Source: Kayfunavirus BDX03P1 | DNA: 39,754 nucleotides | Reading direction: 5' to 3' (one strand) | Sequence record: OZ035818.1 | In this document: positions 1 to 39,754 of the stretch, in pieces | Layout of the letters: every line of letters starts with the position of its first letter | How positions within the stretch are numbered: position 1 is the stretch's first letter | Translations under genes and position numbers: made by a program | The notes under the pieces: generated by a model | Seen by the model: only the letters and a program-made list of their open reading frames with translations | Databases searched by the model: none | Told to the model about the DNA's origin: nothing

Positions 1-29
1 TACAAAACGATTAAAGGAGGTGGTAAAAC

Positions 30-293
30 ATGACGCAGATGGACTTAGAGAAGTTCCTCTTAATGCTAGATACTGAACGTGCTCGACTCATGCTGCAAGA
101 CCTGCGGGATGACACTAAGCGTTCACCTCAGCTTTACAACGCCATTGAGAAGCTACTGGCTCGTCACAACTTCGTGCTAAGCAAGGTGTCTGTCGACGAG
201 AAGACGCTCGCTGATATGGAGGCCCTGAACGCAGAGTACGATAAGGTGCTCTCCGCTACGGAAGATAATGACACTGGATATGGAGTACAGTAA
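30..293 (+). CDS. terminase small subunit (T7 gp18-like)
   Basis: 87-aa ORF with SPQLYNAIEKLL segment and overall resemblance to T7 gp18 as I recall it; followed by Rz-like gene and terminase large subunit in T7 order. Confidence 0.8.
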   Translation: MTQMDLEKFLLMLDTERARLMLQDLRDDTKRSPQLYNAIEKLLARHNFVLSKVSVDEKTLADMEALNAEYDKVLSATEDNDTGYGVQ

Positions 294-305
294 ATCTCTT
301 AAGTG

Positions 306-350
306 TTAGACTCAAGGTCATTACTATATGTAGTGGCCTTTATGGTTAAC
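306..350 (+). promoter_or_regulatory. conserved hairpin element, probable RNase III processing site (T7 R18.5 position)
   Basis: ttagactcaaggtcat...gtggcctttatggtta; near-identical element recurs at 9305-9350 and 16888-16931 with conserved outer arms AAGG/CCTT and variable inner stem-loop. Confidence 0.45.
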
Positions 351-403
351 ACTAACTAGTGGAGGAGACTCTACGTGAAATCTGATAAACCGGGAGGGCA
401 ACT

Positions 404-847
404 ATGCTCGAATTTTTAAAGAGAGCGGCTCCGTGGTTACTCGCAGCAGTGATGTTTGCTGGTGGCTACCACACCGCTAACAATAAGTGGGAGGCTAAGG
501 TCAATGCAGAATACACCTCGAATCTTAAGGCATCGGAGGATACAAGACTTGCTGTCCAAGCTGAAGTCAACAAGGTGTCCAAACGGTTTCAGGACGAGAT
601 GTCCTCGCTGGAAGGCAGCACTGACAGGATTATTGCTGACCTTAAGTCTGACAATAAGCGGTTGCGCATCCGAGTCAAACCTACGAGTGGAACCACGCAA
701 AGTGACGGTCGATGCGTCATTGATGGTTACGCCGAACTTGACGAACGAGATGCTAAACGTCTTATCGCCATCGGACTGAAAGGAGATAAGTGGATTACGG
801 CCCTTCAGGACACTGTGAGAGCCTTGCAGCAAGATAAGGAGCAATAA
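404..847 (+). CDS. i-spanin, Rz-like (T7 gp18.5-like)
   Basis: 147-aa ORF, N-terminal hydrophobic segment PWLLAAVMFAGGY then charged/coiled region; position after gene 18. Confidence 0.8.
   Translation: MLEFLKRAAPWLLAAVMFAGGYHTANNKWEAKVNAEYTSNLKASEDTRLAVQAEVNKVSKRFQDEMSSLEGSTDRIIADLKSDNKRLRIRVKPTSGTTQSDGRCVIDGYAELDERDAKRLIAIGLKGDKWITALQDTVRALQQDKEQ
504..779 (+). CDS. o-spanin, Rz1-like lipoprotein (T7 gp18.7-like), embedded in +1 frame of the Rz gene
   Basis: ORF 456-779 in alternate frame; lipobox LTISGC followed by ASES, PRWKxAL motif resembling T7 gp18.7; start at internal ATG 504 chosen over 456 (uncertain). Confidence 0.6.
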   Translation: MQNTPRILRHRRIQDLLSKLKSTRCPNGFRTRCPRWKAALTGLLLTLSLTISGCASESNLRVEPRKVTVDASLMVTPNLTNEMLNVLSPSD

Positions 848-1230
848 TGCTAACAGACTTTGCGTATTCAGACGGTAAGTTGTTCAGGAAGGGACGTGAA
901 GTCGGCTCAATGGACAACCACGGGTATCTGAGGACTACGGTCAACTATCGTAAGTATCTCGTACACCGTCTAATCTACAAGCTGCACAACCCTGAGTTCG
1001 ACCTTGAATCAGACCTTGTGATTGACCACATCAACCGCAACCGGACAGACAACAGGATTGAGAACCTTCGGGCTGTGACCAAGGCTGAAAACAACAGGAA
1101 CAGGGACCTGCCAAGAGGCGTGTCTTATTGTAAACAGACCGGGAAGTGGAAGGCTATACAACCTCGCTGGCTCGGTCGATTTGAGACTGAACAGGAGGCC
1201 ATTGATGCAGTTAACGCCGCAAGAGCGTAA
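847..1230 (+). CDS. HNH homing endonuclease with AP2-like DNA-binding domain
   Basis: 127 aa; HNH core [29 protein letters not shown]; C-terminal AP2-like segment [32 protein letters not shown]; start ATG overlaps Rz stop. Confidence 0.8.
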
Positions 1231-2968
1231 TGACGCCGTGACAAAGAGGATGAAAGAGGACTTCGTGTTCTTCTTATTCGTCCTCTGGAAAGCACTTAGC
1301 CTACCAATACCAACCAGATGCCAGATAGATATGGCCCGTAAGCTATCGGCTGGGGACAACAGGCGCTTCATCTTACAGGCGTTCCGTGGTATCGGGAAGT
1401 CCTTCATTACGTGTGCCTTCGTTGTCTGGAAGCTATGGAACAACCCAGACTTGAAGTTCATGATTGTGTCGGCCTCAAAGGAACGAGCCGATGCTAACTC
1501 CATCTTCATCAAGCGAATCATCGACCTCATGCCTCAGCTTCAGGAACTCAAACCTAAGCAGGGACAGCGAGATGCGGTTATCAGCTTCGACGTTGGACCA
1601 GCCAAGCCAGACCACTCACCTTCGGTTAAGTCAGTTGGTATCACTGGTCAGTTGACTGGTAGTCGTGCTGACATCCTGATTGCCGACGACGTGGAGGTTC
1701 CGAACAACTCAGCGACTCAGGCTGCACGAGACCGTCTATCAGAGCTTGTGAAAGAGTTCGACGCTATCCTGAAGCCTGGAGGTACAATCATCTATCTGGG
1801 TACTCCTCAGAACGAGATGACCTTGTATCGTGAGCTGGAAGGCCGTGGATACACCACTACTATCTGGCCTGCTCGCTATCCACGTGATAGGAAGGACTGG
1901 CAGTCTTACGGCGACCGTCTGGCACCGATGCTTCAGGCAGAGCTGGAAGAGGACCCTGAGTCCTTCTACTGGCGTCCGACCGATGAAGTTCGCTTCGACG
2001 ATACTGACCTGAAGGAACGTGAGCTGTCCTATGGTAAAGCTGGCTTCGCTCTACAGTTCATGCTCAACCCGAACCTGAGTGATGCCGAGAAGTACCCTCT
2101 GAAGCTCCGTGACCTTATCGTAGCAGACTTGGACCCAGCGTCCAGCCCAATGGTCTACCAATGGTTGCCTAACCCTCACAACAAGCGTGAGGACGTTCCT
2201 AACGTTGGACTCATGGGCGACTCGTACCACACGTATCAGACTGTAGGTTCTGCCTTCAGTTCGTACACCCAGAAGATTCTGGTCATTGACCCTAGTGGTC
2301 GTGGTAAGGATGAAACTGGCTATGCGGTACTATACCAGCTCAACGGCTACATCTTCGCTATGGAAGTTGGCGGTATGCGTGGTGGTTATGAAGACTCTAC
2401 TCTGGAAGCTCTGGCTAAGATTGGTCGTAAGTGGAAGGTCAACGAATACGTCATTGAGGGTAACTTCGGTGATGGTATGTACCTTGAGTTATTTAAGCCT
2501 GTAGCGGCCCGTATCCATCCTGCGGCTGTAACTGAAGTGAAGAGTAAGGGTCAGAAAGAACTCCGCATCTGTGACGTTCTGGAGCCTATCATGGGGTCTC
2601 ACAGACTTATCGTCAACGCTGCTGCTATCGTCCAAGATTACCAGTCGGCCTCTGATAAGGATGGTGTTCGTAACCCTATCTACTCTCTCTTCTACCAGAT
2701 GACACGTATCTCTCGTGAACGTGGGGCCTTGGCACACGATGACCGACTTGATGCGCTGGCTATCGGTGTACAGTTCTTCGTTGAGTCTATGGCTAAGGAT
2801 GCCAACAAAGGCGAACGTGAAGTCACTGAGGAGTGGCTGGAGGAACAGATGGAGAACCCACGGAAAGGCTTCGAGTCCATCCACACTGAGTTCTGGGACA
2901 ATGGGGTCCGGGTAACCCACGATACGGACGACGAGCTGGGGCTAGGGTCATACGTTACGTTCCACTAG
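1205..2968 (+). CDS. terminase large subunit (T7 gp19-like)
   Basis: Long ORF 1181-2968; strong resemblance to T7 gp19 ([21 protein letters not shown] Walker A region, [20 protein letters not shown]); start 1205 chosen by alignment of N-terminus, alternative ATG at 1181. Confidence 0.9.
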
Positions 2969-3062
2969 CTGAATGAATAACTATGGGTGAAAGCTGCATG
3001 AATACGCAGTTAGTAACCTATAGTTACTACCAGTCTAACCTACTGTTTTACAAGGAGTTTGG

Positions 3063-3085
3063 ACTTAACTATCACTATAGGGAAG
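3063..3085 (+). promoter_or_regulatory. phage RNAP promoter (phiOR-like, downstream of terminase)
   Basis: cttaactatcactatagggaaga matches the 12-copy consensus TAAACTATCACTATAGGRA. Confidence 0.6.
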
Positions 3086-3264
3086 ACCCCCGGTTACTTA
3101 TAGTATTACTGTAGTGAATATACATATGCAGACTTTATGCAAGACCTTAGGAGGCAGACTCCGAGTTCTTACCTAAGGCTTGCACCGATGGAAGGAGGTG
3201 ATATTAATCATAATCCCTCCAATACAGATAGTCACCGACCATAGATACAGGAGGTATGTAGCAT

Positions 3265-3423
3265 ATGGCAAAGACCAAAGCTGTACTTAAAGCTCTGGCG
3301 ACCAATCGAGCTACATACAGGTTTCTTGCTGCTGTTCTACTTGCTGCTGGCGTTACTGCTGGAAGTCAGTGGGTCGGGTGGGTCGAGACTCTCGTATGTT
3401 CTCTGGTGTCTGAGTGTCATTAA
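3265..3423 (+). CDS. small hydrophobic protein at gp19.5 position
   Basis: 52-codon ORF (below the ORF-track cutoff) with AGGAGG RBS 8 nt upstream; MAKTKAVLKALATNRATYRFLAAVLLAAGVTAG...; position equivalent to T7 gene 19.5. Confidence 0.4.
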   Translation: MAKTKAVLKALATNRATYRFLAAVLLAAGVTAGSQWVGWVETLVCSLVSECH

Positions 3424-3559
3424 CGCCGTAATGGTAACAATAAACGAAAGTAAGACCTAAGGTCAGTTCATAGCTGACGCTACTCTACTGACCTTAGCTA
3501 CTGTAGTCAAGGACTTTAGGTAACACCTTAAGAGAAGCTCACTTAGGGTCATCCTACTT

Positions 3560-3625
3560 ATTGGTCTATCCTAGTGTCGCCTGACCTACGGTCCTTGACC
3601 TACAGTGGCTGTGGCCTACAGTAGT
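3560..3625. repeat. short direct-repeat array (ACCTACRGT-type) flanking the terminal repeat
   Basis: gacctacggt / gacctacagt / gcctacagt tandem imperfect copies; analogous to T7 short-repeat arrays next to the terminal redundancy. Confidence 0.5.
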
Positions 3626-3660
3626 GACGATGAGTTTTGGACCAAAAGTTTGAGACCACA

Positions 3661-3850
3661 TCTCACAGTTCAAGAACCTCAAGTCTCCCCATAGGCCATC
3701 TTTCAGTCCAGACCAAAGGCCCTACCCCAGTCTATCATAAGGTTGGACCGATGGTCAAGACGTTAGGTCAACGATAGGTCTAGGCTATGGCTTAGGGAAG
3801 GACGATAGGTAGGGACTATGGGTCTTCTCTGAGTCTCTATCTGTATCAGA
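3661..3850. repeat. probable terminal redundancy (direct terminal repeat) / physical genome end, collapsed to one copy
   Basis: Begins tctcacagt as the T7 left end does (TCTCACAGTGTACGGACC); ends near ctctatctgtatcagacc resembling the T7 TR end; flanked by short-repeat arrays; right boundary approximate. Confidence 0.45.
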
Positions 3851-3950
3851 CCATAAGTAACAACCATCAGCCTACGCCTACAGTCTCACTAACCATAAGT
3901 CACAACCATAAGACACCAACGCCTACAGTCAGAGACCAACGGTTAATAGA
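3850..3950. repeat. short direct-repeat array (CCATAAGT and CGCCTACAGTC units)
   Basis: aaccataagt x3 and cgcctacagtc x2 in about 100 bp; analogous to T7 CCTAAAG repeats on the left-end side of the TR. Confidence 0.5.
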
Positions 3951-4054
3951 CACAATGCTATAGACTTAAGGTCTAAGACATGTTAGTCAAAGACTATATC
4001 CTCTTACACCATGGGGCCGACGATGGCTCAATCAATATTATTTCAAATAACCTA

Positions 4055-4090
4055 TTGACTATAGGTCTAGACTATGGCTTAATAGCTTCC
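4055..4090 (+). promoter_or_regulatory. sigma70 early promoter (A1-like)
   Basis: TTGACT - 17 bp - CTTAAT; surrounding sequence resembles the T7 A1 region (ttgact...ccggata...gtagacagcctgataagtc). Confidence 0.45.
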
Positions 4091-4194
4091 GTCAACACGA
4101 CACGGCAACAACCGGATAGTGAAGACGCCGGGTCATCCCGGTCAAGTAGACAGCCTGATAAGTCATACGAACAACAGGCAGATGACAAAAGCAG

Positions 4195-4232
4195 TTGACA
4201 AGAAGTACAAACTTAAAGTAGTATGTACCACG
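4195..4232 (+). promoter_or_regulatory. sigma70 early promoter (A2/A3-like)
   Basis: TTGACA - 18 bp - TAGTAT followed by GTACCAC as in T7 A3. Confidence 0.5.
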
Positions 4233-4342
4233 TAGCAAGATGGCGTAGGGATAGGAGCCGAGAAACCTGCCCGAGACCAGCCAAGGATAAGGCACTAGCC
4301 GTGAGTCGAATTCGGTCACTCACCGCATAAAAGAATAACAGG

Positions 4343-4380
4343 TTGACAGCCTCCTTTAAAAGCTGTAAGCTGTACCACAT
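4343..4380 (+). promoter_or_regulatory. sigma70 early promoter (A3-like)
   Basis: TTGACA - 17 bp - TAAGCT followed by GTACCAC. Confidence 0.5.
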
Positions 4381-4549
4381 CGAAACGAAGGTGAAGCCTA
4401 ACACTGAAACAGGCTAGCACGGCGACGACAGCCAACGCGAATGCTCTTTAACAATTTGGATAAACTCTTAATGTGCGCCGATAGCGACTAACTACAGGGT
4501 CTTTGAGTCTACAGCTGAAGGCCCTGACTGATAGTCACTAACTTAAAGG

Positions 4550-4804
4550 ATGGACACTATGAAACACTTAAGCACAATCACTAATCACAATGAAGTATTC
4601 GTGAACACTAAAGGTTATGCGTGGATTCAGCTTAAAGAGATGACAGGAGCGCGTCACCGTGTGGTAGTGCGCAAGGTCTCAAGCAAGCCGTTCAGCAACT
4701 ACAGTGTAGACACTGTGCGTATAGACAACGAGACCTACCTGATAGACTCACAGATAACCGTGAGTCCTACAGCGAGCGCCTCAGCTCCTTATTTCGCTAA
4801 CTGA
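4550..4804 (+). CDS. hypothetical early protein, first gene of the early operon (no T7 counterpart recognised)
   Basis: 84-aa ORF with GGA-rich RBS (aaggatgg); directly downstream of host-type promoters and upstream of ocr; flanked by similar elements (taactacagg...ctgatagtcactaac) at 4500-4545 and 4810-4860. Confidence 0.6.
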   Translation: MDTMKHLSTITNHNEVFVNTKGYAWIQLKEMTGARHRVVVRKVSSKPFSNYSVDTVRIDNETYLIDSQITVSPTASASAPYFAN

Positions 4805-4889
4805 GAGTGATTAACTACAGGTCGTTAGACTGATAGCGGCCTGAATGATAGTCACTAACACACACGATTAACTTTGAGAGGATATAACT

Positions 4890-5237
4890 ATGGAACGTAA
4901 CGCTAACGCATACTATGAGCTGATGGCTGCAACTGTTGAAGCCTTTAACGAGCGCATTCAGTACGACGAAATAGCTGAAGGCGATGACTACCACGATGCA
5001 CTGCATGAAGTTGTAGACGGTCAGGTCCCGCACTATTACCACGAGATCTTCACGGTGATGGCTGCTGATGGTATTTACCATGAGTTCGAAGACTCTGGGC
5101 TGATGCCTGAGACCAAGGATGTGACGCGTATACTGCAAGCTCGTATCTATGAGGCGCTTTATAACGACGTATCTAATAGCCGTGATGTGGTATGGTTTGA
5201 GGCTGAAGAGAGTGACGACGAGGAGGACTGCGAGTGA
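4890..5237 (+). CDS. ocr: Ocr-like DNA-mimic anti-restriction protein (T7 gp0.3-like)
   Basis: 115 aa, highly acidic; segments [41 protein letters not shown] and acidic C-tail match T7 Ocr closely. Confidence 0.9.
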
Positions 5238-5392
5238 TGGTAACTTATGGTCTCTGCCAGCACCACGTCACCAACGCCCGGATTATGGTCAAGACCGGGC
5301 AGTTAAACCACGATGCGACTATGCGTCACCTGAAAGCGGTCTATGAGGGCCGCAAGCGTATACACGACAGTTTGCACGCTGAGGACAAGTAA
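5237..5392 (+). CDS. small early protein (gp0.4 position; function not assigned)
   Basis: 51-codon ORF starting at ATG overlapping ocr stop (TGATG); same length as T7 gp0.4 but I cannot confirm sequence similarity. Confidence 0.35.
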   Translation: MVTYGLCQHHVTNARIMVKTGQLNHDATMRHLKAVYEGRKRIHDSLHAEDK

Positions 5393-5393
5393 C

Positions 5394-5519
5394 ATGTACC
5401 AGATAACTTATAGCAGTGAACAGGCGTTCTACGATGGGTGCTACGAGATGATGAAGCGCGGGGCTTGCTACGTGGCTAATCACCATAGCCTGACCATAAC
5501 GCTGACAGGCGGTTACTGA
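5394..5519 (+). CDS. small early ORF (41 aa), hypothetical
   Basis: ATG 2 nt after the previous stop; Cys-containing MYQITYSSEQAFYDGCYEMMKRGACYVANHH...; short, weak support. Confidence 0.25.
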   Translation: MYQITYSSEQAFYDGCYEMMKRGACYVANHHSLTITLTGGY

Positions 5520-5589
5520 GTGATAAACGAGAGGTAATCGACTGATAGGTGACCTCAAAGATTACCACTTGCATTAATAGGAGTTAACT

Positions 5590-5679
5590 ATGAGTGTGGG
5601 ATATTGGGCATGCCTAGCGCCAGTTATCTGGATGATAGGTTATGGGATATACGACTGTATTAAACGGGGATCACTATGA
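5590..5679 (+). CDS. small hydrophobic peptide (29 aa), hypothetical
   Basis: RBS taggag upstream; MSVGYWACLAPVIWMIGYGIY...; stop overlaps ATG of next ORF. Confidence 0.25.
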   Translation: MSVGYWACLAPVIWMIGYGIYDCIKRGSL

Positions 5680-5876
5680 GTCTTGCACTATTGATAGCCA
5701 TAGGCTATGCACTTATCGCCTACGTGCTGGTGAGAGACATTAACAAGGCGCGTAAAGTCTACAAATTCAACTATGTACATCTGGGCCGCTGGACTGTACG
5801 TCAACCTAACGGACGATTCATGCGCAACTTAGCGAACGTCTGGGATATAGCAACACTTGGGAGCAAACTACAATGA
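5676..5876 (+). CDS. small membrane protein, hypothetical early protein
   Basis: 66 aa; N-terminal TM segment LALLIAIGYALIAYVLV; translationally coupled to neighbours. Confidence 0.45.
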   Translation: MSLALLIAIGYALIAYVLVRDINKARKVYKFNYVHLGRWTVRQPNGRFMRNLANVWDIATLGSKLQ

Positions 5877-6205
5877 ACAAGTCATACGGGATTAATCTGG
5901 TACACTCTATGGACGCAGACATGCAAATGTTAAGCCTACTGGCTACCGGGTATCGTCACGGAACGTCAAGTCACTCCGCACGTCAACAGCAGGAGAGGGA
6001 CCGGGTACTACAAGCAAGACTCCGGGCTGAGGGCCATAAGTCCGAACTGATGTGTCTGGCGTATGGTGGACGACCAATCACTGACGATGGTAAACTTCTG
6101 GTCTCAGGCTGGAAGGCGATAGACCAACGGTCATCCATCAAGCACACGACTCATGGTGACTTCAGTCATCTTCACGCTAACCCACTGATATGCAAGCGAT
6201 TCTGA
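5873..6205 (+). CDS. hypothetical early protein at the gp0.7 position (no kinase motifs seen)
   Basis: 110-aa ORF, ATGA overlap with upstream ORF; immediately precedes RNAP gene; no Gly-rich loop, HRD or DFG kinase signatures. Confidence 0.5.
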   Translation: MNKSYGINLVHSMDADMQMLSLLATGYRHGTSSHSARQQQERDRVLQARLRAEGHKSELMCLAYGGRPITDDGKLLVSGWKAIDQRSSIKHTTHGDFSHLHANPLICKRF

Positions 6206-6227
6206 CTTAACTATCACTATAGGACTC
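6205..6227 (+). promoter_or_regulatory. phage RNAP promoter immediately upstream of the RNAP gene
   Basis: cttaactatcactataggactc, consensus match; followed by conserved leader gactcaaggtc. Confidence 0.55.
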
Positions 6228-6297
6228 AAGGTCTAAGACTCCAAGTGAAAAGACCAAAGAGACTTTAAGTGAAAGACTAATAACAAGGACTTTAAGT

Positions 6298-8979
6298 ATG
6301 AGCGTCATCTCTATTGACAAACACGACTTCTCTGATGTGTCAAACGCCATTGAGCCGTTTAACCTGCTGGCCGACCACTACGGGCAAGACCTTGCAGTCA
6401 AACAGCTTCAGCTTGAGCATGAGGCATACACTGAAGGCGAGCGACGTTTCATCAAAAACCTTGAGCGCCAGACTGAGCGAGGGGAACTGGCAGACAATCA
6501 GGTCGCCAAGCCTCTGATGCAGACTCTGGTCCCTAAGATTGCGCAAGCCGTCAGGGAGTGGCATGAAGGTCCAGACGGGAAGCTGTCAACCTCTCGTCCT
6601 AGCGTAGCGTTCACCATGTTGAGCACTGAAGAGAAGGCCGTCAAGGCCCGCTCGCTGCGCATCTCTTGCGAGTCTGCTGCGGTCATCATACTGAAGGTCA
6701 TACTCTCCAAGCTGGTCAAGCCTGAAGGGATACCGATTACACCGATGGCCTCCGCGATAGGTCGCACACTTGAGGACGAAATCCGCTTCGGTCGCATCCG
6801 TGACAAGGAGAAGGAGCACTTCAAGAAGGCGATAGCTGAGAATCTGAACAAGCGAGCTGGGGCATCCTACAAGAAAGCCTATATGCAAGCTGTCGAGACC
6901 TCCATGCTGGAGCAAGGCCAACTGGAAGATGCGTGGGGGACTTGGAGTCCTACAGAGGCTGTCCACGTTGGCATCAAGATGCTTGAGATTGTCATCCAGT
7001 CAACACAACTGGTCGAGCTTAAGCGGTACGGTGCTGGCAATGCAGCGGCTGACGTCGAGATGGTCCACCTGTCAGACTTCTGGGTCAAGAAGATGGCACA
7101 ACGAGGATTCAGCCTTGCGGGTATCGCTCCAGTCTACCAGCCTTGCGTCGTTCCACCTAAGCCGTGGACTGGTGTCGTAGGAGGTGGGTACTGGGCCAAA
7201 GGACGCAGACCACTACCACTGATTCGCTTAGGGTCTAAGTCTGCGGTGGCACGTTATGAAGACGTGTACATGCCTGAAGTCTATGACGCTGTGAATATCA
7301 TCCAGAATACACCTTGGAAAGTTAACAAAAAGGTACTGGAAGTGGTGAACATGGTCGAGAAGCTAAACAACACGCCTATTGATGACATCCCTCAGATGGA
7401 GCCACTGAAGCCTGAAGACTATGCGGGTGAGACTGAAGAGGAACTCAAGGCATGGAAGAAGGCTGCTGCTGGTATCTACCGCCGAGAGAAGGCCCGGCAG
7501 TCACGTAGATTGTCACTGAGCTTTATCGTTAACCAAGCGAACAAGTTCTCTCAGTTCAAGGCCATATGGTTTCCGTACAATATGGACTGGCGCGGTCGTG
7601 TCTACGCTGTTCCGATGTTCAACCCTCAGGGTAACGACATGCAAAAGGGTCTCCTGACTCTGGCAGTCGGTAAGCCTATTGGTGCTGATGGTTTCAAATG
7701 GCTGAAGGTCCACGGTGCAAACTGTGCGGGTATTGATAAAGTAACCTTCGAGGAGCGCATCAAGTGGGTGGAAGATAACCACGACAACATCATGGCTACC
7801 GCTAAGGCACCGATGGACAGCATTGAGTGGTGGGGAAAGTTAGACTCTCCGTTCTGCTTCCTAGCGTTCTGCTTCGAGTATGCTGGCGTAATGCATCACG
7901 GATTGTCTTACTCCTGCTCGCTGCCGATAGCATTCGATGGGTCCTGCTCTGGGATTCAGCACTTTAGCGCAATGCTTCGTGATCACATCGGTGGACATGC
8001 AGTAAACCTGACGCCTTCCGGTAAGGTCCAAGACATCTACCGCATCGTGTCGGACCGCATTGAGGAGGAGCTTAAAGTCCTGCTGGTTAATGGCACGGAC
8101 AACGAGATGGTAACTCACGAGGACAAGAAAACTGGTGAGATTACCGAACGTCTCAAGCTGGGGACACGAGAGCTGGCCCGGCAGTGGCTGACTTACGGTA
8201 TGTCACGCAAGGTCACTAAGCGTTCGGTCATGACTCTGGCCTACGGGTCGAAAGAGTATGGCTTCGCAGACCAAGTTTACGAGGACATCGTTATGCCAGC
8301 GATTGACTCAGGGTCTGGCGCTATGTTCACCGAACCAAGCCAAGCGTCCCGCTTCATGGCTAAGATGATCTGGGAAGCTGTGAGCGTGACCGTAGTTGCT
8401 GCTGTTGACGCGATGAAGTGGCTTCAAGGTGCTGCCAAGCTGCTGGCTGCTGAAGTGAAAGACAAGAAGACTGGAGAAATCCTGAAGCCTTGCCTTCCGG
8501 TACACTGGGTCACACCTGATGGTTTCCCGGTCTGGCAGGAATACCGCAAGAAGGATACCACTCGTCTGAATCTGATGTTCTTAGGGTCATTCAACCTTCA
8601 ACCTACGGTCAACAAAGGTACGAAGAAAGAGCTGGACAAGCACAAGCAGGAGTCAGGCATTAGCCCGAACTTCGTCCACTCACAAGATGGTAGCCACCTA
8701 CGCAAGACTGTAGTCCACACTCACCGTAAGTATGGCGTGATGTCGTTCGCAGTGATTCACGATAGCTTCGGGACCATCCCGGCTGACGCTGAGTATCTGT
8801 TCCGGGGTGTCCGTGAGACGATGGTCGAGACCTACCGCGACAACGATGTGCTGCTTGACTTCTACGAGCAGTTTGAATACCAACTTCATGAGAGCCAGCG
8901 CGACAAGTTGCCTGAGCTTCCGAAGAAAGGTAAACTGAATATCGAGGACATCTTGTCTTCAGACTTTGCATTCGCTTAA
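6298..8979 (+). CDS. DNA-directed RNA polymerase, single-subunit (T7 gp1-like)
   Basis: 893 aa; near-colinear with T7 RNAP (e.g. WFPYNMDWRGRVYAV, FNPQGNDM, FDGSCSGIQHFSAMLRD, HDSFGT, C-terminal FAFA). Confidence 0.97.
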   Translation: MSVISIDKHDFSDVSNAIEPFNLLADHYGQDLAVKQLQLEHEAYTEGERRFIKNLERQTERGELADNQVAKPLMQTLVPKIAQAVREWHEGPDGKLSTSRPSVAFTMLSTEEKAVKARSLRISCESAAVIILKVILSKLVKPEGIPITPMASAIGRTLEDEIRFGRIRDKEKEHFKKAIAENLNKRAGASYKKAYMQAVETSMLEQGQLEDAWGTWSPTEAVHVGIKMLEIVIQSTQLVELKRYGAGNAAADVEMVHLSDFWVKKMAQRGFSLAGIAPVYQPCVVPPKPWTGVVGGGYWAKGRRPLPLIRLGSKSAVARYEDVYMPEVYDAVNIIQNTPWKVNKKVLEVVNMVEKLNNTPIDDIPQMEPLKPEDYAGETEEELKAWKKAAAGIYRREKARQSRRLSLSFIVNQANKFSQFKAIWFPYNMDWRGRVYAVPMFNPQGNDMQKGLLTLAVGKPIGADGFKWLKVHGANCAGIDKVTFEERIKWVEDNHDNIMATAKAPMDSIEWWGKLDSPFCFLAFCFEYAGVMHHGLSYSCSLPIAFDGSCSGIQHFSAMLRDHIGGHAVNLTPSGKVQDIYRIVSDRIEEELKVLLVNGTDNEMVTHEDKKTGEITERLKLGTRELARQWLTYGMSRKVTKRSVMTLAYGSKEYGFADQVYEDIVMPAIDSGSGAMFTEPSQASRFMAKMIWEAVSVTVVAAVDAMKWLQGAAKLLAAEVKDKKTGEILKPCLPVHWVTPDGFPVWQEYRKKDTTRLNLMFLGSFNLQPTVNKGTKKELDKHKQESGISPNFVHSQDGSHLRKTVVHTHRKYGVMSFAVIHDSFGTIPADAEYLFRGVRETMVETYRDNDVLLDFYEQFEYQLHESQRDKLPELPKKGKLNIEDILSSDFAFA

Positions 8980-8993
8980 CAGGAGAGAGAGTT

Positions 8994-9209
8994 ATGAAAT
9001 TCGCACACAAGCAGACGGGCGTTAATGGTGGGACTCAAATCGTGACCGTAACGGAACACAACGGCAAGGGTCTGGTGAAGACCACTGTCATCCCAACTAA
9101 GATGTCCAAGCAGCTTAACATTCCGTTCAAGACTCTTGTATATCTGGTCGAGTCCAGCCACGAGAAGTACCTGAAGGACGTAGTGTCCAAGCTGGAGCAG
9201 ACCAAATGA
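8994..9209 (+). CDS. hypothetical protein
   Basis: 71-aa ORF with GGAGAG RBS immediately after RNAP; no recognisable motif. Confidence 0.45.
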   Translation: MKFAHKQTGVNGGTQIVTVTEHNGKGLVKTTVIPTKMSKQLNIPFKTLVYLVESSHEKYLKDVVSKLEQTK

Positions 9210-9284
9210 CAGACCTACAGTTACTGGCCTTGTGGCTGGGAGCACTCGCAATATTCACTTTAATCCAACGCAGAAGAGGTTAAC

Positions 9285-9307
9285 CCTAAACTATCACTAT
9301 AGGATTA
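9285..9307 (+). promoter_or_regulatory. phage RNAP promoter (phi1.1-like)
   Basis: ctaaactatcactataggatta; followed by the conserved hairpin element. Confidence 0.65.
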
Positions 9308-9350
9308 GACTCAAGGTCATGACTCAAAGTCGTGGCCTTCATGATTAACC
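9305..9350 (+). promoter_or_regulatory. conserved hairpin, probable RNase III site (R1.1 position)
   Basis: ttagactcaaggtcatgactcaaagtcgtggccttcatgattaacc; second copy of the element at 306-350. Confidence 0.45.
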
Positions 9351-9380
9351 CTAAATAAACACTACTGGAGATTTAACCGT

Positions 9381-9560
9381 ATGTATCAGAACACTATCAA
9401 CTTCGAGCGCATCCGTGAACGTCAGCAGACTGAAGGCTACATCCCGAAGGGCCGCAAGCTGAACAAGACTAAGCGTGGCGGTGGTGTCAAAGGCGCTTTC
9501 CGTAATGCTGAAGGTAAAGACTCTCTGGTCAACAAAGAGAAGTATTTCTTAGGAGCGTAA
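9381..9560 (+). CDS. gp1.1-like small basic protein
   Basis: 59-codon ORF; KGRKLNKTKR motif as in T7 gp1.1. Confidence 0.6.
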   Translation: MYQNTINFERIRERQQTEGYIPKGRKLNKTKRGGGVKGAFRNAEGKDSLVNKEKYFLGA

Positions 9561-9562
9561 AC

Positions 9563-9850
9563 ATGGGCATGTTCTCAAGAGCACATAGTGGCAACCTGAA
9601 CACTCTGCGCCACGCCATACACAACTGGCAGTCTGAGACTGACTACAATGCAGTGGTGAGCACTTGGTTTGACACGGCGATGCAAAGACATTGCGTCCGT
9701 GCGGCAATCGTCCACGTCCACACACGAGAGGTCCTTATTGCGAAGGACTTCACGGATTATCCGAATATCCGCGACGAAGATGTGCAGACCGTAACGGTCG
9801 CCACTTGGTTCAACAAACAGTTCAACGACTACACAGGTCGCTTCCTTTAA
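9563..9850 (+). CDS. gp1.2-like protein (T7 gp1.2 inhibits host dGTPase)
   Basis: 95 aa; position and loose similarity to T7 gp1.2 (N-terminal MG..SGNL, conserved Trp and DEDV); function inferred from T7. Confidence 0.55.
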   Translation: MGMFSRAHSGNLNTLRHAIHNWQSETDYNAVVSTWFDTAMQRHCVRAAIVHVHTREVLIAKDFTDYPNIRDEDVQTVTVATWFNKQFNDYTGRFL

Positions 9851-9851
9851 T

Positions 9852-10988
9852 TTGGAGACATTAACAATGACAACTATCAAAACTAACCCGCACCGCGCTG
9901 TAGATTACTCTGAGTCTGGCATTAAGAAGGCACTGGAAGCAGCCGGGTCTCTGGAAGCTGAAGTGAAGTACGATGGTGTGCGCCTGAATCTCCCAGTCTT
10001 CCCGACAGGCGAGACCCAGTGGTTGAGCCGAGAGTCCAAGCCTCTCCCAGCCCTTGAGTGGCTATCAGTCCTGACAAACATCGACAACATCGTGGAAGAC
10101 CAGCAGAAGGCTAGCGACTGGCGCTGGTTCCTGAAGCAGGCTGGCTACGAAGGTACTGGCCTGATGATTGACGGTGAGGTCATGGTAAAAGGTGTGGACT
10201 TCAATACGTCCTCAGGTCTCATCCGAACGAAGTACCGAGACTTCAAGAACCATAAGTTCGCAGTGGGTGGGACCACTACAGACCGTAAGTCTCGAAAGGA
10301 GCTGTTCAACCTGAAGCAGGAGCACATTCAAGTAGTCGTCTACGGTGTAATCGACCTTAACGTCATCCTCGACCCGAAAGCAGAAGGTCCTATCCATAGC
10401 GTCACACGCCTGAAGGCCGAAGCTATCGTCCCTCTCCTCCAGAAATACTTCCCGGAAATTGACTGGGTTCTGTCTGAGTCACACACGGTCTATGACCTTG
10501 AGTCGCTCAACTCCCTGTACGAAGAGAAGCGTCTGGAAGGACATGAGGGTCTGGTAGTCAAGGACCCACTGGGTAAGTGGAAGCGTGGTAAGAAGTCAGG
10601 CATGTGGAAAATGAAGAATGATGATACCATTGACGGTATTGTGGTCGGACTAAATTGGGGGACTGAAGGTCTCGCCAACGAAGGTAAGGTTATTGGATTC
10701 GACGTACTGCTTGAGAACGGTATGGTAGTTGCTGCTAATAATATCTCTCAGGCTCTGATGGATGAGTTCACCGAAGCGGTTGAAGCAGAACGTGCCTATA
10801 TTTGGAATGAATGCATGACTGATACTGAGCGGGAAGAATGTGGTGAGGAATGTCTTGAGGATGTGAACCCCTACAAAGGACATCAATGCGAAGTCTCCTA
10901 CATGGAGATGACACCAGATGGTTCATTACGTCACCCTAGCTTCAAGTGCTGGCGAGGGACGGAAGATAACCCGACCATTAAGAGCTAA
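9852..10988 (+). CDS. ATP-dependent DNA ligase (T7 gp1.3-like)
   Basis: 378 aa; adenylation motif KYDGVR (AEVKYDGVRLNL). Confidence 0.9.
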   Translation: METLTMTTIKTNPHRAVDYSESGIKKALEAAGSLEAEVKYDGVRLNLPVFPTGETQWLSRESKPLPALEWLSVLTNIDNIVEDQQKASDWRWFLKQAGYEGTGLMIDGEVMVKGVDFNTSSGLIRTKYRDFKNHKFAVGGTTTDRKSRKELFNLKQEHIQVVVYGVIDLNVILDPKAEGPIHSVTRLKAEAIVPLLQKYFPEIDWVLSESHTVYDLESLNSLYEEKRLEGHEGLVVKDPLGKWKRGKKSGMWKMKNDDTIDGIVVGLNWGTEGLANEGKVIGFDVLLENGMVVAANNISQALMDEFTEAVEAERAYIWNECMTDTEREECGEECLEDVNPYKGHQCEVSYMEMTPDGSLRHPSFKCWRGTEDNPTIKS

Positions 10989-10996
10989 CTAAGTGT

Positions 10997-11031
10997 CAAC
11001 CCAGTGGTCTTCGGACTGCTGGGTTTCTTTG
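10997..11031 (+). terminator. possible intrinsic terminator (TE-like, after ligase)
   Basis: acccag...ctgggt stem with ttcgg loop region followed by tttcttt. Confidence 0.4.
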
Positions 11032-11052
11032 CGTCTGGGCCACCAGCTAGAC

Positions 11053-11075
11053 CCTAAGCTATCACTATAGGACAA
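11053..11075 (+). promoter_or_regulatory. phage RNAP promoter
   Basis: cctaagctatcactataggacaa. Confidence 0.6.
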
Positions 11076-11099
11076 CCATCAACAACCTAAGGAGACTCT

Positions 11100-11360
11100 A
11101 TGTCTAAGAACTTAATGTTCAACCGCTATTCCAGTACCTTCCACCTGTCCAACAACCCGTTCGCTTGCATTAAGCGCAACGAGAAGCTTGGCTACTTCGG
11201 GAAGGCCGTTAAGCTGTCACCTACAGTATTCGCTATGATTACTCCAGGAAAAGCTGAAGAGGCTCGCCAGAAGCGTGAGACCAATGTACCCGTGGTCTAC
11301 ACTAAGTGGCCCCGCGTTCGTCTGTTCGTTGAGTTTGTGAAGGAGATGATCAATGATTAA
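11100..11360 (+). CDS. hypothetical protein (gp1.6 position)
   Basis: 86-aa ORF with GGAGAC RBS after promoter. Confidence 0.5.
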   Translation: MSKNLMFNRYSSTFHLSNNPFACIKRNEKLGYFGKAVKLSPTVFAMITPGKAEEARQKRETNVPVVYTKWPRVRLFVEFVKEMIND

Positions 11361-11796
11361 GGTGGGGGATACAGTTAACTATGTTGGACCAGTTGAAGCC
11401 CACACGGGACGCTCCTGTGGCAAGGTGATAGTGGTTAAGAATGAGCATGTAGCTGTTGTTAAGTGGCCCCGTTTATCTGAACCACTCACTCACTCCATTA
11501 GTTCCTTAAGTATTACCAAGCAGGCGCAGTCCGAGCCGACAACCATAGGTCAGGAAGATAGCGTCCGTAAGCCATCTCACTATCAGGTCTTTGACGGTGT
11601 GGAGTCCATTGAGATTATCGCTCGGTCCATGACTGTCAGTGAGTTCCGTGGATTCTGCATGGGTAACGTCCTTAAGTATCGACTCCGGGCTGGTAAGAAG
11701 TCAGAGCTAGCAACTATGGAGAAGGACCTAAACAAAGCGGCCTTCTATCAGGAGCTGTTCGACCTGCATAAAGGTAAGTGCTATGACTCCAAGTAG
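11353..11796 (+). CDS. DUF3310-like phage protein (gp1.7 region)
   Basis: 147 aa; C-terminal PSHYQVFDGVESIEIIA...FCMGNVLKYRLRAGKK resembles the DUF3310 family as I recall it. Confidence 0.5.
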   Translation: MIKVGDTVNYVGPVEAHTGRSCGKVIVVKNEHVAVVKWPRLSEPLTHSISSLSITKQAQSEPTTIGQEDSVRKPSHYQVFDGVESIEIIARSMTVSEFRGFCMGNVLKYRLRAGKKSELATMEKDLNKAAFYQELFDLHKGKCYDSK

Positions 11797-11874
11797 CTGG
11801 TGCTTTAGACAGTGGGTCTCAACCGGGAATGTGGACTACCTGTCCATGTACCATATGTGGAAGGAGAAAGGGCT

Positions 11875-12033
11875 ATGAGCCTTGAAGAAAAGAAGTACAT
11901 CGTGGAGCTTGAGGGTCGCGTTCAATCCTTCGAGATTCCGGTGTACGCAAAGTCTCTTGAAGAGGCTACCATGAAGTCCCAAGAGTATGAGGACGCTGGG
12001 TTTGTGGTCGGACGGATTCGTCCTGAGACCTAA
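11875..12033 (+). CDS. host RNA polymerase inhibitor (T7 gp2-like)
   Basis: [14 protein letters not shown]...[10 protein letters not shown] parallels T7 gp2 SFEVPIYAETLDEA...AGFEVTRVRP; start at ATG 11875 with GGAGAAAGGG RBS rather than ORF-track 11812. Confidence 0.7.
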
Positions 12034-12051
12034 ACTATCACTGTAGGACAG
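12029..12051 (+). promoter_or_regulatory. phage RNAP promoter (variant CACTGTAGG)
   Basis: cctaaactatcactgtaggacag; A-to-G at -2 relative to consensus. Confidence 0.55.
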
Positions 12052-12090
12052 ACGTCCAGTTCGTAACTTTAAATTAGGAGATTTACACCG

Positions 12091-12789
12091 ATGGCTAAAG
12101 AGCAACTGAAGACTTTCACCACTCCGGTAGCTGGTATCGTTGAGCCTTACGCATGGCTGAACAAAGCAGACACCAAGTTTAACGAGCGTGGTGAGCATAA
12201 GGTTAACCTGACTTTCAATCTGGATGACCCGAAGGTCCGTAAGATGATTGATGTCTTACAGAAGATTCACGACGATGCGTATGCGAAAGCACTCGCAGAC
12301 CACGAGAAGAACCCGCCTCAGGTTCAGCGTGGCAAGAAGCCTATCGAGCCGCGTGAAGGCGATATGCCGTGGATTGAGAATGGTGACGGTACTGTTACCC
12401 TGAAGTTTAAATGCTTTGCGTCTTACCTTAAAGACGGCAAGTCAGAGCCTATCGTATTACGGTTCTACGACACCGATGCTAAACTCATCCGTGACGTCCC
12501 GAATATTGGCGCTGGGTCTAAGCTGAAGGTCAAGTTTAAAGTCCTGCCTTTTAAGTGGAACGCTGCGACTGGTGCAAGCGTTAAGCTCCAGCTTGAGTCC
12601 TGCCTTCTGGTAGAACTGAAGGAGTGGAAAGGTGATGGTGCTGGTGGCGATGGTGGCTGGGGTGATGATGAAGACATCGGTACTGGATACAAAGCGTCAA
12701 CTGACGGTGACTTCGGGTCTGATGACTTCGGTGACGATGGTTCCGAAGGTGGTGACGACTCCGGCTCTGGTGGCGATTACGATTTCTAA
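12091..12789 (+). CDS. single-stranded DNA-binding protein (T7 gp2.5-like)
   Basis: 232 aa; AGSKLKVKFKVLPFKWNAATGASVKLQLES and acidic C-terminal tail ending DYDF. Confidence 0.9.
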   Translation: MAKEQLKTFTTPVAGIVEPYAWLNKADTKFNERGEHKVNLTFNLDDPKVRKMIDVLQKIHDDAYAKALADHEKNPPQVQRGKKPIEPREGDMPWIENGDGTVTLKFKCFASYLKDGKSEPIVLRFYDTDAKLIRDVPNIGAGSKLKVKFKVLPFKWNAATGASVKLQLESCLLVELKEWKGDGAGGDGGWGDDEDIGTGYKASTDGDFGSDDFGDDGSEGGDDSGSGGDYDF

Positions 12790-13244
12790 TGGCCCAATGG
12801 TCTGCAAAACGGGGGCACTCTGTGGGTGCCTACCGCTCTGGACTTGAAGCCAAGAACCAGCAGTGGCTGGAACAGAATGGCGTCAAAGCGGAGTACGAAA
12901 GCCATTATATCAACTATGTGATTCCGGCTTCCGACCACAAGTACACACCAGACTTTATCCTTCCCAACGGCATCATCGTGGAGACCAAAGGTATCTTCGA
13001 TAGTGAGGACCGTAAGAAGCACCTTCTGGTACGAGAACAGCACCCAGAGTTAGACATCCGGTTCGTGTTCTCAAGTTCCCGCTCCAAGCTATACAAAGGG
13101 TCCCCGACCACGTATGGGGCATGGTGCGAAAAGAACGGCTTTAAGTTTGCCGACAAGTTTATCCCGGTTGAGTGGCTGCGAGAGGCGACTGTACGTCTGC
13201 CTTCCGGTATACTCATCCCCAAGAAGAAAGGAGCTAAGAAATGA
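12789..13244 (+). CDS. endonuclease I, Holliday-junction resolvase (T7 gp3-like)
   Basis: 151 aa; YTPDFILPNGIIVETKG, KKHLLVREQHPELDIRFVFSSSRSKLYKGSPTTYG match T7 gp3. Confidence 0.9.
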   Translation: MAQWSAKRGHSVGAYRSGLEAKNQQWLEQNGVKAEYESHYINYVIPASDHKYTPDFILPNGIIVETKGIFDSEDRKKHLLVREQHPELDIRFVFSSSRSKLYKGSPTTYGAWCEKNGFKFADKFIPVEWLREATVRLPSGILIPKKKGAKK

Positions 13245-13696
13245 CTACCTGTAAAGACCTTGAAGTTGGAACACGTTACAGATTCTCAAAGAACACCATG
13301 CTGAATAACCCCCAATTCACTGATGCTGTTTTCGAAAAGCGAGAAGACCATAGCGTAATTGTGGAGAAGGGATGGCATCCTGAGGATTACATCGGTGAGA
13401 CTACCAGCTGGAATGGTCACGAGACCTACAGTGTAGAAGTTGTTGAACAGCCTCAGGTCCTGCCAGCTTCGAGCATACCGCCTGTGACTGTGAAGCGTGA
13501 AGTCCTGACCATCGACAAGATTGGTGTAGGCCAGACGTTCATCGTCCACGGAAAGCCTGAAGAAGTTTACGTGAAGATTAGCAACTCACACGTCTTCAAC
13601 CATAAGCGTCTCCAGATGCACACCACGGACGCACAACGCTTCACCCAGCACCTGAATCTGGTTGTCGTAGAATTGGTGGTGTACAATGGTAAGTAA
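13241..13696 (+). CDS. hypothetical protein inserted between endonuclease I and lysozyme
   Basis: 151-aa ORF, overlapping start and end with flanking genes; no T7 gene at this position. Confidence 0.6.
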   Translation: MTTCKDLEVGTRYRFSKNTMLNNPQFTDAVFEKREDHSVIVEKGWHPEDYIGETTSWNGHETYSVEVVEQPQVLPASSIPPVTVKREVLTIDKIGVGQTFIVHGKPEEVYVKISNSHVFNHKRLQMHTTDAQRFTQHLNLVVVELVVYNGK

Positions 13697-14144
13697 GGTA
13701 CAGTTCAACCAACGGTCCCGGACTGACGCTATCTTCGTCCACTGTTCGGCTACCAAGCCAGAGATGGACATCGGGGTAGAGACCATCCGTATGTGGCACA
13801 AGCAGCAAGGCTGGCTGGACGTAGGCTACCACTTTATCATCAGGCGAGATGGTACTGTGGAAGAGGGTCGCCCGGTCAATGTCGTAGGGTCACACGTTAA
13901 GGACTGGAACTCACGGTCTGTAGGCGTCTGCCTTGTAGGTGGAATTGACGCTAATGGCAAGTTTGAAGCTAACTTCACTCCGGCCCAGATGAACTCCCTG
14001 CGCAACAAGCTGGCTGACCTGAAGTCCCTATATCCTCAGGCAGAAATCAAAGCACATCATGATGTAGCACCAAAGGCGTGTCCAAGTTTCGACTTACAGC
14101 GCTGGTTGTCTACCAACGAACTGGTCACTTCAGACCGAGGCTAG
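13686..14144 (+). CDS. N-acetylmuramoyl-L-alanine amidase / T7 lysozyme (gp3.5-like)
   Basis: 152 aa; DAIFVHCSATKP, WLDVGYHFII, HHDVAPKACPSFDL match T7 lysozyme. Confidence 0.9.
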   Translation: MVSKVQFNQRSRTDAIFVHCSATKPEMDIGVETIRMWHKQQGWLDVGYHFIIRRDGTVEEGRPVNVVGSHVKDWNSRSVGVCLVGGIDANGKFEANFTPAQMNSLRNKLADLKSLYPQAEIKAHHDVAPKACPSFDLQRWLSTNELVTSDRG

Positions 14145-14160
14145 CATAAGGAGGCATTAT

Positions 14161-14352
14161 ATGTGCAACTTAACGCAACTAATTCGCATCGCAATGATTC
14201 AGAACCAAGTGAGAAACTACGCGTATCTGGACCTGATGCGGGTACTTCAGGTTGATAAGCCTACAGTAAAGAAACTTGTTCTTGCGTGGATGTATCGCGC
14301 AACTGAAGAAAACCTACATAACATACTCAAAGGAGAACAACTCAATGATTAA
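14161..14352 (+). CDS. hypothetical protein
   Basis: 63-aa ORF with AGGAGG RBS. Confidence 0.4.
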   Translation: MCNLTQLIRIAMIQNQVRNYAYLDLMRVLQVDKPTVKKLVLAWMYRATEENLHNILKGEQLND

Positions 14353-14560
14353 ACTTATCGAATTTCTTGGTCGTCTGGTGGTGCGTGGTTATCGTCGTGC
14401 TGCGGTTATTGAACGAAAGGTAGCAGAGAAGACTGCTGACGGTGCGGCTGATGCTGCTGCTCTGGCTGACAAGCTGACCATCGCGTCACTGGAAGCTGGC
14501 ATGAAGGCACGTCAGGCTGACACCAAAGCTGACCAGTTGTCTCAGTTCTTCAAAGCCTAA
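14345..14560 (+). CDS. hypothetical protein (Ala-rich, predicted helical)
   Basis: 71 aa from ATG 14345 (in frame with ORF-track 14276-14560), ATGATTAA overlap with upstream stop. Confidence 0.4.
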   Translation: MIKLIEFLGRLVVRGYRRAAVIERKVAEKTADGAADAAALADKLTIASLEAGMKARQADTKADQLSQFFKA

Positions 14561-14578
14561 ACTATCACCTTAGGGATG
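14556..14578 (+). promoter_or_regulatory. phage RNAP promoter-like sequence, divergent (CACCTTAGGG)
   Basis: ctaaactatcaccttagggatg; two mismatches at -4/-3. Confidence 0.35.
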
Positions 14579-14628
14579 GGACCACGAGTCCTGTCCCTTT
14601 GTTCGCATTTGTGATTAAGGAGTGACCA

Positions 14629-16666
<2,038 letters not shown>

Positions 16667-16708
16667 TCGGGACATCGCTGACTATAAGAATTTTACGGAG
16701 GACCGTTA

Positions 16709-16873
16709 GTGTTAAAGAAACTTAAAGCCCGCTACCACAGGTTCATGTACAAATGGTGGAGCGATGAAGCAACCTGCCTGTCCAACATTCTGGGAGACCA
16801 GCGGTTCAACTCTGAGGCATGGAAGAAAGCTAACCGGAAGTTCATGTATCACTTCTTGCGTACAGACTACTAA
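16709..16873 (+). CDS. small hypothetical protein (GTG start)
   Basis: 54 codons from GTG with GGAGGA RBS; weak. Confidence 0.3.
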   Translation: MLKKLKARYHRFMYKWWSDEATCLSNILGDQRFNSEAWKKANRKFMYHFLRTDY

Positions 16874-16891
16874 GCTATCACTGTAGGATAG
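16869..16891 (+). promoter_or_regulatory. phage RNAP promoter (variant CACTGTAGG)
   Basis: ctaagctatcactgtaggatag. Confidence 0.55.
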
Positions 16892-16931
16892 ACTCAAGGT
16901 CATTCACTTCGAGTGGCCTTTATGATTAGAC
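16888..16931 (+). promoter_or_regulatory. conserved hairpin, probable RNase III site (R4.7 position)
   Basis: atagactcaaggtcattcacttcgagtggcctttatgattagac; inner stem CACT/AGTG differs from other copies while outer arms are conserved. Confidence 0.45.
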
Positions 16932-16944
16932 TATAGGAGACATT

Positions 16945-17346
16945 ATGATTGACTGTATTGAGTGGACCGGGTGCCGAGATAAGTTCGGCTATGGCATGCG
17001 TAGGGTCAATGGGAAAGTCCGTAGGCTACATCTCATAGCGTATGAGGAAGCTAATGGTCCAATACCAAAGGGACTGGTTGTCCGTCATAAGTGTGACAAC
17101 CCGTCATGTTATAACCCTGATCACCTAGAGCTTGGGACACGAGCTGATAACGTTAAGGACCTGGATGTCCGTGGACGTACAGCAAAGGGTGTAAAAGTGG
17201 GATGCGCCAAGTTGACACCTGAAATTGTAGCCGAGGCTAAGAGATTGTACGCTTCTGGTGAATGGACTCACCGCTCTCTGGGAGAGAAATACGGCGTAGG
17301 GCATAGGACAATAGCCCGAGCGATTGGAGGTGCTACATGGATTTAA
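16945..17346 (+). CDS. HNH homing endonuclease (HNH_3-type with C-terminal HTH)
   Basis: 133 aa; CxxC...HKCDNPSCYNPDHLELGTRADN; C-terminal helix-turn-helix-like segment; sits immediately before DNA polymerase. Confidence 0.85.
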   Translation: MIDCIEWTGCRDKFGYGMRRVNGKVRRLHLIAYEEANGPIPKGLVVRHKCDNPSCYNPDHLELGTRADNVKDLDVRGRTAKGVKVGCAKLTPEIVAEAKRLYASGEWTHRSLGEKYGVGHRTIARAIGGATWI

Positions 17347-19505
17347 GTAACGTTTATGGCTCCGACATCGAGACCAACGGTCTCCTTGACACCGTGTCCC
17401 AGTTCCATTGTGGGGTCCTGATTAATGCCGAGTCGAATGAGACCCTTAAGTATGGGGTAGCGCCGATGGTCGGTATCGTCGGTGGCTTCAAAGAGTATGT
17501 ACAGAAGGTGGAAGAAATTGCTGCGACGCCTAAGGGTATGCTGGTCTTCCATAACGGTATCAACTACGACGTCCCGGCTATTGACAAGCTGAAACGTCTG
17601 TACTTTGGGAAACGCTTTAACTTCCCGAAACACAAGATGATTGATACCTTGGTTCTGGGCCGCTTGATGTATCCCAACATTAAGTTCTCAGACATGGGCG
17701 CGGTGAAAGCCGGTCGTCTGCCGCCTAAGCTGATGGGACGTCAGTCTCTTGAGGCTTGGGGCTATCGTCTCGGTGAGATGAAGGGTGAGTACAAACACGA
17801 TTACGTTGCCAAGTGCAAGGCCGAAGGTATCGAATATAAGTCTGGGGACGAATGGTTGTTCCCGTCTCAGGAGATGCTGGACTATAACGTTCAGGACGTT
17901 GTGGTCACACTGGCGTTGTTCAAGAAGTTCCTGACTGACAAGTATTACTTCCAGTCTGAACAGTTTGCTTTCGAACAGATTTATGCGTTGCGTCTGGAAC
18001 ATGATGCTGCGTGGACCTGTGCGAAGATGGAGCGTAACGGCTATCCGATGAACACCGAGATGGTCGAAGGCTTATATCGTGAACTCACTGTCAAACGTGC
18101 GGAGTTACTGGACAAGCTGCGCTCTACTTTCGGTAGCTGGTACGCACCAAAGGGAGGCAAGGAGTTCTTCAGGCATCCACGGACAGGTAAGGACCTTCAG
18201 AAGTATCCGAGAGTCGTGTATCCTAAGGTCGGTGGCATCTTTAAGAAGCCGAAGAACAAAGCTCAACGCTTAGGTCTTGAACCTTGTGAACGCGACACGC
18301 GAGACACGATGGAGGGAGCACCATTCACGCCAATCACTTACGTTGAGTTTAATCCGGGAAGCGGAGACCACTTAGCGAAAGTCCTGATGGAGCGTGGCTG
18401 GGAGCCTGTTGACTTCACTGACACCGGGAAACCTGTAGTCGATGACGAGACGTTAGAACACGTTAAGTTACCAGACGCAGAGGCACAGGCTTGCGTAGAG
18501 CTGGTCCGTGAGTATCTGGTGGTCCAGAAGCGCATCGGTCAGGCGGCTGAAGGTAAGAACGCATGGTTGAAACTTGTAGGTCCAGACGGACGTATGCACG
18601 GTTCAATCAACCCATGTGGTGCAGTAACAGGACGTGCGACCCATAGTTCACCAAACATGGCTCAGGTCCCGGCTAACGGTGCTCCGTATGGTGAGACTTG
18701 CCGTGGTGCTTTCGGTGCAGCGTGGAACAAGAAGGACGGTAAGCCAGACCCTTGGATTCAAGTAGGCGTGGATGCTTCAGGTCTTGAGCTTCGTTGTCTG
18801 GGGAACCGAGCGGCTCCGTTTGATGGTGGCGACTATGCGAAGACTGTGGTCGAAGGTGACATCCACTGGGCCAACGCAGTCAACGCTGGGTTAGCACCTA
18901 ACGTCCCACGCGACAAGTCGAGCCATGACCACGATGCTTTCCGTAATAACGCCAAGACGTTCATCTATGCGTTCCTGTATGGTGCAGGGGCCGCGAAGAT
19001 TGGACTGATAGTTGGCGGTGGTAAGAAGGAAGGTGCTGCCCTGATGAAGAAATTCATTGAGGGTACACCAGCTATCAAGGATCTGCGAGAGGCTGTGCAA
19101 AACACGCTCATCTCAGAGTCGAAGTGGGTAGATGGTGAGAACATCGTGAAGTGGAAACGTCGCTGGCTGAAAGGTCTGGATGGTCGCCGCATTCACATCC
19201 GGTCGCCACACTCAGCACTTAACGCCCTACTTCAGGGTGATGGTGCGGTAGTCTGTAAGCACTGGATTGTCGAGACCGAGCGTATGCTCGAAGAGGCCGG
19301 GTATGTCCACGGCTGGGAAGGAGACTTCGCTTACATGGCTTGGGTTCACGATGAGCTACAGATTGCGTGTCGTACTCAGGAGATTGCCGAAGAAGTCGTC
19401 AAGATTGCTCAACTTGCTATGCGTAAGGTGGGTGAGTTCTATAACTTTAAATGTGTCCTTGATACCGAAGGTAAGATTGGACCAACTTGGAAGGAGTGTC
19501 ACTGA
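17337..19505 (+). CDS. DNA polymerase (T7 gp5-like, family A)
   Basis: 722 aa; colinear with T7 gp5 (VFHNGINYDVPA exo motif, GRATHSSPNMAQVP, FAYMAWVHDELQ). Confidence 0.95.
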   Translation: MDLSNVYGSDIETNGLLDTVSQFHCGVLINAESNETLKYGVAPMVGIVGGFKEYVQKVEEIAATPKGMLVFHNGINYDVPAIDKLKRLYFGKRFNFPKHKMIDTLVLGRLMYPNIKFSDMGAVKAGRLPPKLMGRQSLEAWGYRLGEMKGEYKHDYVAKCKAEGIEYKSGDEWLFPSQEMLDYNVQDVVVTLALFKKFLTDKYYFQSEQFAFEQIYALRLEHDAAWTCAKMERNGYPMNTEMVEGLYRELTVKRAELLDKLRSTFGSWYAPKGGKEFFRHPRTGKDLQKYPRVVYPKVGGIFKKPKNKAQRLGLEPCERDTRDTMEGAPFTPITYVEFNPGSGDHLAKVLMERGWEPVDFTDTGKPVVDDETLEHVKLPDAEAQACVELVREYLVVQKRIGQAAEGKNAWLKLVGPDGRMHGSINPCGAVTGRATHSSPNMAQVPANGAPYGETCRGAFGAAWNKKDGKPDPWIQVGVDASGLELRCLGNRAAPFDGGDYAKTVVEGDIHWANAVNAGLAPNVPRDKSSHDHDAFRNNAKTFIYAFLYGAGAAKIGLIVGGGKKEGAALMKKFIEGTPAIKDLREAVQNTLISESKWVDGENIVKWKRRWLKGLDGRRIHIRSPHSALNALLQGDGAVVCKHWIVETERMLEEAGYVHGWEGDFAYMAWVHDELQIACRTQEIAEEVVKIAQLAMRKVGEFYNFKCVLDTEGKIGPTWKECH

Positions 19506-19663
19506 TGAAGACTTACACCGAACAGGAGGTAAAAGACCTTATGCGTTCAGCTTGGTGGTGTGGACACGAGGAGTCTCGTTATAGTCCAAACCTCAGTGGC
19601 TCATGCAGCCGCGACGTTCGTGAAATTCTGAAAGACCATAACGAAGAAGAAGGAGAAAGCTAA
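19505..19663 (+). CDS. small hypothetical protein (gp5.3 position)
   Basis: 52-codon ORF, ATG overlaps DNAP stop. Confidence 0.35.
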   Translation: MKTYTEQEVKDLMRSAWWCGHEESRYSPNLSGSCSRDVREILKDHNEEEGES

Positions 19664-19947
19664 TGGCTATTACTAAACGCCTTACCTGTAAGTTTGACAT
19701 GAAGATTGTCTTTACGTCTGAGGACGTGGAGTCATACGCTCTTGAACTGGTGGAGATGACCAAGAGTTACGTCTCAGGTGTGAAGCAGGATGGTCTGACC
19801 CGTAAGCTGGTCGAGACTGCTGTAGAGCATGGGGTTGAAGCTGCCATTGAGCTGCACCTGAAGTCTGTTCTGGCGTCAAAGCTGAAAGACGATCTTCCGG
19901 AAGACGGTGCGACCCTCTCGAATATCAGCGTGGGGTTTAAACGATGA
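19663..19947 (+). CDS. gp5.5-like protein (T7 gp5.5 binds H-NS)
   Basis: 94 aa, position and loose similarity to T7 gp5.5. Confidence 0.55.
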   Translation: MAITKRLTCKFDMKIVFTSEDVESYALELVEMTKSYVSGVKQDGLTRKLVETAVEHGVEAAIELHLKSVLASKLKDDLPEDGATLSNISVGFKR

Positions 19948-20153
19948 GCGAATACCTGAGGGTCCTTGCGGCCCTTAAGTCCTGCCCGAAGACCTTTCAG
20001 TCAAACTACGTGCGTAACAATGCGGCACTGGTGGCTGAGGCTGCGAGTCGCGGACATCTGAGCTGTCTGTCTATGGACGGGCGTAACAACGGTGCTTGGG
20101 AGATTACCGCTGCTGGCACCAAGTTCCTAAATCAACACGGAGGCTGTCTATGA
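19944..20153 (+). CDS. gp5.7-like protein
   Basis: 69 aa; LKSCPKTFQSNYVRNNAALVAEAASRGH...GAWEITAAGTKFL nearly identical to T7 gp5.7. Confidence 0.8.
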   Translation: MSEYLRVLAALKSCPKTFQSNYVRNNAALVAEAASRGHLSCLSMDGRNNGAWEITAAGTKFLNQHGGCL

Positions 20154-21016
20154 GTGACAAGAAGATAGCTCTTGTTCTTGATGGTGATTACCTAGTGTTC
20201 TCATCTATGGCTGCGGCTGAGGATGAGACAGATTGGGGCGATGATATTTATACTCTGATTTGTGACCACGCCAAGGCTCGTCGTATCCTTGAGAACACCA
20301 TCGCTGAAATCGTTAAGAAGCGAAAGGCGTGGAAAGACGCTAAGATTGTGATGTGCTTCACCGATGACGTGAACTGGCGCAAGTCAATATTACCTACCTA
20401 TAAGGCCAACCGTAAAGGTTCTCGCAAGCCTGTAGGTTACAAGAAGTTCGTAGCAGAAGTGATGGCTGACCCACGGTTCAACAGCTTCCTGCGTCCTACG
20501 CTTGAGGGTGATGACTGTATGGGTATCATCGGGACACGACCTCAGATTGTAGGCTGTGATCATGCGGTTCTGGTATCCTGCGATAAGGACTTCAAGACCA
20601 TCCCGAACTGTGAGTTCTTCTGGTTAACCACTGGTGAAATTCTGAGTCATACGACTGCTGAGGCAGACTACTGGCACATGGAGCAGACCATCAAGGGTGA
20701 CACTACAGATGGCTATGGCGGGATTCCGGGGATGGGTGAGGATACCACTCGTGCGTTCCTTGACGAGCCGTACTACTTCGTGCAGGAGAGCCGTGAGCTT
20801 AAGACTGGTAAGAACAAAGGCCAGATTAAGACTGAGTGGAAGAAGTATCCAAAGCGTGACGACATGACGCTGTGGGACTGCATGGTGACTCTGGCTGCTA
20901 AAGCTGGGATGACCGAGGAGGAACTTCTGGTCCAAGCTCAGGTCGCTCGTATTTGCCGAGCCTCAGACTACGACCCTAAGTCCAAGGAGGTCATCCTGTG
21001 GACACCATCCATGTAA
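20150..21016 (+). CDS. 5'-3' exonuclease (T7 gp6-like)
   Basis: DGDYLVF, CDHAKAR, CDKDFKTIPNCEFFW, TIKGDTTDGYGGIPG match T7 gp6; start ATG 20150 overlaps gp5.7 stop. Confidence 0.9.
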   Translation: MSDKKIALVLDGDYLVFSSMAAAEDETDWGDDIYTLICDHAKARRILENTIAEIVKKRKAWKDAKIVMCFTDDVNWRKSILPTYKANRKGSRKPVGYKKFVAEVMADPRFNSFLRPTLEGDDCMGIIGTRPQIVGCDHAVLVSCDKDFKTIPNCEFFWLTTGEILSHTTAEADYWHMEQTIKGDTTDGYGGIPGMGEDTTRAFLDEPYYFVQESRELKTGKNKGQIKTEWKKYPKRDDMTLWDCMVTLAAKAGMTEEELLVQAQVARICRASDYDPKSKEVILWTPSM

Positions 21017-21142
21017 TTTACTGGGCCGGACTTCTGGCCCTTTACTGCATGTACAAGTGGTTCGGGTCGAACAACCGTCCTAAACACTGAGTCTAACCGA
21101 TAGTCATATCCTATCAATCCAACAGTCATCCATAGGTGAAAC

Positions 21143-21165
21143 ACTAAACTATCACTATAGGGACT
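21143..21165 (+). promoter_or_regulatory. phage RNAP promoter (phi6.5-like)
   Basis: cactaaactatcactatagggact. Confidence 0.65.
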
Positions 21166-21226
21166 TTAGGACCTAAGATATGACTATAAGATAGACTTTA
21201 GTCTTAACTTAAAGAGGAGATTCAAG

Positions 21227-21499
21227 ATGGCGCTTAATGCTATTGAAAACGTTGTTAAGCAATTACAGGAAGAAAGACTTGATGTCCCGAACATCTCCCA
21301 GTCTGCCATCCAGTTCCTGCACGTACTGTTCAACGCAAGCTACGCTGAGAAGATGGGAGCTATCAGTCTCCTCAAGCAGCAAGGCTACAGCGATGCGTTC
21401 ATTGCCGGGTTCATCAAGGGTCTCCAGTATTGTTCTGACACTCTCGACTCTGCGATTGCTATGCGTCGTGAGCTGAAAGATACCGTTCAGTTCGATTAA
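21227..21499 (+). CDS. hypothetical protein (gp6.5 position)
   Basis: 90-aa ORF with GGAG RBS. Confidence 0.5.
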   Translation: MALNAIENVVKQLQEERLDVPNISQSAIQFLHVLFNASYAEKMGAISLLKQQGYSDAFIAGFIKGLQYCSDTLDSAIAMRRELKDTVQFD

Positions 21500-21513
21500 C
21501 TGTAGGAGGGACT

Positions 21514-21738
21514 ATGTGTTTCAGTCCAAAGATTAGCACTCCGAAGCCTTCGGTCCAAGCACCTGAACCAGCACCTCTGAGTGAGGAAGTTGCGTCAGTT
21601 GACATCGGGGCCGAATCGGATGTAGACACCAACGAGACCAAAGGTATCAAAGACCTTAAGGTTAAGAAGGAGTCTGCACCCAAAGATAAATCGTCAGTGA
21701 GCCGCGCTATGCGAGCCTCTGGCGTAAACATGGGGTAA
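21514..21738 (+). CDS. gp6.7-like virion protein
   Basis: 74 aa; N-terminal MCFSPKI and EPAPL as in T7 gp6.7. Confidence 0.7.
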   Translation: MCFSPKISTPKPSVQAPEPAPLSEEVASVDIGAESDVDTNETKGIKDLKVKKESAPKDKSSVSRAMRASGVNMG

Positions 21739-21742
21739 GACA

Positions 21743-22147
21743 ATGCTACCATATCTCAACTCACGCGAAGGTCGCCACATGTGCGCTTGTCGCCTCTGGG
21801 AAGACGGGCAGTCTAACTTCAAGTCATTCGAGGACTTCAAGTCTCATACTTACCGTATGGCTGACGAGTTCGACGGTGAAGAGTACACAATCTACGATGT
21901 CTCAGGTCAACCAGTAGCGTATCTCTACATGCTGGCTACCGCATCTTGGCACCGACCGACTCCCGGTCTTGACCTTTCAATCGTCGCTATTCGTCGTGAC
22001 TCGCAGTCCTCCCGCAAGGTTCTTGAGACTGTCAGACACATCATAGGCGAAGAGTGCAAGCGTTGGGGTCTTGGCTGGTATTCTCGTGTCAAGCATGTTT
22101 CCGGGTCGGTAGACATCGTAACAACTAAGGAGATTAATCGTGGGTAA
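21743..22147 (+). CDS. gp7-like protein (by position)
   Basis: 134-aa ORF between gp6.7 and gp7.3. Confidence 0.5.
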   Translation: MLPYLNSREGRHMCACRLWEDGQSNFKSFEDFKSHTYRMADEFDGEEYTIYDVSGQPVAYLYMLATASWHRPTPGLDLSIVAIRRDSQSSRKVLETVRHIIGEECKRWGLGWYSRVKHVSGSVDIVTTKEINRG

Positions 22148-22394
22148 ATCAATCAGTAAGGCCTTCAAGAAAGTGGTGAAAAGTACGCTAGGGACCGTTG
22201 GTCTTGGCTCTGATGACGCGCCTAAGGTTGTTGAGGCTCAGACCCCAGCACCAGCAGCGCCAGTGGAAGTACCGAACGACAAAGTGGAGGATGTGGATAC
22301 TGAAGCAACCGCATCTGACGAGAAGAAAGTGAAGCGTTCCGGTAAGCGTAGCCTTCAGGTCTCTCGCACCTCTGGTGGCGGTATTTCTATTTAA
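22140..22394 (+). CDS. gp7.3-like tail/host-range protein
   Basis: GTG start; C-terminal SGKRSLQVSRTSGGGISI resembles T7 gp7.3. Confidence 0.7.
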   Translation: MGKSISKAFKKVVKSTLGTVGLGSDDAPKVVEAQTPAPAAPVEVPNDKVEDVDTEATASDEKKVKRSGKRSLQVSRTSGGGISI

Positions 22395-22405
22395 GGAGGT
22401 GACGA

Positions 22406-23974
22406 ATGGCTGAACGTGAAGGGTTCGCTGCTGAAGGAGCCAAAGCGGTCTATGACCGACTGAAGAACGGTAGACAGCCATATGAGACACGCGCTCAGAA
22501 CTGTGCTGCTGTCACTATCCCGTCACTGTTTCCTAAGGAGTCCGACAACTCGTCTACTGAGTACACCACTCCGTGGCAAGCTGTTGGTGCTCGCTGCTTG
22601 AACAACTTGGCTGCAAAGCTGATGTTGGCATTATTCCCTCAGTCACCGTGGATGCGACTGACAGTCTCCGAATATGAGGCAAAGACCTTGAGTCAGGACT
22701 CAGAGGCGGCTGCTCGTGTTGACGAAGGGCTGGCTATGGTCGAGCGTGTGTTGATGGCTTACATGGAGACTAACAGTTTCCGCGTCCCATTATTCGAGGC
22801 GCTGAAGCAGCTTATCGTATCAGGTAACTGCCTGCTCTACATCCCTCCTCCAGAACAAGGAACCTACAGTCCGATGCGGATGTATCGCTTAGTGTCCTAC
22901 GTTGTCCAACGTGATGCGTTCGGTAACATCTTGCAGATTGTGACTCTCGACAAGGTAGCGTTTAGTGCTCTACCGGAAGACGTGAAGTCTCAACTCAACG
23001 CAGACGATTATGAGCCTGACACCGAGCTTGAAGTGTATACGCACATCTACCGTCAGGACGACGAGTATCTGCGCTACGAGGAAGTGGAAGGCATTGAGGT
23101 TACAGGGACCGATGGTTCCTACCCGCTGACTGCATGTCCATACATCCCGGTACGAATGGTTCGACTGGATGGTGAAGACTACGGTCGTTCTTACTGCGAG
23201 GAGTATCTGGGAGACCTCAACTCGCTGGAGACGATTACAGAAGCTATCACCAAAATGGCTAAGGTAGCCTCCAAGGTGGTGGGCCTCGTTAACCCGAACG
23301 GTATCACGCAACCTCGACGTCTGAACAAGGCGGCTACAGGTGAGTTCGTGGCGGGTCGCGTTGAGGACATCAACTTCCTGCAACTGACGAAAGGTCAGGA
23401 CTTTACGATTGCTAAGTCGGTGGCTGACGCTATCGAGCAACGTTTAGGTTGGGCCTTCCTTCTTAATAGTGCTGTTCAGCGTAATGCCGAGCGTGTCACT
23501 GCTGAAGAGATTCGTTATGTTGCTGGCGAACTGGAGGCGACCTTAGGTGGCGTGTACTCAGTGCAGTCACAAGAGCTTCAGTTACCTATAGTCCGTGTGC
23601 TGATGAACCAACTTCAGTCTGCTGGCATGATTCCTGACCTTCCGAAAGAAGCGGTAGAGCCTACGGTCTCCACTGGTCTGGAAGCGTTAGGTCGTGGTCA
23701 AGACTTAGAGAAGCTGACTCAGGCAGTCAACATGATGACCGGGCTACAGCCTCTGCAGCAGGACCCAGACATTAACTTGCCGACCCTGAAGCTGCGACTG
23801 CTGAATGCCTTAGGTATTGACACTGCTGGCTTGCTGCTGACCCAGGACGAGAAGTTGCAACGTATGGCTGAACAATCCGCTCAAGGAGCTGTGGTCAACG
23901 GTGCGTCTGCTGCTGGTGCCAACATGGGTGCTGCTGTAGGTCAAGGAGCTGGTGAGGACATGGCTCAAGCCTAA
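22406..23974 (+). CDS. head-to-tail connector / portal protein (T7 gp8-like)
   Basis: 522 aa; extensive colinearity with T7 gp8 (PYETRAQNCA, YRLVSYVVQRDAFGNILQIVT, RYVAGELEATLGGVYS). Confidence 0.95.
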   Translation: MAEREGFAAEGAKAVYDRLKNGRQPYETRAQNCAAVTIPSLFPKESDNSSTEYTTPWQAVGARCLNNLAAKLMLALFPQSPWMRLTVSEYEAKTLSQDSEAAARVDEGLAMVERVLMAYMETNSFRVPLFEALKQLIVSGNCLLYIPPPEQGTYSPMRMYRLVSYVVQRDAFGNILQIVTLDKVAFSALPEDVKSQLNADDYEPDTELEVYTHIYRQDDEYLRYEEVEGIEVTGTDGSYPLTACPYIPVRMVRLDGEDYGRSYCEEYLGDLNSLETITEAITKMAKVASKVVGLVNPNGITQPRRLNKAATGEFVAGRVEDINFLQLTKGQDFTIAKSVADAIEQRLGWAFLLNSAVQRNAERVTAEEIRYVAGELEATLGGVYSVQSQELQLPIVRVLMNQLQSAGMIPDLPKEAVEPTVSTGLEALGRGQDLEKLTQAVNMMTGLQPLQQDPDINLPTLKLRLLNALGIDTAGLLLTQDEKLQRMAEQSAQGAVVNGASAAGANMGAAVGQGAGEDMAQA

Positions 23975-23992
23975 ACTATCACTATAGGAACA
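23970..23992 (+). promoter_or_regulatory. phage RNAP promoter (phi9-like)
   Basis: cctaaactatcactataggaaca. Confidence 0.65.
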
Positions 23993-24089
23993 CCGAAAGT
24001 AAGAGCGACTAAGCCGACCATATGGTAGCCGTTAGTCCCAAACTGCAAGTAGGTGTTTACCTATTAACGACTTAAAGGAGAACGACTCA

Positions 24090-24974
24090 ATGTCTCAATC
24101 AGTTTATGCCGAGTTCGGCGTTAGCTCTAATGCAATCACTGGTTCCGTTGAGGACCTGAACGAACACCAGAAGTCTATGCTTGAACAGGACGTAGCAGTT
24201 CGTGATGGTGACGACGCTATTACCTTCAAGCAACTGGAAGCCGAAAACGAAGAGGCGACCGAAGAAGACGATAACGTCGAAGAGGCTGAAGGTGAAGAAG
24301 ACCACGAGTCAGATGACGAAGAGTCTGAGACCGATGGTGAGCAGCCTGAGTTCATCGAACTGGGTGATGCACCTAAAGAGCTGACCGAAAGTGTCACCGC
24401 TCTGGATGAAAACGAAGCTGCATTCGACGACATGGTGTCTTCTGCTGTGAAAGCTGGCAAGGTCACTGCTGATGAAATTACCGCTATCAAGGCTGAATAC
24501 GCCAAGGACGGTAAGCTGTCTGACGCATCCTACGCTAAGTTGCAGGAAGCAGGTTACACCAAGCGTTTCGTAGATTCGTTTGTCCGTGGTCAGGAAGCTC
24601 TGGCTGAACAGTATGCTGCTGGTGTGGTTCGCTACGCTGGTGGAGCTGAACAGTTTAATCGCATCCTGTCCCACCTTGAGTCAACAGATCCGTCAACTCG
24701 TGAAGCACTTGAAGCTGCTATCGTTCGTAAGGACATTGCGACTACCAAAGCTCTGCTGAATCTGGCTGGCAAGACTCTGGGTAAAGCTGTAGGCGTTAAA
24801 CCTCAGCGTACCATCACCACTCAGGCTAAACCTGTGGTAGCTCCTAAGGCTCCTAAGACCGAAGCATTCAGCTCCAAGGCTGACATGATTAAGGCTATGA
24901 GTGACCCGCGATACCTGCGTGACGCTAAGTACACGATGGAAGTTCGCGCTAAGGTAGCTGCATCTAGCCTGTAG
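24090..24974 (+). CDS. capsid assembly / scaffolding protein (T7 gp9-like)
   Basis: 294 aa, highly acidic N-terminal half, position before capsid gene. Confidence 0.85.
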   Translation: MSQSVYAEFGVSSNAITGSVEDLNEHQKSMLEQDVAVRDGDDAITFKQLEAENEEATEEDDNVEEAEGEEDHESDDEESETDGEQPEFIELGDAPKELTESVTALDENEAAFDDMVSSAVKAGKVTADEITAIKAEYAKDGKLSDASYAKLQEAGYTKRFVDSFVRGQEALAEQYAAGVVRYAGGAEQFNRILSHLESTDPSTREALEAAIVRKDIATTKALLNLAGKTLGKAVGVKPQRTITTQAKPVVAPKAPKTEAFSSKADMIKAMSDPRYLRDAKYTMEVRAKVAASSL

Positions 24975-24975
24975 G

Positions 24976-24998
24976 ACTAAACTATCACTATAGGGAGA
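24976..24998 (+). promoter_or_regulatory. phage RNAP promoter (phi10-like, strongest consensus with GGGAGA start)
   Basis: ctaaactatcactatagggagacc; long leader with strong RBS aggaga before capsid ATG. Confidence 0.7.
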
Positions 24999-25100
24999 CC
25001 AAGAGACAGACTCAAGGTTTCCCTATTACTTCAGTCCATACGGATTGGGCGTACAGTAAGTAATAAACTTTATCTTTCAATTGAATAGGAGAATTATCAT

Positions 25101-26144
25101 ATGGCAAACGTTCCGGGTCAGAAAATTGGTACAGACCAAGGTAAAGGCAAATCTAGTTCCGACGCTCTGGCGTTGTTCCTGAAGGTCTTTGCTGGTGAAG
25201 TCCTGACCGCATTCACTCGCCGCTCTGTAACGGCTGACAAGCATATTGTCCGTACCATTCAGAACGGTAAGTCTGCTCAGTTCCCGGTAATGGGTCGCAC
25301 CTCTGGTGTGTATCTTGCTCCCGGTGAGCGACTGTCCGATAAGCGCAAAGGCATCAAACATACCGAGAAAGTGATTACCATTGATGGTCTGCTGACTGCC
25401 GATGTGATGATTTTCGATATTGAAGACGCTATGAACCACTATGACGTGGCTGGCGAGTATTCCAACCAGCTAGGTGAAGCTCTGGCTATCGCTGCCGATG
25501 GTGCGGTATTAGCTGAAACGGCTATCCTGTGCAACCTTCCGGCTGCATCCAACGAGAACATTGCTGGTCTAGGCACTGCCTCCGTACTGGAAGTTGGTAA
25601 GAAAGCTGACCTAGACACTCCCGCTAAGCTGGGTGAAGCAATCATCGGTCAACTGACTATCGCCCGTGCTAAGCTGACTTCAAACTACGTGCCTGCTGGC
25701 GACCGTTACTTCTACACCACTCCGGACAACTACTCCGCTATTCTGGCGGCTCTGATGCCTAACGCTGCTAACTACGCTGCGCTAATTGATCCTGAAACTG
25801 GTAACATCCGTAACGTAATGGGCTTTGTGGTTGTTGAAGTTCCACACCTGACTCAGGGCGGTGCTGGTGAAACTCGTGGTGCTGATGGTATCACTATTGC
25901 GGCTGGTCAGAAGCACGCCTTCCCAGCTACCGCTACTGGTGATGTTAAAGTTGCTCTTGACAACGTTGTGGGCCTGTTCTCTCACCGTTCTGCTGTGGGT
26001 ACCGTTAAACTGCGTGACTTGGCGCTGGAACGTGACCGTGACGTCGATGCTCAGGGCGACCTGATTGTTGGTAAGTACGCTATGGGTCACGGTGGTCTGC
26101 GTCCTGAAGCAGCTGGCGCACTGGTTTTCAGTCCAGCGGCGTAA
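25101..26144 (+). CDS. major capsid protein (T7 gp10A-like)
   Basis: 347 aa; colinear with T7 gp10A (LALFLKVF, KVITIDGLLTADV, ALMPNAANYAALIDPE, GTVKLRDLALER). Confidence 0.95.
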   Translation: MANVPGQKIGTDQGKGKSSSDALALFLKVFAGEVLTAFTRRSVTADKHIVRTIQNGKSAQFPVMGRTSGVYLAPGERLSDKRKGIKHTEKVITIDGLLTADVMIFDIEDAMNHYDVAGEYSNQLGEALAIAADGAVLAETAILCNLPAASNENIAGLGTASVLEVGKKADLDTPAKLGEAIIGQLTIARAKLTSNYVPAGDRYFYTTPDNYSAILAALMPNAANYAALIDPETGNIRNVMGFVVVEVPHLTQGGAGETRGADGITIAAGQKHAFPATATGDVKVALDNVVGLFSHRSAVGTVKLRDLALERDRDVDAQGDLIVGKYAMGHGGLRPEAAGALVFSPAA

Positions 26145-26275
26145 GCACCTTTAGCCAACCTAACGTCGCTACAGTAGCGGCTGCACCTGAAGAGGAGACT
26201 CTAAGTCCTCAACAGAAAGCTGCGCGTACTCGTGCTGCGAACAGGGCCGCTAAACTGGCTGAGTCCAACAACTAA
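25101..26275 (+). CDS. minor capsid protein 10B-like, predicted -1 frameshift product
   Basis: Slippery GGTTTTC (codons LVF) about 15 nt before the 10A stop; the -1 frame is open for about 46 further codons to a stop just before the Tphi-like terminator; 3' end approximate. Confidence 0.45.
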
Positions 26276-26278
26276 TTG

Positions 26279-26318
26279 AAACCCCTTGGGTGCCTTCGGG
26301 TGCTTGAGGGGTTTTTTG
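26279..26318 (+). terminator. Tphi-like transcription terminator
   Basis: aaccccttgggtgccttcgggtgcttgaggggttttttg: GC-rich hairpin plus U-run, close to T7 Tphi. Confidence 0.75.
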
Positions 26319-26335
26319 CTTAAGTAGGAGGAACT

Positions 26336-26425
26336 ATGTTCCTTATTTACACATGGTTAGCACTATTCGTCTTATTCTGGGCGTACCTGCTGCCCAGCTC
26401 ACCGTCTAGCCTATATGACCGTTAA
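26336..26425 (+). CDS. small hydrophobic peptide (29 aa), hypothetical
   Basis: AGGAGG RBS 6 nt upstream; MFLIYTWLALFVLFWAYLLPSSPSSLYDR; between terminator and gp11. Confidence 0.3.
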   Translation: MFLIYTWLALFVLFWAYLLPSSPSSLYDR

Positions 26426-26436
26426 GGAGTAAACCT

Positions 26437-27003
26437 ATGTCTCAATACATTCCACTGAATGCTAACGATGACTTAGATGCCATCAACGATATGTTAGCTG
26501 CTATCGGTGAACCAGCAGTACTACAGCTTGACGAAGGTAACGCTGACGTCTCGAATGCTCAACGTATCCTGCATCGTGTCAATCGTCAGGTCCAAGCTAA
26601 AGGATGGAACTTTAACATTAACGAAGCTGCTGTCCTGACACCTGATGTCCAAGACAACAGGATTCGATTCCTACCGTCATACCTTCGTGTAATGACTGCC
26701 GGGGCCACCAGCTACTACAGCAACATGGGTGGATACCTGTACGACCTGTCCACTCAGTCAACCACTTTCACCGACCCTATAACGGTAGAGCTTGTTGAGA
26801 TGAAACCATTCGCTGAGATGCCAGTGGTCTTCAGGGACTACATCGTTACCAAGGCTAGCCGTGAGTTCAACGCTAAGTTCTTCGGTAGCCCAGAGTCTGA
26901 ACTGTACCTTCGTGAGCAGGAAGCAGAACTCTATCAGCAGGTCATGGAATACGAGATGGATACTGGTCGCTACAACATGATGTCCGACATCGGGAGGGAC
27001 TAA
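26437..27003 (+). CDS. tail tubular protein A (T7 gp11-like)
   Basis: 188 aa; LAAIGEPAV, RILHRVNRQVQAKGWNFNI, YIVTKASREFNAKFFGSPE match T7 gp11. Confidence 0.85.
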   Translation: MSQYIPLNANDDLDAINDMLAAIGEPAVLQLDEGNADVSNAQRILHRVNRQVQAKGWNFNINEAAVLTPDVQDNRIRFLPSYLRVMTAGATSYYSNMGGYLYDLSTQSTTFTDPITVELVEMKPFAEMPVVFRDYIVTKASREFNAKFFGSPESELYLREQEAELYQQVMEYEMDTGRYNMMSDIGRD

Positions 27004-27230
27004 TGGCTAGTCACAACCTGAAGATTCACCGCCAGCACTTTGGTCCGGTACAACTAGGTCTAAAGACAGCAGAGCTGAGACTTAACGACCGGGACTTTAA
27101 GGTTGGCGACTGGCTTATCCTGAATGAGTGGGACAACGGGTATACTGGACAACAGGTAGCACGTAAGGTTGTCCACATTGCTGACGTTGGTGACATCGCT
27201 GAGGGATACGTCCTAATGAGTATGATTTAA
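27003..27230 (+). CDS. ASCH/PUA-like small protein (DUF3850-like)
   Basis: 75 aa; pattern H.LK.....F.PV..G.KT.ELRLNDRDFKVGDWLILNEW....YTG......V.........EGYVLMS matches my recollection of DUF3850; no T7 gene between gp11 and gp12. Confidence 0.55.
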   Translation: MASHNLKIHRQHFGPVQLGLKTAELRLNDRDFKVGDWLILNEWDNGYTGQQVARKVVHIADVGDIAEGYVLMSMI

Positions 27231-27239
27231 GGAGGGCCT

Positions 27240-29597
27240 ATGCCACTAATTACTCAATCAATCAAGAACCTTAAAGGCGGTATTAGCCAGCAGCCAGACA
27301 TACTGAGGTTCTCCGACCAAGGCGAGGAGCAAGTTAACTGCTGGTCATCAGAGAGTGATGGCCTCCAGAAGCGTCCACCTACAGTCTTCAAGCGACGTCT
27401 TAACATAGACGTTGGGAGCAACCCTAAGTTCCACCTGATTAACCGTGATGAGCAGGAGCAGTATTACATCGTGTTCAACGGGTCCAACATTCAGGTAGTT
27501 GACTTGAGTGGTAATCAATACTCAGTTTCCGGTGTGGTAGATTACGTTAAGTCGTCCAACCCGCGAGATGACATCCGTGTCGTTACCGTTGCAGACTATA
27601 CGTTCATCGTGAACCGTAAGGTTGTCGTTAAAGGTGGAATCGAGAAGTCACACTCTGGTTATAATCGTAAAGCTCGTGCTTTAATCAACCTGCGTGGTGG
27701 ACAGTATGGTCGCACCCTTAAGGTAGGAATCAACGGAGGCGTTAAGGTAGAGCATAAGTTGCCAGCAGGTAATGATGCCGAGAATGACCCTCCTAAGGTT
27801 GATGCTCAGGCTATCGGTGCAGCTCTGAGAGACCTTCTTGTTGCTGCTTACCCTACCTTCACGTTCGACCTTGGGTCTGGATTCCTGTTAATCACTGCCC
27901 CTTCAGGGACTGACATTAACTCAGTGGAGACGGAGGATGGTTACGCTAACCAGCTAATCAGCCCAGTACTCGACACGGTGCAAACAATCTCTAAGTTGCC
28001 TCTTGCGGCTCCAAATGGGTACATCATTAAGATTCAAGGTGAGACCAACAGTAGCGCCGATGAGTATTACGTGATGTATGACTCCAACACTAAGACGTGG
28101 AAGGAGACAGTAGAGCCGGGAGTGGTCACTGGGTTCGATAACACCACAATGCCACATGCTCTGGTTAGACAATCTGACGGATCCTTTGAGTTCAAGACTC
28201 TGGACTGGTCTAAGCGTGGTGCTGGTAATGATGACACAAACCCTATGCCTAGCTTCGTGGATGCCACGATTAACGATGTGTTCTTCTACAGGAATAGGCT
28301 GGGGTTCTTGTCAGGAGAGAACGTAATCATGAGCCGTTCAGCAAGCTACTTTGCGTTCTTCCCTAAGAGTGTGGCGACACTGAGTGATGATGATCCTATT
28401 GACGTAGCTGTAAGTCACCCTAGAATCTCAATCCTTAAGTATGCCGTTCCGTTTAGTGAGCAGCTACTACTTTGGTCAGATGAGGTGCAGTTCGTGATGA
28501 CAAGCTCAGGGGTCCTTACCTCGAAGTCTATCCAGCTTGATGTAGGCTCAGAGTTTGCCTTAGGAGATAATGCCCGACCGTTCGCTGTAGGACGCTCAGT
28601 CTTCTTCTCAGCACCTCGTGGGTCCTTCACCAGCATTAAGCGATACTTCGCTGTAGCAGATGTGTCTGACGTGAAGGATGCCGATGATACCACTGGTCAC
28701 GTACTGTCCTATATCCCTAACGGGGTGTTTGACATTCAGGGAACAGGGACTGAGAACTACATCTGCGTAAACTCTACAGGTGCATACAACCGAATCTACC
28801 TCTACAAGTTCTTGTTTAAGGACGGAGTACAGCTTCAAGCCTCTTGGTCGCACTGGGAGTTCCCTAAAGCTGATAAGATTCTGGCGTCTGCGTCGATTGG
28901 CTCTACCATGTTCATTGTTCGTCAGCACCAAGGCGGCGTGGACCTTGAGCATCTTAAGTTCATCAAGGAGGCAACTGACTTTCCGTTAGAGCCATATAGA
29001 CTCCACGTTGACTCCAAGGTGTCTATGGTAATACCAATTGGCTCATACAACACTGACACCTATAAGACTACGGTTGACATTGGCTCTGCTTATGGTGGAA
29101 ACGCTCCGTCTCCCGGTAGGTACTATCTGATTGACAGTCAGGGTGCCTACGTGGACCTTGGTGAATTGACCGACATCTCAACTGTGGCTGTACTCAATGG
29201 TGATTGGTCAGGACGTACAGTGTTCATCGGACGGTCTTATCTGATGTCCTACAAGTTCTCACGGTTCCTGATTAAGATTGAAGACGAGAGTGGCACTCAG
29301 TCTGAAGATACTGGACGCCTCCAACTTCGGCGGGCTTGGGTCAACTACAAGGACACTGGTGCTCTTAGACTCATTGTCAGAAACGGTGAGCGGGAGTTCG
29401 TGAACACCTTTAATGGGTACACCCTTGGTCAGCAAACCATAGGGACTACCAGCATTGGGGATGGTCAGTATCGATTCGCTATGAATGGCAACGCATTAAC
29501 CACGAGTCTAACCTTAGAGTCAGACTATCCTACCCCAGTGTCCATCGTTGGGTGTGGCTGGGAGGCGTCATACGCTAAGAAAGCTCGTCCCGTCTAA
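27240..29597 (+). CDS. tail tubular protein B (T7 gp12-like)
   Basis: 785 aa, size and position; N-terminus MPLITQSIKNLKGGISQQPDILR typical of gp12. Confidence 0.9.
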   Translation: MPLITQSIKNLKGGISQQPDILRFSDQGEEQVNCWSSESDGLQKRPPTVFKRRLNIDVGSNPKFHLINRDEQEQYYIVFNGSNIQVVDLSGNQYSVSGVVDYVKSSNPRDDIRVVTVADYTFIVNRKVVVKGGIEKSHSGYNRKARALINLRGGQYGRTLKVGINGGVKVEHKLPAGNDAENDPPKVDAQAIGAALRDLLVAAYPTFTFDLGSGFLLITAPSGTDINSVETEDGYANQLISPVLDTVQTISKLPLAAPNGYIIKIQGETNSSADEYYVMYDSNTKTWKETVEPGVVTGFDNTTMPHALVRQSDGSFEFKTLDWSKRGAGNDDTNPMPSFVDATINDVFFYRNRLGFLSGENVIMSRSASYFAFFPKSVATLSDDDPIDVAVSHPRISILKYAVPFSEQLLLWSDEVQFVMTSSGVLTSKSIQLDVGSEFALGDNARPFAVGRSVFFSAPRGSFTSIKRYFAVADVSDVKDADDTTGHVLSYIPNGVFDIQGTGTENYICVNSTGAYNRIYLYKFLFKDGVQLQASWSHWEFPKADKILASASIGSTMFIVRQHQGGVDLEHLKFIKEATDFPLEPYRLHVDSKVSMVIPIGSYNTDTYKTTVDIGSAYGGNAPSPGRYYLIDSQGAYVDLGELTDISTVAVLNGDWSGRTVFIGRSYLMSYKFSRFLIKIEDESGTQSEDTGRLQLRRAWVNYKDTGALRLIVRNGEREFVNTFNGYTLGQQTIGTTSIGDGQYRFAMNGNALTTSLTLESDYPTPVSIVGCGWEASYAKKARPV

Positions 29598-29621
29598 CTT
29601 ATTGAAGGGCCTATAGATTTA

Positions 29622-29644
29622 CCTTAACTATCACTATAGGGACT
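29622..29644 (+). promoter_or_regulatory. phage RNAP promoter (phi13-like)
   Basis: ccttaactatcactatagggact. Confidence 0.65.
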
Positions 29645-29673
29645 ATAGGCCCTTAAGGTTATAAGGAGACTTT

Positions 29674-30144
29674 ATGTATATTCGCAAGGCTACGGAACAG
29701 GATGTCCACTACTTTCTGTGGCATCTTTCAGCAGACGATGTTAATGAGTGCAAAGCAAACTACGGGTCAACCGTGGGTCTCTCAGAGAGACTGCTTAAGC
29801 ACCTATCTCCGTCATCTGTGGTTTTAACGAACGGTGTAGGTGAAGTGTTTGCCTATGGTGGAAACCAAGGGGATAACGTATGGTTTTTGACTTCGGGTCT
29901 GGTCTACAAGCTGGGGCCTAAAGAGAAGCTAGAGTTCATAAAGCGTATCTCTGAGTACAGGGACTTAATGTTAGACCAATACGGGACCATCTGGAACTAC
30001 GTGTGGTCAGGCAATAAGTCTCACATTAAATTCTTGAAGTTGCTTGGCGCTAAGTTCCATGATGATTGGACTGTAAGCCCAGTAACTGGTGAGCGTTTTC
30101 AACTATTCACTATCTCTAAGGAGGACGTATGTGCGAGCCAGTAA
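29674..30144 (+). CDS. gp13-like protein (internal virion/assembly protein, by position)
   Basis: 156-aa ORF between gp12 and gp14. Confidence 0.55.
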   Translation: MYIRKATEQDVHYFLWHLSADDVNECKANYGSTVGLSERLLKHLSPSSVVLTNGVGEVFAYGGNQGDNVWFLTSGLVYKLGPKEKLEFIKRISEYRDLMLDQYGTIWNYVWSGNKSHIKFLKLLGAKFHDDWTVSPVTGERFQLFTISKEDVCASQ

Positions 30145-30716
30145 GTATCGGCATGGGCATTATGGCTGTAGCTGGTGCCGCTATGTCCGCTTCTAGTCAG
30201 GCCAAAGCTGAGGGTGCTGCTATCGACGCTCAGAACCGTCAGGCTCAGGAGATGGTTAAGCAGATGAACTACTCTGACGCCAACCTGAAGATGCAGGAGC
30301 GAGACCTGAAGGAACAGCAGATGGCTGAACTGACAGAGACCACGTTAAACGGTGTCCGCAATCAGGGTATGGTCCGAGCTGCGGTAGCTGAGTCCGGTTT
30401 GGAAGGTAACTCCATGGACAGGATTGAACGTCAGGTAGAGGGAGATACAGTCAAGGAGCGAGCCGGGATTACCGAAAGCTACAACCGCGACTATGCGGCT
30501 ATCTTTGGGAACCGTATCGCCAACATTGAGAACACCAAGTCTGCCATCCGTGGTCAAGGTAAAATAATCAAGACCAGCCCACTGGCTCATGCACTTAATG
30601 TTGCCAACGCAGGGATGCAGGGATACGCTGCTGGTAAGTCAATCTCTGGGGCTTCAAGCTCTGGTGGTTCTGCACCGATTAGTGCTGCTAAAGGCACACC
30701 TACAGGTCATAGCTAA
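30129..30716 (+). CDS. internal virion protein B (T7 gp14-like)
   Basis: 195 aa; GSSMDRI, YNRDYAAIF, PIxAAKGT resemble T7 gp14. Confidence 0.85.
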   Translation: MCEPVSIGMGIMAVAGAAMSASSQAKAEGAAIDAQNRQAQEMVKQMNYSDANLKMQERDLKEQQMAELTETTLNGVRNQGMVRAAVAESGLEGNSMDRIERQVEGDTVKERAGITESYNRDYAAIFGNRIANIENTKSAIRGQGKIIKTSPLAHALNVANAGMQGYAAGKSISGASSSGGSAPISAAKGTPTGHS

Positions 30717-30727
30717 GAGGAGGACTA

Positions 30728-33010
30728 ATGGCTAGTAATATTGAATCAGCTCTGGCTAATCGGACTATGGGTCGTGGCAGAGCGCCTGGTAAAACTATCG
30801 CCGTCAACTATCAAGCAGCCAGCGTTCAGGCTCCAACTGGTGACTCTGGTCTGGCGCGTGCGTTAACTAACTTCGTTGAGTCTGGGACTGGATTGTACAA
30901 GCAGTTCAAAGACGAGGAGAAGACCAGAGCCGACGAGCGGTCTAACGAGATTATCCGTAAGCTGACTCCTCAGCAGAGACGAGAGGCTATCCAGAACGGG
31001 ACACTGCTGTATCAGGACGACCCGTATGCTATGGAAGCACTTCGAGTCAAGACGGGTAGAAACGCTGCCTTTGCGGTAGACGATGAGATTAACGTTAAGA
31101 TTCAGAACGGTGAGTTCCGTACACGTCAGGACATGGAAGAGTATCGCCACCAGCGACTTCAGGACGCCGCTAAGTCCTATGCTGAAGAGGCAGGTATTAA
31201 CCCTACAGATGAGTTCTTCCAGCGCGGGTTCAACGATAACATCACAGACCGCAACATCGCTATCTATGGGTCTTTCAATAAGTATTTCAGCAAGCAGTCT
31301 GAAGAGACAGCAATGTTGAACACTCGTATTGAGATGAACTCGTTCCTTAACGATGGGGACCTGATGCGTTCGCCTGAGTCTGGAAAGACCTTCATGGCCT
31401 ACCTTCGGGATGGACTAACGACTGCTGCTATCCCTTCGGACCAGCGAGCACGAGAGGTCATTACCCAGACGGTCCGTGACGCAATCCAGAAATCAGGCGG
31501 CTCAAACTTCTTACAACAAGTACGAGGTGAGCGAATCACCCTTAACGGTGTGGATGCTACAGTCGAAGAGATTGTAGGACCTGATGTCTTCAACGCTGCT
31601 ATTGTTGAGGCACAAGGCACTGAGTACAAGCTGGTTGCTAAGTATCAGGAAGACTTGGCTTTAGGCGTTCAGTCTGCGATTCTTCAGGATGACCCGACCA
31701 TCGGTCTGGCCCAGATTCAGAAACTCAAGGAGCAGAACAACCTGCTTCAACCGGGTGAAGAACTCACGCCTCAGCGTCAGATGCTTATTAATGCCGAAGC
31801 CAGCTTGCTTGAAGCGGTAAAGCGTAAGTCTGCTGAACAGGCGAAGGAGAACACTAAGTTAATCCAGACTCAGAACAAGCAACTGGTCATTGACCAAGTG
31901 TATCAGCGACGTCTGGCTGGGGACAACGTGTCCACCAACTATGAGGACCTTCCAGTCTCAGATGCTACAGGCGAGTTCAAGCGTTCTGACATGAACAACT
32001 ATGCGTCTGCCAAGCTACAGCAGATTGACCAGATGGACATACCTGAGGCTGCTAAAGACGCTCAGAAGGTGGCATTGTTAAGAGCTGACACTAACAACGG
32101 TCCATTCCGTAATGCCTTCCAGACTCTAACTCAGGACGCTGCTGGCGAGTGGCAAGCTGCGGTCATCCGGGGACAGTACGACCCAGACAAGATGCAACGC
32201 TTCGAGTCTCTTCGTCGTGCCTACACTCAGGACCCTTCAAGTTTTGCAGCTCTGTATCCTGACCAAGCTCAGTTGTTCTCTACGTTCGACCAGATGGACA
32301 AGATGGGTCTGGACCCTCAGACGATGATTGAAGCTGATAAGCAAGCTGCAAGTCAAAGCCGTGAGATGCGCATGGAGTCAGACAAGGCGTGGCAGGAGTT
32401 GAAGAACGACTCCAAGAACACCCAGTTGTCTCGCCTCCCAACGTCTCTGGACTCAAGTGCTCGTAAGGTCTGGGACTCATGGTACTATCGTACAGGTAAC
32501 GCTGACGCTGCAACTCAGCAGACTCAACGCTGGCTGAATGAGAACACAGTAACGTTCCAGTCTGAAGGTTCTGACGGTAAGTCAATCGGCATGGTGTCCA
32601 AGCACCAGCTTATGGTTGGGGACAACCCAGAGTCGTGGCAGGTGGGTCGAGATATTATCGACACCGCTCGTCAGCAGCTCATTAAGGCCAACCCTTGGGT
32701 AGTGAACTCTCAGTTGTCCGTTGTTGAACAGAACGGCTCTATCTTCCTCCAAGACGCTACAGGGACTATTCGTATTCGCTACGATAAAGAACTTGTAGGT
32801 AAACTCTACCGCGAACAACAGCAGAAGGCACAAGATGCCGCATACGCTCAGGCAGAACGTGACGCTAACAAGCGAGCGCGTATCGTCGGGACTAAAGCTG
32901 CTGGTGACAAACGTCGAGCTGACCGAGAGGCCAACATCGAGAAGCGCGGTGGGATGTACAATGACGTCTCACTGGAGGGTATCGCAAACGTACTAATTGG
33001 TAAGGAGTAA
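30728..33010 (+). CDS. internal virion protein C (T7 gp15-like)
   Basis: 760 aa; ERSNEIIRKLTPQQRREAIQNGTLLYQDDPYAMEALRVKTGRNAA nearly identical to T7 gp15. Confidence 0.9.
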   Translation: MASNIESALANRTMGRGRAPGKTIAVNYQAASVQAPTGDSGLARALTNFVESGTGLYKQFKDEEKTRADERSNEIIRKLTPQQRREAIQNGTLLYQDDPYAMEALRVKTGRNAAFAVDDEINVKIQNGEFRTRQDMEEYRHQRLQDAAKSYAEEAGINPTDEFFQRGFNDNITDRNIAIYGSFNKYFSKQSEETAMLNTRIEMNSFLNDGDLMRSPESGKTFMAYLRDGLTTAAIPSDQRAREVITQTVRDAIQKSGGSNFLQQVRGERITLNGVDATVEEIVGPDVFNAAIVEAQGTEYKLVAKYQEDLALGVQSAILQDDPTIGLAQIQKLKEQNNLLQPGEELTPQRQMLINAEASLLEAVKRKSAEQAKENTKLIQTQNKQLVIDQVYQRRLAGDNVSTNYEDLPVSDATGEFKRSDMNNYASAKLQQIDQMDIPEAAKDAQKVALLRADTNNGPFRNAFQTLTQDAAGEWQAAVIRGQYDPDKMQRFESLRRAYTQDPSSFAALYPDQAQLFSTFDQMDKMGLDPQTMIEADKQAASQSREMRMESDKAWQELKNDSKNTQLSRLPTSLDSSARKVWDSWYYRTGNADAATQQTQRWLNENTVTFQSEGSDGKSIGMVSKHQLMVGDNPESWQVGRDIIDTARQQLIKANPWVVNSQLSVVEQNGSIFLQDATGTIRIRYDKELVGKLYREQQQKAQDAAYAQAERDANKRARIVGTKAAGDKRRADREANIEKRGGMYNDVSLEGIANVLIGKE

Positions 33011-36000
33011 CATAATGGCGACTCGTGGTATTCGCAATAACAATCCGGGTAACATCCGGGTAAGTAAGGACCAATGGGAAGGAATGACTGGAGATGATGG
33101 CGCATTCGTCACCTTCGATAGTCCAGAGTCTGGCGTCCGAGCTTTAGGTAAAAACCTGCTGTCCTACGGTCGCCAAGGTTATGACTCCATCGAGAAGATT
33201 ATCAACAGATGGGCACCTCCTAACGAGAACGACACTAAGGCTTATATTGACTCAGTTGTGGCTGCAACTGGTATTCCAGCTACCCAGAGTCTAGACCTCT
33301 CGAACCCGGACACCCTGTCTTCTCTGGCTCAAGCTATCAGCTTCCATGAGACAGGCTCCCGGTATGACCCTGAAGTCTATCAGAAGGGAGTCGAACGAGC
33401 ACTCAATGGCATTAGCCCAAAGACTCCACCAGTAAGCGCTAACGTATTTGACGCACTCACGGAAGGACTCAAGGCTAAACCTAAAGTAGCTCTGGGTGAG
33501 AACCTTCCGACCGCTGCTGGTCTGAACATTGAGGGTCAAGCACCTGAAGCTCCCAACGAATCGTTCGGTGAGATGTTCTATAAGGCTACTGGAGAGACCA
33601 TGCAGGAACGAGAGGACCGCTCTACGTGGTTCGGTTTCGGTGCGGCTACAGAAGCTGAAGTGAAGAACTCTATGATCGGCGTGGCTATACGAGCTGGTCA
33701 GACTGAGGACTCACTGGATGTCATTGGCGATGTGTTCAACCCAACCCGATGGAACAACCATAAGTGGTCTCGTGAGGAGCTGGACCAGATTCGTAACGCT
33801 GGGGTTCTGCCTCAGTATTACGGAGTCATTACTGGCGGTTCTCCTCAGAATCTGACAGAGCTGATTAACTTGGCGCTTGAGAACCAGAAGTTGGACCAAG
33901 AGAAGGCCAAGGCTGGGACTGGCGCTCAACTGGCGGCTGGTGTGATTGGTGCTGGTGTGGACCCTCTGACCTACGTTCCTATTGCTGGGCAGGTAGGTAA
34001 AGGTGGGAAGCTAATCAACAAGATGTTCACTGTGGCTGCTCAGTCTGGTGCTCTGGCTGGGACATCCGAGATTGCTCGAACCTCAGTTGCTGGTGGGGAC
34101 GCTCATGTGGCTGAGGCCATTATGGGCGGTGCTCTCTTCGGTGGTGGTATGACTGCTATAGCTGATGGACTAGGCAGAGCCTTAGGTCGCAACACTAACG
34201 AGTTCGCTGGTCCAGCTACACGTCTGGAAGCTCGCGAGACTGCACGTAATGTTGACGGTCAAGACCTGTCGCGTATGCCAATCCGTGAAGGAGAGGAGAC
34301 CTTTAGTCACCAAGGCGTTAAGTTCGCTGACGTGCCGAATGAGCCGGGAAGTGTACGATTAGAAGATGGTTCAATCTTGATTGGTGAGAACCCTCTGAAC
34401 CCTAAGACCCGTCAAGTCTTTGACGAAGTGATTGAGCCGGAACGTGCCGCTGCTGGTGTGAACCTTGGTGGACTTACCGAGATTGGCCTGAAGCTGCTTC
34501 GGTCTGAGAACCCTGAGATTCGTGGAGTAGCTGCTGACTTAGTACGTTCACCGACTGGTATGCAGTCTGGGGCCTCAGGTAAAATAGGGACAACTGCATC
34601 AGACGTGTTCGAGAGACTTCGTGCTGTGGACCATCGGTTCTACAACGACATCGACGATGCGGTTACTGAGGCCCTAAAGGACCCGTACTTCCAGACAGCA
34701 TTCTGGCGAGACTCTGGCGCATTCCGTCAGGACATCTACCAGCGTGTGTCTATGGCTATCGAAGATGGTAGCGGAAACCTGAAGGCTGAACTGACTCCGG
34801 GAGAACTGAAAGTCTATGACCTGCTGAAGAACCAGTTCGACGCCAAGCGTGAGATGATGGAGAACCCAGCTATGTTTGGTCGCCCAGACGCTCAGTCTAT
34901 CTTTCCGGGTAGCCGCTTCAAGGGAACATACGTCCCTCATGTGTATAGCAAACAGATGAAGGAGCTGTACATCAAGGAGCTTGGGAGTCCAGAGGCGTTG
35001 CAGGAGGCCATCAAGAAGTCATGGCTTACCAGCTATGCGTCTCGATCTGAAGTCAAGAAACGCGTGGACGAGGCACTCTTAGAGGCTGACCCTACGTTGA
35101 CTCCAGATGGACTTGCTGCTGCGGTCGATAAGTACGCCAACGATAAGGCTTACGGTATCTCTCACACCGAGCAGTTCGAACGTTCATCCGTAATGGAAGA
35201 GAACATCAACGGTCTGGTTGGTCTGGAGAACAACAGCTTCCTTGAGGCTCGTAACCTGTTCGATAGCGATATGTCAATCGTCCTACCTAACGGTCAGACA
35301 TTCAGTGTAAACAATCTGCGTGAGTGGGACATGGACAAGATTGTCCCGGCCTACAACCGTCGAGTTAATGGAGACATTGCTATCATGGCTGGTACAGGCA
35401 GAACCACGAAGGACATGAAGGACTTGGTTGAGACCATGATGAACAAGGCCGGGGATGACGGCAAGTTGAAAGGTGAGGTATCTACCTTACGTGACACCTT
35501 GAAGATTCTCACTGGTCGTGCTCGGCGTGATGGGGCTGATGATGCAGCCTTCGCTACAGTGATGCGTACAATGACAGACCTATCGTTCTTCGCTAAGAAT
35601 GCCTACATGGGTGTTCAGAACTTGACGGAGATTGGTGGTATGCTGGCTCGTGGCAACGTTCGTGCGCTTCTGCATGGAGTCCCGATGTTCCGTGACCTAG
35701 CCTTCCGTAACAAGAAGGTAGGAGCTTCAGAGATTAAGGACCTGCACAATGTTATCTTCGGTAAGGAACTGGATGACTCAATCCGTCCGTCTAAACAGGA
35801 TGTCATTGACCGTCTGCGGTCTTACAGTGACCTCGGTCGTGGTGCAGCTACAGCTCTGGGGACTGCCAAGTATTACACTGGTGAACTTGCAGTACGCTCT
35901 CCGTTCACTAAAGTCCTCAACGGTACGACCAACTACCTGTTAGATGCTGGACGTCAAGGCTTCCTGTCTGACATCGTGGAGCATAGTCTGACTGGTAGTA

Positions 36001-36902
36001 AGCGTAAGTTCGATGACCGCTGGCTTAAGACAGCTGGTATATCTGACGAGCAGTGGAAGGGCATTAAGTCCCTAATCCGTGAGTCAGTGACTCGTGGTCC
36101 AGACGGGAAGTATACCATCAAGGATAAGAAGGCGTTCAGTCAGGACCCAAGGTCTATGGACCTGTGGCGTATGGGTGACACCATCGCTGACGAAACGTTA
36201 CTCCGGCCCCACAAGCTGTCAAACATGGACGCCAAGGCTTATGGTCCTCTCGCTAAGACTGTCCTTCAGTTTAAGAACTTCGTCATCAAGTCCATCAATG
36301 GACGTACCATGCGAACCTTCTATAACGCCACGAAGAACAACCGAGCGATGGACGCTGCTCTGTCCACTGTGATCTCTATGGGTCTTGCTGGTATCTACTA
36401 CATGGCTCAGGCGCATGTCAAGGCTTACGCTATGCAGGATGGTCGAGACCGTGACTACCTCAAGCAAGCTCTGGACCCGACGATGATTGGATATGCAGCT
36501 CTATCACGTAGTTCACACCTTGGTGGACCACTTGGGGTAGCTAACATTCTTGGTGGTATCGCTGGGTATGAGGACACTAAGATGCTCCGTTCGTCTATCC
36601 TCCCTCGTTCACCTACAGAGAAGCCTGAACGTGCCATCGCATATGGTGCGGCTACAAGTGACCCTGTGATGAATGTCGTCGGTAACTTCTTGGAGCAGGT
36701 CCCGGCTTTCGGCTATGCTGCTAACGTTGGCGCTTCGGCTTACAACTTGGCTGGCTATCTCAATGCTGATACTCGTGTCAATGAGCGTGACTACATGACC
36801 GGGATGTATAACACGTTCCGTGAACTGGTCCCGAACGACCCGATTACCCAGAAGTTACTGCTTGGAACGTTTGAGGAGCAAGGTATCCACATCAAGGACT
36901 AA
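32997..36902 (+). CDS. internal virion protein D (T7 gp16-like), N-terminal domain divergent from T7
   Basis: 1301 aa; residues from about 200 onward colinear with T7 gp16 (PTRWN, VTGGSP, LEARETARN, VRSPTGMQSGASGK, KGTYVPHVY); N-terminal ~190 aa lacks the SLT-type E-S / GLMQ motifs. Confidence 0.9.
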   Translation: MVRSNIMATRGIRNNNPGNIRVSKDQWEGMTGDDGAFVTFDSPESGVRALGKNLLSYGRQGYDSIEKIINRWAPPNENDTKAYIDSVVAATGIPATQSLDLSNPDTLSSLAQAISFHETGSRYDPEVYQKGVERALNGISPKTPPVSANVFDALTEGLKAKPKVALGENLPTAAGLNIEGQAPEAPNESFGEMFYKATGETMQEREDRSTWFGFGAATEAEVKNSMIGVAIRAGQTEDSLDVIGDVFNPTRWNNHKWSREELDQIRNAGVLPQYYGVITGGSPQNLTELINLALENQKLDQEKAKAGTGAQLAAGVIGAGVDPLTYVPIAGQVGKGGKLINKMFTVAAQSGALAGTSEIARTSVAGGDAHVAEAIMGGALFGGGMTAIADGLGRALGRNTNEFAGPATRLEARETARNVDGQDLSRMPIREGEETFSHQGVKFADVPNEPGSVRLEDGSILIGENPLNPKTRQVFDEVIEPERAAAGVNLGGLTEIGLKLLRSENPEIRGVAADLVRSPTGMQSGASGKIGTTASDVFERLRAVDHRFYNDIDDAVTEALKDPYFQTAFWRDSGAFRQDIYQRVSMAIEDGSGNLKAELTPGELKVYDLLKNQFDAKREMMENPAMFGRPDAQSIFPGSRFKGTYVPHVYSKQMKELYIKELGSPEALQEAIKKSWLTSYASRSEVKKRVDEALLEADPTLTPDGLAAAVDKYANDKAYGISHTEQFERSSVMEENINGLVGLENNSFLEARNLFDSDMSIVLPNGQTFSVNNLREWDMDKIVPAYNRRVNGDIAIMAGTGRTTKDMKDLVETMMNKAGDDGKLKGEVSTLRDTLKILTGRARRDGADDAAFATVMRTMTDLSFFAKNAYMGVQNLTEIGGMLARGNVRALLHGVPMFRDLAFRNKKVGASEIKDLHNVIFGKELDDSIRPSKQDVIDRLRSYSDLGRGAATALGTAKYYTGELAVRSPFTKVLNGTTNYLLDAGRQGFLSDIVEHSLTGSKRKFDDRWLKTAGISDEQWKGIKSLIRESVTRGPDGKYTIKDKKAFSQDPRSMDLWRMGDTIADETLLRPHKLSNMDAKAYGPLAKTVLQFKNFVIKSINGRTMRTFYNATKNNRAMDAALSTVISMGLAGIYYMAQAHVKAYAMQDGRDRDYLKQALDPTMIGYAALSRSSHLGGPLGVANILGGIAGYEDTKMLRSSILPRSPTEKPERAIAYGAATSDPVMNVVGNFLEQVPAFGYAANVGASAYNLAGYLNADTRVNERDYMTGMYNTFRELVPNDPITQKLLLGTFEEQGIHIKD

Positions 36903-36920
36903 ACTATCACTATAGGAAAC
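36898..36920 (+). promoter_or_regulatory. phage RNAP promoter (phi17-like)
   Basis: ctaaactatcactataggaaacg; overlaps gp16 stop. Confidence 0.65.
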
Positions 36921-36967
36921 GGGACGCTACCATAGGTCCCATTTAATTCAAAACTTAAGGAGGCCAA

Positions 36968-39550
36968 ATGGCTAAGATTACGATTAATAACTACCCGTCA
37001 GGCCCCACTCAGTTCAAGATAGCGTTTGACTACTTGTCCCGAACCTTTGTGGTCGTAACCCTAGTCCGTACCAGCAATCAGGCCCTAAACAAGGTCCTGA
37101 CTCCAAATAAAGACTATCGGTTCCTGAACTCAACGACCATAGAGATATTGGTGTCCCAGACTGGATTTGACGTTGTTCAGATCCGCAGACAGACAGCAAC
37201 AGACTTAGTGGTTGCTTTTCGTGACGGCTCGGTCCTGACAGCAAGCGACCTGACTAACGCAGAGCTTCAGGCAGTCCACATCGCTGAAGAAGGTCGCGAC
37301 CAGACAGCAGACCTTGCTAAGGAATATGCTGACTCAGCCCTGACGTCTGCTAACCGAGCCAAGGCTTCTGAGAATGAGGCCGCACGTCTCGCTGAGAAGA
37401 TTCGAAACATGGGCGTAGGCGGTTACGTAACGGTTCGCCCTCCAATCGGTTCCTTCACCTTGGGCTACACAATCCAAGAGTGGAACGAGGTTCTCTGGAA
37501 CGATGATGACCTAAGTTATTACCGATGGGACGGGGCTGTTCCTAAGGTCGTTGCTCCTGGTTCGACTCCAGCAACCGCTGGTGGGGTCGGCGCTGGTAAG
37601 TGGGTTAATGTTGCCGACGCTAGTCTCCGTAGTGACCTCGGTCAGACCTCTGGTGCTGGGCGAATTGGAACAGCCACTGGTCAGACCCTAGCTGAGTCAC
37701 TTCACGCAGAAGACTCTCCGATGTCCTTCGGTACGGCTACAGCTAAGGCTAAGGCCAGATTAGCGACTCATGGTTGTCGTGTCCTTCTGGTTGGGGACTC
37801 ACTGAGTAGCTTCTACAACATAGACACCGCAAACGTAACGTCCCTCTTTGAGTCGTACCTCCGACGTAAGGTACACGAGACCAACCCGTCTGCCGAGTTT
37901 ATCAACAGGGCCATAGGCGGGATGCGATATTATGACTTAGGCCGTGATGAGCCGCCTGCACGCCTTGGCGATGGATACCCGTGGTTCACTGATAGATCAC
38001 GTCGCTGGATGTCTTATATCGAAGAGGCCAAGCCTGATGTAATCTTCATCGCGTTCGGCATGAACGATGGTCCGGGATGGGACGTAGGTAACTTCCAGCA
38101 GCCAGTGTTCTACAAGATGGTCGAAGAACTTCGGTCTATCTCTAGTGAACCTGAGCTGGTGTTCTGCACGAACATCTTACCGTCTACCGTTAACCCGGCT
38201 ACTGCCACAGAGGAACAACAGTCTGGACGCGACGCTATTGCTGGATGGACCCGTTCGTATGCTAAGTTTGCTGGGTATAGCTTCATAGACATCCATCGCC
38301 ACTTTAAGTCTCTGCGTGATGGGGTAGACCCCTGCGTATTTAGCTTCCGTCGCTCCACAATATCGACTCTGGTAGACCTCCCGTATACCTATACGTCGAA
38401 AGTGCCGTGCTACTCGGTACGACTCACTGTAGTGGACCCTGCTGTCCTTGTTACTGGCATCCAGATGTACCTATCGTCTTTAACGAACAACTTCGTCACC
38501 CTTTCATATGAAAGCGCATTAGGGAAGTGGCGTTTACAGCACTACACTGGGACATCTCTGGGGATGACGCTTAACGTGTTAGGAGATGGACCAGCGCCAG
38601 TGGTCGACCAAGAGATTCATATGTCCCTTAATGGTGATGTACTGACGGTGTTCATTGGGAAGAACACAAAGCCTATATTTTCTGGAAACATTATCCGTTT
38701 CGGCGGTAAGTTCACTCCGAGGATTGGAGGCACAGGCCAGATTAGGGTGGACATCATGGCTGGATTAGAGGTTCCGGTAGCTGCGTCTCTCACGGATTCC
38801 GACATCTACAGTACGAGTATAGACGGCGGTAACGGTCTTAATCACCCTACTGCTAAGGCCAGCTCCAGAATCTATCCACCGCCATTGGACTACTGGTTCA
38901 ACTCAGCAGGTCCAGAGCCCCTCAAGTTCGACATCGAGGCCGACTTCAGGTCTGGCACACTTGCGGTGTCCAACAAGTTTAGTCCAAAATCTGGAGGCGT
39001 ATACAACCTGTTCACCAAGCTGACCTTCATCAACGGTGCAGTAGAATATGTGCGGGACTCTGAGAACGTGGTTATAGGGGCGCGCTTCGGGTCAAACAAC
39101 CGGGCGTATATCGACATGGCAGACTACATGGAACCGGGGCTGTCCTTCAAGCGTCTGACTGTAGAGATTGAGATGTATGCACCGTCTGGAGCTGCGCACG
39201 TCTTATCCCTCGGTGAGGCCACTACAGGGGACCGCTCTATGTATCAGGTGACGGAAGGTCTACAGCTTCGAGCCACTACTTCCAGCTCAGGTCAAGCAAC
39301 GGACTTAACGTCCTCAGCGTCTTTCCATATGACTGCTGGTCGAGACTACACGTTAATCCATGATGTGGACTTAAAGGCCAAGGTTGCAGCTCTCCGTACT
39401 GTGGATGGCTTCAAGATTGGGAACACCAACACCCACGCGATTACCAGCCTATTATCTGAGCTCCTGTCTAAGATTAAGTTCGGGTATTCATCTCCTAGTA
39501 CATTTGGGGGAGATGTGGTGATTAAGCGTGTGCGGATTGCGCTTAGGTAA
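36968..39550 (+). CDS. tail fibre / tailspike with T7 gp17-like N-terminal anchor and SGNH-hydrolase (esterase) domain
   Basis: 860 aa; N-terminal ~150 aa resembles T7 gp17 (FDYLSRTFVVVTL, DYRF, RDGSVLTASDL, HIAEEGRD); central GDSL block LLVGDSLSS, conserved Gly AIGGMRYY, GxND block IFIAFGMNDG, DIHRH near end of domain. Confidence 0.9.
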   Translation: MAKITINNYPSGPTQFKIAFDYLSRTFVVVTLVRTSNQALNKVLTPNKDYRFLNSTTIEILVSQTGFDVVQIRRQTATDLVVAFRDGSVLTASDLTNAELQAVHIAEEGRDQTADLAKEYADSALTSANRAKASENEAARLAEKIRNMGVGGYVTVRPPIGSFTLGYTIQEWNEVLWNDDDLSYYRWDGAVPKVVAPGSTPATAGGVGAGKWVNVADASLRSDLGQTSGAGRIGTATGQTLAESLHAEDSPMSFGTATAKAKARLATHGCRVLLVGDSLSSFYNIDTANVTSLFESYLRRKVHETNPSAEFINRAIGGMRYYDLGRDEPPARLGDGYPWFTDRSRRWMSYIEEAKPDVIFIAFGMNDGPGWDVGNFQQPVFYKMVEELRSISSEPELVFCTNILPSTVNPATATEEQQSGRDAIAGWTRSYAKFAGYSFIDIHRHFKSLRDGVDPCVFSFRRSTISTLVDLPYTYTSKVPCYSVRLTVVDPAVLVTGIQMYLSSLTNNFVTLSYESALGKWRLQHYTGTSLGMTLNVLGDGPAPVVDQEIHMSLNGDVLTVFIGKNTKPIFSGNIIRFGGKFTPRIGGTGQIRVDIMAGLEVPVAASLTDSDIYSTSIDGGNGLNHPTAKASSRIYPPPLDYWFNSAGPEPLKFDIEADFRSGTLAVSNKFSPKSGGVYNLFTKLTFINGAVEYVRDSENVVIGARFGSNNRAYIDMADYMEPGLSFKRLTVEIEMYAPSGAAHVLSLGEATTGDRSMYQVTEGLQLRATTSSSGQATDLTSSASFHMTAGRDYTLIHDVDLKAKVAALRTVDGFKIGNTNTHAITSLLSELLSKIKFGYSSPSTFGGDVVIKRVRIALR

Positions 39551-39592
39551 TAACCTTGGGTCACGGACGACCCGCTTTAAACTGGAGGTTTT

Positions 39593-39754
39593 ATGATTGA
39601 GTTAGACTTCAAGAATGAAGTCCTTAAAGCCTCTCCTATCGTCGGGACCGCTGCGGCTGATGGTGCCAGTCGGTTCTTCTTCGGACTCACACTGAACGAA
39701 TGGTTCTACGTTGCAGCTATCGCGTACACCGTTGTCCAGATTGGTGTGCTAGTC
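39593..39754 (+). CDS. holin (T7 gp17.5-like), 3'-truncated by window end
   Basis: MIELDFKNEVLKASPIVGT...FFFGLTLNEWFYVAAIAYTVVQIG closely matches T7 gp17.5; ORF runs off the window. Confidence 0.8.
   Translation, partial: MIELDFKNEVLKASPIVGTAAADGASRFFFGLTLNEWFYVAAIAYTVVQIGVLV

Follow-up and report, generated by a model that had tools for sequence, protein, structure and literature searches.

The genes for the freestanding homing endonucleases of phage T4 (MobE and SegA-G) lie between or beside essential genes, and their products cut a nearby site in a relative that lacks the gene; they spread with co-conversion of the flanking markers. The Seg proteins are GIY-YIG enzymes, and MobE is an HNH enzyme that is without an AP2 domain and targets nrdB. 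I-HmuI of Bacillus phage SPO1, an HNH enzyme that nicks one strand, is encoded inside a group I intron of the DNA polymerase gene. The general pattern of the freestanding phage enzymes has been set out by Barth et al. (PMC10448857), homing-endonuclease genes (HEGs) cluster beside terminase genes and at recombination boundaries (PMC10448857), and HNH-AP2 endonucleases have long been known in phages (e.g. PMC2248197, PMC10448857). HNH nuclease genes of the HK97 gp74 type also adjoin terminase genes; all relatives have them, next to the cos site and 5′ of the gene for the small terminase subunit, and cos cleavage requires them (PMC8861465, PMC10448857).

Within the T7-like phages, HNH genes have already been published at the junction between the spanin gene Rz and terL, the gene for the terminase large subunit, in Yersinia fPS phages (PMC5923468) and in Hafnia phage Ca (vB_HpaA_yong1) and Citrobacter phage CR44b, a Kayfunavirus (PMC8861465). 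Gp045 of Yersinia phages fPS-7, fPS-9 and their relatives was annotated as a ‘homing endonuclease’ and is unusual among T7-like late genes (PMC5923468). In phage Ca, HEG-containing and 397-bp-deleted subpopulations were seen experimentally, and loss of the 397-bp fragment went with small plaques (PMC8861465). Phage HNH-AP2 enzymes, HEGs beside terminase genes, and the annotations of orthologs in the fPS phages and in phiYIO1-1 (whose gp48 is 97.6% identical to the protein described here and carries the record note ‘putative homing endonuclease’) are all known, and the locus analyzed here reveals no new kind of system; the Rz–terL junction has already been recognized as a hot spot in phages of the T7 type. 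What is added here are the exact boundaries of the cassette and its capture of the terL start, evidence for conversion tracts that includes partial tracts in phages without the gene, and a site common to three related lineages.

The locus and its neighbors

The window, by which we mean the whole 39,754-nucleotide stretch analyzed (Kayfunavirus BDX03P1, OZ035818.1), is a T7-like genome of complete length that belongs to the genus Kayfunavirus (the K1F, EcoDS1 and SH3 group). Its bases 1-3000 match approximately 200 Kayfunavirus records at 90-96% identity, and the closest match genome-wide is Escherichia phage ElsieAttenhofer_Bas105 (94.8% identity over 90% of the 24.9 kb compared). The gene order in the first 3 kb is terS, Rz with an embedded Rz1, an ORF for an HNH protein, and terL. 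The features to which we refer are as follows, with the evidence for each in brackets.

30-293: terS (gene 18)
404-847, + strand: Rz-like i-spanin (gene 18.5), the 5′ neighbor of the HNH ORF (PHROG 1327 Rz-like spanin, 3e-60; Pfam Phage_lysis; alignment)
504-779, + strand: Rz1-like o-spanin (gene 18.7), inside Rz in another frame (ORF list; position and length, 276 nt, as in the annotated 18.7 of SH3 and EcoDS1)
836-841, + strand: AAGGAG Shine-Dalgarno sequence used by the HNH ORF (sequence; alignments)
842-1249, + strand: the cassette proper, 408 bp (BLAST HSP boundaries; alignments)
847-1230, + strand: HNH-AP2 endonuclease ORF, 127 aa, ATG start (Pfam, PHROG, I-HmuI alignment, structure model, dN/dS)
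955-1098, + strand: HNH_3 (His-Me finger) catalytic core, aa 37-84 (Pfam; phmmer alignment to 1U3E; Foldseek; conservation in 66 homologs)
1111-1224, + strand: predicted AP2-like DNA-binding domain, aa 89-126 (weak Pfam AP2 match; 39 of 66 homologs; model and Foldseek)
1193-1198, + strand: AGGAGG Shine-Dalgarno sequence for terL, within the HNH coding sequence (sequence; kept in all HNH-carrying relatives)
1205-1249, + strand: start codon and first 15 codons of terL, carried by the cassette (N-terminal comparison)
1205-2968, + strand: terL (gene 19), which encodes the large subunit of terminase and is presumed to be the target of homing (Pfam Terminase-T7_RNaseH-like, 6e-38; PHROG 38, 2e-131)
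1250-1345, + strand: co-conversion-like tract in terL (alignments; Fisher p=2e-16)

With both neighbors identified by their families, the HNH ORF does lie between a spanin gene and terL, where an earlier note on this DNA had placed it; T7 has no gene there, also as that note had stated, and just a 21-nt gap between genes 18.5 and 19. The genes are tightly packed: the Rz stop (TAA, 845-847) and the HNH start have one nucleotide in common (TAATG), and the 3′ end of the HNH ORF overlaps terL by 26 nt (1205-1230) read in two frames. The terL start that the note had given as probable, ATG 1205, holds, with AGGAGG 6 nt upstream and the same ‘MQ...’ start annotated in all of the HNH-carrying relatives; a start at TTG 1181 was rejected on these grounds.

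Neither a promoter nor a terminator was found within the cassette, with counts at or below those of shuffled controls, and no phage-promoter consensus was found near it, so we read the cassette as part of the late 17.5-18-18.5-19 gene block in which it lies. An RNA element or intron was rejected because Rfam searches of the window, fPS-9 and IJM04 gave no match. The search for direct repeats that flank the cassette and could allow its precise excision returned merely a 6-nt chance match (GCAAGA at 829 and 1219), and at the phage Ca locus no repeat at 397-bp spacing was found.

The predicted endonuclease

The assignment of the 127-aa protein as an HNH endonuclease, made earlier from the letters and ORF list, is secured by its match to Pfam HNH_3 (PF13392; E=4.6e-18, 65 bits against a cut-off of 24.8, aa 37-84) and to PHROG 99 ‘HNH endonuclease’ (1e-38); the Pfam search gave no match to the general HNH family. 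The sole solved relative found by sequence is I-HmuI (1U3E; phmmer E=0.011, aa 35-102), and residues D60-H61 (1024-1029), N73 (1063-1065) and N82 (1090-1092) align with D74-H75, N87 and N96 of that enzyme. An alignment of 66 homologs shows no variation at D60, H61 or N73 and at least 90% conservation of N82. An AlphaFold model built on the same alignment (mean pLDDT 94.5) comprises an N-terminal beta-sheet, a beta-beta-alpha core with the beta-beta-alpha-metal fold, and a C-terminal domain of three strands (92-95, 100-104, 108-112) and a helix (115-126); its best match in the PDB by Foldseek is again I-HmuI (1u3e, E=1.1e-4, 90 columns, rmsd 3.2). I-HmuI and the window protein thus have in common the N-terminal beta-sheet, the HNH core and the catalytic D-H, N and N, but the C-terminal part of I-HmuI is helical with a helix-turn-helix where the window protein has an AP2 domain, and the window gene is freestanding rather than intron-encoded.

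The AP2-like domain proposed in the earlier note is less obvious. On its own the 127-aa protein matches Pfam AP2 weakly (E=0.014, 16.1 bits, under the 33.3-bit cut-off), although the C-terminal unit of the model resembles the AP2 domain of WRINKLED1 bound to DNA (7wq5; Foldseek probability 0.99, 49 columns, 31% identity). Because 39 of the 66 aligned homologs reach Pfam AP2 at E<=0.01 (best 1.6e-9), ‘HNH-AP2’ seems a fair description despite the sub-cut-off match of the single sequence. Taken together, these comparisons predict that ORF 847-1230 encodes an I-HmuI-like HNH_3 endonuclease with a C-terminal domain of AP2 fold. The family is very common in phages, with relatives found by tblastn in 2,084 phage records. 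Within the window there is a weak paralogous match only, 40% over 52 aa, to an HNH_3 ORF at 14629-14994.

It is worth considering whether the protein is still a working enzyme. A length of 127 aa is short for an HNH homing endonuclease and the AP2 helix ends at the terL overlap, features that would suit an inactive relic or a domesticated, non-cutting DNA-binding regulator. Against this stand the intact D60-H61, N73 and N82 with their conservation in the 66 homologs, the high confidence with which the fold is predicted, and pairwise dN/dS values between HNH copies of 0.04-0.14, computed over the codons that do not overlap terL. These low ratios indicate purifying selection on a protein that is not in decay, and we regard a decayed or domesticated remnant as highly unlikely. 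A chance ORF or pseudogene was rejected on the family match, the conserved catalytic residues and the same dN/dS values.

The Rz–terL junction with and without the cassette

Comparing the window with cassette-free phages reveals how the junction has been rebuilt. In the cassette-free arrangement the Rz stop overlaps a TTG start of terL (CATTGAGT), and the terL Shine-Dalgarno sequence (TAAGGAGGTG) lies within the last Rz codons. Homology with these alleles ends sharply after AAGGAG, which sets the left boundary of the cassette at 841|842, and returns, diverged, at 1250, such that 408 bp (842-1249) stand in place of 53 bp (SH3 L001:1042-1094). As a result the C-terminus of Rz reads ...DKEQ* in the window as opposed to ...DKEVKH* in cassette-free phages, and the old terL Shine-Dalgarno sequence (836-841) now serves the HNH ORF, with a 5-nt spacer to the ATG at 847. 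At its other end the cassette supplies terL with a new Shine-Dalgarno sequence, with an ATG and with 15 new codons, which replace the TTG-initiated LSKDLVARQALMTAR of the cassette-free alleles. Since the cassette carries these three elements, terL keeps its expression, which is now physically tied to the cassette. By this comparison the cassette has replaced the junction, and with it the start and N-terminus of terL, and has not simply been inserted; this replacement of the start of its presumed target gene also sets it apart from T4 MobE and the Seg enzymes. For annotation, the implication is that terL of HNH-carrying Kayfunavirus genomes starts at the cassette ATG and that of cassette-free genomes at the TTG overlapping the Rz stop; several GenBank records of cassette-free phages annotate a later terL ATG.

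The gene is scattered among close relatives. Near-identical copies (89-98% at the nucleotide level) are present in five records (phiYIO1-1, BUCT788, Cronobacter vB_CtuP_B1, PhiNW-B1 and Klebsiella P7124), which are the five carriers among the approximately 200 close relatives, and pO91 has a further, 77%-identical copy. In most close relatives the alignment covers 86% of the 3-kb query and leaves out the HNH gene, and a 90-nt probe across the cassette-free junction finds it in approximately 146 records, K1F included; SH3 is likewise cassette-free. Conservation at this locus in all relatives, which the earlier note had named as an argument against homing, is therefore absent. HNH-carrying and HNH-less genomes are interleaved among the nearest relatives of the window, and Bas105, its closest genome-wide match, is without the gene. 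Outside the cassette the window is 96-97% identical to the HNH-less SH3 and EcoDS1 and 92-95% identical to the HNH-carrying BUCT788 and CtuP_B1. In pO91, terL is 97.5% identical to that of the window but the HNH gene only 69.8%, which points to a separate acquisition. The scattered carriers, the flanks that are nearer to HNH-less phages, and the pO91 mismatch together argue that the HNH gene moves independently of its backbone. Across genera the two genes are about equally conserved, with identities of 66-70% for HNH and 66-68% for terL.

The earlier note had mentioned that HNH proteins next to terminase act as packaging cofactors in some cos phages, and the distribution bears on the possibility that the HNH protein here is a terminase accessory factor that helps terL cut concatemers as in HK97-like cos phages. 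The HNH gene does adjoin terL and is translationally linked to it, as would be expected of such a factor, but T7 has no gene at this position and packages with gp18 and gp19 alone. The approximately 146 cassette-free records, K1F and SH3 among them, do without any HNH gene here, and in the sampled cassette-free alleles terL is approximately 96-97% identical in DNA over the shared part. Nor does the locus match the HK97 gp74 type in other respects: the window gene is sporadic, being absent from most Kayfunavirus genomes and from T7; its place is after terS, with Rz and terL as its neighbors; its product is of the HNH_3-AP2, I-HmuI-like type, with no match to the general HNH family; and the phage has direct terminal repeats. 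The small plaques that accompanied the 397-bp loss in Hafnia phage Ca could be taken to support a packaging role (PMC8861465), and a role in homing does not necessarily preclude one in packaging (Barth et al., PMC10448857). However, the small plaques may be explained more simply, in that the deletion takes out the terL Shine-Dalgarno sequence and start codon inside the HEG. We consider an accessory role in packaging very unlikely, and a packaging cofactor like HK97 gp74 was rejected on the absence from most relatives and T7 and on the different HNH subfamily.

In all orthologs of the protein (52-98% identity) the gene adjoins terL on the upstream side, and the two overlap by 8-53 nt at the terL start. 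They span four genera and a prophage, and their carriers include Kayfunavirus phages, Morganella phage Lilpapawes (Minipunavirus), the Yersinia fPS phages (Helsettvirus), several metagenomic contigs and, as the prophage, a T7-like element of Pseudomonas fluorescens. Gp045 of the fPS phages is one such ortholog (67% amino acid identity, HNH_3 with an AP2-like domain); its gene, too, has Rz on one side and terL on the other, with an overlap of 29 nt at the terL start. The fPS phages differ in belonging to another genus and backbone, with terL approximately 82% identical over the part compared, and in that Gp045 is present in all of the listed fPS phages whereas the window-type gene is sporadic. 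In one contig two extra genes part Rz from the HNH ortholog, and thus the HNH gene is linked to terL, not to Rz.

Two more HNH-AP2 lineages occupy the same Kayfunavirus site: the type of CR44b and Hafnia phage Ca (14 records) and the type of 04_vB_Eclo_IJM. They are 65% identical to each other, and each is 40-46% identical to the window protein. Like the window protein, Ca ORF48 and CR44b gp3.8A are HNH_3 proteins whose C-terminus is AP2-like; their genes occupy exactly this Rz–terL junction, overlap both neighbors and hold the terL Shine-Dalgarno sequence and start in the 3′ end; unlike it, they form a separate lineage (approximately 40% identity) with a different terL N-terminus. In both the CR44b/Ca and the IJM lineages the HNH gene brings its own terL leader (MSKKTPAERQ...) and has a Shine-Dalgarno sequence in its 3′ end. 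Unrelated ORFs are found at the junction as well: one of 53 aa in EcoDS1, two of 140 and 56 aa in Bas105, one of 207 aa in EPr2, and two of 281 and 361 aa in a metagenomic contig; a Pfam search of the EcoDS1, Bas105 and EPr2 ORFs gave no match. The variety of these ORFs shows that the junction is also a general hot spot for insertions.

Homing or ordinary exchange: a divergent tract in terL

It is informative to examine the sequence on either side of the cassette. Immediately downstream, the tract at 1250-1345 differs from SH3 at 27 of 96 positions (28%), compared with 50 of 1615 (3%) elsewhere in terL (Fisher p=2e-16) and with 24 of 841 in the left flank. Over the first 65 codons compared (1250-1444), 19 of the differing codons are synonymous and 3 are nonsynonymous. 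The right end of the tract varies between carriers: it lies at approximately 1343 in the window and at approximately 1416 in BUCT788, phiYIO1-1 and pO91, and in PhiNW-B1 and CtuP_B1 it is a little beyond that of the window. Moreover, some phages that lack the HNH gene and keep the ancestral start have the distal window-type tract alone, at the equivalent of 1297-1342 in phiHAO1-1 and phiHAO2-2 and of 1303-1348 in ZH4. The segment common to phiHAO1-1 and ZH4 (approximately 1303-1342), which encodes 14 conserved terL residues, is a candidate for the break or target region. The sharp left boundary, the graded and variable right tract, and the partial tracts without the gene fit break-initiated gene conversion; they are consistent with it and do not prove it. 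The comparison with insert-free relatives that the earlier note had called for both delimited the cassette and yielded a candidate target segment.

Based on these observations, we think that the cassette is probably a freestanding homing-endonuclease gene, active or recently active, that targets the 5′ end of terL. The view of the earlier note that a homing gene sits beside the terminase gene is supported as regards homing, which the flanks and the distribution favor, and has to be adjusted as regards simple insertion. In the mechanism that we envisage, translation of the HNH ORF uses the former Shine-Dalgarno sequence of terL and, when a carrier and a cassette-free relative infect the same cell, the enzyme would bind DNA through its N-terminal beta-sheet and AP2 domains. 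It would then nick or cut the 5′ coding region of terL in the naive genome, the likeliest target being the segment that matches approximately 1300-1345 of the window or else the replaced junction itself. The recombination machinery of the phage would repair the break from the HNH-carrying genome, copying the cassette and a variable length of flanking terL, and the carrier would be protected by its replaced junction and by the cluster of synonymous changes. On the best-supported reading the cassette would be harmless to its carrier, which has a replacement terL initiation region and a linked terL unlike the naive allele.

Several observations speak against homing. The target site is placed from polymorphism alone, and the divergent terL tract could represent an import from a diverged donor by ordinary recombination. 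The similar identities of HNH and terL across genera also fit a long vertical association with repeated loss. Because it lies in the class III gene block, the gene would be expressed late, a timing that is not clearly the best for homing, and the G+C content (50.0% versus 50.5%) gives no sign of a foreign origin for the cassette.

The main rival of homing is that the gene encodes a functional nuclease that does not copy itself and has been moved by ordinary homologous recombination at an insertion-tolerant junction, kept for some benefit to the phage, perhaps the degradation of the DNA of co-infecting competitors (exclusion), of the host or of a defence. The many unrelated cargos at the junction, which mark a general hot spot, are in keeping with this, and strong purifying selection fits a beneficial function. 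Likewise, positions that vary in the tract are common to the alleles linked to the three HNH lineages, as if a diverged 5′ module of terL had been exchanged. What such exchange explains less readily is that three related HNH-AP2 lineages each lie exactly against terL and each bring their own terL start, that the ortholog stays with terL even where other genes part it from Rz, and that the partial tracts in HNH-less genomes center on one short segment of terL; the attachment to terL and the pattern of tracts fit break-initiated repair better than random exchange. We judge a passenger or weapon gene of this kind to be rather unlikely, while recognizing that sequence data cannot fully separate homing from cargo exchange, because imported diverged DNA and co-conversion look alike.

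If homing is the correct reading, the alleles may also record its history. BUCT788 and phiYIO1-1 combine a window-type HNH gene with a CR44b-type downstream tract, a mosaic that suggests successive invasions. More tentatively, it is possible that the cassette is entrenched as well as mobile, that at least three HNH-AP2 lineages compete for and displace one another at one site, and that the partial tracts are scars of attacks repaired without gain of the gene. Given that the cassette has taken over the terL start, Shine-Dalgarno sequence and 15 codons, its simple deletion would be expected to cripple terL expression, and entrenchment, if true, would explain the small-plaque deletion variants of Hafnia phage Ca. 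The terL 5′ end of the Kayfunavirus phages would then provide a naturally occurring, tractable setting in which homing endonucleases compete with one another.

In T7-like phages, tests of elements of this kind are few. At this locus, alleles with the cassette, without it and with partial conversion occur naturally in coliphages that are easy to grow, which makes it convenient for measuring homing, marker exclusion and homing-endonuclease competition in phages of this kind. One can also imagine the engineering of therapeutic T7-like phages from which the HNH gene is to be removed; any such design must keep 1193-1207, or else terminase expression will be lost.

Start and annotation of terL in relatives

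In several GenBank records, the start of terL, the gene for the terminase large subunit, is placed at an internal ATG (MTARMK...), for example at L001:1083 in the comparison locus of SH3 and at L012:1978 in that of EPr2. The sequences suggest that in the cassette-free phages, which lack the HNH gene between the i-spanin gene Rz and terL, the true start would be a TTG that overlaps the Rz stop, 11 codons upstream of the annotated ATG. This TTG is preceded by TAAGGAGGTG, and the records of EcoDS1 and Bas105 annotate terL from the TTG overlapping the Rz stop. In Enterobacter phage 04_vB_Eclo_IJM (L019), the terL annotation consists of four successive fragments (1369-2755), a pattern that probably reflects frameshifts or sequencing errors and not biology.

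Unrelated genes and an intervening element around terL

The Rz–terL junction of some relatives holds open reading frames unrelated to the HNH gene:

L002:1047-1208, EcoDS1, 53-aa ORF, function not assigned
L011:1002-1607, Bas105, 140-aa and 56-aa ORFs, function not assigned
L012:1309-1932, EPr2, 207-aa ORF, function not assigned
L017:537-2482, metagenomic contig, 281-aa and 361-aa ORFs, no Pfam match on record

A Pfam scan of the junction ORFs of EcoDS1, Bas105 and EPr2 returned no matches. In Yersinia phage fPS-9 (L007, ~2290-3013), the annotation splits terL itself into g046 and g048, and the ~720 bp between them hold a 178-aa ORF, g047. Pfam gave no match for this ORF, and Rfam no intron match for the region between the two pieces; the ~720 bp seems to be an uncharacterised element that interrupts terL. 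The same phage also carries an HNH ortholog upstream of its split terL.

An ortholog of the HNH gene also occurs on a bacterial contig:

GCA_005233585.1, QGAI01000010.1, 59070-67456, Pseudomonas fluorescens (L016), T7-like late gene block

This block comprises genes for a tail fibre, holin, terS, a putative spanin, an HNH ortholog (52% identity) and terL, and it lies in a 232-kb bacterial contig, adjoining efp. The block is apparently a T7-like prophage integrated there, in which the HNH gene and terL are arranged as in the window.

A second hot spot between terS and Rz

The terS–Rz intergenic region (window ~355-416) is a second hot spot whose site is empty here, with no HNH or Endonuclease VII-family gene. 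At this position, BUCT788 has a 133-aa HNH_3 gene and phiYIO1-1 a 91-aa Endonuclease VII-family gene, and HNH genes are also found there in Lilpapawes and in metagenomic contig L014. Adjoining this insertion hot spot is another short mosaic patch, at the terS 3′ end (window 241-300), where the window shares 98-100% identity with SH3, EcoDS1 and EPr2 but only 67-78% with BUCT788, phiYIO1-1, pO91, PhiNW-B1, CtuP_B1 and P7124.

Promoter copies and other HNH_3 genes of the window

The repeat AACTATCACTATAGG(G/A), likely the phage RNA polymerase promoter consensus, occurs at 3067, 6209, 9286, 21144, 23971, 24977, 29626 and 36899; none of these 8 copies lies in the HNH cassette or directly upstream of it. 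In EcoDS1, the counterpart of the copy at 3067 is annotated as the phiOR promoter, which follows gene 19.

Besides the gene at 847-1230, the window contains two HNH_3 endonuclease ORFs, and the genome therefore has three HNH_3 genes:

14629-14994, HNH_3 endonuclease ORF, 121 aa (Pfam E=2.7e-18)
16945-17346, HNH_3 endonuclease ORF, 133 aa (Pfam E=7.3e-17)

The former bears a weak likeness to the gene at 847-1230 (40% over 52 aa) and lies on the upstream side of a long ORF (14927-16666); the latter is immediately upstream of a 722-aa ORF (17337-19505).

Follow-up and report, generated by a model that had tools for sequence, protein, structure and literature searches.

A short direct terminal repeat, the motifs at its boundaries and the arrays of short repeats around it are textbook features of the T7 family, and all of them have already been described for K1F-like phages. 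The repeat is annotated at both ends of the EcoDS1, Vec13, SH3 and SH5 records, and in the Peacock record it is annotated as a PhageTerm prediction. For the Citrobacter phages SH3, SH4 and SH5, the ends were obtained by run-off sequencing on virion DNA until the signal dropped (Hamdi et al. 2016, PMC4925675); the K1F repeat is cited there as 179 bp, a second-hand figure. In the records that hold both copies, the exact lengths are 178 bp (EcoDS1 and K1F), 179 bp (Vec13), 184 bp (SH3) and 191 bp (SH5). The left junction, …TTTGAGACCACA/TCTCACAGTTCAAGAACCTC (a slash marks the boundary here and below), is identical across EcoDS1, K1F, Vec13, SH3 and SH5, and the right junction reads …GAGTCYCT/ATCTGTA in EcoDS1, Vec13 and SH5, the K1F record stopping 1 nt earlier and the SH3 record 5 nt later. 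The repeats of T7 (160 bp) and T3 (231 bp) are bounded by the same motifs, A/TCTCAYAGT and GTGTCCCT/ATCTGTT. Finding the repeat just once, in mid-record, has also been described as a common artefact among T7-like records (PMC9503643).

We analysed the whole 39,754-nucleotide record OZ035818.1 of Kayfunavirus BDX03P1, referred to below as the window. The original prediction had taken it for a complete genome in circular permutation, with a physical left end at about 3661 and the terminal repeat in one copy, and homology supports that view. We hold it very probable that the window is a complete Kayfunavirus genome deposited as a rotated circle, and that the virion would contain linear DNA of 39,932 bp whose direct terminal repeat, 178 bp long, corresponds to 3661-3838. 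Compared with the repeats of its Kayfunavirus relatives (K1F, EcoDS1, Vec13, Peacock and the Citrobacter phages SH3, SH4 and SH5), that of the window has the same two junctions, the same flanking arrays and the same location between gene 19.5 and host promoter A1; the lengths in these relatives lie between 178 and 191 bp, and the identity to the window's repeat between 92 and 97%. The difference is one of layout, since the records of the relatives are linear and carry the repeat at either end (in Peacock at the left end only), whereas the window has one copy 3.6 kb inside.

Results

Genome identity and opening point of the record

The best database matches of the window were all Kayfunavirus. 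BLAST against the complete K1F genome gave about 93-95% identity over long aligned blocks in rotated collinearity, and nucleotide alignment gave a similar 93-95% or so for PDP351P3 across most of the genome, a few shorter blocks against either phage reaching only 80-81%. Collinear with K1F and its relatives and highly identical to them at the nucleotide level, the window falls within the genus Kayfunavirus, and it contains the full T7 gene order without a gap. In the same BLAST comparison, K1F 35945-36155 corresponded to window 39544-39754, K1F 36156-39704, which is the right end of K1F, to window 1-3837, and K1F from base 1 onward to the window from 3661 onward. As K1F is contiguous at 36155/36156, base 39754 and base 1 of the window should be adjacent.

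The holin gene 17.5 bears on the same point. The original prediction had followed the holin open reading frame in frame across the end of the window to base 1, up to a TGA overlapping the gene 18 ATG, and this was confirmed: the joined product is a 64-residue protein (MIELDF…KGGGKT) whose match to the Pfam model Phage_holin_2_2 (PF10746; E = 2e-22) covers 53 of 61 model positions. The holin gene is thereby shown to be intact rather than truncated, the circle having been opened within it, 29 nt upstream of gene 18. The contiguity of the two ends in K1F, together with a holin gene that is intact once joined, points to a rotated complete genome in which the repeat has collapsed. Moreover, the first and last 60 bases of PDP351P3 (OZ035732.1; 1-60 and 38991-39050) are identical to those of the window. 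Since the opening point is thus the same base for base in another record, it would reflect a re-orientation convention and no physical end. Several further OZ0357/OZ0358 records have the repeat 3.3-4.1 kb from the record start. A side effect of the re-orientation pipeline common to the window and PDP351P3 records is that it splits the holin gene.

A separate observation concerns the tail-spike gene 17, whose 3′ part, over about 2.2 kb (window 37329-39544), shows no similarity at the nucleotide level to either K1F or PDP351P3. A receptor-binding/depolymerase domain appears to have been swapped here, and host capsule specificity therefore probably differs from that of K1F.

Table 1. Features of the window around the record ends and the terminal repeat
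Feature	Position	Strand	Remarks
Gene 17.5 (T7-family holin), 5′ part	39593..39754	+	Cut by the arbitrary record start
Gene 17.5 (holin), 3′ part	1..33	+	Stop codon TGA (31-33) overlapping the start ATG of gene 18 (30-32)
Gene 18, terminase small subunit	30..293	+	Pfam DNA_Packaging_2, E = 3e-12; phrog_1351, E = 1e-34
Gene 19, T7-type terminase large subunit	1205..2968	+	Pfam Terminase-T7_RNaseH-like, E = 6e-38; phrog_38, E = 1e-131
Phage RNA polymerase promoter phiOR	3063..3085	+	20-mer 3065-3084 matches the annotated EcoDS1 phiOR exactly
Gene 19.5 homologue, 52 codons	3265..3423	+	Last gene of the physical genome; phrog_2193, E = 1.5e-24
Perfect inverted repeat, 11-bp arms CTAAGGTCAGT / ACTGACCTTAG	3457..3497		34 nt beyond the stop codon of gene 19.5
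Left short-repeat array, three TGRCCTACRGT units	3582..3622	+	Corresponds to the short repeats on the left side of the terminal repeat in T7
Near-invariant block CGATGAGTTTTGGACCAAAAGTTTGAGACCACA	3628..3660	+	Directly left of the predicted left-end cut site; last physical right-end bases before the repeat
Direct terminal repeat (predicted), one collapsed copy, 178 bp	3661..3838	+	Alignment with K1F, EcoDS1, Vec13, SH3, SH5, Peacock, T7 and T3
TATCTGTA, "concatemeric junction" motif in the EcoDS1 and PE3-1 annotations	3838..3845	+	Putative counterpart of the T7 class II pause signal
Right short-repeat array, ACCATAAG / CCTACAGT units	3850..3943	+	Unit number highly variable among relatives
Host RNA polymerase early promoter A1	4055..4083	+	TTGACT, 17-nt spacer, CTTAAT
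Host RNA polymerase early promoter A2	4195..4224	+	TTGACA, 18-nt spacer, TAGTAT

Boundaries of the terminal repeat

A search of 50,697 phage records with window 3655-3860 found this stretch in 225 of them. Base 1 of the K1F, EcoDS1, PR_Kaz2018, HC13, Peacock, Vec13, LS2 and ECG4 records aligns to window 3661 (base 7 of the query), and the SH3 and SH5 records likewise begin at the base aligned to this position. These record starts bear out the left end placed at 3661 by the original prediction, which had relied on the motif that opens the T7 genome. Indeed, TCTCACAGT stands at 3661-3669, T7 begins with TCTCACAGT, and the site has the expected setting for a TCTCAYAGT left end, between gene 19.5 and the early host promoters. 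Taken alone, TCTCACAGT is not significant, since the expected number of copies is 0.62, the window has two, and that number is reached in 11 of 100 shuffles; the significance of the left end comes from the near-invariant block of about 100 bp around it, common to the relatives, and not from the 9-mer itself.

At the right end, the window reads CTCTGAGTCTCT/ATCTGTA where T7 reads CTCTCTGTGTCCCT/ATCTGTT, so that the pattern of such an end, …YCYCT followed by ATCTGT, is found as GAGTCTCT/ATCTGTA at 3838/3839. A resemblance to the end of the T7 repeat had been proposed near 3850; the resemblance stands, and the homologous boundary lies 12 nt further left, at 3838/3839. Of the seven records compared, EcoDS1, Vec13, SH5, T7 and T3 end at this same right junction, the two others being K1F and SH3. 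We thus predict that 3661 is the physical left end and 3838 the physical right end. The right boundary is uncertain between 3837 and 3843, since it varies from −1 nt (K1F) to +5 nt (SH3) among the deposited relatives, and 3838 could be a few bases off. BLAST found the repeat sequence only once in the window, and with one copy present the virion DNA is predicted to measure 39,754 + 178 = 39,932 bp.

Two further observations concern the interior of the repeat. The 24-mer ACGATAGGTCTAGGCTATGGCTTA (3771-3794) shares 92% identity with the segment of promoter A1 that comprises the spacer and the −10 element (4058-4081), and looks like a degenerate promoter copy. On the minus strand, 3729-3758 holds a leftward sigma-70-like site (TTGACC, 18-nt spacer, TG, TAGACT), possibly the counterpart of the leftward promoter A0, which T3 also has within its repeat.

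Short-repeat arrays and conservation around the junction

Arrays of short direct repeats had been noted as flanking the junction, and we found them on both sides of the repeat. On the left, the units are TGACCTACGGT at 3582, TGACCTACAGT at 3596 and TGGCCTACAGT at 3612; on the right, ACCATAAG is found at 3850, 3892 and 3905, CCATCAG at 3864, and CGCCTACAGTC at 3874 and 3919. The motif CCTACRGT occurs five times in 3560-3950 (391 bp), against 0.09 expected from its plus-strand rate elsewhere (Poisson P = 4e-8).

Conservation was read from an alignment of ten Kayfunavirus junction sequences. Around the left cut site, about 100 bp are nearly invariant: 32 of the 35 columns (91%) at 3626-3660 are invariant, as are almost all of the first 70 or so bases of the repeat, and the block to the left of that site has partial similarity to T7 and T3 (ACCAyAAAAATCTGA). 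The interior of the repeat tolerates substitutions, plus one replacement of 10-12 bp, and GAGTCYCTATCTGTA at the right cut site is again invariant. In the right array, 72% of the alignment columns are gapped, PE3-1 having many extra units. Invariant boundaries next to indel-rich arrays are the pattern to be expected if recognition or cleavage takes place at the boundaries and slippage or recombination drives the evolution of the arrays.

The small palindrome TTTTGGACCAAAA stops 13 nt before the left cut site and has one T fewer in PDP351P3; considered as a structural element, it was rejected, as it folds like its shuffles (z = −0.67). Outside the junction, CCTACRGT is found nine times on the plus strand, where order-3/4 Markov models predict about 2-3 occurrences. 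These copies fall within coding DNA (8602, 9214, 11220, 13425, 14260, 22863, 23660, 27378 and 33163) and share no single reading frame, five of them being translated as Pro-Thr-Val. Their conservation in K1F and PDP351P3 is only partial, and both phages have the same whole-genome plus-strand excess.

Genes, promoters and hairpin beside the junction

The T7-type terminase pair, genes 18 and 19, lies just upstream of the junction, as recognised by Pfam and PHROG. For gene 19, we read the start from the sequence as the ATG at 1205, which follows AGGAGG (the mechanical open reading frame starts at 1181), giving a length of 1764 nt that equals that of EcoDS1 gp19. The full 23-mer of phiOR is readable, and rightward transcription from this promoter would run through gene 19.5 and over the junction. 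Open reading frames homologous to the gene 19.5 homologue are annotated as gp19.5 in EcoDS1 and PE3-1. The inverted repeat that follows it lies about 184 bp left of the terminal repeat; as DNA it folds at −11.2 kcal/mol (z = −3.1), and among the ten relatives its arms are invariant and its loop varies. In T7 and T3 the corresponding place, about 190 bp to the left of the terminal repeat, is taken by an inverted repeat with 19-nt arms and an unrelated sequence.

To the right of the terminal repeat, A1 is 97% identical to the host promoter annotated at 469-505 in EcoDS1 and aligns with T7 A1, and A2 scores 10 of 12 in the pattern search and matches the EcoDS1 promoter annotated at 609-647. EcoDS1 has a third annotated host promoter, for which the window shows no equivalent. 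TTGACA…TAAGCT at 4343-4371 was rejected as a promoter, being a pattern match only. Within 3839-4054, no phiOL-type promoter was found at up to 3 mismatches from the 20-mer core of EcoDS1 phiOR, and the EcoDS1 annotation likewise lists none there. An Rfam scan of 2900-4900 gave no match at E ≤ 1.

Pfam and PHROG lend no support to a coding function for the stretch that follows gene 19.5: the open reading frame at 3637-3777 has no family match. The one at 3980-4198 (72 codons) matches a single family, phrog_30192, of unknown function (E = 6e-45), and probably represents an open reading frame that is repeatedly mis-called in related records. It spans host promoter A1, and its EcoDS1 homologue carries a 1-nt insertion.

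A pause-like motif right of the repeat

The class II pause signal of T7 RNA polymerase is (H)ATCTGTT (bioRxiv 10.1101/2021.01.11.426313; 10.64898/2026.02.12.705533), and any base change in the ATCTGTT core is reported to abolish termination by this polymerase (10.1101/2021.01.11.426313). A class II core is ATCTGTT preceded by A, C or T; the window reads T-ATCTGTA, with six of the seven core bases and A as the seventh. This ATCTGTA (3839-3845), at the position homologous to that of the T7 signal, is invariant in all 10 Kayfunavirus sequences. In the window as a whole, HATCTGTW occurs 12 times where 7.8 would be expected, which is no enrichment, and its relevance here comes solely from position and conservation. 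Since ATCTGTA differs from the ATCTGTT that T7 polymerase requires, polymerase pausing in Kayfunavirus is to be taken as putative. It is possible, though in our estimate rather doubtful, that the K1F-type RNA polymerase, encoded at 6298-8979, recognises TATCTGTA as a variant of the class II pause signal and that the hairpin at 3457-3497 is the functional counterpart of the T7 and T3 inverted repeat. Alternatively, the conservation of ATCTGTA may reflect the terminase cut site alone.

Discussion

The concatemer biology of T7 and T3 is established, having been reported by Dunn and Studier in 1983 and by Chung, Nardone and Hinkle in 1990, and it is from these two phages that we infer a mechanism for the window. 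The virion DNA would start at 3661 with TCTCACAGT…, run rightwards to the end of the window, continue through 1-3660 and finish with a second copy of 3661-3838. Replication would produce head-to-tail concatemers with one repeat copy per junction. Terminase, made of the gene 18 and gene 19 products, would then act with the prohead to cut at …ACCACA/TCTCACAGT and at …GAGTCTCT/ATCTGTA, the repeat being duplicated. Phage RNA polymerase coming from phiOR probably pauses at the ATCTGTA right of the repeat, which would help maturation to start, and the short-repeat arrays that flank the terminal repeat presumably evolve fast. As for the record, the assembler would have merged the two repeat copies and the circle would then have been opened inside the holin gene. 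As a consequence of this merging and rotated opening, 3424-4150 is laid out like a concatemer junction in vivo, with right-end DNA, one copy of the repeat and left-end DNA in succession.

Other readings of the window were weighed against this one. One could imagine that the join between its two ends is an assembly artefact, or the genome incomplete, and that the circle is not real. The two ends do not overlap, and circularity cannot be read from the window alone; yet K1F is contiguous at the corresponding point, PDP351P3 has the same 60 bases at each end, the join restores a holin that fills most of its Pfam model, and no gene of the T7 order is missing, so that we regard a false join as extremely improbable. 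Only slightly more credible, and still very unlikely, is the idea that the stretch is an intergenic regulatory region and nothing else, in a phage that packages truly permuted DNA by a headful mechanism and lacks defined ends at either 3661 or 3838. It is true that the window is permuted and holds the stretch once, as headful packaging would have it. Against this stand a terminase with a T7-type nuclease domain and the ends of the nearly identical relatives SH3 and SH5, which are experimental, and of Peacock, predicted by PhageTerm from reads, all at the homologous position; besides, a permutation point that recurs base for base in another deposited genome argues for a bioinformatic convention.

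A repeat that is real but whose boundaries deviate from 3661-3838 by more than a base or two, with for example a right end at 3843 as in SH3 or at about 3850, is an unlikely reading that nevertheless deserves more weight. It draws on the scatter of the K1F and SH3 right ends, 1 nt before and 5 nt after the position found in EcoDS1, Vec13, SH5, T7 and T3. These last five of seven independent records, however, end exactly before ATCTGT, the left boundary is identical in all seven, and 3850 is without any support. We retain a linear genome with the predicted repeat at 3661-3838 as the preferred reading.

These results reveal no new biology and amount to the correct reading of a common artefact of assembly and deposition. 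Their value is practical: the genome should be written from 3661 and completed on the right with 3661-3838 repeated, as a sequence of 39,932 bp. In addition, the open reading frames called over 3424-4200 in many related records are probably spurious.

On its sequence, the feature belongs to the T7-type class of short direct terminal repeats (Studiervirinae) and is nearly identical to the known K1F-like ones; all sequence-level features of the class are present except the exact class II core. T3 resembles the window closely at the very start of the genome, its first 25 bases, TCTCATAGTTCAAGAACCCAAAGT, being nearly identical to TCTCACAGTTCAAGAACCTCAAGT, and ATCTGT follows the repeat in both; the T3 repeat is 53 bp longer, and a phiOL is annotated in T3. 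The concatemer junction of T7 has the same genome start, TCTCACAGT, and the same repeat end, YCYCT/ATCTGT, as the window. The layout is also shared, from phiOR, gene 19.5, the inverted repeat, short repeats and the terminal repeat to the pause motif, short repeats and promoters A1 to A3. Within this common frame, the repeat measures 160 bp in T7 and 178 bp in the window, with interiors that cannot be aligned, the short-repeat unit is CCTAAAG in T7 and CCTACAG/CCATAAG in the window, and the class II pause site CJ reads ATCTGTT where the window has ATCTGTA. Finally, both T7 and T3 possess phiOL, whereas no phiOL-like phage promoter was found in the window between the repeat and A1 at up to 3 mismatches from the EcoDS1 phiOR core.

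Follow-up and report, generated by a model that had tools for sequence, protein, structure and literature searches.

A hairpin-bracketed accessory gene between the early promoters and ocr of a K1F-like Kayfunavirus

Both T7 and T3 have gene 0.3 (ocr) as the first gene after their A promoters, as an initial annotation of the DNA analysed here had stated for T7. In Kayfunavirus BDX03P1 (sequence record OZ035818.1; its whole stretch of 39,754 nucleotides is referred to here as the window) a further small reading frame lies between the A promoters and ocr, and that annotation proposed that it is an extra gene of a cassette inserted by duplication of an RNA-processing site. We ask what this gene is, how it may have come to head the early transcript, and what its product may do.

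A 1.4-kb query around the locus displayed 89–94% identity to Kayfunavirus genomes (K1F, Peacock, IMEP24, Vec13 and others), and the RNA polymerase gene (6298–8979) is 96.6% identical to its counterpart in EcoDS1; judged by these comparisons, the phage is a K1F-like Kayfunavirus. Relative to a K1F-like genome the window is circularly permuted, and its early region begins near 4000. The features of this region, all on the plus strand, are:

4049..4380 (+), three early host-RNA-polymerase promoters of the A1–A3 type, with -35 boxes TTGACT/TTGACA from 4055, 4195 and 4343
4442..4466 (+), conserved early leader TGCTCTTTAACAATTTGGATAAACT, a block shared with T7, T3, EcoDS1, SEA1f and Przondovirus K10PH82C1
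4482..4540 (+), hairpin Ra, an RNase III-type site and positional orthologue of T7/T3 R0.3 by fold and alignment
4543..4859 (+), one cassette unit of 317 nt (leader and Shine-Dalgarno sequence, gene 0.2, Rb), equal to the stretch missing in EcoDS1
4546..4550 (+), Shine-Dalgarno sequence AAGGA of gene 0.2, read from the sequence, 8 nt upstream of ATG 4559
4559..4804 (+), gene 0.2 (K1F gp0.2 family, phrog_10124), 81 aa plus stop, stop included in the coordinates
4806..4856 (+), hairpin Rb, a second RNase III-type site with the architecture of Ra duplicated and a different upper stem and loop
4890..5237 (+), ocr (gene 0.3), DNA-mimic anti-restriction protein (PF08684, E 8.5e-31), the neighbour outside the cassette
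5519..5568 (+), third RNase III-type hairpin, R0.5-like, conserved in relatives, which closes the ocr gene group

The host RNA polymerase promoters annotated in EcoDS1 (469–505, 609–647 and 764–800) correspond, using a 3580-nt offset taken from a shared hairpin, to ~4049–4085, ~4189–4227 and ~4344–4380 in the window. A promoter scan recovered TTGACA-18-TAGTAT at 4195–4224, and the other two A-type promoters were read off the sequence. A 72-aa open reading frame at 3980–4198 (+), equivalent to 'gp0.1' of K1F, begins upstream of promoter A1 and overlaps both A1 and A2. This frame is unlikely to be a gene, and the labels carried by its counterparts ('alpha trehalase' in TM1, 'alpha,alpha-trehalase' in FFK3/vB_EcoP_F) look like an annotation error. 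Downstream of the promoters, the leader block TGCTCTTTAACAAT.TGGATAA precedes R0.3 in T7, T3, EcoDS1 and Przondovirus, and precedes Ra in the window. Positions 4442–4454 of the leader, TGCTCTTTAACAA, match the E. coli rrn boxA antitermination consensus (TGCTCTTTAACAA). This boxA-like leader, found at ~814–826 in T7, ~781–793 in T3 and ~1846–1857 in L008, is kept across T7, T3, Kayfunavirus and Przondovirus, and may recruit host Nus factors to the early transcript.

The extra reading frame reported between the A promoters and ocr is present, 84 aa in its longest form (4550–4804, +), and the gene that follows it at 4890–5237 is ocr by its match to PF08684 (E 8.5e-31) as well as to phrog_2568 (E 2.5e-52), with a pI of 4.06. 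The first ATG, at 4550, has no Shine-Dalgarno sequence and overlaps the AAGGA at 4546–4550, the sole such sequence there. The ATG at 4559 is the start annotated in K1F and the one at which all N-termini of the family (M-x-x-LS) align. Since the Shine-Dalgarno spacing, the K1F annotation and the aligned N-termini all point to ATG 4559, this is the probable true start, giving a product of 81 aa.

The initial annotation recognised no similarity for this protein, a statement that has to be withdrawn: it is K1F gp0.2, with 95% identity to the protein in record AM084414 (CAJ29341.1) and 69 phage records at 90% identity or more. It also matches phrog_10124, a PHROG without described function, over its full length (E 1.6e-40, residues 1–81), and we find no substantive difference that would set it apart from the other members. 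K1F gp0.2 lies as in the window, between an R0.3-type hairpin and ocr; one K1F record, DQ111067, leaves the gene without annotation. In records OR594182 and OR594184 (SHAK7854 and SHAK9454) a feature labelled 'similar to N4-like RNA polymerase' spans the gene 0.2 region, which looks like automated mis-annotation. Comparison with the Klebsiella phage copy gives pN 0.17 against pS 0.73, at which synonymous sites are saturated, and the copies in N4-like phages have dN/dS of ~0.1 among themselves. These substitution patterns support a real coding gene under strong purifying selection, and we dropped the reading of the ORF as a spurious frame because dN/dS is far below 1.

The duplicated leader element on either side of the gene was also borne out, although its first coordinate had been placed about 10 nt too high. 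The copies of the repeat TAACTACAGG...CCTGAnTGATAGTCACTAAC lie at 4489–4542 and 4812–4859, with 3' arms alike at 19 of 20 positions and a start-to-start spacing of 317 nt. The exact 14-mer TGATAGTCACTAAC has two occurrences, and the pattern TAACTNNAGG-N(8–38)-CCTNNNTGAT is found twice in the real sequence compared to none in each of 100 shuffles. Minimum free energy folding gives a lower stem, an asymmetric internal loop and an upper stem for both Ra (-24 kcal/mol, z -3.3) and Rb (-23.3 kcal/mol, z -6.1), and both align to R0.3/R0.5 of T3 (annotated as stem_loops in NC_003298) and the equivalent T7 sequences. A consensus structure was built from 17 hairpins of the window, K1F, Peacock, Vec13, T147P5, Klebsiella Przondovirus, T7 and T3; 95% of its cells pair, compared to 25–45% when the 3' partner is slid by 1–3 columns, and in 11 of the 19 pairs both bases are altered. 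Covariation scores 0.548, compared to at most 0.10 with the partner slid, and none of 500 shuffles reached the observed value. At the level of sequence, Ra and Rb are shown to be homologous to the RNase III-type sites of T7 and T3, with covariation in support of a common structure, and the proposal that the repeat is an R0.3-like processing site agrees with fold, T7/T3 alignment and covariation alike. Cleavage by RNase III would be expected at both hairpins. Because the leader block that lies upstream of R0.3 precedes Ra, we regard Ra as the positional orthologue of R0.3 and Rb as the extra copy.

The likeness to R0.3 and R0.5 of T7 and T3 extends from the lower stem, asymmetric internal loop and upper stem to common blocks (AGYG..TAACT..AGG / CCT...TGAT..CAC), and to context: the sites are intercistronic in the early transcript made by host RNA polymerase, and the first of them follows the same leader. 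The window differs in having two hairpins before ocr rather than one, and in reading ACAGG/CCUG for CAAGG/CCUU. This lineage-specific compensatory change is shared by Ra and Rb and is missing from the window's other RNase III-type sites (5519–5568, 9309–9345, 16892–16926), which points to Ra and Rb being related by duplication or gene conversion rather than alike through mere functional constraint; part of the likeness could still reflect RNase III constraint instead of recombination. The motif for such sites also recovers three T7 positions (862, 1437 and 5857), presumably R0.3, R0.5 and R1.1. An Rfam scan of 3000–9500 at E <= 1 returned no family, Rfam having no model for T7 RNase III sites. 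A promoter and terminator scan of Ra and Rb found neither a sigma70 promoter nor a terminator T-run, and the absence of the T-run rules them out as intrinsic terminators. The 5519..5568 hairpin is kept in K1F, Peacock, Vec13, T147P5, EcoDS1 and TM1. Elsewhere in the window, two T7-consensus RNase III-type hairpins (ACTCAAGG...CCTTYATGAT) at 9284–9357 and 16868–16938 (+) each stand directly after sequence ending in CACTATAGGA / CACTGTAGGA, endings that look like a phage RNA polymerase promoter; the promoter and hairpin pairs resemble phi1.1/R1.1 of T7.

Was the gene inserted as a cassette? Alignment of the early region to T7, T3 and relatives, by which the insertion was to be confirmed, finds no counterpart of gene 0.2 in the early regions of T7 and T3 and a precise empty site in EcoDS1. 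A 20-nt direct repeat, CCTGAnTGATAGTCACTAAC, bounds the unit at 4523–4542 and 4840–4859. In EcoDS1 a near-identical Ra is joined, after ...GATAGTCACTAAC, straight to the ocr leader; as EcoDS1 has a single hairpin fused to this leader, the two genomes differ by exactly one 317-nt unit. This much of the proposed insertion by duplication stands, namely a hairpin-bounded unit that is precisely missing from a close relative and has no counterpart in T7 or T3. It is not an insertion private to this phage: a tblastn search with gene 0.2 found 117 phage records, and the event is old. Of these records 69 reach an identity of 90% or more, against 174 phage records for the RNA polymerase gene, so that gene 0.2 is present in ~40% of close relatives. 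EcoDS1 and SEA1f are among the Kayfunaviruses without it. Klebsiella phage SEA1f has a different, much longer hairpin before ocr (~790–895), in which the outer arms are unchanged (GTGATTAACTCAAG...TCTGATAGTCACTAAC); the upper stem and loop are therefore themselves replaceable.

Other Kayfunaviruses carry a second cassette, absent from the window, which consists of a 92-aa gene (p92; phrog_9817, no assigned function) bounded by hairpins of the same type. It occurs alone or before or after gene 0.2, always between such hairpins, at 1095–1373 in Peacock, 930–1208 in Vec13 and 776–1057 in TM1. Its protein is basic and has relatives at 50–60% identity in T3-like phages of Yersinia, Serratia, Citrobacter and Klebsiella. 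The natural orders (HP, hairpin) are:

HP-ocr: EcoDS1
HP-0.2-HP-ocr: the window, K1F
HP-p92-HP-ocr: TM1
HP-0.2-HP-p92-HP-ocr: Peacock, T147P5, LS2, ECG4, LS3, SHAK7854, PM129 group
HP-p92-HP-0.2-HP-ocr: Vec13

Cassettes have thus been gained or lost and permuted between hairpins in Kayfunavirus. The bases flanking a hairpin on its 5' side always accompany the gene upstream, and those on its 3' side the gene downstream, which places the crossovers within the hairpin, and we infer that recombination via the hairpins is the cause of the shuffling. RNase III-type hairpins appear to be joints at which early genes are added, lost and reordered. We consider these natural architectures, with RNase III-type hairpins as cassette boundaries, the most interesting result of the analysis; they are a variant of a known principle, which we did not find described for T7-like phages in the literature searched. 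Nor did that literature yield a discussion of RNase III sites in Kayfunavirus.

The known principle is that of the promoter-early stem-loop (PeSL) elements, mobile regulatory cassettes of T4-type phages (Arbiol et al. 2010, PMC2839356; Comeau et al. 2014, PMC4122927). These repeats lie on either side of small, non-essential ORFs in a hyperplastic early region, and where close relatives differ by indels or reshuffling, the junctions fall in the repeats (PMC2839356). In the window, too, the repeat flanks small accessory ORFs and the indel and permutation junctions lie within it, but here it is an RNA-processing hairpin with neither the sigma70 promoter nor the terminator stem-loop. The combination of promoter and stem-loop is found only in the repeats flanking the gene 0.2 homologue of Phapecoctavirus.

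Beyond Kayfunavirus, the Klebsiella Przondovirus homologue (74–77% identity) is the first early gene, has the same leader upstream and is bracketed by two RNase III-type hairpins; given this shared first-gene position and the saturation of synonymous sites, the arrangement is old. Ermolevavirus PGT2 has a homologue in its early region at 62% identity. In the N4-like Gamaleyavirus, homologues of 35–50% identity lie among the small genes of the left end, in EC1-UPM between genes annotated as RNAP1 subunits, and no flanking repeats of this kind accompany them as far as examined. The homologue in Phapecoctavirus, with genomes of 150 kb, displays 77% identity and is bracketed by a repeated 75-nt element comprising a sigma70 promoter and a GC stem-loop, present in 7 copies in 5 kb. 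In Escherichia phage phiWec179 (Phapecoctavirus, 900–6243) the seven copies, ~52–75 nt long, lie between consecutive small genes including the gp0.2 homologue, and consist of a TTGACA-17-TAAGAT promoter and a GGGCGGC...GCCGC stem-loop, a PeSL-like array in an rV5-like phage. The family is small: it makes up 68 of the clusters formed at 90% identity from 5.8 billion proteins. An exhaustive HMMER search of 1.84 billion representatives (50%) gave 17 hits, nine of them small phage-type proteins, including the cluster representative of the query itself, and the remaining eight long, multi-stretch and probably spurious. A scan of IMG/VR gave only 10 loci and nothing new, and no homologues were found on 72,556 plasmids or in representative genomes of 185,579 prokaryotic species.

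The protein is small (9.1 kDa) and basic, with a pI of 9.45 in a family range of 9.3–9.7. An AlphaFold2 model from a 35-sequence alignment predicts an all-beta structure (pLDDT 86, pTM 0.72). A few surface residues (K18, R38, K39, R54, Y20, Y60 and D63) are conserved in the family, and the protein has no enzyme-like features. Model confidence is low over the last ~12 residues, yet their sequence (APYFAN) is conserved, and this C-terminal tail may be a docking peptide. The tail (residues 69–81, window 4763–4801, SPTASASAPYFAN) has pLDDT 38–60; the motif APYF(A/S)N is conserved in the T7-like phages, Phapecoctavirus and one N4-like subgroup, while another N4-like subgroup has TSLEYTY. Family searches gave no match in Pfam, NCBIfam or PADLOC, and none among PDB sequences. 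A fold comparison, which the initial annotation had suggested as a check, matched no PDB fold and no BFVD protein with a named function, and the predicted fold would be an orphan, matching no solved structure or known family. Gp0.2 adjoins ocr on the same transcript, and the two are alike in their early timing and small size. It is unlike ocr in its pI (9.45 vs 4.06), its all-beta model and the lack of a Pfam ocr match, and we rejected the idea of a second ocr-like DNA mimic on the absence of a PF08684 match, the basic pI and an all-beta model set against the acidic, helical ocr.

Taken together, we think it likely that the locus, part of the accessory region of Kayfunavirus, is an early cassette with a single gene, bracketed by hairpins and encoding a selected, basic, all-beta protein that would neutralise a host factor. 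Host RNA polymerase would read from the A promoters across the conserved leader, giving a transcript that carries Ra and Rb around gene 0.2. If host RNase III acts on it as on the transcripts of T7 and T3, the enzyme would cut within the internal loops of Ra and Rb; gene 0.2 would then be freed as a monocistronic mRNA of ~317 nt, protected by a hairpin at its 3' end, and ocr would have an mRNA of its own. The near-identical hairpin arms would supply homology for recombination that adds, deletes and reorders cassettes, as suggested by the empty site and the permuted orders in relatives, and gp0.2 would be made in the first minutes of infection to bind and neutralise a host protein. The evidence for such a role is circumstantial: gene 0.2 is the first gene on the transcript of host RNA polymerase, lies beside ocr, is optional among near-identical phages, and encodes a small, non-enzyme-like protein with a tail conserved in sequence but of low confidence in the model. 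Circumstantial evidence likewise suggests that unrelated virulent phages have acquired the gene as an early cassette of its own. Such features would suit a product that acts by binding a host factor and neutralising it. From its position, a role in anti-defence or host takeover is plausible; anti-defence is our leading guess, held tentatively at a little short of an even chance, and general host takeover is the next, which we regard as rather unlikely.

The history of the cassette can be read differently. Gene 0.2 may be ancestral to the branch comprising Kayfunavirus and Przondovirus, with EcoDS1 and SEA1f having lost it by deletion between hairpins that would be simply the usual RNase III sites between the cistrons of an early operon, a reading to which we give a modest though real chance. 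The Przondovirus gene also comes first after the conserved leader and an R0.3-type hairpin, synonymous sites are saturated between the Przondovirus and Kayfunavirus copies, so that the arrangement must be old, and direct repeats allow recombination to delete a segment as easily as to insert one. Yet T7 and T3 lack a counterpart, the compensatory change that Ra and Rb share to the exclusion of the genome's other RNase III-type sites points to duplication or gene conversion, the p92 cassette lies on either side of gene 0.2, so cassettes do move, and the gene recurs in unrelated phage groups. That the ORF is non-functional and the segment acts at the RNA level only, for example as a spacer or as an extra 3'-hairpin stabiliser of early mRNAs, seems to us scarcely credible: the lack of an assigned family or fold and the unannotated gene in DQ111067 would suit it, but it is at odds with the strong purifying selection at saturated synonymous change, a Shine-Dalgarno sequence at the right distance from ATG 4559, a confidently predicted fold, and the retention of the protein at 35–50% identity in N4-like phages where the RNA context is missing.

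With regard to the target, T7 gp0.4, gp0.6, gp2 and gp5.7 bind housekeeping host proteins to optimise infection, and gp0.2 could likewise be a takeover factor acting on such a protein (in transcription, cell division, the cytoskeleton or proteolysis) rather than on a defence system. The class I position and the small, basic, non-enzymatic product with few conserved surface residues fit inhibitors of this kind as well as they fit anti-defence, and the presence of gp0.2 in Enterobacteriaceae phages of very different lifestyles would allow for a conserved host target. The patchy presence (~40%) among near-identical phages and the location in the ocr accessory hotspot are more typical of strain-specific counter-defence, and we consider the takeover alternative unlikely on balance. 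As for anti-defence itself, the searches of Pfam, NCBIfam, PADLOC, PDB sequences and folds and named BFVD proteins related gp0.2 to no known anti-defence family. A screen of 200 phage accessory genes by Silas et al. (bioRxiv 10.1101/2023.04.06.535777) is built on the same concept of variable small genes clustered with known counter-defence genes, and includes orf24 (AUE22229.1) from an accessory region containing ocr (10.1101/2023.04.06.535777). The orf24 sequence is unrelated to gp0.2, and the list of 200 genes (10.1101/2023.04.06.535777) contains no member of the gp0.2 family. In the literature searched, no paper named K1F gp0.2 or contained its peptide strings. In its boldest form, which is possible but which we would not expect, our preferred reading would make gp0.2 the founder of a new phage protein family, for counter-defence (or host inhibition), that has an orphan beta fold and a target common to Enterobacteriaceae. 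Its gene would have spread as a single-gene early cassette among T7-like, N4-like and rV5-like phages, with RNase III hairpins doubling as recombination linkers in the T7-like ones.

The cassette reading is essentially right, but what it describes is K1F 0.2, an accessory gene already annotated and genus-wide, and not a novelty of one phage. Near ocr, the early region of K1F-like phages forms a small array of combinations, with no cassette, either one alone, or both in either order, and the near-isogenic natural variants lend themselves directly to finding the role of each of the two cassette genes. Modifiers of host range matter here because phages of the K1F type are employed against encapsulated pathogenic E. 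coli. Four unrelated groups of virulent phages have gene 0.2 in their early regions, and none of the bacterial genomes or plasmids searched contains it, which makes it a reasonable candidate, at present only a candidate, for anti-defence and takeover screens. More broadly, the data suggest that RNA-processing sites are also joints of genome plasticity in T7-like phages, which would extend the PeSL idea from the T4-type phages; if this is true, RNase III hairpins are the RNA-processing-site counterpart of the PeSLs of T4.

Follow-up and report, generated by a model that had tools for sequence, protein, structure and literature searches.

The early region of Kayfunavirus BDX03P1 is probably an ordinary kinase-less operon of small conserved genes, including a diverged relative of T7 gp0.4

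The early region of Kayfunavirus BDX03P1 raises the question of what became of the gp0.7-type protein kinase, and of whether the small open reading frames (ORFs) found between ocr and the RNA polymerase gene stand in its place, as a first-pass annotation of the sequence had claimed. Taken as a whole, we consider it likely that the region is an ordinary early operon of the ocr type of Kayfunavirus, a K1F-like genus of the Studiervirinae, in which the kinase is an accessory element, the five small ORFs are all real genes and the 51-aa product is a diverged gp0.4.

The window analysed here is the whole stretch of DNA of sequence record OZ035818.1 (39,754 nucleotides), and its closest DNA matches are Kayfunaviruses (89-95% identity). 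All features of the region lie on the plus strand. The ocr gene (gene 0.3, 4890-5237) encodes a 115-aa DNA-mimic anti-restriction protein (Pfam PF08684, E 8.5e-31) with 63% identity to T7 gp0.3 across 78 aa. The right-hand boundary of the region is gene 1 (6298-8979), whose 893-aa product is a single-subunit phage RNA polymerase with 49% identity to the N-terminal region of T7 gp1 and 93-99% identity to Kayfunavirus RNA polymerases. The five ORFs in between, of 51 (5237-5392), 41 (5394-5519), 29 (5590-5679), 66 (5676-5876) and 110 aa (5873-6205), are all present with the sizes first given to them, but the start of the 41-aa ORF had been placed one base off, its ATG being at 5394. They had also been described as linked by overlapping stop and start codons. 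This holds for ocr/51 (1 nt, TGATG) and for 29/66 and 66/110 (ATGA); the 51- and 41-aa ORFs are instead separated by a 1-nt spacer (TAAcATG) and the 41- and 29-aa ORFs by 70 nt, the sole long intergenic gap, which contains a conserved hairpin.

The absence of a gp0.7-type kinase was correctly recognized: tblastn with the T7, T3 and IMM-002 kinases over the whole window gave a best E value of 0.7, and Pfam, PHROGs and NCBIfam searches of the five ORFs returned no kinase-family match. The family in question is phrog_2828, whose kinase domain has motifs such as VIKVGFKK and ITDPVSFS. Nothing similar to T7/T3 gp0.7, a Ser/Thr kinase with a host shut-off domain, is found in the window. The kinase-less layout is in fact the majority state of the genus. 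A kinase of 244 aa occurs in about 20% of its members, exactly at the position of the hairpin in the window (5518-5569); it is 32-40% identical to the T7/T3 kinase domains but lacks the C-terminal shut-off domain of about 115 aa of T7/T3 gp0.7. On a map of 31 loci, this kinase was found only in the 8 distinct loci with a SAMase-type gene 0.3 and in none of the 22 distinct loci of the gp0.35 type; in GenBank, gp0.38 is present in 222 records, the gp0.35 type in 167 and the Kayfunavirus-type kinase in 44. The gp0.7-type kinase is thus probably an accessory cassette of the genus, always accompanied by the SAMase-type gene 0.3 and never by the 51-aa gene, and it lies between two hairpin copies; this phage, like K1F, has one hairpin and no kinase.

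Could the kinase have been deleted recently in this lineage through recombination between the hairpins that flank it, the kinase-less state then not being ancestral for the ocr type? Two related hairpin copies of about 50 nt do flank the kinase where it occurs, the window keeps one of them, and the presence of a kinase in T7, T3 and Sarma103 alike suggests that one was ancestral in the Studiervirinae. However, the kinase is missing from 22 of 22 distinct gp0.35-type loci, a pattern repeated in the approximately 167 GenBank records, so that any deletion would be old and shared rather than specific to this phage. Moreover, the flanking hairpins are of different sequence types (GAGAGG..CCTC vs TACAGG..CCTG), and tblastn with the three kinase queries found no kinase remnant in the window. 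A recent deletion is plausible, but less likely than not.

T7 gp0.4 had been counted among the missing genes. However, the 51-aa ORF, which belongs to the K1F gp0.35 family, is, judged by sequence comparison, a remote homologue of T7 gp0.4, a link drawn from profile methods and a single 41-residue BLAST alignment: (i), blastp aligned the two proteins with 39% identity over 41 aa (E 1e-5). (ii), the two families cross-match reciprocally in PHROGs (phrog_5058, 7202 and 25044). (iii), both carry the precomputed Pfam tag PF26807.1 (96/96 and 43/43 homologues), a tag for which we found no mention in the literature. (iv), hhalign of the gp0.35 against the gp0.4 family gave a probability of 91% (E 9.4e-7, score 33.6), whereas 40 column-shuffled controls reached a score of 12.6 and a probability of 1.1% at most. 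The two proteins are also alike in length (51 aa) and in gene position, since the first base of the ORF is also the final base of the ocr stop codon, and T7 gene 0.4 (1278-1433) likewise begins on the final base of gene 0.3, but their overall identity is only about 35-39%.

T7 gp0.4 was described as an inhibitor of FtsZ (Kiro et al. 2013, as cited in PMC9372555), and its toxicity is abolished by alanine at V15, V22, W28, M32, L35 or Y39 (PMC13423816). The fold expected of the gp0.4 family is a pair of antiparallel helices. These positions correspond to V11, V18, H25, M29, L32 and Y36 of the window protein, so that five of the six FtsZ-contact residues are identical, the exception being W28, replaced by H25. 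Two of the five, L32 and Y36, are invariant across the 51-aa family, and the position of W28 is occupied in 21 members by His (18), Tyr (2) or Asn (1). Since T7 gp0.4 loses FtsZ binding or toxicity with either W28L or W28A, the histidine means that FtsZ binding by the 51-aa protein is not guaranteed. Still, the sequence suggests that the most likely action of this protein is to bind the FtsZ monomer on its synergy-loop face and to prevent the Z ring from assembling, which would result in filamentation. Cells infected with K1F form filaments with multiple rings, in which FtsZ is mislocalised, and K1F, in which BLAST detected no similarity to gp0.4, was concluded in 2022 to encode an unknown, novel FtsZ inhibitor (PMC9372555). 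Given its homology to gp0.4, the 51-aa/gp0.35 protein is a candidate for this inhibitor. The five contacts of T7 gp0.4 with CapRel(Ebc) tell a different story from the FtsZ face, all of them being changed (A12, T14, L16, S19 and R23 to Q, H, T, R and K). With the residues read by CapRel(Ebc) changed and those facing FtsZ mostly kept, we predict that the 51-aa protein may inhibit FtsZ and yet escape the sensor.

The same substitutions may be read otherwise: the 51-aa protein would share the ancestry of gp0.4 but have been retargeted away from FtsZ, the K1F inhibitor then being another protein, for example the 41- or the 110-aa ORF. The loss of the essential tryptophan, the complete change of the five CapRel-facing surface residues at an overall identity this low, and the quick retargeting of small phage proteins argued for in PMC13423816 would all fit. 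What speaks against it is the conservation of five of the six validated FtsZ-contact residues, two of them family-invariant, the fact that K1F, which carries gp0.35, produces the FtsZ phenotype typical of gp0.4, and the retention of both the position and the coupling to gene 0.3. We therefore consider retargeting rather unlikely and retain the 51-aa protein as a putative FtsZ inhibitor of the gp0.4 family.

The 66-aa and 110-aa proteins had been put forward as uncharacterised, and functionally they are; comparison with T3 nevertheless provides the 66-aa protein with a relative. By sequence the 66-aa ORF, the equivalent of K1F gp0.37 (phrog_2385, E 3.9e-32), is homologous to T3 gp0.6, with which blastp aligned it over 63 aa at 40% identity (E 5.5e-10), and ORF4 of Rahnella phage Sarma103 links the families, with 59% identity to T3 gp0.6 and 44% to the 66-aa ORF. 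T3 gp0.6 (65 aa) shares with it an N-terminal transmembrane segment, the W..TVR..NGRF motif and about the same length; in the original records of K1F and EcoDS1 the equivalent gene indeed bears the label '0.6', and family members occur in 289 phage records, among them T7-like phages of Klebsiella, Yersinia and Erwinia. The arrangement differs slightly, T3 gp0.6 directly following R0.5 whereas the 66-aa ORF follows the hairpin and the 29-aa ORF. T7 gp0.6A/B, an MreB inhibitor, is unrelated to the 66-aa ORF. The claim that two of the small ORFs are hydrophobic was borne out: the 66-aa protein has a predicted N-terminal transmembrane helix (Kyte-Doolittle 2.43 in a 19-aa window, residues 1-19) followed by a basic tail (pI 10.7), and the 29-aa product has a GRAVY of 0.83. 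The former would be a membrane-anchored basic protein of the T3 gp0.6 family and the latter probably a small membrane peptide.

The 29-aa ORF is preceded by AGGAG 7 nt upstream of its start and has orthologues in 19 loci (59-90% identity). By position it corresponds to T7 gp0.5, but it has no sequence similarity to that protein, and in relatives it alternates or coexists with K1F gp0.36. The 41-aa ORF encodes a conserved small protein (phrog_33188, E 1.8e-6) present in 108 phage records. It comes after the gp0.4-like gene both in Kayfunaviruses and in Sarma103, whose ORF3 is 78% identical to it, and it is 83% identical in the kinase-bearing loci. PDB sequence searches returned nothing significant for the 41-aa or the 66-aa ORF, nor for the 110-aa ORF and the profiles A2 (gp0.38 family) and A3.

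The 110-aa ORF is a member of the K1F gp0.38 family (phrog_7066, E 5.3e-45) and, in 31 of 31 Kayfunavirus loci examined, gp0.38 stands directly upstream of gene 1. The family has a conserved core of about 86 aa (residues ~25-110), which ends in a nearly invariant C-terminal peptide, GDFSHLHANPLICK, and a variable N-terminal extension; at 50% identity, its members make up just 12 clusters in a set of 1.84 billion representatives. AlphaFold2 (AF2) modelled the full 110-aa protein poorly (pLDDT 50), whereas a deeper alignment of the 87-aa core yielded three helices (pLDDT 76), with GDFSHLHANPLICK at low confidence. Foldseek comparison of the core model found no match in the PDB and, in BFVD, only the family itself. 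The gp0.38 protein, helical in this model, is a small orphan almost confined to Kayfunavirus, and we found no paper that mentions it. We considered and rejected the idea that it is a detached gp0.7 shut-off domain (T7 residues ~243-359): hhalign against an alignment of 75 gp0.7 C-terminal sequences gave a probability of 0.8%, and there was no phrog_2828 match. For both the 41- and the 110-aa proteins, binding to host proteins would be the most likely mode of action, which in gp0.38 would involve its invariant C-terminal peptide. It is tempting to speculate that gp0.38 is a takeover effector of a new kind, specific to the genus, which docks onto a host protein via GDFSHLHANPLICK and supplies the host shut-off that would be missing in Kayfunaviruses, whose kinase, too, is devoid of a shut-off domain, but we regard this as unlikely.

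Even less probable is the proposal that the five ORFs jointly replace the host shut-off and kinase-dependent functions of gp0.7 after loss of the kinase. It is true that they fill the interval that holds 0.4-0.7 in T7, that the 110-aa protein has a basic pI (9.6) and lies directly upstream of gene 1 like the T7 shut-off domain, and that the 244-aa Kayfunavirus kinase itself has no such domain. However, homologues of the supposed substitutes coexist with the kinase in sister phages (IMM-002, phage B1 and the loci L016, L017, L022-L024 and L032): those of the 66- and 110-aa ORFs are present in every case and those of the 41- and 29-aa ORFs in most, with an unchanged order around the kinase, which stands downstream of the 41-aa homologue (where present) and upstream of the 29-aa or gp0.37 homologue. 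In addition, the gp0.38 family is unrelated to the gp0.7 C-terminal domain, as seen above, and T7 has gp0.4, the relative of the 51-aa ORF, together with its kinase. The replacement claimed in the first-pass annotation is thus largely refuted by co-occurrence: these four ORFs are backbone genes and not substitutes. Host transcription shut-off need not depend on gp0.7 either, because the phage encodes a 52-aa gp2-type inhibitor of host RNA polymerase (11875-12033; Pfam PF16857 RNA_pol_inhib, E 9.9e-20), through which the host enzyme could still be inhibited in the absence of gp0.7.

That the small ORFs are genuine genes is indicated by selection. Computed against 19-29 orthologues per ORF, pN/pS is 0.16-0.33 for the five ORFs in the annotated frame vs 0.94-2.2 in the two shifted frames, with 0.26 for the 51-aa ORF, 0.16 for the 41-aa ORF and 0.33 for the 29-aa ORF (0.94-1.26 when shifted). 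Purifying selection is frame-specific in all five, which are thus real genes, and inspection of the sequence reveals a Shine-Dalgarno-like GGAG/GAGG 7-11 nt upstream of every start. Database searches were less telling: Pfam (in a set that has no PF26807 model), NCBIfam and PADLOC gave nothing above threshold for the five ORFs, PHROGs gave matches to families of unknown function only, and T7 gp0.5, T7 gp0.6A and T3 gp0.65 showed no similarity to any of them. The 29- and 41-aa ORFs are very short, short ORFs are left unannotated in several records and the exact 29-aa sequence is missing from a collection of 15 billion proteins, but that some or all of the short ORFs, these two chiefly, are untranslated chance ORFs is extremely improbable in view of their frame-specific constraint (0.94-1.72 out of frame for the two), start and stop codons kept in 19 loci, correctly spaced Shine-Dalgarno motifs and the presence of a 78% identical counterpart of the 41-aa ORF in a phage that does not belong to the genus.

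How might such an operon be expressed? The hairpin at 5518-5569 is of the RNase III-site type. RNAalifold on 14 variants supports 17 pairs, of which 4 show compensatory double changes, whereas the window sequence taken alone folds no better than its shuffles (z = -1.4). Like the T7/T3 RNase III sites (R0.3, R0.5 and R1), it is an intercistronic stem-loop with an internal loop, and it occupies the relative position of R0.5, which suggests cleavage by RNase III. Searches of Rfam (2900-9500) and for intrinsic terminators (2900-6400) found no match and no terminator, respectively. The hairpin is present in nearly all Kayfunavirus loci and is duplicated where the kinase or extra cassettes occur; unlike the T7/T3 processing sites, its copies also bracket variable cassettes, and they might conceivably double as recombination joints at which cassettes (kinase, endonuclease VII, small ORFs) are swapped. 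The small-ORF block is followed by a promoter core for the phage RNA polymerase without a single mismatch (6209-6223), some 88 nt before the start codon of the polymerase gene; with up to 3 mismatches, AACTATCACTATAGG occurs in 12 copies in the window vs 0.97 expected. The promoter site before gene 1 is conserved in 31 of 31 Kayfunavirus loci, and T7 and T3 have none there (best match 7 mismatches). By analogy with T7, host RNA polymerase would transcribe the early operon from the left end, and the transcript would probably be cut at the RNase III-type hairpins into the linked blocks ocr-51-41 and 29-66-110, the latter ending at the phage promoter before gene 1.

The kinase-less layout is already known, being annotated in the type phage K1F (0.3/0.35/0.36/0.37/0.38/1) and in the published SH3/SH4/SH5 tables. 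It is also found in Peacock, Vec13, EPr2 and the published SH4 table, and K1F and other Kayfunaviruses (Peacock, Vec13, SH3/SH4/SH5, EcoDS1) resemble the window in gene order, lack of a kinase and the promoter preceding gene 1. At the protein level, the window and K1F are 78% identical in gp0.35, 94% in gp0.37 and 74-76% in gp0.38. The differences are local: the window has the 41-aa ORF, absent from K1F, and the 29-aa peptide where K1F carries the 55-aa gp0.36; its ocr is 115 aa long vs 169 aa in K1F, and its gp0.38, unlike that of K1F, has a 24-aa N-terminal extension.

The kinase-less layout is therefore unimportant in itself, being usual in this well-sampled genus and represented in GenBank ever since the genome of K1F. 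What is useful is that the 51-aa ORF can be reassigned to the gp0.4 family of FtsZ inhibitors, by which gp0.35 becomes a named candidate. In addition, both gp0.37 and gp0.38 belong to the core early genes of a phage genus that is used therapeutically. Finally, the gp0.35 family provides a natural experiment on whether a phage can retain FtsZ inhibition while escaping CapRel(Ebc).

The window is a circularly permuted, T7-like phage genome. Its early region carries five small ORFs, of 51 (5237-5392), 41 (5394-5519), 29 (5590-5679), 66 (5676-5876) and 110 aa (5873-6205), between ocr (4890-5237; Pfam PF08684, E 8.5e-31) and the gene for an 893-aa RNA polymerase (6298-8979), as the first-pass annotation had described. 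The overlapping stop and start codons that it ascribed to them are present at only some junctions: ocr and the 51-aa ORF overlap by 1 nt and the 29/66 and 66/110 junctions are ATGA overlaps, whereas the 51- and 41-aa ORFs are separated by a 1-nt spacer and the 41- and 29-aa ORFs by 70 nt. A Shine-Dalgarno-like motif lies 7-11 nt from the start in all five, and the two hydrophobic ORFs that had been noticed are indeed the 29-aa ORF and, by its N-terminus, the 66-aa ORF. Each ORF was compared with orthologues from 19-29 related loci and pN/pS was calculated per frame. The in-frame values were 0.26 (51 aa), 0.16 (41 aa), 0.33 (29 aa), 0.31 (66 aa) and 0.30 (110 aa), against 0.94-2.2 when the same alignments were read in either shifted frame; the pairs are phylogenetically non-independent, but the frame contrast is still clear. 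Suppression of nonsynonymous change is thus limited to the annotated frame, and we therefore treat all five ORFs as genes. The 41- and 29-aa ORFs are both conserved, and searches of PHROGs and sequence databases returned no informative relatives for either.

This layout has clear precedents. At the DNA level the window is closest to Kayfunaviruses (89-95% identity to Peacock, Vec13, LS2 and others), and the type phage K1F, annotated 0.3/0.35/0.36/0.37/0.38/1, likewise has no kinase. All five ORFs recur in Peacock, EPr2 and CHX131; in Vec13 a 55-aa gp0.36-type ORF stands where the window has the 29-aa one. For Citrobacter phage SH4, a published gene table gives gp0.35 (52 aa), a 56-aa ORF, "gp0.6" (66 aa) and a 108-aa ORF, followed by RNA polymerase. 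The absence of a gp0.7-type kinase is borne out: tblastn of the whole window with kinases of three divergent types (T7, T3, Kayfunavirus) found none, the best E being 0.7. The kinase-less arrangement is already recorded and typical of the genus, so that the original observation correctly describes an ordinary, catalogued trait, to which our analysis adds modest value; its causal reading, that the five small ORFs replaced the kinase, is wrong.

The evidence against replacement comes from a comparative map of 31 related loci, of which 8 are GenBank regions and 23 are IMG/VR contigs retrieved with the gp0.38 family, to which the 110-aa protein belongs. A 244-aa kinase, 32-40% identical to the T7/T3 kinase domains and without the C-terminal shut-off domain, is present in eight distinct loci, and in all eight it coexists with homologues of gp0.37 (the 66-aa family) and gp0.38. 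Gene 0.3 is a SAMase and not ocr in each of these loci (8/8), the gp0.35-type gene (the 51-aa family) is missing from every one, and the kinase always precedes the 29-aa or gp0.37 homologues; in six loci it comes immediately after the 41-aa homologue. Phage B1, already published, is arranged likewise (41 aa, 243-aa kinase, 53, 64 and 108 aa, RNA polymerase). A gp0.35-type gene is present in 22 distinct loci, and none of these contains a kinase. Of the GenBank phage records, 222 carry gp0.38, 167 a gp0.35-type gene (at least 60% identity) and 44 a Kayfunavirus-type kinase (at least 60% identity), so that the two genes come close to partitioning the gp0.38 carriers. This map and these counts show the kinase to be an accessory cassette tied to the SAMase-type left arm, and the small ORFs to be the common backbone. 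Shut-off of host transcription need not depend on gp0.7, since the window encodes a gp2-type inhibitor of RNA polymerase at 11875-12033 (Pfam PF16857, E 1e-19). Two GenBank labels deserve comment. The "protein kinase" of Vec13 (MH400309, 1610-1942) is 88.7% identical to the window ocr and has no kinase similarity; it looks like a misannotation, which could mislead kinase surveys. The CDS labelled SAMase in Salmonella phage ST35 (OQ860976, 1653-2582) is a SAMase fused in frame to a C-terminal kinase portion of ~194 aa, either a genuine deletion-fusion or an assembly artefact of this "partial genome".

The 70-nt gap between the 41- and 29-aa ORFs contains a conserved hairpin (5518-5569), related copies of which flank the kinase on both sides in kinase loci; two copies also occur in loci with other extra cassettes. 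L015, L017 and L032 have two copies each, on either side of variable cassettes (kinase or extra small ORFs). The consensus fold of 14 hairpin variants has 17 pairs, 4 of them with compensatory double changes; folded as a single sequence, the window hairpin is no more stable than its shuffles. It matches the annotated R0.5 RNase III site of T3 in position and shape, and we infer that RNase III may cleave it. The repeats suggest an obvious route to cassette loss or exchange through recombination. A 140-aa ORF annotated as endonuclease VII, between the 66- and 110-aa homologues in L012, L023, L024 and L008/L026, is a further variable cassette of the same operon. Just 5' of ocr, a stem-loop (4800-4860; -23.8 kcal/mol, z = -3.5, 0/200 shuffles as stable) is probably an R0.3-type RNase III site, and a weaker one (4490-4545) precedes an 84-aa ORF (4550-4804). 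The latter is a homologue of K1F gp0.2 (phrog_10124, E 1.8e-40), a conserved early gene outside the interval considered in the first-pass annotation.

A perfect copy of the phage RNA polymerase promoter core, AACTATCACTATAGG, lies at 6209-6223, 4 nt past the 110-aa ORF; the polymerase start codon is about 88 nt downstream of it (about 88-95 nt across the compared loci). A promoter before gene 1 is conserved in the 31/31 Kayfunavirus loci examined and absent from T7 and T3. In L016, L023 and L031, whose polymerase is diverged, the promoter is changed as well, to AAACCCTCACTATAGG or AAACCCTCACTGTAGG; promoter and enzyme thus vary together. Gene 1 would then be a natural autogene subject to positive feedback. 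The leader from promoter to gene 1 (6224-6297) contains four GACTYYAAG-like repeats (GACTCAAGG, GACTCCAAG and GACTTTAAG twice), and its fold is no more stable than shuffles.

Onto the observed gene content, homologies, selection, hairpin covariation and kinase cassette distribution, a working scheme may be laid from T7/T3 biology: host RNA polymerase would transcribe the region early, RNase III would cut the transcript at the hairpins and the tightly spaced cistrons would be translationally coupled. Tentatively, gp0.37, gp0.38 and the products of 41 and 29 aa may be early proteins of small size that bind to host targets, two of the four being anchored in the membrane. The 66-aa protein (pI 10.7) combines a transmembrane helix at its N-terminus with a basic tail; it is 40% identical to T3 gp0.6 over 63 residues (E 5.5e-10), and its homologue was already named "0.6" in the original K1F and EcoDS1 records. 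The 110-aa protein defines an orphan family, with just 12 clusters among 1.84 billion representatives in an exhaustive profile search. Its conserved part is the C-terminal ~86 residues, preceded by a variable extension (forms of 83-86, 108-110 and 130-139 aa); AF2 models the core as three helices (pLDDT 76), with low confidence for the nearly invariant tail GDFSHLHANPLICK. Structure searches matched only its own family or generic helical proteins, and a relationship to the gp0.7 shut-off domain was rejected by profile comparison with the gp0.7 C-terminal domain.

The 51-aa protein is related to T7 gp0.4. The two are 39% identical over 41 residues (blastp), match each other's PHROG families reciprocally, and their homologues carry the same precomputed Pfam tag, PF26807.1 (96/96 and 43/43, respectively); our own Pfam search was empty because the copy used was without the PF26807 model. 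Family alignment by hhalign gave a probability of 91% (E 9.4e-7, score 33.6), against maxima of 12.6 in score and 1.1% in probability for 40 column-shuffled controls and probabilities of 0.3-0.4% for unrelated families. Like T7 gene 0.4, the ORF is 51 aa long and starts on the gene 0.3 stop codon. Rahnella phage Sarma103 encodes an intermediate (49% identical to T7 gp0.4, 30% to the 51-aa protein), annotated "putative host cell division inhibitor", with homologues of the 41-aa ORF (78%) and of gp0.6 next in order. Database names found for the gp0.35 family were "hypothetical protein", gp0.4 homologues were reported solely among close T7 relatives (PMC13423816), and the relationship was not found in the accessible K1F literature; it appears to have been captured so far only by the Pfam tag and one annotator's label on the bridging phage. 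In CHX131 (PV611674, 981-1139), the 51-aa ORF is labelled "NinH protein", to which homology gives no support.

Alanine at V15, V22, W28, M32, L35 or Y39 abolishes T7 gp0.4 toxicity, and W28L and L35P abolish FtsZ binding (PMC13423816). By the hhalign alignment, they correspond to V11, V18, H25, M29, L32 and Y36 of the 51-aa protein, five of six being identical and L32 and Y36 invariant across its family; the change of W28 to His is the main caveat on a gp0.4-like FtsZ function. The CapRel(Ebc)-contact residues A12, T14, L16, S19 and R23 of T7 gp0.4 all differ (Q, H, T, R and K), and the family is predicted to escape CapRel(Ebc). K1F infection produces multi-ring filaments with mislocalised FtsZ and blocked Z-ring function, and its inhibitor was considered "likely to be novel" as K1F "lacks the 0.4 genes", with no BLAST similarity (PMC9372555). 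Homology and this infection phenotype together predict that the 51-aa protein would sequester FtsZ monomers and halt division, making its K1F counterpart, gp0.35, a candidate for the K1F FtsZ inhibitor.

What the first reader, a model, noticed from the sequence alone, without database searches (positions are those of the whole stretch)
6205..6297. Phage-RNAP promoter directly upstream of the RNAP gene itself
A full consensus copy (cttaactatcactatagga) lies in the 92-bp gap between the last early ORF and the RNAP start codon. In T7, gene 1 is transcribed only by host RNAP from A1-A3, with the first class II promoters downstream of gene 1. A promoter here would give positive autoregulation of the polymerase. 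It also shares the conserved leader gactcaaggt seen after promoters at 9285, 16869 and 24976.
Basis: partly seen in the sequence, partly recalled or inferred. Interest (0 to 1): 0.5.

Follow-up and report, generated by a model that had tools for sequence, protein, structure and literature searches.

The report
Phage promoter just before polymerase gene
A K1F-like relative of phage T7 carries one of its own polymerase's promoters directly in front of the polymerase gene; the feature is real and conserved, but public records of close relatives already annotate it, so it is ordinary for this genus.

Summary
CTTAACTATCACTATAGGA lies at 6206-6224 (+1 G at 6222), in the 92-bp gap between the stop of ORF 5873-6205 and the RNAP start codon at 6298. 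It is one of 11 same-strand copies of the phage promoter (0 expected by chance).

The window is a circularly permuted Kayfunavirus (K1F-like) genome. Its RNAP specificity loop is identical to K1F's.

The site is a genus trait. It sits 75-81 nt before gene 1 in all 17 Kayfunavirus contigs sampled and in K1F and EcoDS1. The segment occurs in 219 deposited phage genomes. The promoter stays 87% invariant where the adjacent leader is only 48% invariant.

It is not new. GenBank records of EcoDS1 and CR44b annotate this promoter. gh-1 and UNO-SLW1 annotate equivalents. In LUZ100 such a promoter was mapped experimentally and a positive feedback loop proposed.

The contrast with T7 is overstated, because T7 has φOL upstream of its whole early region. 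Kayfunavirus lacks φOL and has this promoter instead.

The "conserved leader" GACTCAAGGT is the 5' arm of T7-type RNase III sites. Here it is only a half-site.

Positive autoregulation is plausible but untested.

The parts
6205..6227 (+). K1F-type phage RNAP promoter, -17..+6 (ACTTAACTATCACTATA GGACTC); predicted start is G6222
   Evidence: Exact motif. PWM score within the range of the other 10 copies. Maps onto EcoDS1's annotated 'promoter phi' at 2244-2266. 20 of 23 columns are invariant across two Kayfunavirus clades.
6222..6297 (+). 76-nt A-rich 5' leader of the predicted phage-RNAP transcript of gene 1
   Evidence: GC 0.36 and A 0.44 for 6225-6297, against genome GC 0.505. No significant fold (z=+0.74). 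No covariation. Only 48% of +7..SD columns are invariant, with indels, across the clades.
6223..6233 (+). GACTCAAGGTC, the 5' arm motif of T7-type RNase III sites; here a half-site without the GTGGCCTT partner
   Evidence: The same string opens T7 R1.1 and the complete hairpins at window 314, 9313 and 16896. No complete motif lies in the 6206-6297 gap.
6285..6300 (+). Shine-Dalgarno AAGGA (6285-6289) and ATG (6298-6300) of gene 1. The 15 bases 6286-6300 (AGGACTTTAAGTATG) are identical to the stretch running through the start codon of T7 gene 1.1
   Evidence: 15-nt exact match. 17 of 19 columns of SD..ATG (6282-6300) are invariant.
6298..8979 (+). Gene 1, single-subunit RNA polymerase (893 aa), K1F specificity class
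   Evidence: PF00940 and PF14700. 99.7% identical to EcoDS1 gp1 and 98.9% to K1F gp1; specificity loop identical to both.
5873..6205 (+). Last early ORF (110 aa, phrog_7066, unknown function). Its stop codon abuts the promoter, with the final A of TGA at -17
   Evidence: Corresponds in position to gp0.38 of EcoDS1.
6177..6204 (+). Upstream flank shared with the phiOR-equivalent promoter (window 3035-3062)
   Evidence: Repeat family D3: 47 nt, 81% identical. 18-20 of 30 flank positions are identical in 8 of the 9 Kayfunavirus sequences that hold both promoters, and this is the top-scoring pair in each of them.
3063..3085 (+). phiOR-equivalent promoter near the right genome end; -17..-1 identical to the pre-gene-1 promoter
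4055..4233 (+). Context: two host-RNAP early promoters (about 4055-4091 and 4195-4233) that start the early transcription unit containing gene 1
   Evidence: EcoDS1's annotated host promoters mapped by BLAST. TTGACA-18-TAGTAT at 4195-4224.
10998..11027 (+). Context: early terminator TE for host RNAP, after the ligase gene (approximate coordinates)
   Evidence: EcoDS1's TE feature mapped at 95% identity.

Best explanation
This is a functional, class II-like promoter for the phage's own K1F-type RNA polymerase, and its position is fixed across the genus Kayfunavirus.

Shown: the site is a full-quality copy of the phage promoter, 76 nt upstream of gene 1, on the gene's strand, with no intervening terminator. 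The cognate polymerase is encoded immediately downstream. Gene 1 lies inside a T7-style early unit that runs from host promoters near 4055/4195 to TE near 11000. Kayfunavirus has no phiOL-type promoter at its left end, so this is the leftmost phage promoter to enter the cell.

Inferred: host RNAP makes the first gene 1 mRNA. The new phage RNAP then initiates at G6222 and transcribes gene 1 and the class II genes beyond it. This gives positive feedback on RNAP synthesis that can continue after Gp2/Gp0.7-type shutoff of host RNAP. As with T7 class II promoters (own knowledge), lysozyme gp3.5 binding to the RNAP would later damp it.

The promoter probably arose by duplication or conversion of a roughly 47-nt segment shared with phiOR.
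For: Motif statistics: 11 copies against 0 expected. Recognition region identical to phiOR's and within the score range of the other copies. RNAP specificity loop identical to K1F's, and K1F loop/promoter pairs are active in vivo (PMC3458549). Present 75-81 nt before gene 1 in 17 of 17 Kayfunavirus contigs plus the window and EcoDS1; K1F carries the identical promoter and leader. The segment is in 219 deposited genomes. Main clade against subclade, the promoter is 20-21 of 23 identical while the adjacent leader is 31-32 of 60 with indels. No terminator or stable structure in the leader. Independent curators annotated it as a promoter in EcoDS1 and CR44b. Cognate promoters directly before the RNAP gene also occur in phages with different promoter sequences: gh-1 phi1, UNO-SLW1 and LUZ100, where it was mapped by ONT-cappable-seq. 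The CR44b Gp2 homolog inhibits E. coli RNAP (PMC3541766). No phiOL-like site lies between the left end and 6200 (best PWM score 10.3 against at least 28.9 for real sites).
Against: I found no 5'-end mapping or in vitro transcription for any Kayfunavirus. The K1F genome paper could not be read. All carriers are close relatives (RNAP at least 93% identical), so conservation is weak evidence, and the coding block just upstream (6158-6196) is even more conserved. The initiating region GGACTC departs from the consensus at +4..+6, so strength is unknown. The four subclade contigs (L016, L017, L018, L022) carry A at -2. T7-, T3-, Berlin- and K11-like phages manage without such a site: none of the 58 sampled loci that gave a usable promoter model has one within 600 nt. 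The feedback is therefore not a necessity.
Confidence: 0.72

Rival explanations
1. The promoter's main role is that of the missing phiOL, not autoregulation. As the leftmost phage promoter it would serve DNA-level functions: handing genome internalisation over to the fast phage RNAP, and/or priming replication as a promoter-plus-AT-rich origin like T7 phi1.1A/B or phiOL. This does not exclude the main explanation.
For: Kayfunavirus lacks a phiOL-position promoter, whereas most of the T7/T3/Berlin/K11-like loci sampled have one 1.1-4 kb upstream of gene 1. The leader is the most A-rich of the 11 and ties for lowest GC (GC 0.34, A 0.46). The leader is a reciprocal best match of T7's phi1.1B-to-gene-1.1 segment, which is the AT-rich part of T7's primary origin by my own knowledge (score 38 against 14.4±2.6 in shuffles, 0 of 2000). 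Downstream of gene 1 the window has only one promoter followed by an RNase III hairpin, not T7's tandem pair plus AT-rich stretch.
Against: The similarity to the T7 origin segment is carried by the RBS-proximal 40 nt. Without the last 16-19 nt it is no longer the best match in the window. A GC of 0.34-0.40 is shared by most promoter leaders. No replication data exist, and gene entry in T7 works from phi1.1A/B just as well (own knowledge).
Confidence: 0.15
2. The site is a selectively neutral by-product of a recombination or duplication event that copied a phiOR-containing segment in front of gene 1. It persists through linkage and short divergence times and makes little contribution to expression.
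For: The 47-nt similarity to the phiOR region extends 30 nt upstream of the promoter, with an identical -17..-1. All carriers are closely related. The early region upstream is mosaic between relatives.
Against: The promoter is retained at 20-21 of 23 positions in the subclade whose leader has diverged to about 52% identity with indels. The only core change (-2 T to A) gives CACTAAAGG, a form that is the majority among T7-like promoters in some sampled genomes. A perfect-recognition promoter in front of a gene is expected to fire whether or not it is 'needed'. Parallel arrangements exist in gh-1, UNO-SLW1 and LUZ100.
Confidence: 0.07
3. The conserved sequence acts mainly at the RNA level in host-RNAP read-through transcripts. 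It would be the equivalent of the R1 RNase III processing site that precedes gene 1 in T7 and phiYeO3-12, formed by pairing of the promoter sequence with complementary leader sequence.
For: T7 and phiYeO3-12 have an R1 hairpin at this position. The leader begins with the RNase III 5'-arm motif GACTCAAGGTC. In the divergent subclade the promoter core TATCACTAAAG has a perfect 11-bp inverted repeat CTTTAGTGATA in the leader. Overlapping promoter/RNase III sites are annotated in phiYeO3-12 (R6.5, R13).
Against: In this window no inverted repeat of at least 8 nt exists. Folds are not better than shuffles (z from -0.19 to -1.3). There is no covariation. The canonical 3' arm GTGGCCTT is absent. Rfam gives no hit.
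Confidence: 0.06

Closest known systems
Annotated 'promoter phi' upstream of gene 1 in Escherichia phage EcoDS1 (EU734172.1, 2244-2266), and the 'predicted promoter' in Citrobacter phage CR44b (HG818823.1, 1814-1836)
   Same: The same element. The promoter plus its 15-bp flanks is 96% identical to EcoDS1's (51 of 53). It has the same distance to gene 1 and the same polymerase (99.7% identical), in the same genus.
   Different: Nothing of substance. The early genes upstream differ between these phages.
LUZ100 phi1, a phage-specific promoter directly upstream of the RNAP gene (PMC10134795)
   Same: A cognate promoter immediately before the phage's own RNAP gene. A positive feedback loop was proposed, started by host-RNAP read-through.
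   Different: LUZ100's site was mapped experimentally. That phage has temperate features, and the promoter is thought to be under a MarR-like repressor. Its RNAP and promoter sequence are only distantly related. The window shows no repressor or lysogeny module.
gh-1 phi1 (NC_004665, 939-961) and the UNO-SLW1 promoter at 3814-3839
   Same: Studiervirinae phages with a cognate promoter about 90-100 nt before the RNAP gene, each annotated by its depositors.
   Different: Different promoter specificity (AAACCCTCAC-type). In gh-1 the RNAP is the first gene, so phi1 is also phiOL-like. UNO-SLW1 has both a left-end promoter and the pre-RNAP one, and its pre-RNAP copy has a non-consensus initiating region.
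T7 phiOL (position 405) and its T3/phiYeO3-12/K11-type equivalents
   Same: The leftmost phage promoter, rightward, upstream of gene 1 with no phage-RNAP terminator in between.
   Different: phiOL precedes the host promoters and all the early genes, 1.1-4 kb before gene 1. The Kayfunavirus promoter follows the early genes and sits 76 nt before gene 1. Its flank resembles phiOR, and no phiOL/phiOR flank similarity exists in the other genera.
Synthetic T7 autogene (T7 RNAP gene under a T7 promoter)
   Same: The same circuit logic: a polymerase transcribing its own gene (PMC6395690, listed; Dubendorff and Studier 1991 from my own knowledge).
   Different: The autogene is an engineered construct. 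Here the arrangement is natural and embedded in a host-promoter-driven early operon.

Membership tests
T7-group single-subunit RNAP promoter, K1F specificity class | A 23-bp element (-17..+6) that matches the genome's own multi-copy consensus, on the transcribed strand | tested here: met
   11 copies against 0 expected. Leave-one-out score 28.5 for -17..-1, within the range 24.7-30.2.
T7-group single-subunit RNAP promoter, K1F specificity class | A cognate RNAP with the matching specificity loop is encoded in the same genome | tested here: met
   The specificity loop and the AT-rich recognition loop are identical to K1F and EcoDS1 and distinct from T7 and T3. The K1F loop with a K1F -12..-7 promoter is active (PMC3458549).
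T7-group single-subunit RNAP promoter, K1F specificity class | Transcription initiates at the +1 G, in vitro or in vivo | not testable with these tools
   No Kayfunavirus transcript-mapping data were found in the held literature.
T7 class III (strong, late) versus class II promoter | Consensus initiating sequence GGGAGA at +1..+6 | tested here: not met
   +1..+6 is GGACTC. The phi10 equivalent at 24977 has GGGAGA. The site is therefore class II-like by sequence. Actual strength was not tested.
T7-type RNase III processing site (R1 equivalent) | A stable hairpin with an AAGGTCAY...RTGGCCTT stem, as in T7 R1, R1.1 and window 314/9313/16896 | tested here: not met
   Only the 5' arm is present. 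No complete motif lies in the 6206-6297 gap. The fold has z=+0.74. No covariation.
T7-type replication origin (phage promoter plus AT-rich region) | A promoter followed by a markedly AT-rich segment that is homologous to known origin segments | tested here: inconclusive
   Leader GC is 0.34-0.36 against 0.505 for the genome. It is a reciprocal best match to T7's phi1.1B leader, but the RBS-proximal part drives the match. Origin activity itself cannot be tested here.
Autoregulated phage RNAP gene (LUZ100 phi1 type; autogene logic) | A cognate promoter upstream of the RNAP gene on the same strand, with no terminator in between | tested here: met
   A 76-nt leader with no terminator-like site and no stable hairpin.
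Autoregulated phage RNAP gene (LUZ100 phi1 type; autogene logic) | RNAP-dependent increase of gene 1 transcript or protein | not testable with these tools
   This needs infection experiments with a promoter mutant.

The most novel reading that the evidence does not exclude
In Kayfunavirus the ancestral left-end promoter phiOL was lost. A copy of the phiOR segment, placed directly before gene 1, took over as the leftmost phage promoter. This would create a natural 'autogene' switch that frees polymerase supply from host RNAP once Gp2 shuts the host enzyme off. It might also double as a replication origin or entry hand-off point. In host-made read-through RNA the promoter sequence might pair with the leader, so that host-made and phage-made gene 1 mRNAs differ in 5' structure and translation.
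Probability: 0.12. Interest if true: 0.45.

Novelty: already known. Interest (0 to 1): 0.2.

Why it matters
If it is active, the promoter makes K1F-like phages natural examples of a self-amplifying polymerase circuit. That bears on how tightly T7-group phages need to limit their RNAP. It also matters to engineers who use K1F RNAP/promoter pairs or K1F-derived therapeutic phages, because deleting or moving early genes would leave gene 1 under its own promoter. The comparison also refines the textbook picture: the T7 group splits into lineages whose leftmost phage promoter sits before the early genes (phiOL) and lineages where it sits directly before gene 1. Because the element is already annotated and has experimentally studied analogues, the remaining value lies in testing its function, not in discovering it.

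Tried and rejected
(1) I tried to read the K1F genome paper (Scholl and Merril 2005) and Chen and Schneider 2005. Neither is held, so I cannot say whether they discuss this promoter.

(2) The two K1F records I read carry no promoter features.

(3) An Rfam scan of the whole window gave no family at gathering threshold.

(4) RNA structure in the leader: single-sequence folds were not better than shuffles, and the consensus fold showed no covariation. I rejected a complete RNase III site.

(5) 'Relocated phiOL' idea: if phiOL and phiOR shared flanks in other genera, the flank similarity seen here would mark the site as a phiOL homologue. No such similarity exists elsewhere, so I rejected this in favour of a duplication or conversion with phiOR that is specific to Kayfunavirus.

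(6) Homology of the leader to the T7 primary origin is significant overall but is driven by the ribosome-binding region, so I kept it only as a weak rival.

(7) The T7 RNAP pause signal ATCTGTT occurs twice on the + strand, about the chance expectation, and not in the leader.

(8) My anchor-based promoter finder failed for UNO-SLW1 because its promoter lacks CACT. I used the record's own annotation instead.

(9) Two further loci (L037, L047) were too short for a promoter model.

Full report
WHAT IS THERE

The window is a complete, circularly permuted genome of a Kayfunavirus (K1F-like; Studiervirinae). Region 5600-8000 is 94-96% identical to many Kayfunavirus records. The RNAP is 99.7% identical to EcoDS1 gp1 and 98.9% to K1F gp1. 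Mapping K1F, LM33_P1 and EcoDS1 onto the window puts the genome's left end at about 3661, with one copy of the 178-bp terminal repeat at 3661-3838. Window 1-3660 is therefore the right end of the genome, including a 595-aa ORF (1181-2968) at the position of the large terminase gene 19 and a phiOR-equivalent promoter at 3064.

The motif CTTAACTATCACTATAGGA lies exactly at 6206-6224. With up to 3 mismatches the motif occurs 11 times, all on the + strand, against none expected.

IS IT A REAL PROMOTER FOR THIS PHAGE'S POLYMERASE?

The site's -17..-1 is identical to that of the phiOR-equivalent. It scores 28.5 bits in a leave-one-out model, within the 24.7-30.2 range of the other ten copies. Its +1..+6 (GGACTC) departs from the consensus at +4..+6, whereas the phi10 equivalent has GGGAGA. 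By sequence it therefore resembles T7 class II promoters more than class III.

The encoded RNAP has Pfam RNA_pol and RPOL_N domains. Its specificity loop is identical to that of K1F and distinct from T7 and T3. K1F loop/promoter pairs have been shown to work when grafted into T7 RNAP (PMC3458549).

Nothing resembling a terminator lies in the leader, and the 76-nt leader does not fold better than shuffled sequence (z=+0.74). A Shine-Dalgarno AAGGA sits 8 nt before the ATG.

Gene 1 lies inside a T7-style early unit. EcoDS1's curated host promoters map to about 4055 and 4195, and its TE terminator maps to about 11000, after the ligase gene. Host RNAP can therefore make the first RNAP mRNA.

COMPARATIVE EVIDENCE

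K1F itself has the identical promoter and leader before gene 1. I retrieved 80 viral contigs encoding RNAP relatives. For each I derived its own promoter model de novo and located the copies relative to the RNAP start.

All 17 Kayfunavirus contigs, plus the window and EcoDS1, have a promoter whose +1 lies 75-81 nt before the RNAP ATG. None has a promoter at the phiOL position. In the window the best score between the left end and 6200 is 10.3, against at least 28.9 for real sites.

Of the 63 loci with T7-, T3-, Berlin- or K11-type RNAPs, 58 gave a usable promoter model: two were too short (L037, L047), and three (L048, L086, L087) were used only in the flank comparison. None of the 58 has a cognate promoter within 600 nt of the RNAP start. 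Where an upstream promoter is seen at all, the nearest is the phiOL equivalent, typically 2-3.4 kb upstream. The closest exceptions are at 617 nt (L046) and 1.1-1.7 kb. SP6 likewise has none directly upstream.

The segment 6160-6330 is present in 219 deposited phage genomes.

Within the genus, a divergent subclade (RNAP 93-95% identical: L016, L017, L018, L022) keeps 20-21 of 23 promoter positions while the adjacent leader is only 31-32 of 60 identical, with indels. Over nine sequences the promoter is 87% invariant and the leader 48%. This fits selection on the promoter. The short divergence and an even more conserved coding block just upstream (6158-6196, 37 of 39 invariant) temper that argument.

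WHAT IS ALREADY KNOWN

The EcoDS1 GenBank record annotates 'promoter phi' at 2244-2266, immediately before gene 1 (2336). It also annotates three host promoters, TE and phiOR, but no phiOL. CR44b's record annotates a 'predicted promoter' at 1814-1836, before gene 1 at 1906. A 2026 paper on the Kayfunavirus Sparklingdew lists the repeat CTWAACTATCACTATAGG at the 3' end of SPD_007, the gene before the RNAP gene SPD_008 (PMC13298934).

Outside the genus, gh-1's record has 'phi1; putative gh-1 RNAP promoter' at 939-961, before its RNAP gene at 1058. UNO-SLW1 has a PHIRE-predicted promoter at 3814-3839, before its RNAP gene at 3925; this copy matches that phage's own AAACCCTCACC-type consensus throughout the recognition region.

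The element is therefore already known, both as this very sequence and as a kind.

First, T7 does have a T7 promoter upstream of gene 1. phiOL at 405 is listed in the T7 record, along with minor E. coli promoters B and C; C lies at 3113, just before gene 1. T7 has only one terminator for its RNAP, after gene 10 (PMC5592923). phiYeO3-12 and the K11-like phages have the same layout. The true contrast is one of position: before the early genes in those phages, directly before gene 1 in Kayfunavirus.

Second, the 'conserved leader' GACTCAAGGT is the 5' arm of T7-type RNase III sites. T7 R1.1 reads ACTCAAGGTCATTCGCAAGAGTGGCCTTTATGATTGACC. The window has complete hairpins of this type at 314, 9313 and 16896, and these fold well. 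After the phi10 equivalent, the same 10-mer instead takes part in a different 5' stem-loop. In the pre-gene-1 leader only the half-site is present, the 3' arm is missing, and no conserved structure is detectable. T7 and phiYeO3-12 have a complete R1 site at this position, so the half-site may be a remnant of R1. That last step is inference.

ORIGIN OF THE SITE

The 30 nt upstream of the promoter resemble the 30 nt upstream of the phiOR equivalent. In 8 of the 9 Kayfunavirus sequences that hold both promoters, 18-20 of 30 positions are identical, and this is the top-scoring pair among all promoter pairs. The typical best pair elsewhere scores 11-14. L017 is the exception. No such relation links phiOL and phiOR in the other genera. 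This points to a roughly 47-nt duplication or conversion within the Kayfunavirus lineage, not to a displaced phiOL.

The 3' 40 nt of the leader, including the RBS, is a reciprocal best match of the segment preceding T7 gene 1.1 (score 38 against 14.4±2.6 in shuffles). The match is carried by the ribosome-binding region, so it says little about origin function.

MECHANISM AND CONFIDENCE

I commit to a functional class II-like promoter that lets the phage RNAP transcribe its own gene, and the genes beyond it, once host-made RNAP appears. This gives positive feedback that can outlast host-RNAP shutoff. A Kayfunavirus Gp2 homolog does inhibit E. coli RNAP (PMC3541766).

Sequence quality, orientation, the cognate polymerase, the absence of a terminator and conservation are shown. 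Initiation at 6222, promoter strength, the feedback effect and damping by lysozyme are inferred.

The rivals are: a phiOL-substitute role at the DNA level (entry hand-off or origin), a neutral recombination relic, and an RNA-processing element. None is excluded, but each has weaker support. The first is compatible with the main reading.

VERDICT

The feature is real, conserved and correctly located. It is ordinary for its genus and already annotated in public records, and an experimentally characterised analogue exists elsewhere. Interest is low to moderate. What remains open is a functional test, which these tools cannot provide.

Noticed in passing
L049, L050, L051, L078 (K11-like Klebsiella phage contigs), about 57 nt downstream of their own phiOL: These phages use AATTAGGTAGCACTATAGG-type promoters, yet they carry AGATAACTATCACTATAGGTCTA, a K1F-type promoter core, next to their phiOL. 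This may be a relic of exchange between promoter-specificity classes.
   Followed up: no
window 14557-14576: A degenerate twelfth promoter copy (CTAAACTATCACCTTAGGGA, with CACCTTAGG instead of CACTATAGG). The equivalent site is annotated 'promoter phi' in EcoDS1 (11107-11129), and K1F also has it.
   Followed up: partly
window 6158-6196: A 39-nt block at the 3' end of ORF 5873-6205 is 37 of 39 invariant across both Kayfunavirus clades, third codon positions included. That is more conserved than the rest of the ORF (70%) and than the promoter. Its 3' part overlaps the flank shared with phiOR. The reason is unknown.
   Followed up: partly
L016 2407-2417 / 2461-2471 (also L017, L018, L022): In the divergent subclade the promoter core TATCACTAAAG has a perfect 11-bp inverted repeat, CTTTAGTGATA, in the leader. 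The promoter's -2 T-to-A change completes the pairing. This repeat is absent from the window (no inverted repeat of at least 8 nt).
   Followed up: partly
window 6286-6300 versus T7 5995-6009: The RBS-to-start stretch of gene 1 (AGGACTTTAAGTATG) is identical to the one at T7 gene 1.1. The 40 nt before the start are reciprocal best matches between the two genomes.
   Followed up: yes
window 3459-3495: A 37-nt segment with complementary 9-nt ends (AAGGTCAGT ... ACTGACCTT) lies between the phiOR equivalent and the terminal repeat. It turned up in the RNase III motif search on both strands. Its function was not examined.
   Followed up: no
window 10495, 22685, 24673 (minus strand): GACTCAAGGT also occurs three times on the non-coding strand, inside genes. 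Together with the five plus-strand copies, that is 8 against 0.09 expected.
   Followed up: no
window 16870-16950: A promoter (ACTAAGCTATCACTGTAGGATAG, the lowest-scoring of the 11) is followed at once by a complete RNase III-type hairpin. EcoDS1 annotates no promoter between 11107 and 16991, so this module may not be shared by all relatives.
   Followed up: no
L046 (T3-like contig), 617 nt upstream of its RNAP start: This is the only non-Kayfunavirus locus in the sample with a cognate promoter (CAATCACCCTCACTAAAGGGAAT) closer than 1 kb to gene 1.
   Followed up: no
window 1-3660 / 3661-3838: The window is circularly permuted relative to deposited genomes. The true left end is near 3661, and a single copy of the 178-bp direct terminal repeat lies at 3661-3838.
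   Followed up: yes

Follow-up and report, generated by a model that had tools for sequence, protein, structure and literature searches.

The window analysed here, the whole 39,754-nucleotide sequence of record OZ035818.1 (Kayfunavirus BDX03P1), is a complete K1F-like (Kayfunavirus) genome in which genes 14, 15, 16 and 17 stand in the order known from T7, with gp14, gp15 and gp17 syntenic with their T7 counterparts and gp17 bearing the T7 tail-fibre N-domain. The subject of this analysis is gene 16, whose features are collected with those of its neighbours in the table below. Its product, gp16, is about 98% identical to the protein deposited as "Gp29" (PDB 9vvp_L) over all 1295 residues, matches PHROG 342 with an E value of 0, and aligns with T7 gp16 (PDB 7eyb/6yt5) at 1301 bits over residues 128-1294 (7eyb_I). 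It is homologous to T7 over both the linker and the membrane/cytoplasmic body, which identifies it as a T7-type internal virion protein D. The 9vvp deposition comprises four chains of this protein and is accompanied by an "Adaptor protein" entry (9vvr), which suggests that it is a virion structure. Upstream, gp15 follows its T7 counterpart colinearly from residue 3 onward, with 46% identity over 718 amino acids (BLASTP), and any replacement relative to T7 is thus limited to gp16.

Features of the gene 14-16 region (positions are those of the window; residue numbers are those of gp16)
Feature	Position	Strand	Basis
Gene 14, internal virion protein B, ejectosome partner	30129..30716	+	PHROG 805, 5e-65
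Gene 15, internal virion protein C	30728..33010 (stop codon 33008-33010)	+	BLASTP to T7 gp15; PHROG 1339
Ribosome-binding site AAGGAG, 7 nt 5' of ATG 33015	33002..33007	+	read from sequence; overlaps last gp15 codons
Gene 16, internal virion protein D, ejectosome protein, 1295 aa	33015..36902 (including stop codon)	+	ORF; PDB and PHROG matches
Residues 1-129, Enc34/PHA02564-type muralytic (glycoside hydrolase) domain in place of the T7 SLT domain, function predicted	33015..33401	+	
W66 codon, equivalent to Enc34 Trp79, substrate-positioning aromatic residue	33210..33212	+	7q47 alignment
Y77 codon, equivalent to Enc34 Tyr95	33243..33245	+	7q47 alignment; invariant in 34 and in 10 homologues
E112 codon, motif F-H-E-T-G, equivalent to Enc34 Glu131, proposed catalytic	33348..33350	+	7q47 alignment
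Residues 130-206, extended linker, homologous to T7 gp16 157-228	33402..33632	+	BLASTP start 130/157; AF2 pLDDT
Residues 207-1295, conserved body	33633..36899	+	55% identity to T7

A preliminary description of this DNA had gene 16 begin at a TTG at 32997, a start that arises from mechanical extension of the open reading frame (32997-36902). The true start is instead the ATG at 33015, giving a product that begins MATRG; it is backed by the ribosome-binding site and by homologue starts, as Kayfunavirus gp16 coding sequences and PDB 9vvp_L begin at the equivalent Met, which in the homologous Kayfunavirus genes lies 4-5 nt past the gp15 stop. The same description held that gp16 is colinear with T7 gp16 from about residue 200 and that the first ~190 residues lack the signature of a soluble lytic transglycosylase (SLT). 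Both the colinearity and the missing signature stand, but the former begins at residue ~130 (T7 157; BLASTP) and the latter accordingly concerns only ~129 residues. Across alignments, homology to T7 sets in at residue 128-130, paired with T7 155-157; it is weak over residues 130-200 (31-32% identity to T7 157-222, with an E value of 7e-8 for this segment alone) and climbs to 55% identity past residue 200. The body of T7 gp16 crosses the inner membrane and extends into the cytoplasm. In T7, residues 1-156 form the catalytic domain and 157-228 a "molecular tape" that binds gp15 in the ejectosome (PMC8954989), and the junction in the present protein coincides exactly with this structural boundary between the catalytic "wing" and the gp15-binding tape.

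Nothing of the T7 head is recognisable upstream of this junction. Pfam SLT gave no match at E<=1, either in residues 1-200 or in the whole protein, whereas the first 200 residues of T7 gp16, taken as positive control, match PF01464 SLT at 5e-31. Residues E37, S38, G52 and Q55, which belong to the E-S and G-x-MQ motifs, are invariant in aligned SLT-type gp16 heads and have no counterpart in the present one. BLASTP of the N-terminal ~129 residues against T7 gp16 found no significant similarity (best E=4.9), and the ~19% identity that a global MAFFT alignment forces over residues 1-129 is at noise level and was not counted as homology. A sensitive profile comparison, the check put forward in the preliminary description for a diverged SLT domain, pointed the same way: hhalign of the head profile against SLT-type gp16 N-termini returned a probability of 0.3% and left the SLT catalytic columns unaligned. 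The GH23 topology, with a catalytic helix N-terminal to the core helices, is likewise absent from the predicted fold of the head. The lack of any SLT signal in residues 1-129 supports the reading that a different module is present.

That module belongs to the family of the Enc34 endolysin. Residues 3-122 match the catalytic domain of this enzyme (7q47_A) at an E value of 2.6e-14 (phmmer), and the domain matches PHROG 873 "endolysin" at 1e-55 as well as PHROG 992/2276/7182. It has 878 homologues at E<=1e-3, and its identity to free-standing proteins and endolysins from outside the T7-like phages, which number in the hundreds, lies at 31-57%. Single-sequence AlphaFold of residues 1-200 was unusable (pLDDT 37), and an alignment-based run was used in its place; the resulting model is all-helical and alpha-lobe-like with no beta lobe, as in the Enc34-type fold, and its pLDDT falls below 50 beyond residue 133. 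Scans with Pfam and NCBIfam models, covering the N-terminus as well as the entire protein, yielded nothing useful; neither collection has a model for the family, which presumably explains why a naive reader would take the domain for "unknown". It also has no sequence or profile membership among the GH73 N-acetylglucosaminidases. The exchanged segment has a GC content of 0.49-0.52, its surroundings one of 0.51-0.56; this is not anomalous and gives no sign of recent acquisition.

The proposed catalytic triad of Glu, Tyr and an aromatic residue is kept in gp16. The Enc34 motif RHENG aligns with FHETG, whose E112 is invariant in alignments of 34 and of 10 homologues, and W66 is at least 90% conserved in the former and W or Y in the latter. 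The RGIRNNNPGNIR loop, W66, Y77 and H111-E112-x-G114 are all kept, in Kayfunavirus as well as in the divergent L014 lineage. The catalytic role of Glu131 in Enc34 is itself based on structural superposition and not on mutagenesis (PMC8943055). With this triad and the match to 7q47, the earlier suggestion that the head was exchanged for a module of another kind, one that degrades or binds peptidoglycan, is supported.

The nearest relatives fall into four groups. The gp16 of Escherichia phage K1F, EcoDS1 and other Kayfunavirus is the same gene, with the same architecture and N-domain, differing by point substitutions only; DNA identity over genes 15-16 is 95-96% and protein identity over the N-domain reaches 99%, so that the present gp16 is another allele of the Kayfunavirus/9vvp_L protein. 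The Enc34 endolysin ORF39 of a Hafnia phage (7q47; PHA02564) and M4Lys of Salmonella phage BSPM4 carry the domain fused to a C-terminal transmembrane domain, and Enc34 bears two short insertions that the alignment shows to be missing from gp16. These are lysis-cassette enzymes that act from within at the end of infection, whereas the gp16 domain, carried at the head of a protein that is ejected from the virion, would do its work at entry and from the outside. The domain also recurs, at 31-53% identity to that of gp16, in other virion-associated lysins, as part of proteins that are ejected or associated with the tail. These carriers differ from gp16, and in them the domain is N-terminal, internal or free-standing: the gp16-equivalent of Burkholderia phage Bp-AMP1 begins with it, SPN1S_0017, a virion protein of 937 aa from the epsilon15-like phage SPN1S, has it in its interior, and gp72 of the Aeromonas myovirus phage 2_D05 carries it next to the tape measure protein; P5 of PM2 has also been tied to 7q47 (PMC9502842). 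T7 gp16 (7eyb, 6yt5, 7k5c), finally, is homologous from residue 130 to the C-terminus, follows genes 14 and 15 in the same place, and presumably plays the same part in the ejectosome, with a small head that cleaves peptidoglycan at the corresponding place. In T7, however, this head is a lytic transglycosylase of the SLT/GH23 type whose catalytic residue is E37, and it is unrelated to the K1F-type head by sequence and profile.

A homologue search with residues 1-130 returned only short free-standing homologues and fragments, with near-identical full-length gp16s missing, probably an artefact of candidate selection, and the distribution was therefore taken from tblastn on a phage collection. There the gp16 body occurs in 1258 phage records (219 at >=80% identity), the PHA-type N-domain in 221 at >=60% identity, and the SLT-type N-domain in 1139, including deep-branching Pseudomonas T7-likes. 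Every sampled gp16 record with the PHA-type domain is classified as Kayfunavirus, and this architecture is also seen in a more divergent T7-like fragment of metagenomic origin. The head that the preliminary description implied to be unusual is hence standard across the whole K1F-like genus, and the counts, with the few records sampled, indicate that it was probably acquired once.

Taken together, these observations make it very probable that gp16 is a normal T7-type ejectosome protein whose SLT head (GH23, T7 1-156) has been replaced by a ~129-residue all-helical Enc34/PHA02564 domain. The exchange would have been one event in the Kayfunavirus ancestor, drawing on a lysin module widespread in phage virion proteins and endolysins, and it is consistent with the mosaic make-up for which podovirus ejection proteins are known (PMC8954989). 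In the proposed mechanism, gp16 is held in the capsid core and leaves through the tail once gp14 and gp15 have done so. Its N-terminal domain would then refold in the periplasm, where, with E112 as putative acid catalyst, it may cut the glycan strands of peptidoglycan locally and so open the way to the inner membrane for the gp15-gp16 tunnel.

The enzymatic activity, bond specificity and role at entry that we infer for the head lean on what is known of its relatives. The catalytic domain of Enc34 (ORF39deltaC) lyses outer-membrane-permeabilised Escherichia coli, Pseudomonas aeruginosa and Hafnia alvei (PMC8943055), and M4Lys, as M4LysdeltaTMD, degrades purified peptidoglycan and frees GlcNAc from muropeptides (PMC7143992). 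By homology with M4Lys and the GH73 enzymes, the head is most likely an N-acetylglucosaminidase and would probably cut a different glycosidic bond from the T7 head. The fuller proposal, of a glucosaminidase acting at GlcNAc-(1,4)-MurNAc, possibly with endopeptidase activity as suggested for M4Lys, while the T7 enzyme cuts MurNAc-(1,4)-GlcNAc, is one that we advance tentatively and with somewhat less than even confidence. Less likely is an active head of other chemistry, either a muramidase or lytic transglycosylase (MurNAc-GlcNAc, as in T7) or a bifunctional glycosidase/endopeptidase: the M4Lys results were taken to show both glucosaminidase and endopeptidase activity, with muramidase named in a figure legend (PMC7143992), the Enc34 work includes no measurement of bond specificity, and many records call the protein an exotransglycosylase, a name that reflects annotation transfer and is not evidence.

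It is improbable that the head is catalytically dead, serving as a peptidoglycan-binding module or as a purely structural "wing" of the gp15-gp16 tunnel. Enzymatic function could in principle decay, since the lytic transglycosylase activity of T7 is dispensable in standard laboratory conditions (Moak and Molineux 2000, as cited in PMC8954989); E37 mutants of T7 gp16 are delayed at low temperature or on stationary-phase, highly cross-linked walls. However, retention of the whole signature in both Kayfunavirus and the L014 lineage is the pattern expected of purifying selection on an active site. That the N-terminus is the ancestral SLT/GH23 domain, diverged in place past recognition and never replaced, is effectively refuted: the Enc34 authors do propose a very distant ancestry shared with GH73 and GH23, with a common alpha-lobe and an equivalent Glu/Tyr/aromatic triad (PMC8943055), and the sole local hhalign match, not significant, pairs FDSPESGVRALGKNLL with T7 RLNPELAINAAAKQLA, but against this stand the profile results given above, an identity to hundreds of non-T7-like proteins beyond what in-place divergence could yield, a permuted topology with the catalytic helix after the core helices and not before them (PMC8943055), and an abrupt, domain-sized loss of similarity next to a gp15, linker and body that are still 31-55% identical to T7.

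The K1F genome paper of Scholl and Merril from 2005 is said to have remarked on the absence of a transglycosylase motif in K1F gp16. Text searches of the literature found no explicit statement of a link between Enc34/PHA02564 and internal virion proteins, or between K1F gp16 and a non-SLT head. The Enc34-type head of gp16 is an already known state, common to the whole genus, and its domain family is already characterised; the chief value of the finding lies in annotation and interpretation, and it opens no new biological question. Many Kayfunavirus records name the protein "peptidoglycan lytic exotransglycosylase", "mltF" or "peptidoglycan transglycosylase", names inherited from T7 for a protein with no SLT domain, and the family evidence points to the mislabelled head being a hydrolase, probably a glucosaminidase. 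The gene also offers a clean case of exchange at an exact domain boundary, with the catalytic head swapped and the gp15-binding tape kept, which suggests that, for phage engineering, the head of gp16 may be treated as a replaceable cassette. If the proposed difference in bond specificity is true, the chemistry used to breach one and the same wall would differ between two sister groups of T7-like phages, and the sensitivity of Kayfunavirus to host wall modifications or growth state could be different, for example towards the O-acetylated or highly cross-linked peptidoglycan of encapsulated pathogenic E. coli.

The gp16 of the window (internal virion protein D) is very probably a T7-type ejectosome protein whose head, the N-terminal enzymatic domain, is a glycoside hydrolase of the Enc34 type (PHA02564-type) with a peptidoglycan-degrading role. 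It is encoded in a complete T7-like phage genome (genus Kayfunavirus, K1F-like) some 39.7 kb in length, which shows 92-95% identity with other Kayfunavirus over its first 25 kb and 95-96% DNA identity in genes 15-16 to EcoDS1, K1F, Mt1B1_P3 and many others. Compared with the T7 map, its gene order is permuted, with the Rz-like gene and large terminase subunit first (within 1-3000) and gene 17 last; the sequence stops just past gene 17 (39550-39754), and its ends probably reflect an arbitrary opening of the genome, not the terminal repeat. The ORF following endonuclease I has no Pfam match and matches only PHROGs of unknown function (16385, 15211). The gp17 is not the K1F endosialidase: its residues 14-130 form a T7 tail-fibre N-terminal adaptor, 160-217 a TSP1/Gp66-type Tail_spike_N domain and 272-449 a GDSL/SGNH esterase domain, and the rest belongs to PHROG 17220, of unknown function; this domain content suggests a tailspike that would deacetylate or otherwise de-esterify surface polysaccharide.

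Positions of genes in the Kayfunavirus BDX03P1 genome
Feature	Position	Strand	Remark
Rz-like spanin gene	404-847		T7 gene 18.5
Large terminase subunit	1181-2968		T7 gene 19
ORF, 151 aa	13241-13696	+	directly after endonuclease I (gene 3)
gp16 ORF	32997-36902	+	product 1295 aa if started at ATG 33015
gp17 tail protein	36968-39550	+	860 aa

The biologically sensible start of gp16 is the ATG at 33015 (product MATRGIRNNN...), since an AAGGAG ribosome-binding site, overlapping the gp15 stop, lies 7 nt upstream, and homologues, both a deposited PDB entry (9vvp chain L) and annotated Kayfunavirus genes, start at the equivalent methionine; the start at 32997 in the preliminary description is an ORF-calling artefact. 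Among solved structures, T7 gp16 (7eyb, 6yt5) matches at 1301 bits, only over residues 128-1294 and from T7 residue 155, while pairwise BLASTP places the beginning of homology at 130/157 (window/T7) and finds nothing in T7 gp16 for residues 1-129. Compared with T7 gp16, residues 1-129 show identity no higher than noise, residues 130-200 show 31% and those beyond 200 show 55%; the weakly conserved stretch 130-198 by itself matches T7 significantly (E=7e-8). The foreign N-terminus described earlier is thus real but about 129, not ~190, residues long, and the colinearity with T7 reported from about residue 200 holds for the downstream part but sets in earlier, at residue 130.

The preliminary description was also right that the N-terminus lacks the signature of the SLT-type head, the GH23 lytic transglycosylase of T7 (PF01464): Pfam finds no SLT match in gp16, whereas in the same scan the positive control, T7 gp16 residues 1-200, matches SLT at 5e-31. 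Nor is this a diverged SLT domain retaining its catalytic Glu, as a profile of SLT-type heads, built from T7, K11, FE44, phi15, CHF33, Luksen and ECBP2, relates to the PHA02564-type domain profile with a probability of only 0.3% in hhalign; this result, together with the abrupt loss of similarity to T7, leads us to reject divergence in place. Immediately upstream, gp15 is colinear with T7 gp15 from residue 3 (46% identity), and the gp16 linker immediately downstream of the head is homologous to T7. That both neighbours are still T7-homologous supports replacement of the head over divergence in place, in agreement with the domain swap proposed earlier for the cell-wall end of gp16. In T7, residues 1-156 constitute the transglycosylase "wing" (PMC8954989), and since homology resumes at T7 residue 157, the exchange took exactly the enzymatic head, with the gp15-binding "molecular tape" and all that follows retained. 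That podovirus ejection proteins exchange their lytic domains has been recognised before (PMC8954989).

One other PDB entry is matched, by residues 3-122: 7q47, the catalytic domain of the Hafnia phage Enc34 endolysin (E 2.6e-14). These residues also fall in several PHROGs with the annotations endolysin, head protein, tape measure or tail injection transglycosylase, and score best with PHROG 873 (1e-55). A protein search returned 878 homologues of the head, mostly free-standing proteins of ~135 aa whose source name is "structural protein". In 34 aligned homologues the RGIRNNN-GNIR loop, Y77 and E112 are invariant, and W66, H111 and N113 nearly so. In the HMMER alignment W66, Y77 and E112 correspond to Enc34 Trp79, Tyr95 and Glu131, the residues singled out by the Enc34 authors, with Glu131 as the proposed catalytic one (PMC8943055; 7q47 chain numbering is shifted by one relative to that paper). 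What the analysis shows directly is the homology, the predicted fold, the conserved signature and the gene context; the matches and retained signature support the earlier suggestion of a different peptidoglycan-degrading or -binding module.

We infer the activity of the gp16 head, its bond specificity and its role at entry. The Enc34 catalytic domain lyses outer-membrane-permeabilised Escherichia coli, Pseudomonas aeruginosa and Hafnia alvei, and its authors propose that members of the family are most probably N-acetylglucosaminidases working by a GH73-like mechanism (PMC8943055). The homologous domain of M4Lys, the Salmonella phage BSPM4 endolysin, breaks down purified peptidoglycan and liberates GlcNAc from muropeptides, and endopeptidase activity was also inferred by its authors (PMC7143992). 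For the gp16 head, the case for glucosaminidase specificity is evenly balanced. By analogy with T7, the head would enter the periplasm as the leading part of gp16 and would open peptidoglycan locally for the gp15-gp16 tunnel; according to Moak and Molineux, as cited in PMC8954989, T7 needs its gp16 head only against a highly cross-linked wall.

The Enc34-type domain is a common, mobile lysin cassette. It is N-terminal on the gp16-equivalent (1665 aa) in Burkholderia phage Bp-AMP1 (Okabevirinae), internal to a 937-aa virion protein in the epsilon15-like phage SPN1S, adjoins the tape measure gene in an Aeromonas myovirus, serves as endolysin in Chi-like siphoviruses and D3112-like Pseudomonas phages, and is present in PM2-type (P5) and some microvirus records, with the proposed catalytic triad retained in every aligned example from outside the T7-like phages. 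Records of ssDNA Microviridae (H86, H95; "similar to VP3", "P5-like structural protein") and small Vibrio phages with records of 10-15 kb (H60-H63) carry it, so the cassette crosses virus realms (compare PMC9502842).

The gp16 body, the part beyond head and linker, occurs in 1258 phage-collection records, 219 of them at ≥80% identity and nearly all others at ≤56%, a sharp break. The PHA02564-type head is found at ≥60% identity in 221 records, those sampled in a gp16 context all being classified as Kayfunavirus, and the SLT-type head in 1139, including T7, T3-like, Klebsiella Przondovirus, Yersinia, Dickeya and deep-branching Pseudomonas members. These counts agree with a division into two head states, the SLT type being ancestral and replaced once on the Kayfunavirus stem. 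A divergent T7-like metagenomic fragment (Logan SRR25948546) shares the head-plus-tape architecture at 67% identity in gp15, 66% in the gp16 body and about 50% in the head, so the fusion predates the named genus; the composition profile of the window shows no trace of recent transfer in the swapped segment. In this 1753-base fragment gp16 passes from frame 2 to frame 1 at about 1165-1174, between head/linker and body, so that gene callers split it into 202-aa and 151-aa products; the change may be a genuine frameshift or a fault of the assembly. A Kayfunavirus-type head 94% identical to that of the window also lies at 30938-31279 of MT350292.1 ("Enterococcus phage EFA-1", 40.7 kb, labelled an Enterococcus faecalis phage), whose host label or sample purity is doubtful, since a Gram-positive bacterium is an implausible host for an enterobacterial T7-like phage.

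The window gp16 is a further allele of the Kayfunavirus protein, and the feature is already known in substance: for K1F and EcoDS1, RefSeq uses the name "internal virion protein with endolysin domain", the PDB has a protein of ~98% identity (9vvp chain L), and structure and enzymology of the domain family are published (PMC8943055, PMC7143992). In the searchable literature, which excludes the K1F genome paper, no passage turned up that says outright that the head of K1F-type gp16 is of the Enc34 type and not of the SLT type. Many GenBank Kayfunavirus gene 16 products (including the phage-collection matches H4, H29, H49, H56 and H99-H101) are named peptidoglycan lytic exotransglycosylase, peptidoglycan transglycosylase or "mltF", evidently by annotation transfer from T7, since the SLT domain is absent. 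The useful outcome is a modest correction of annotation, the evidence on the head contradicting the lytic transglycosylase names.
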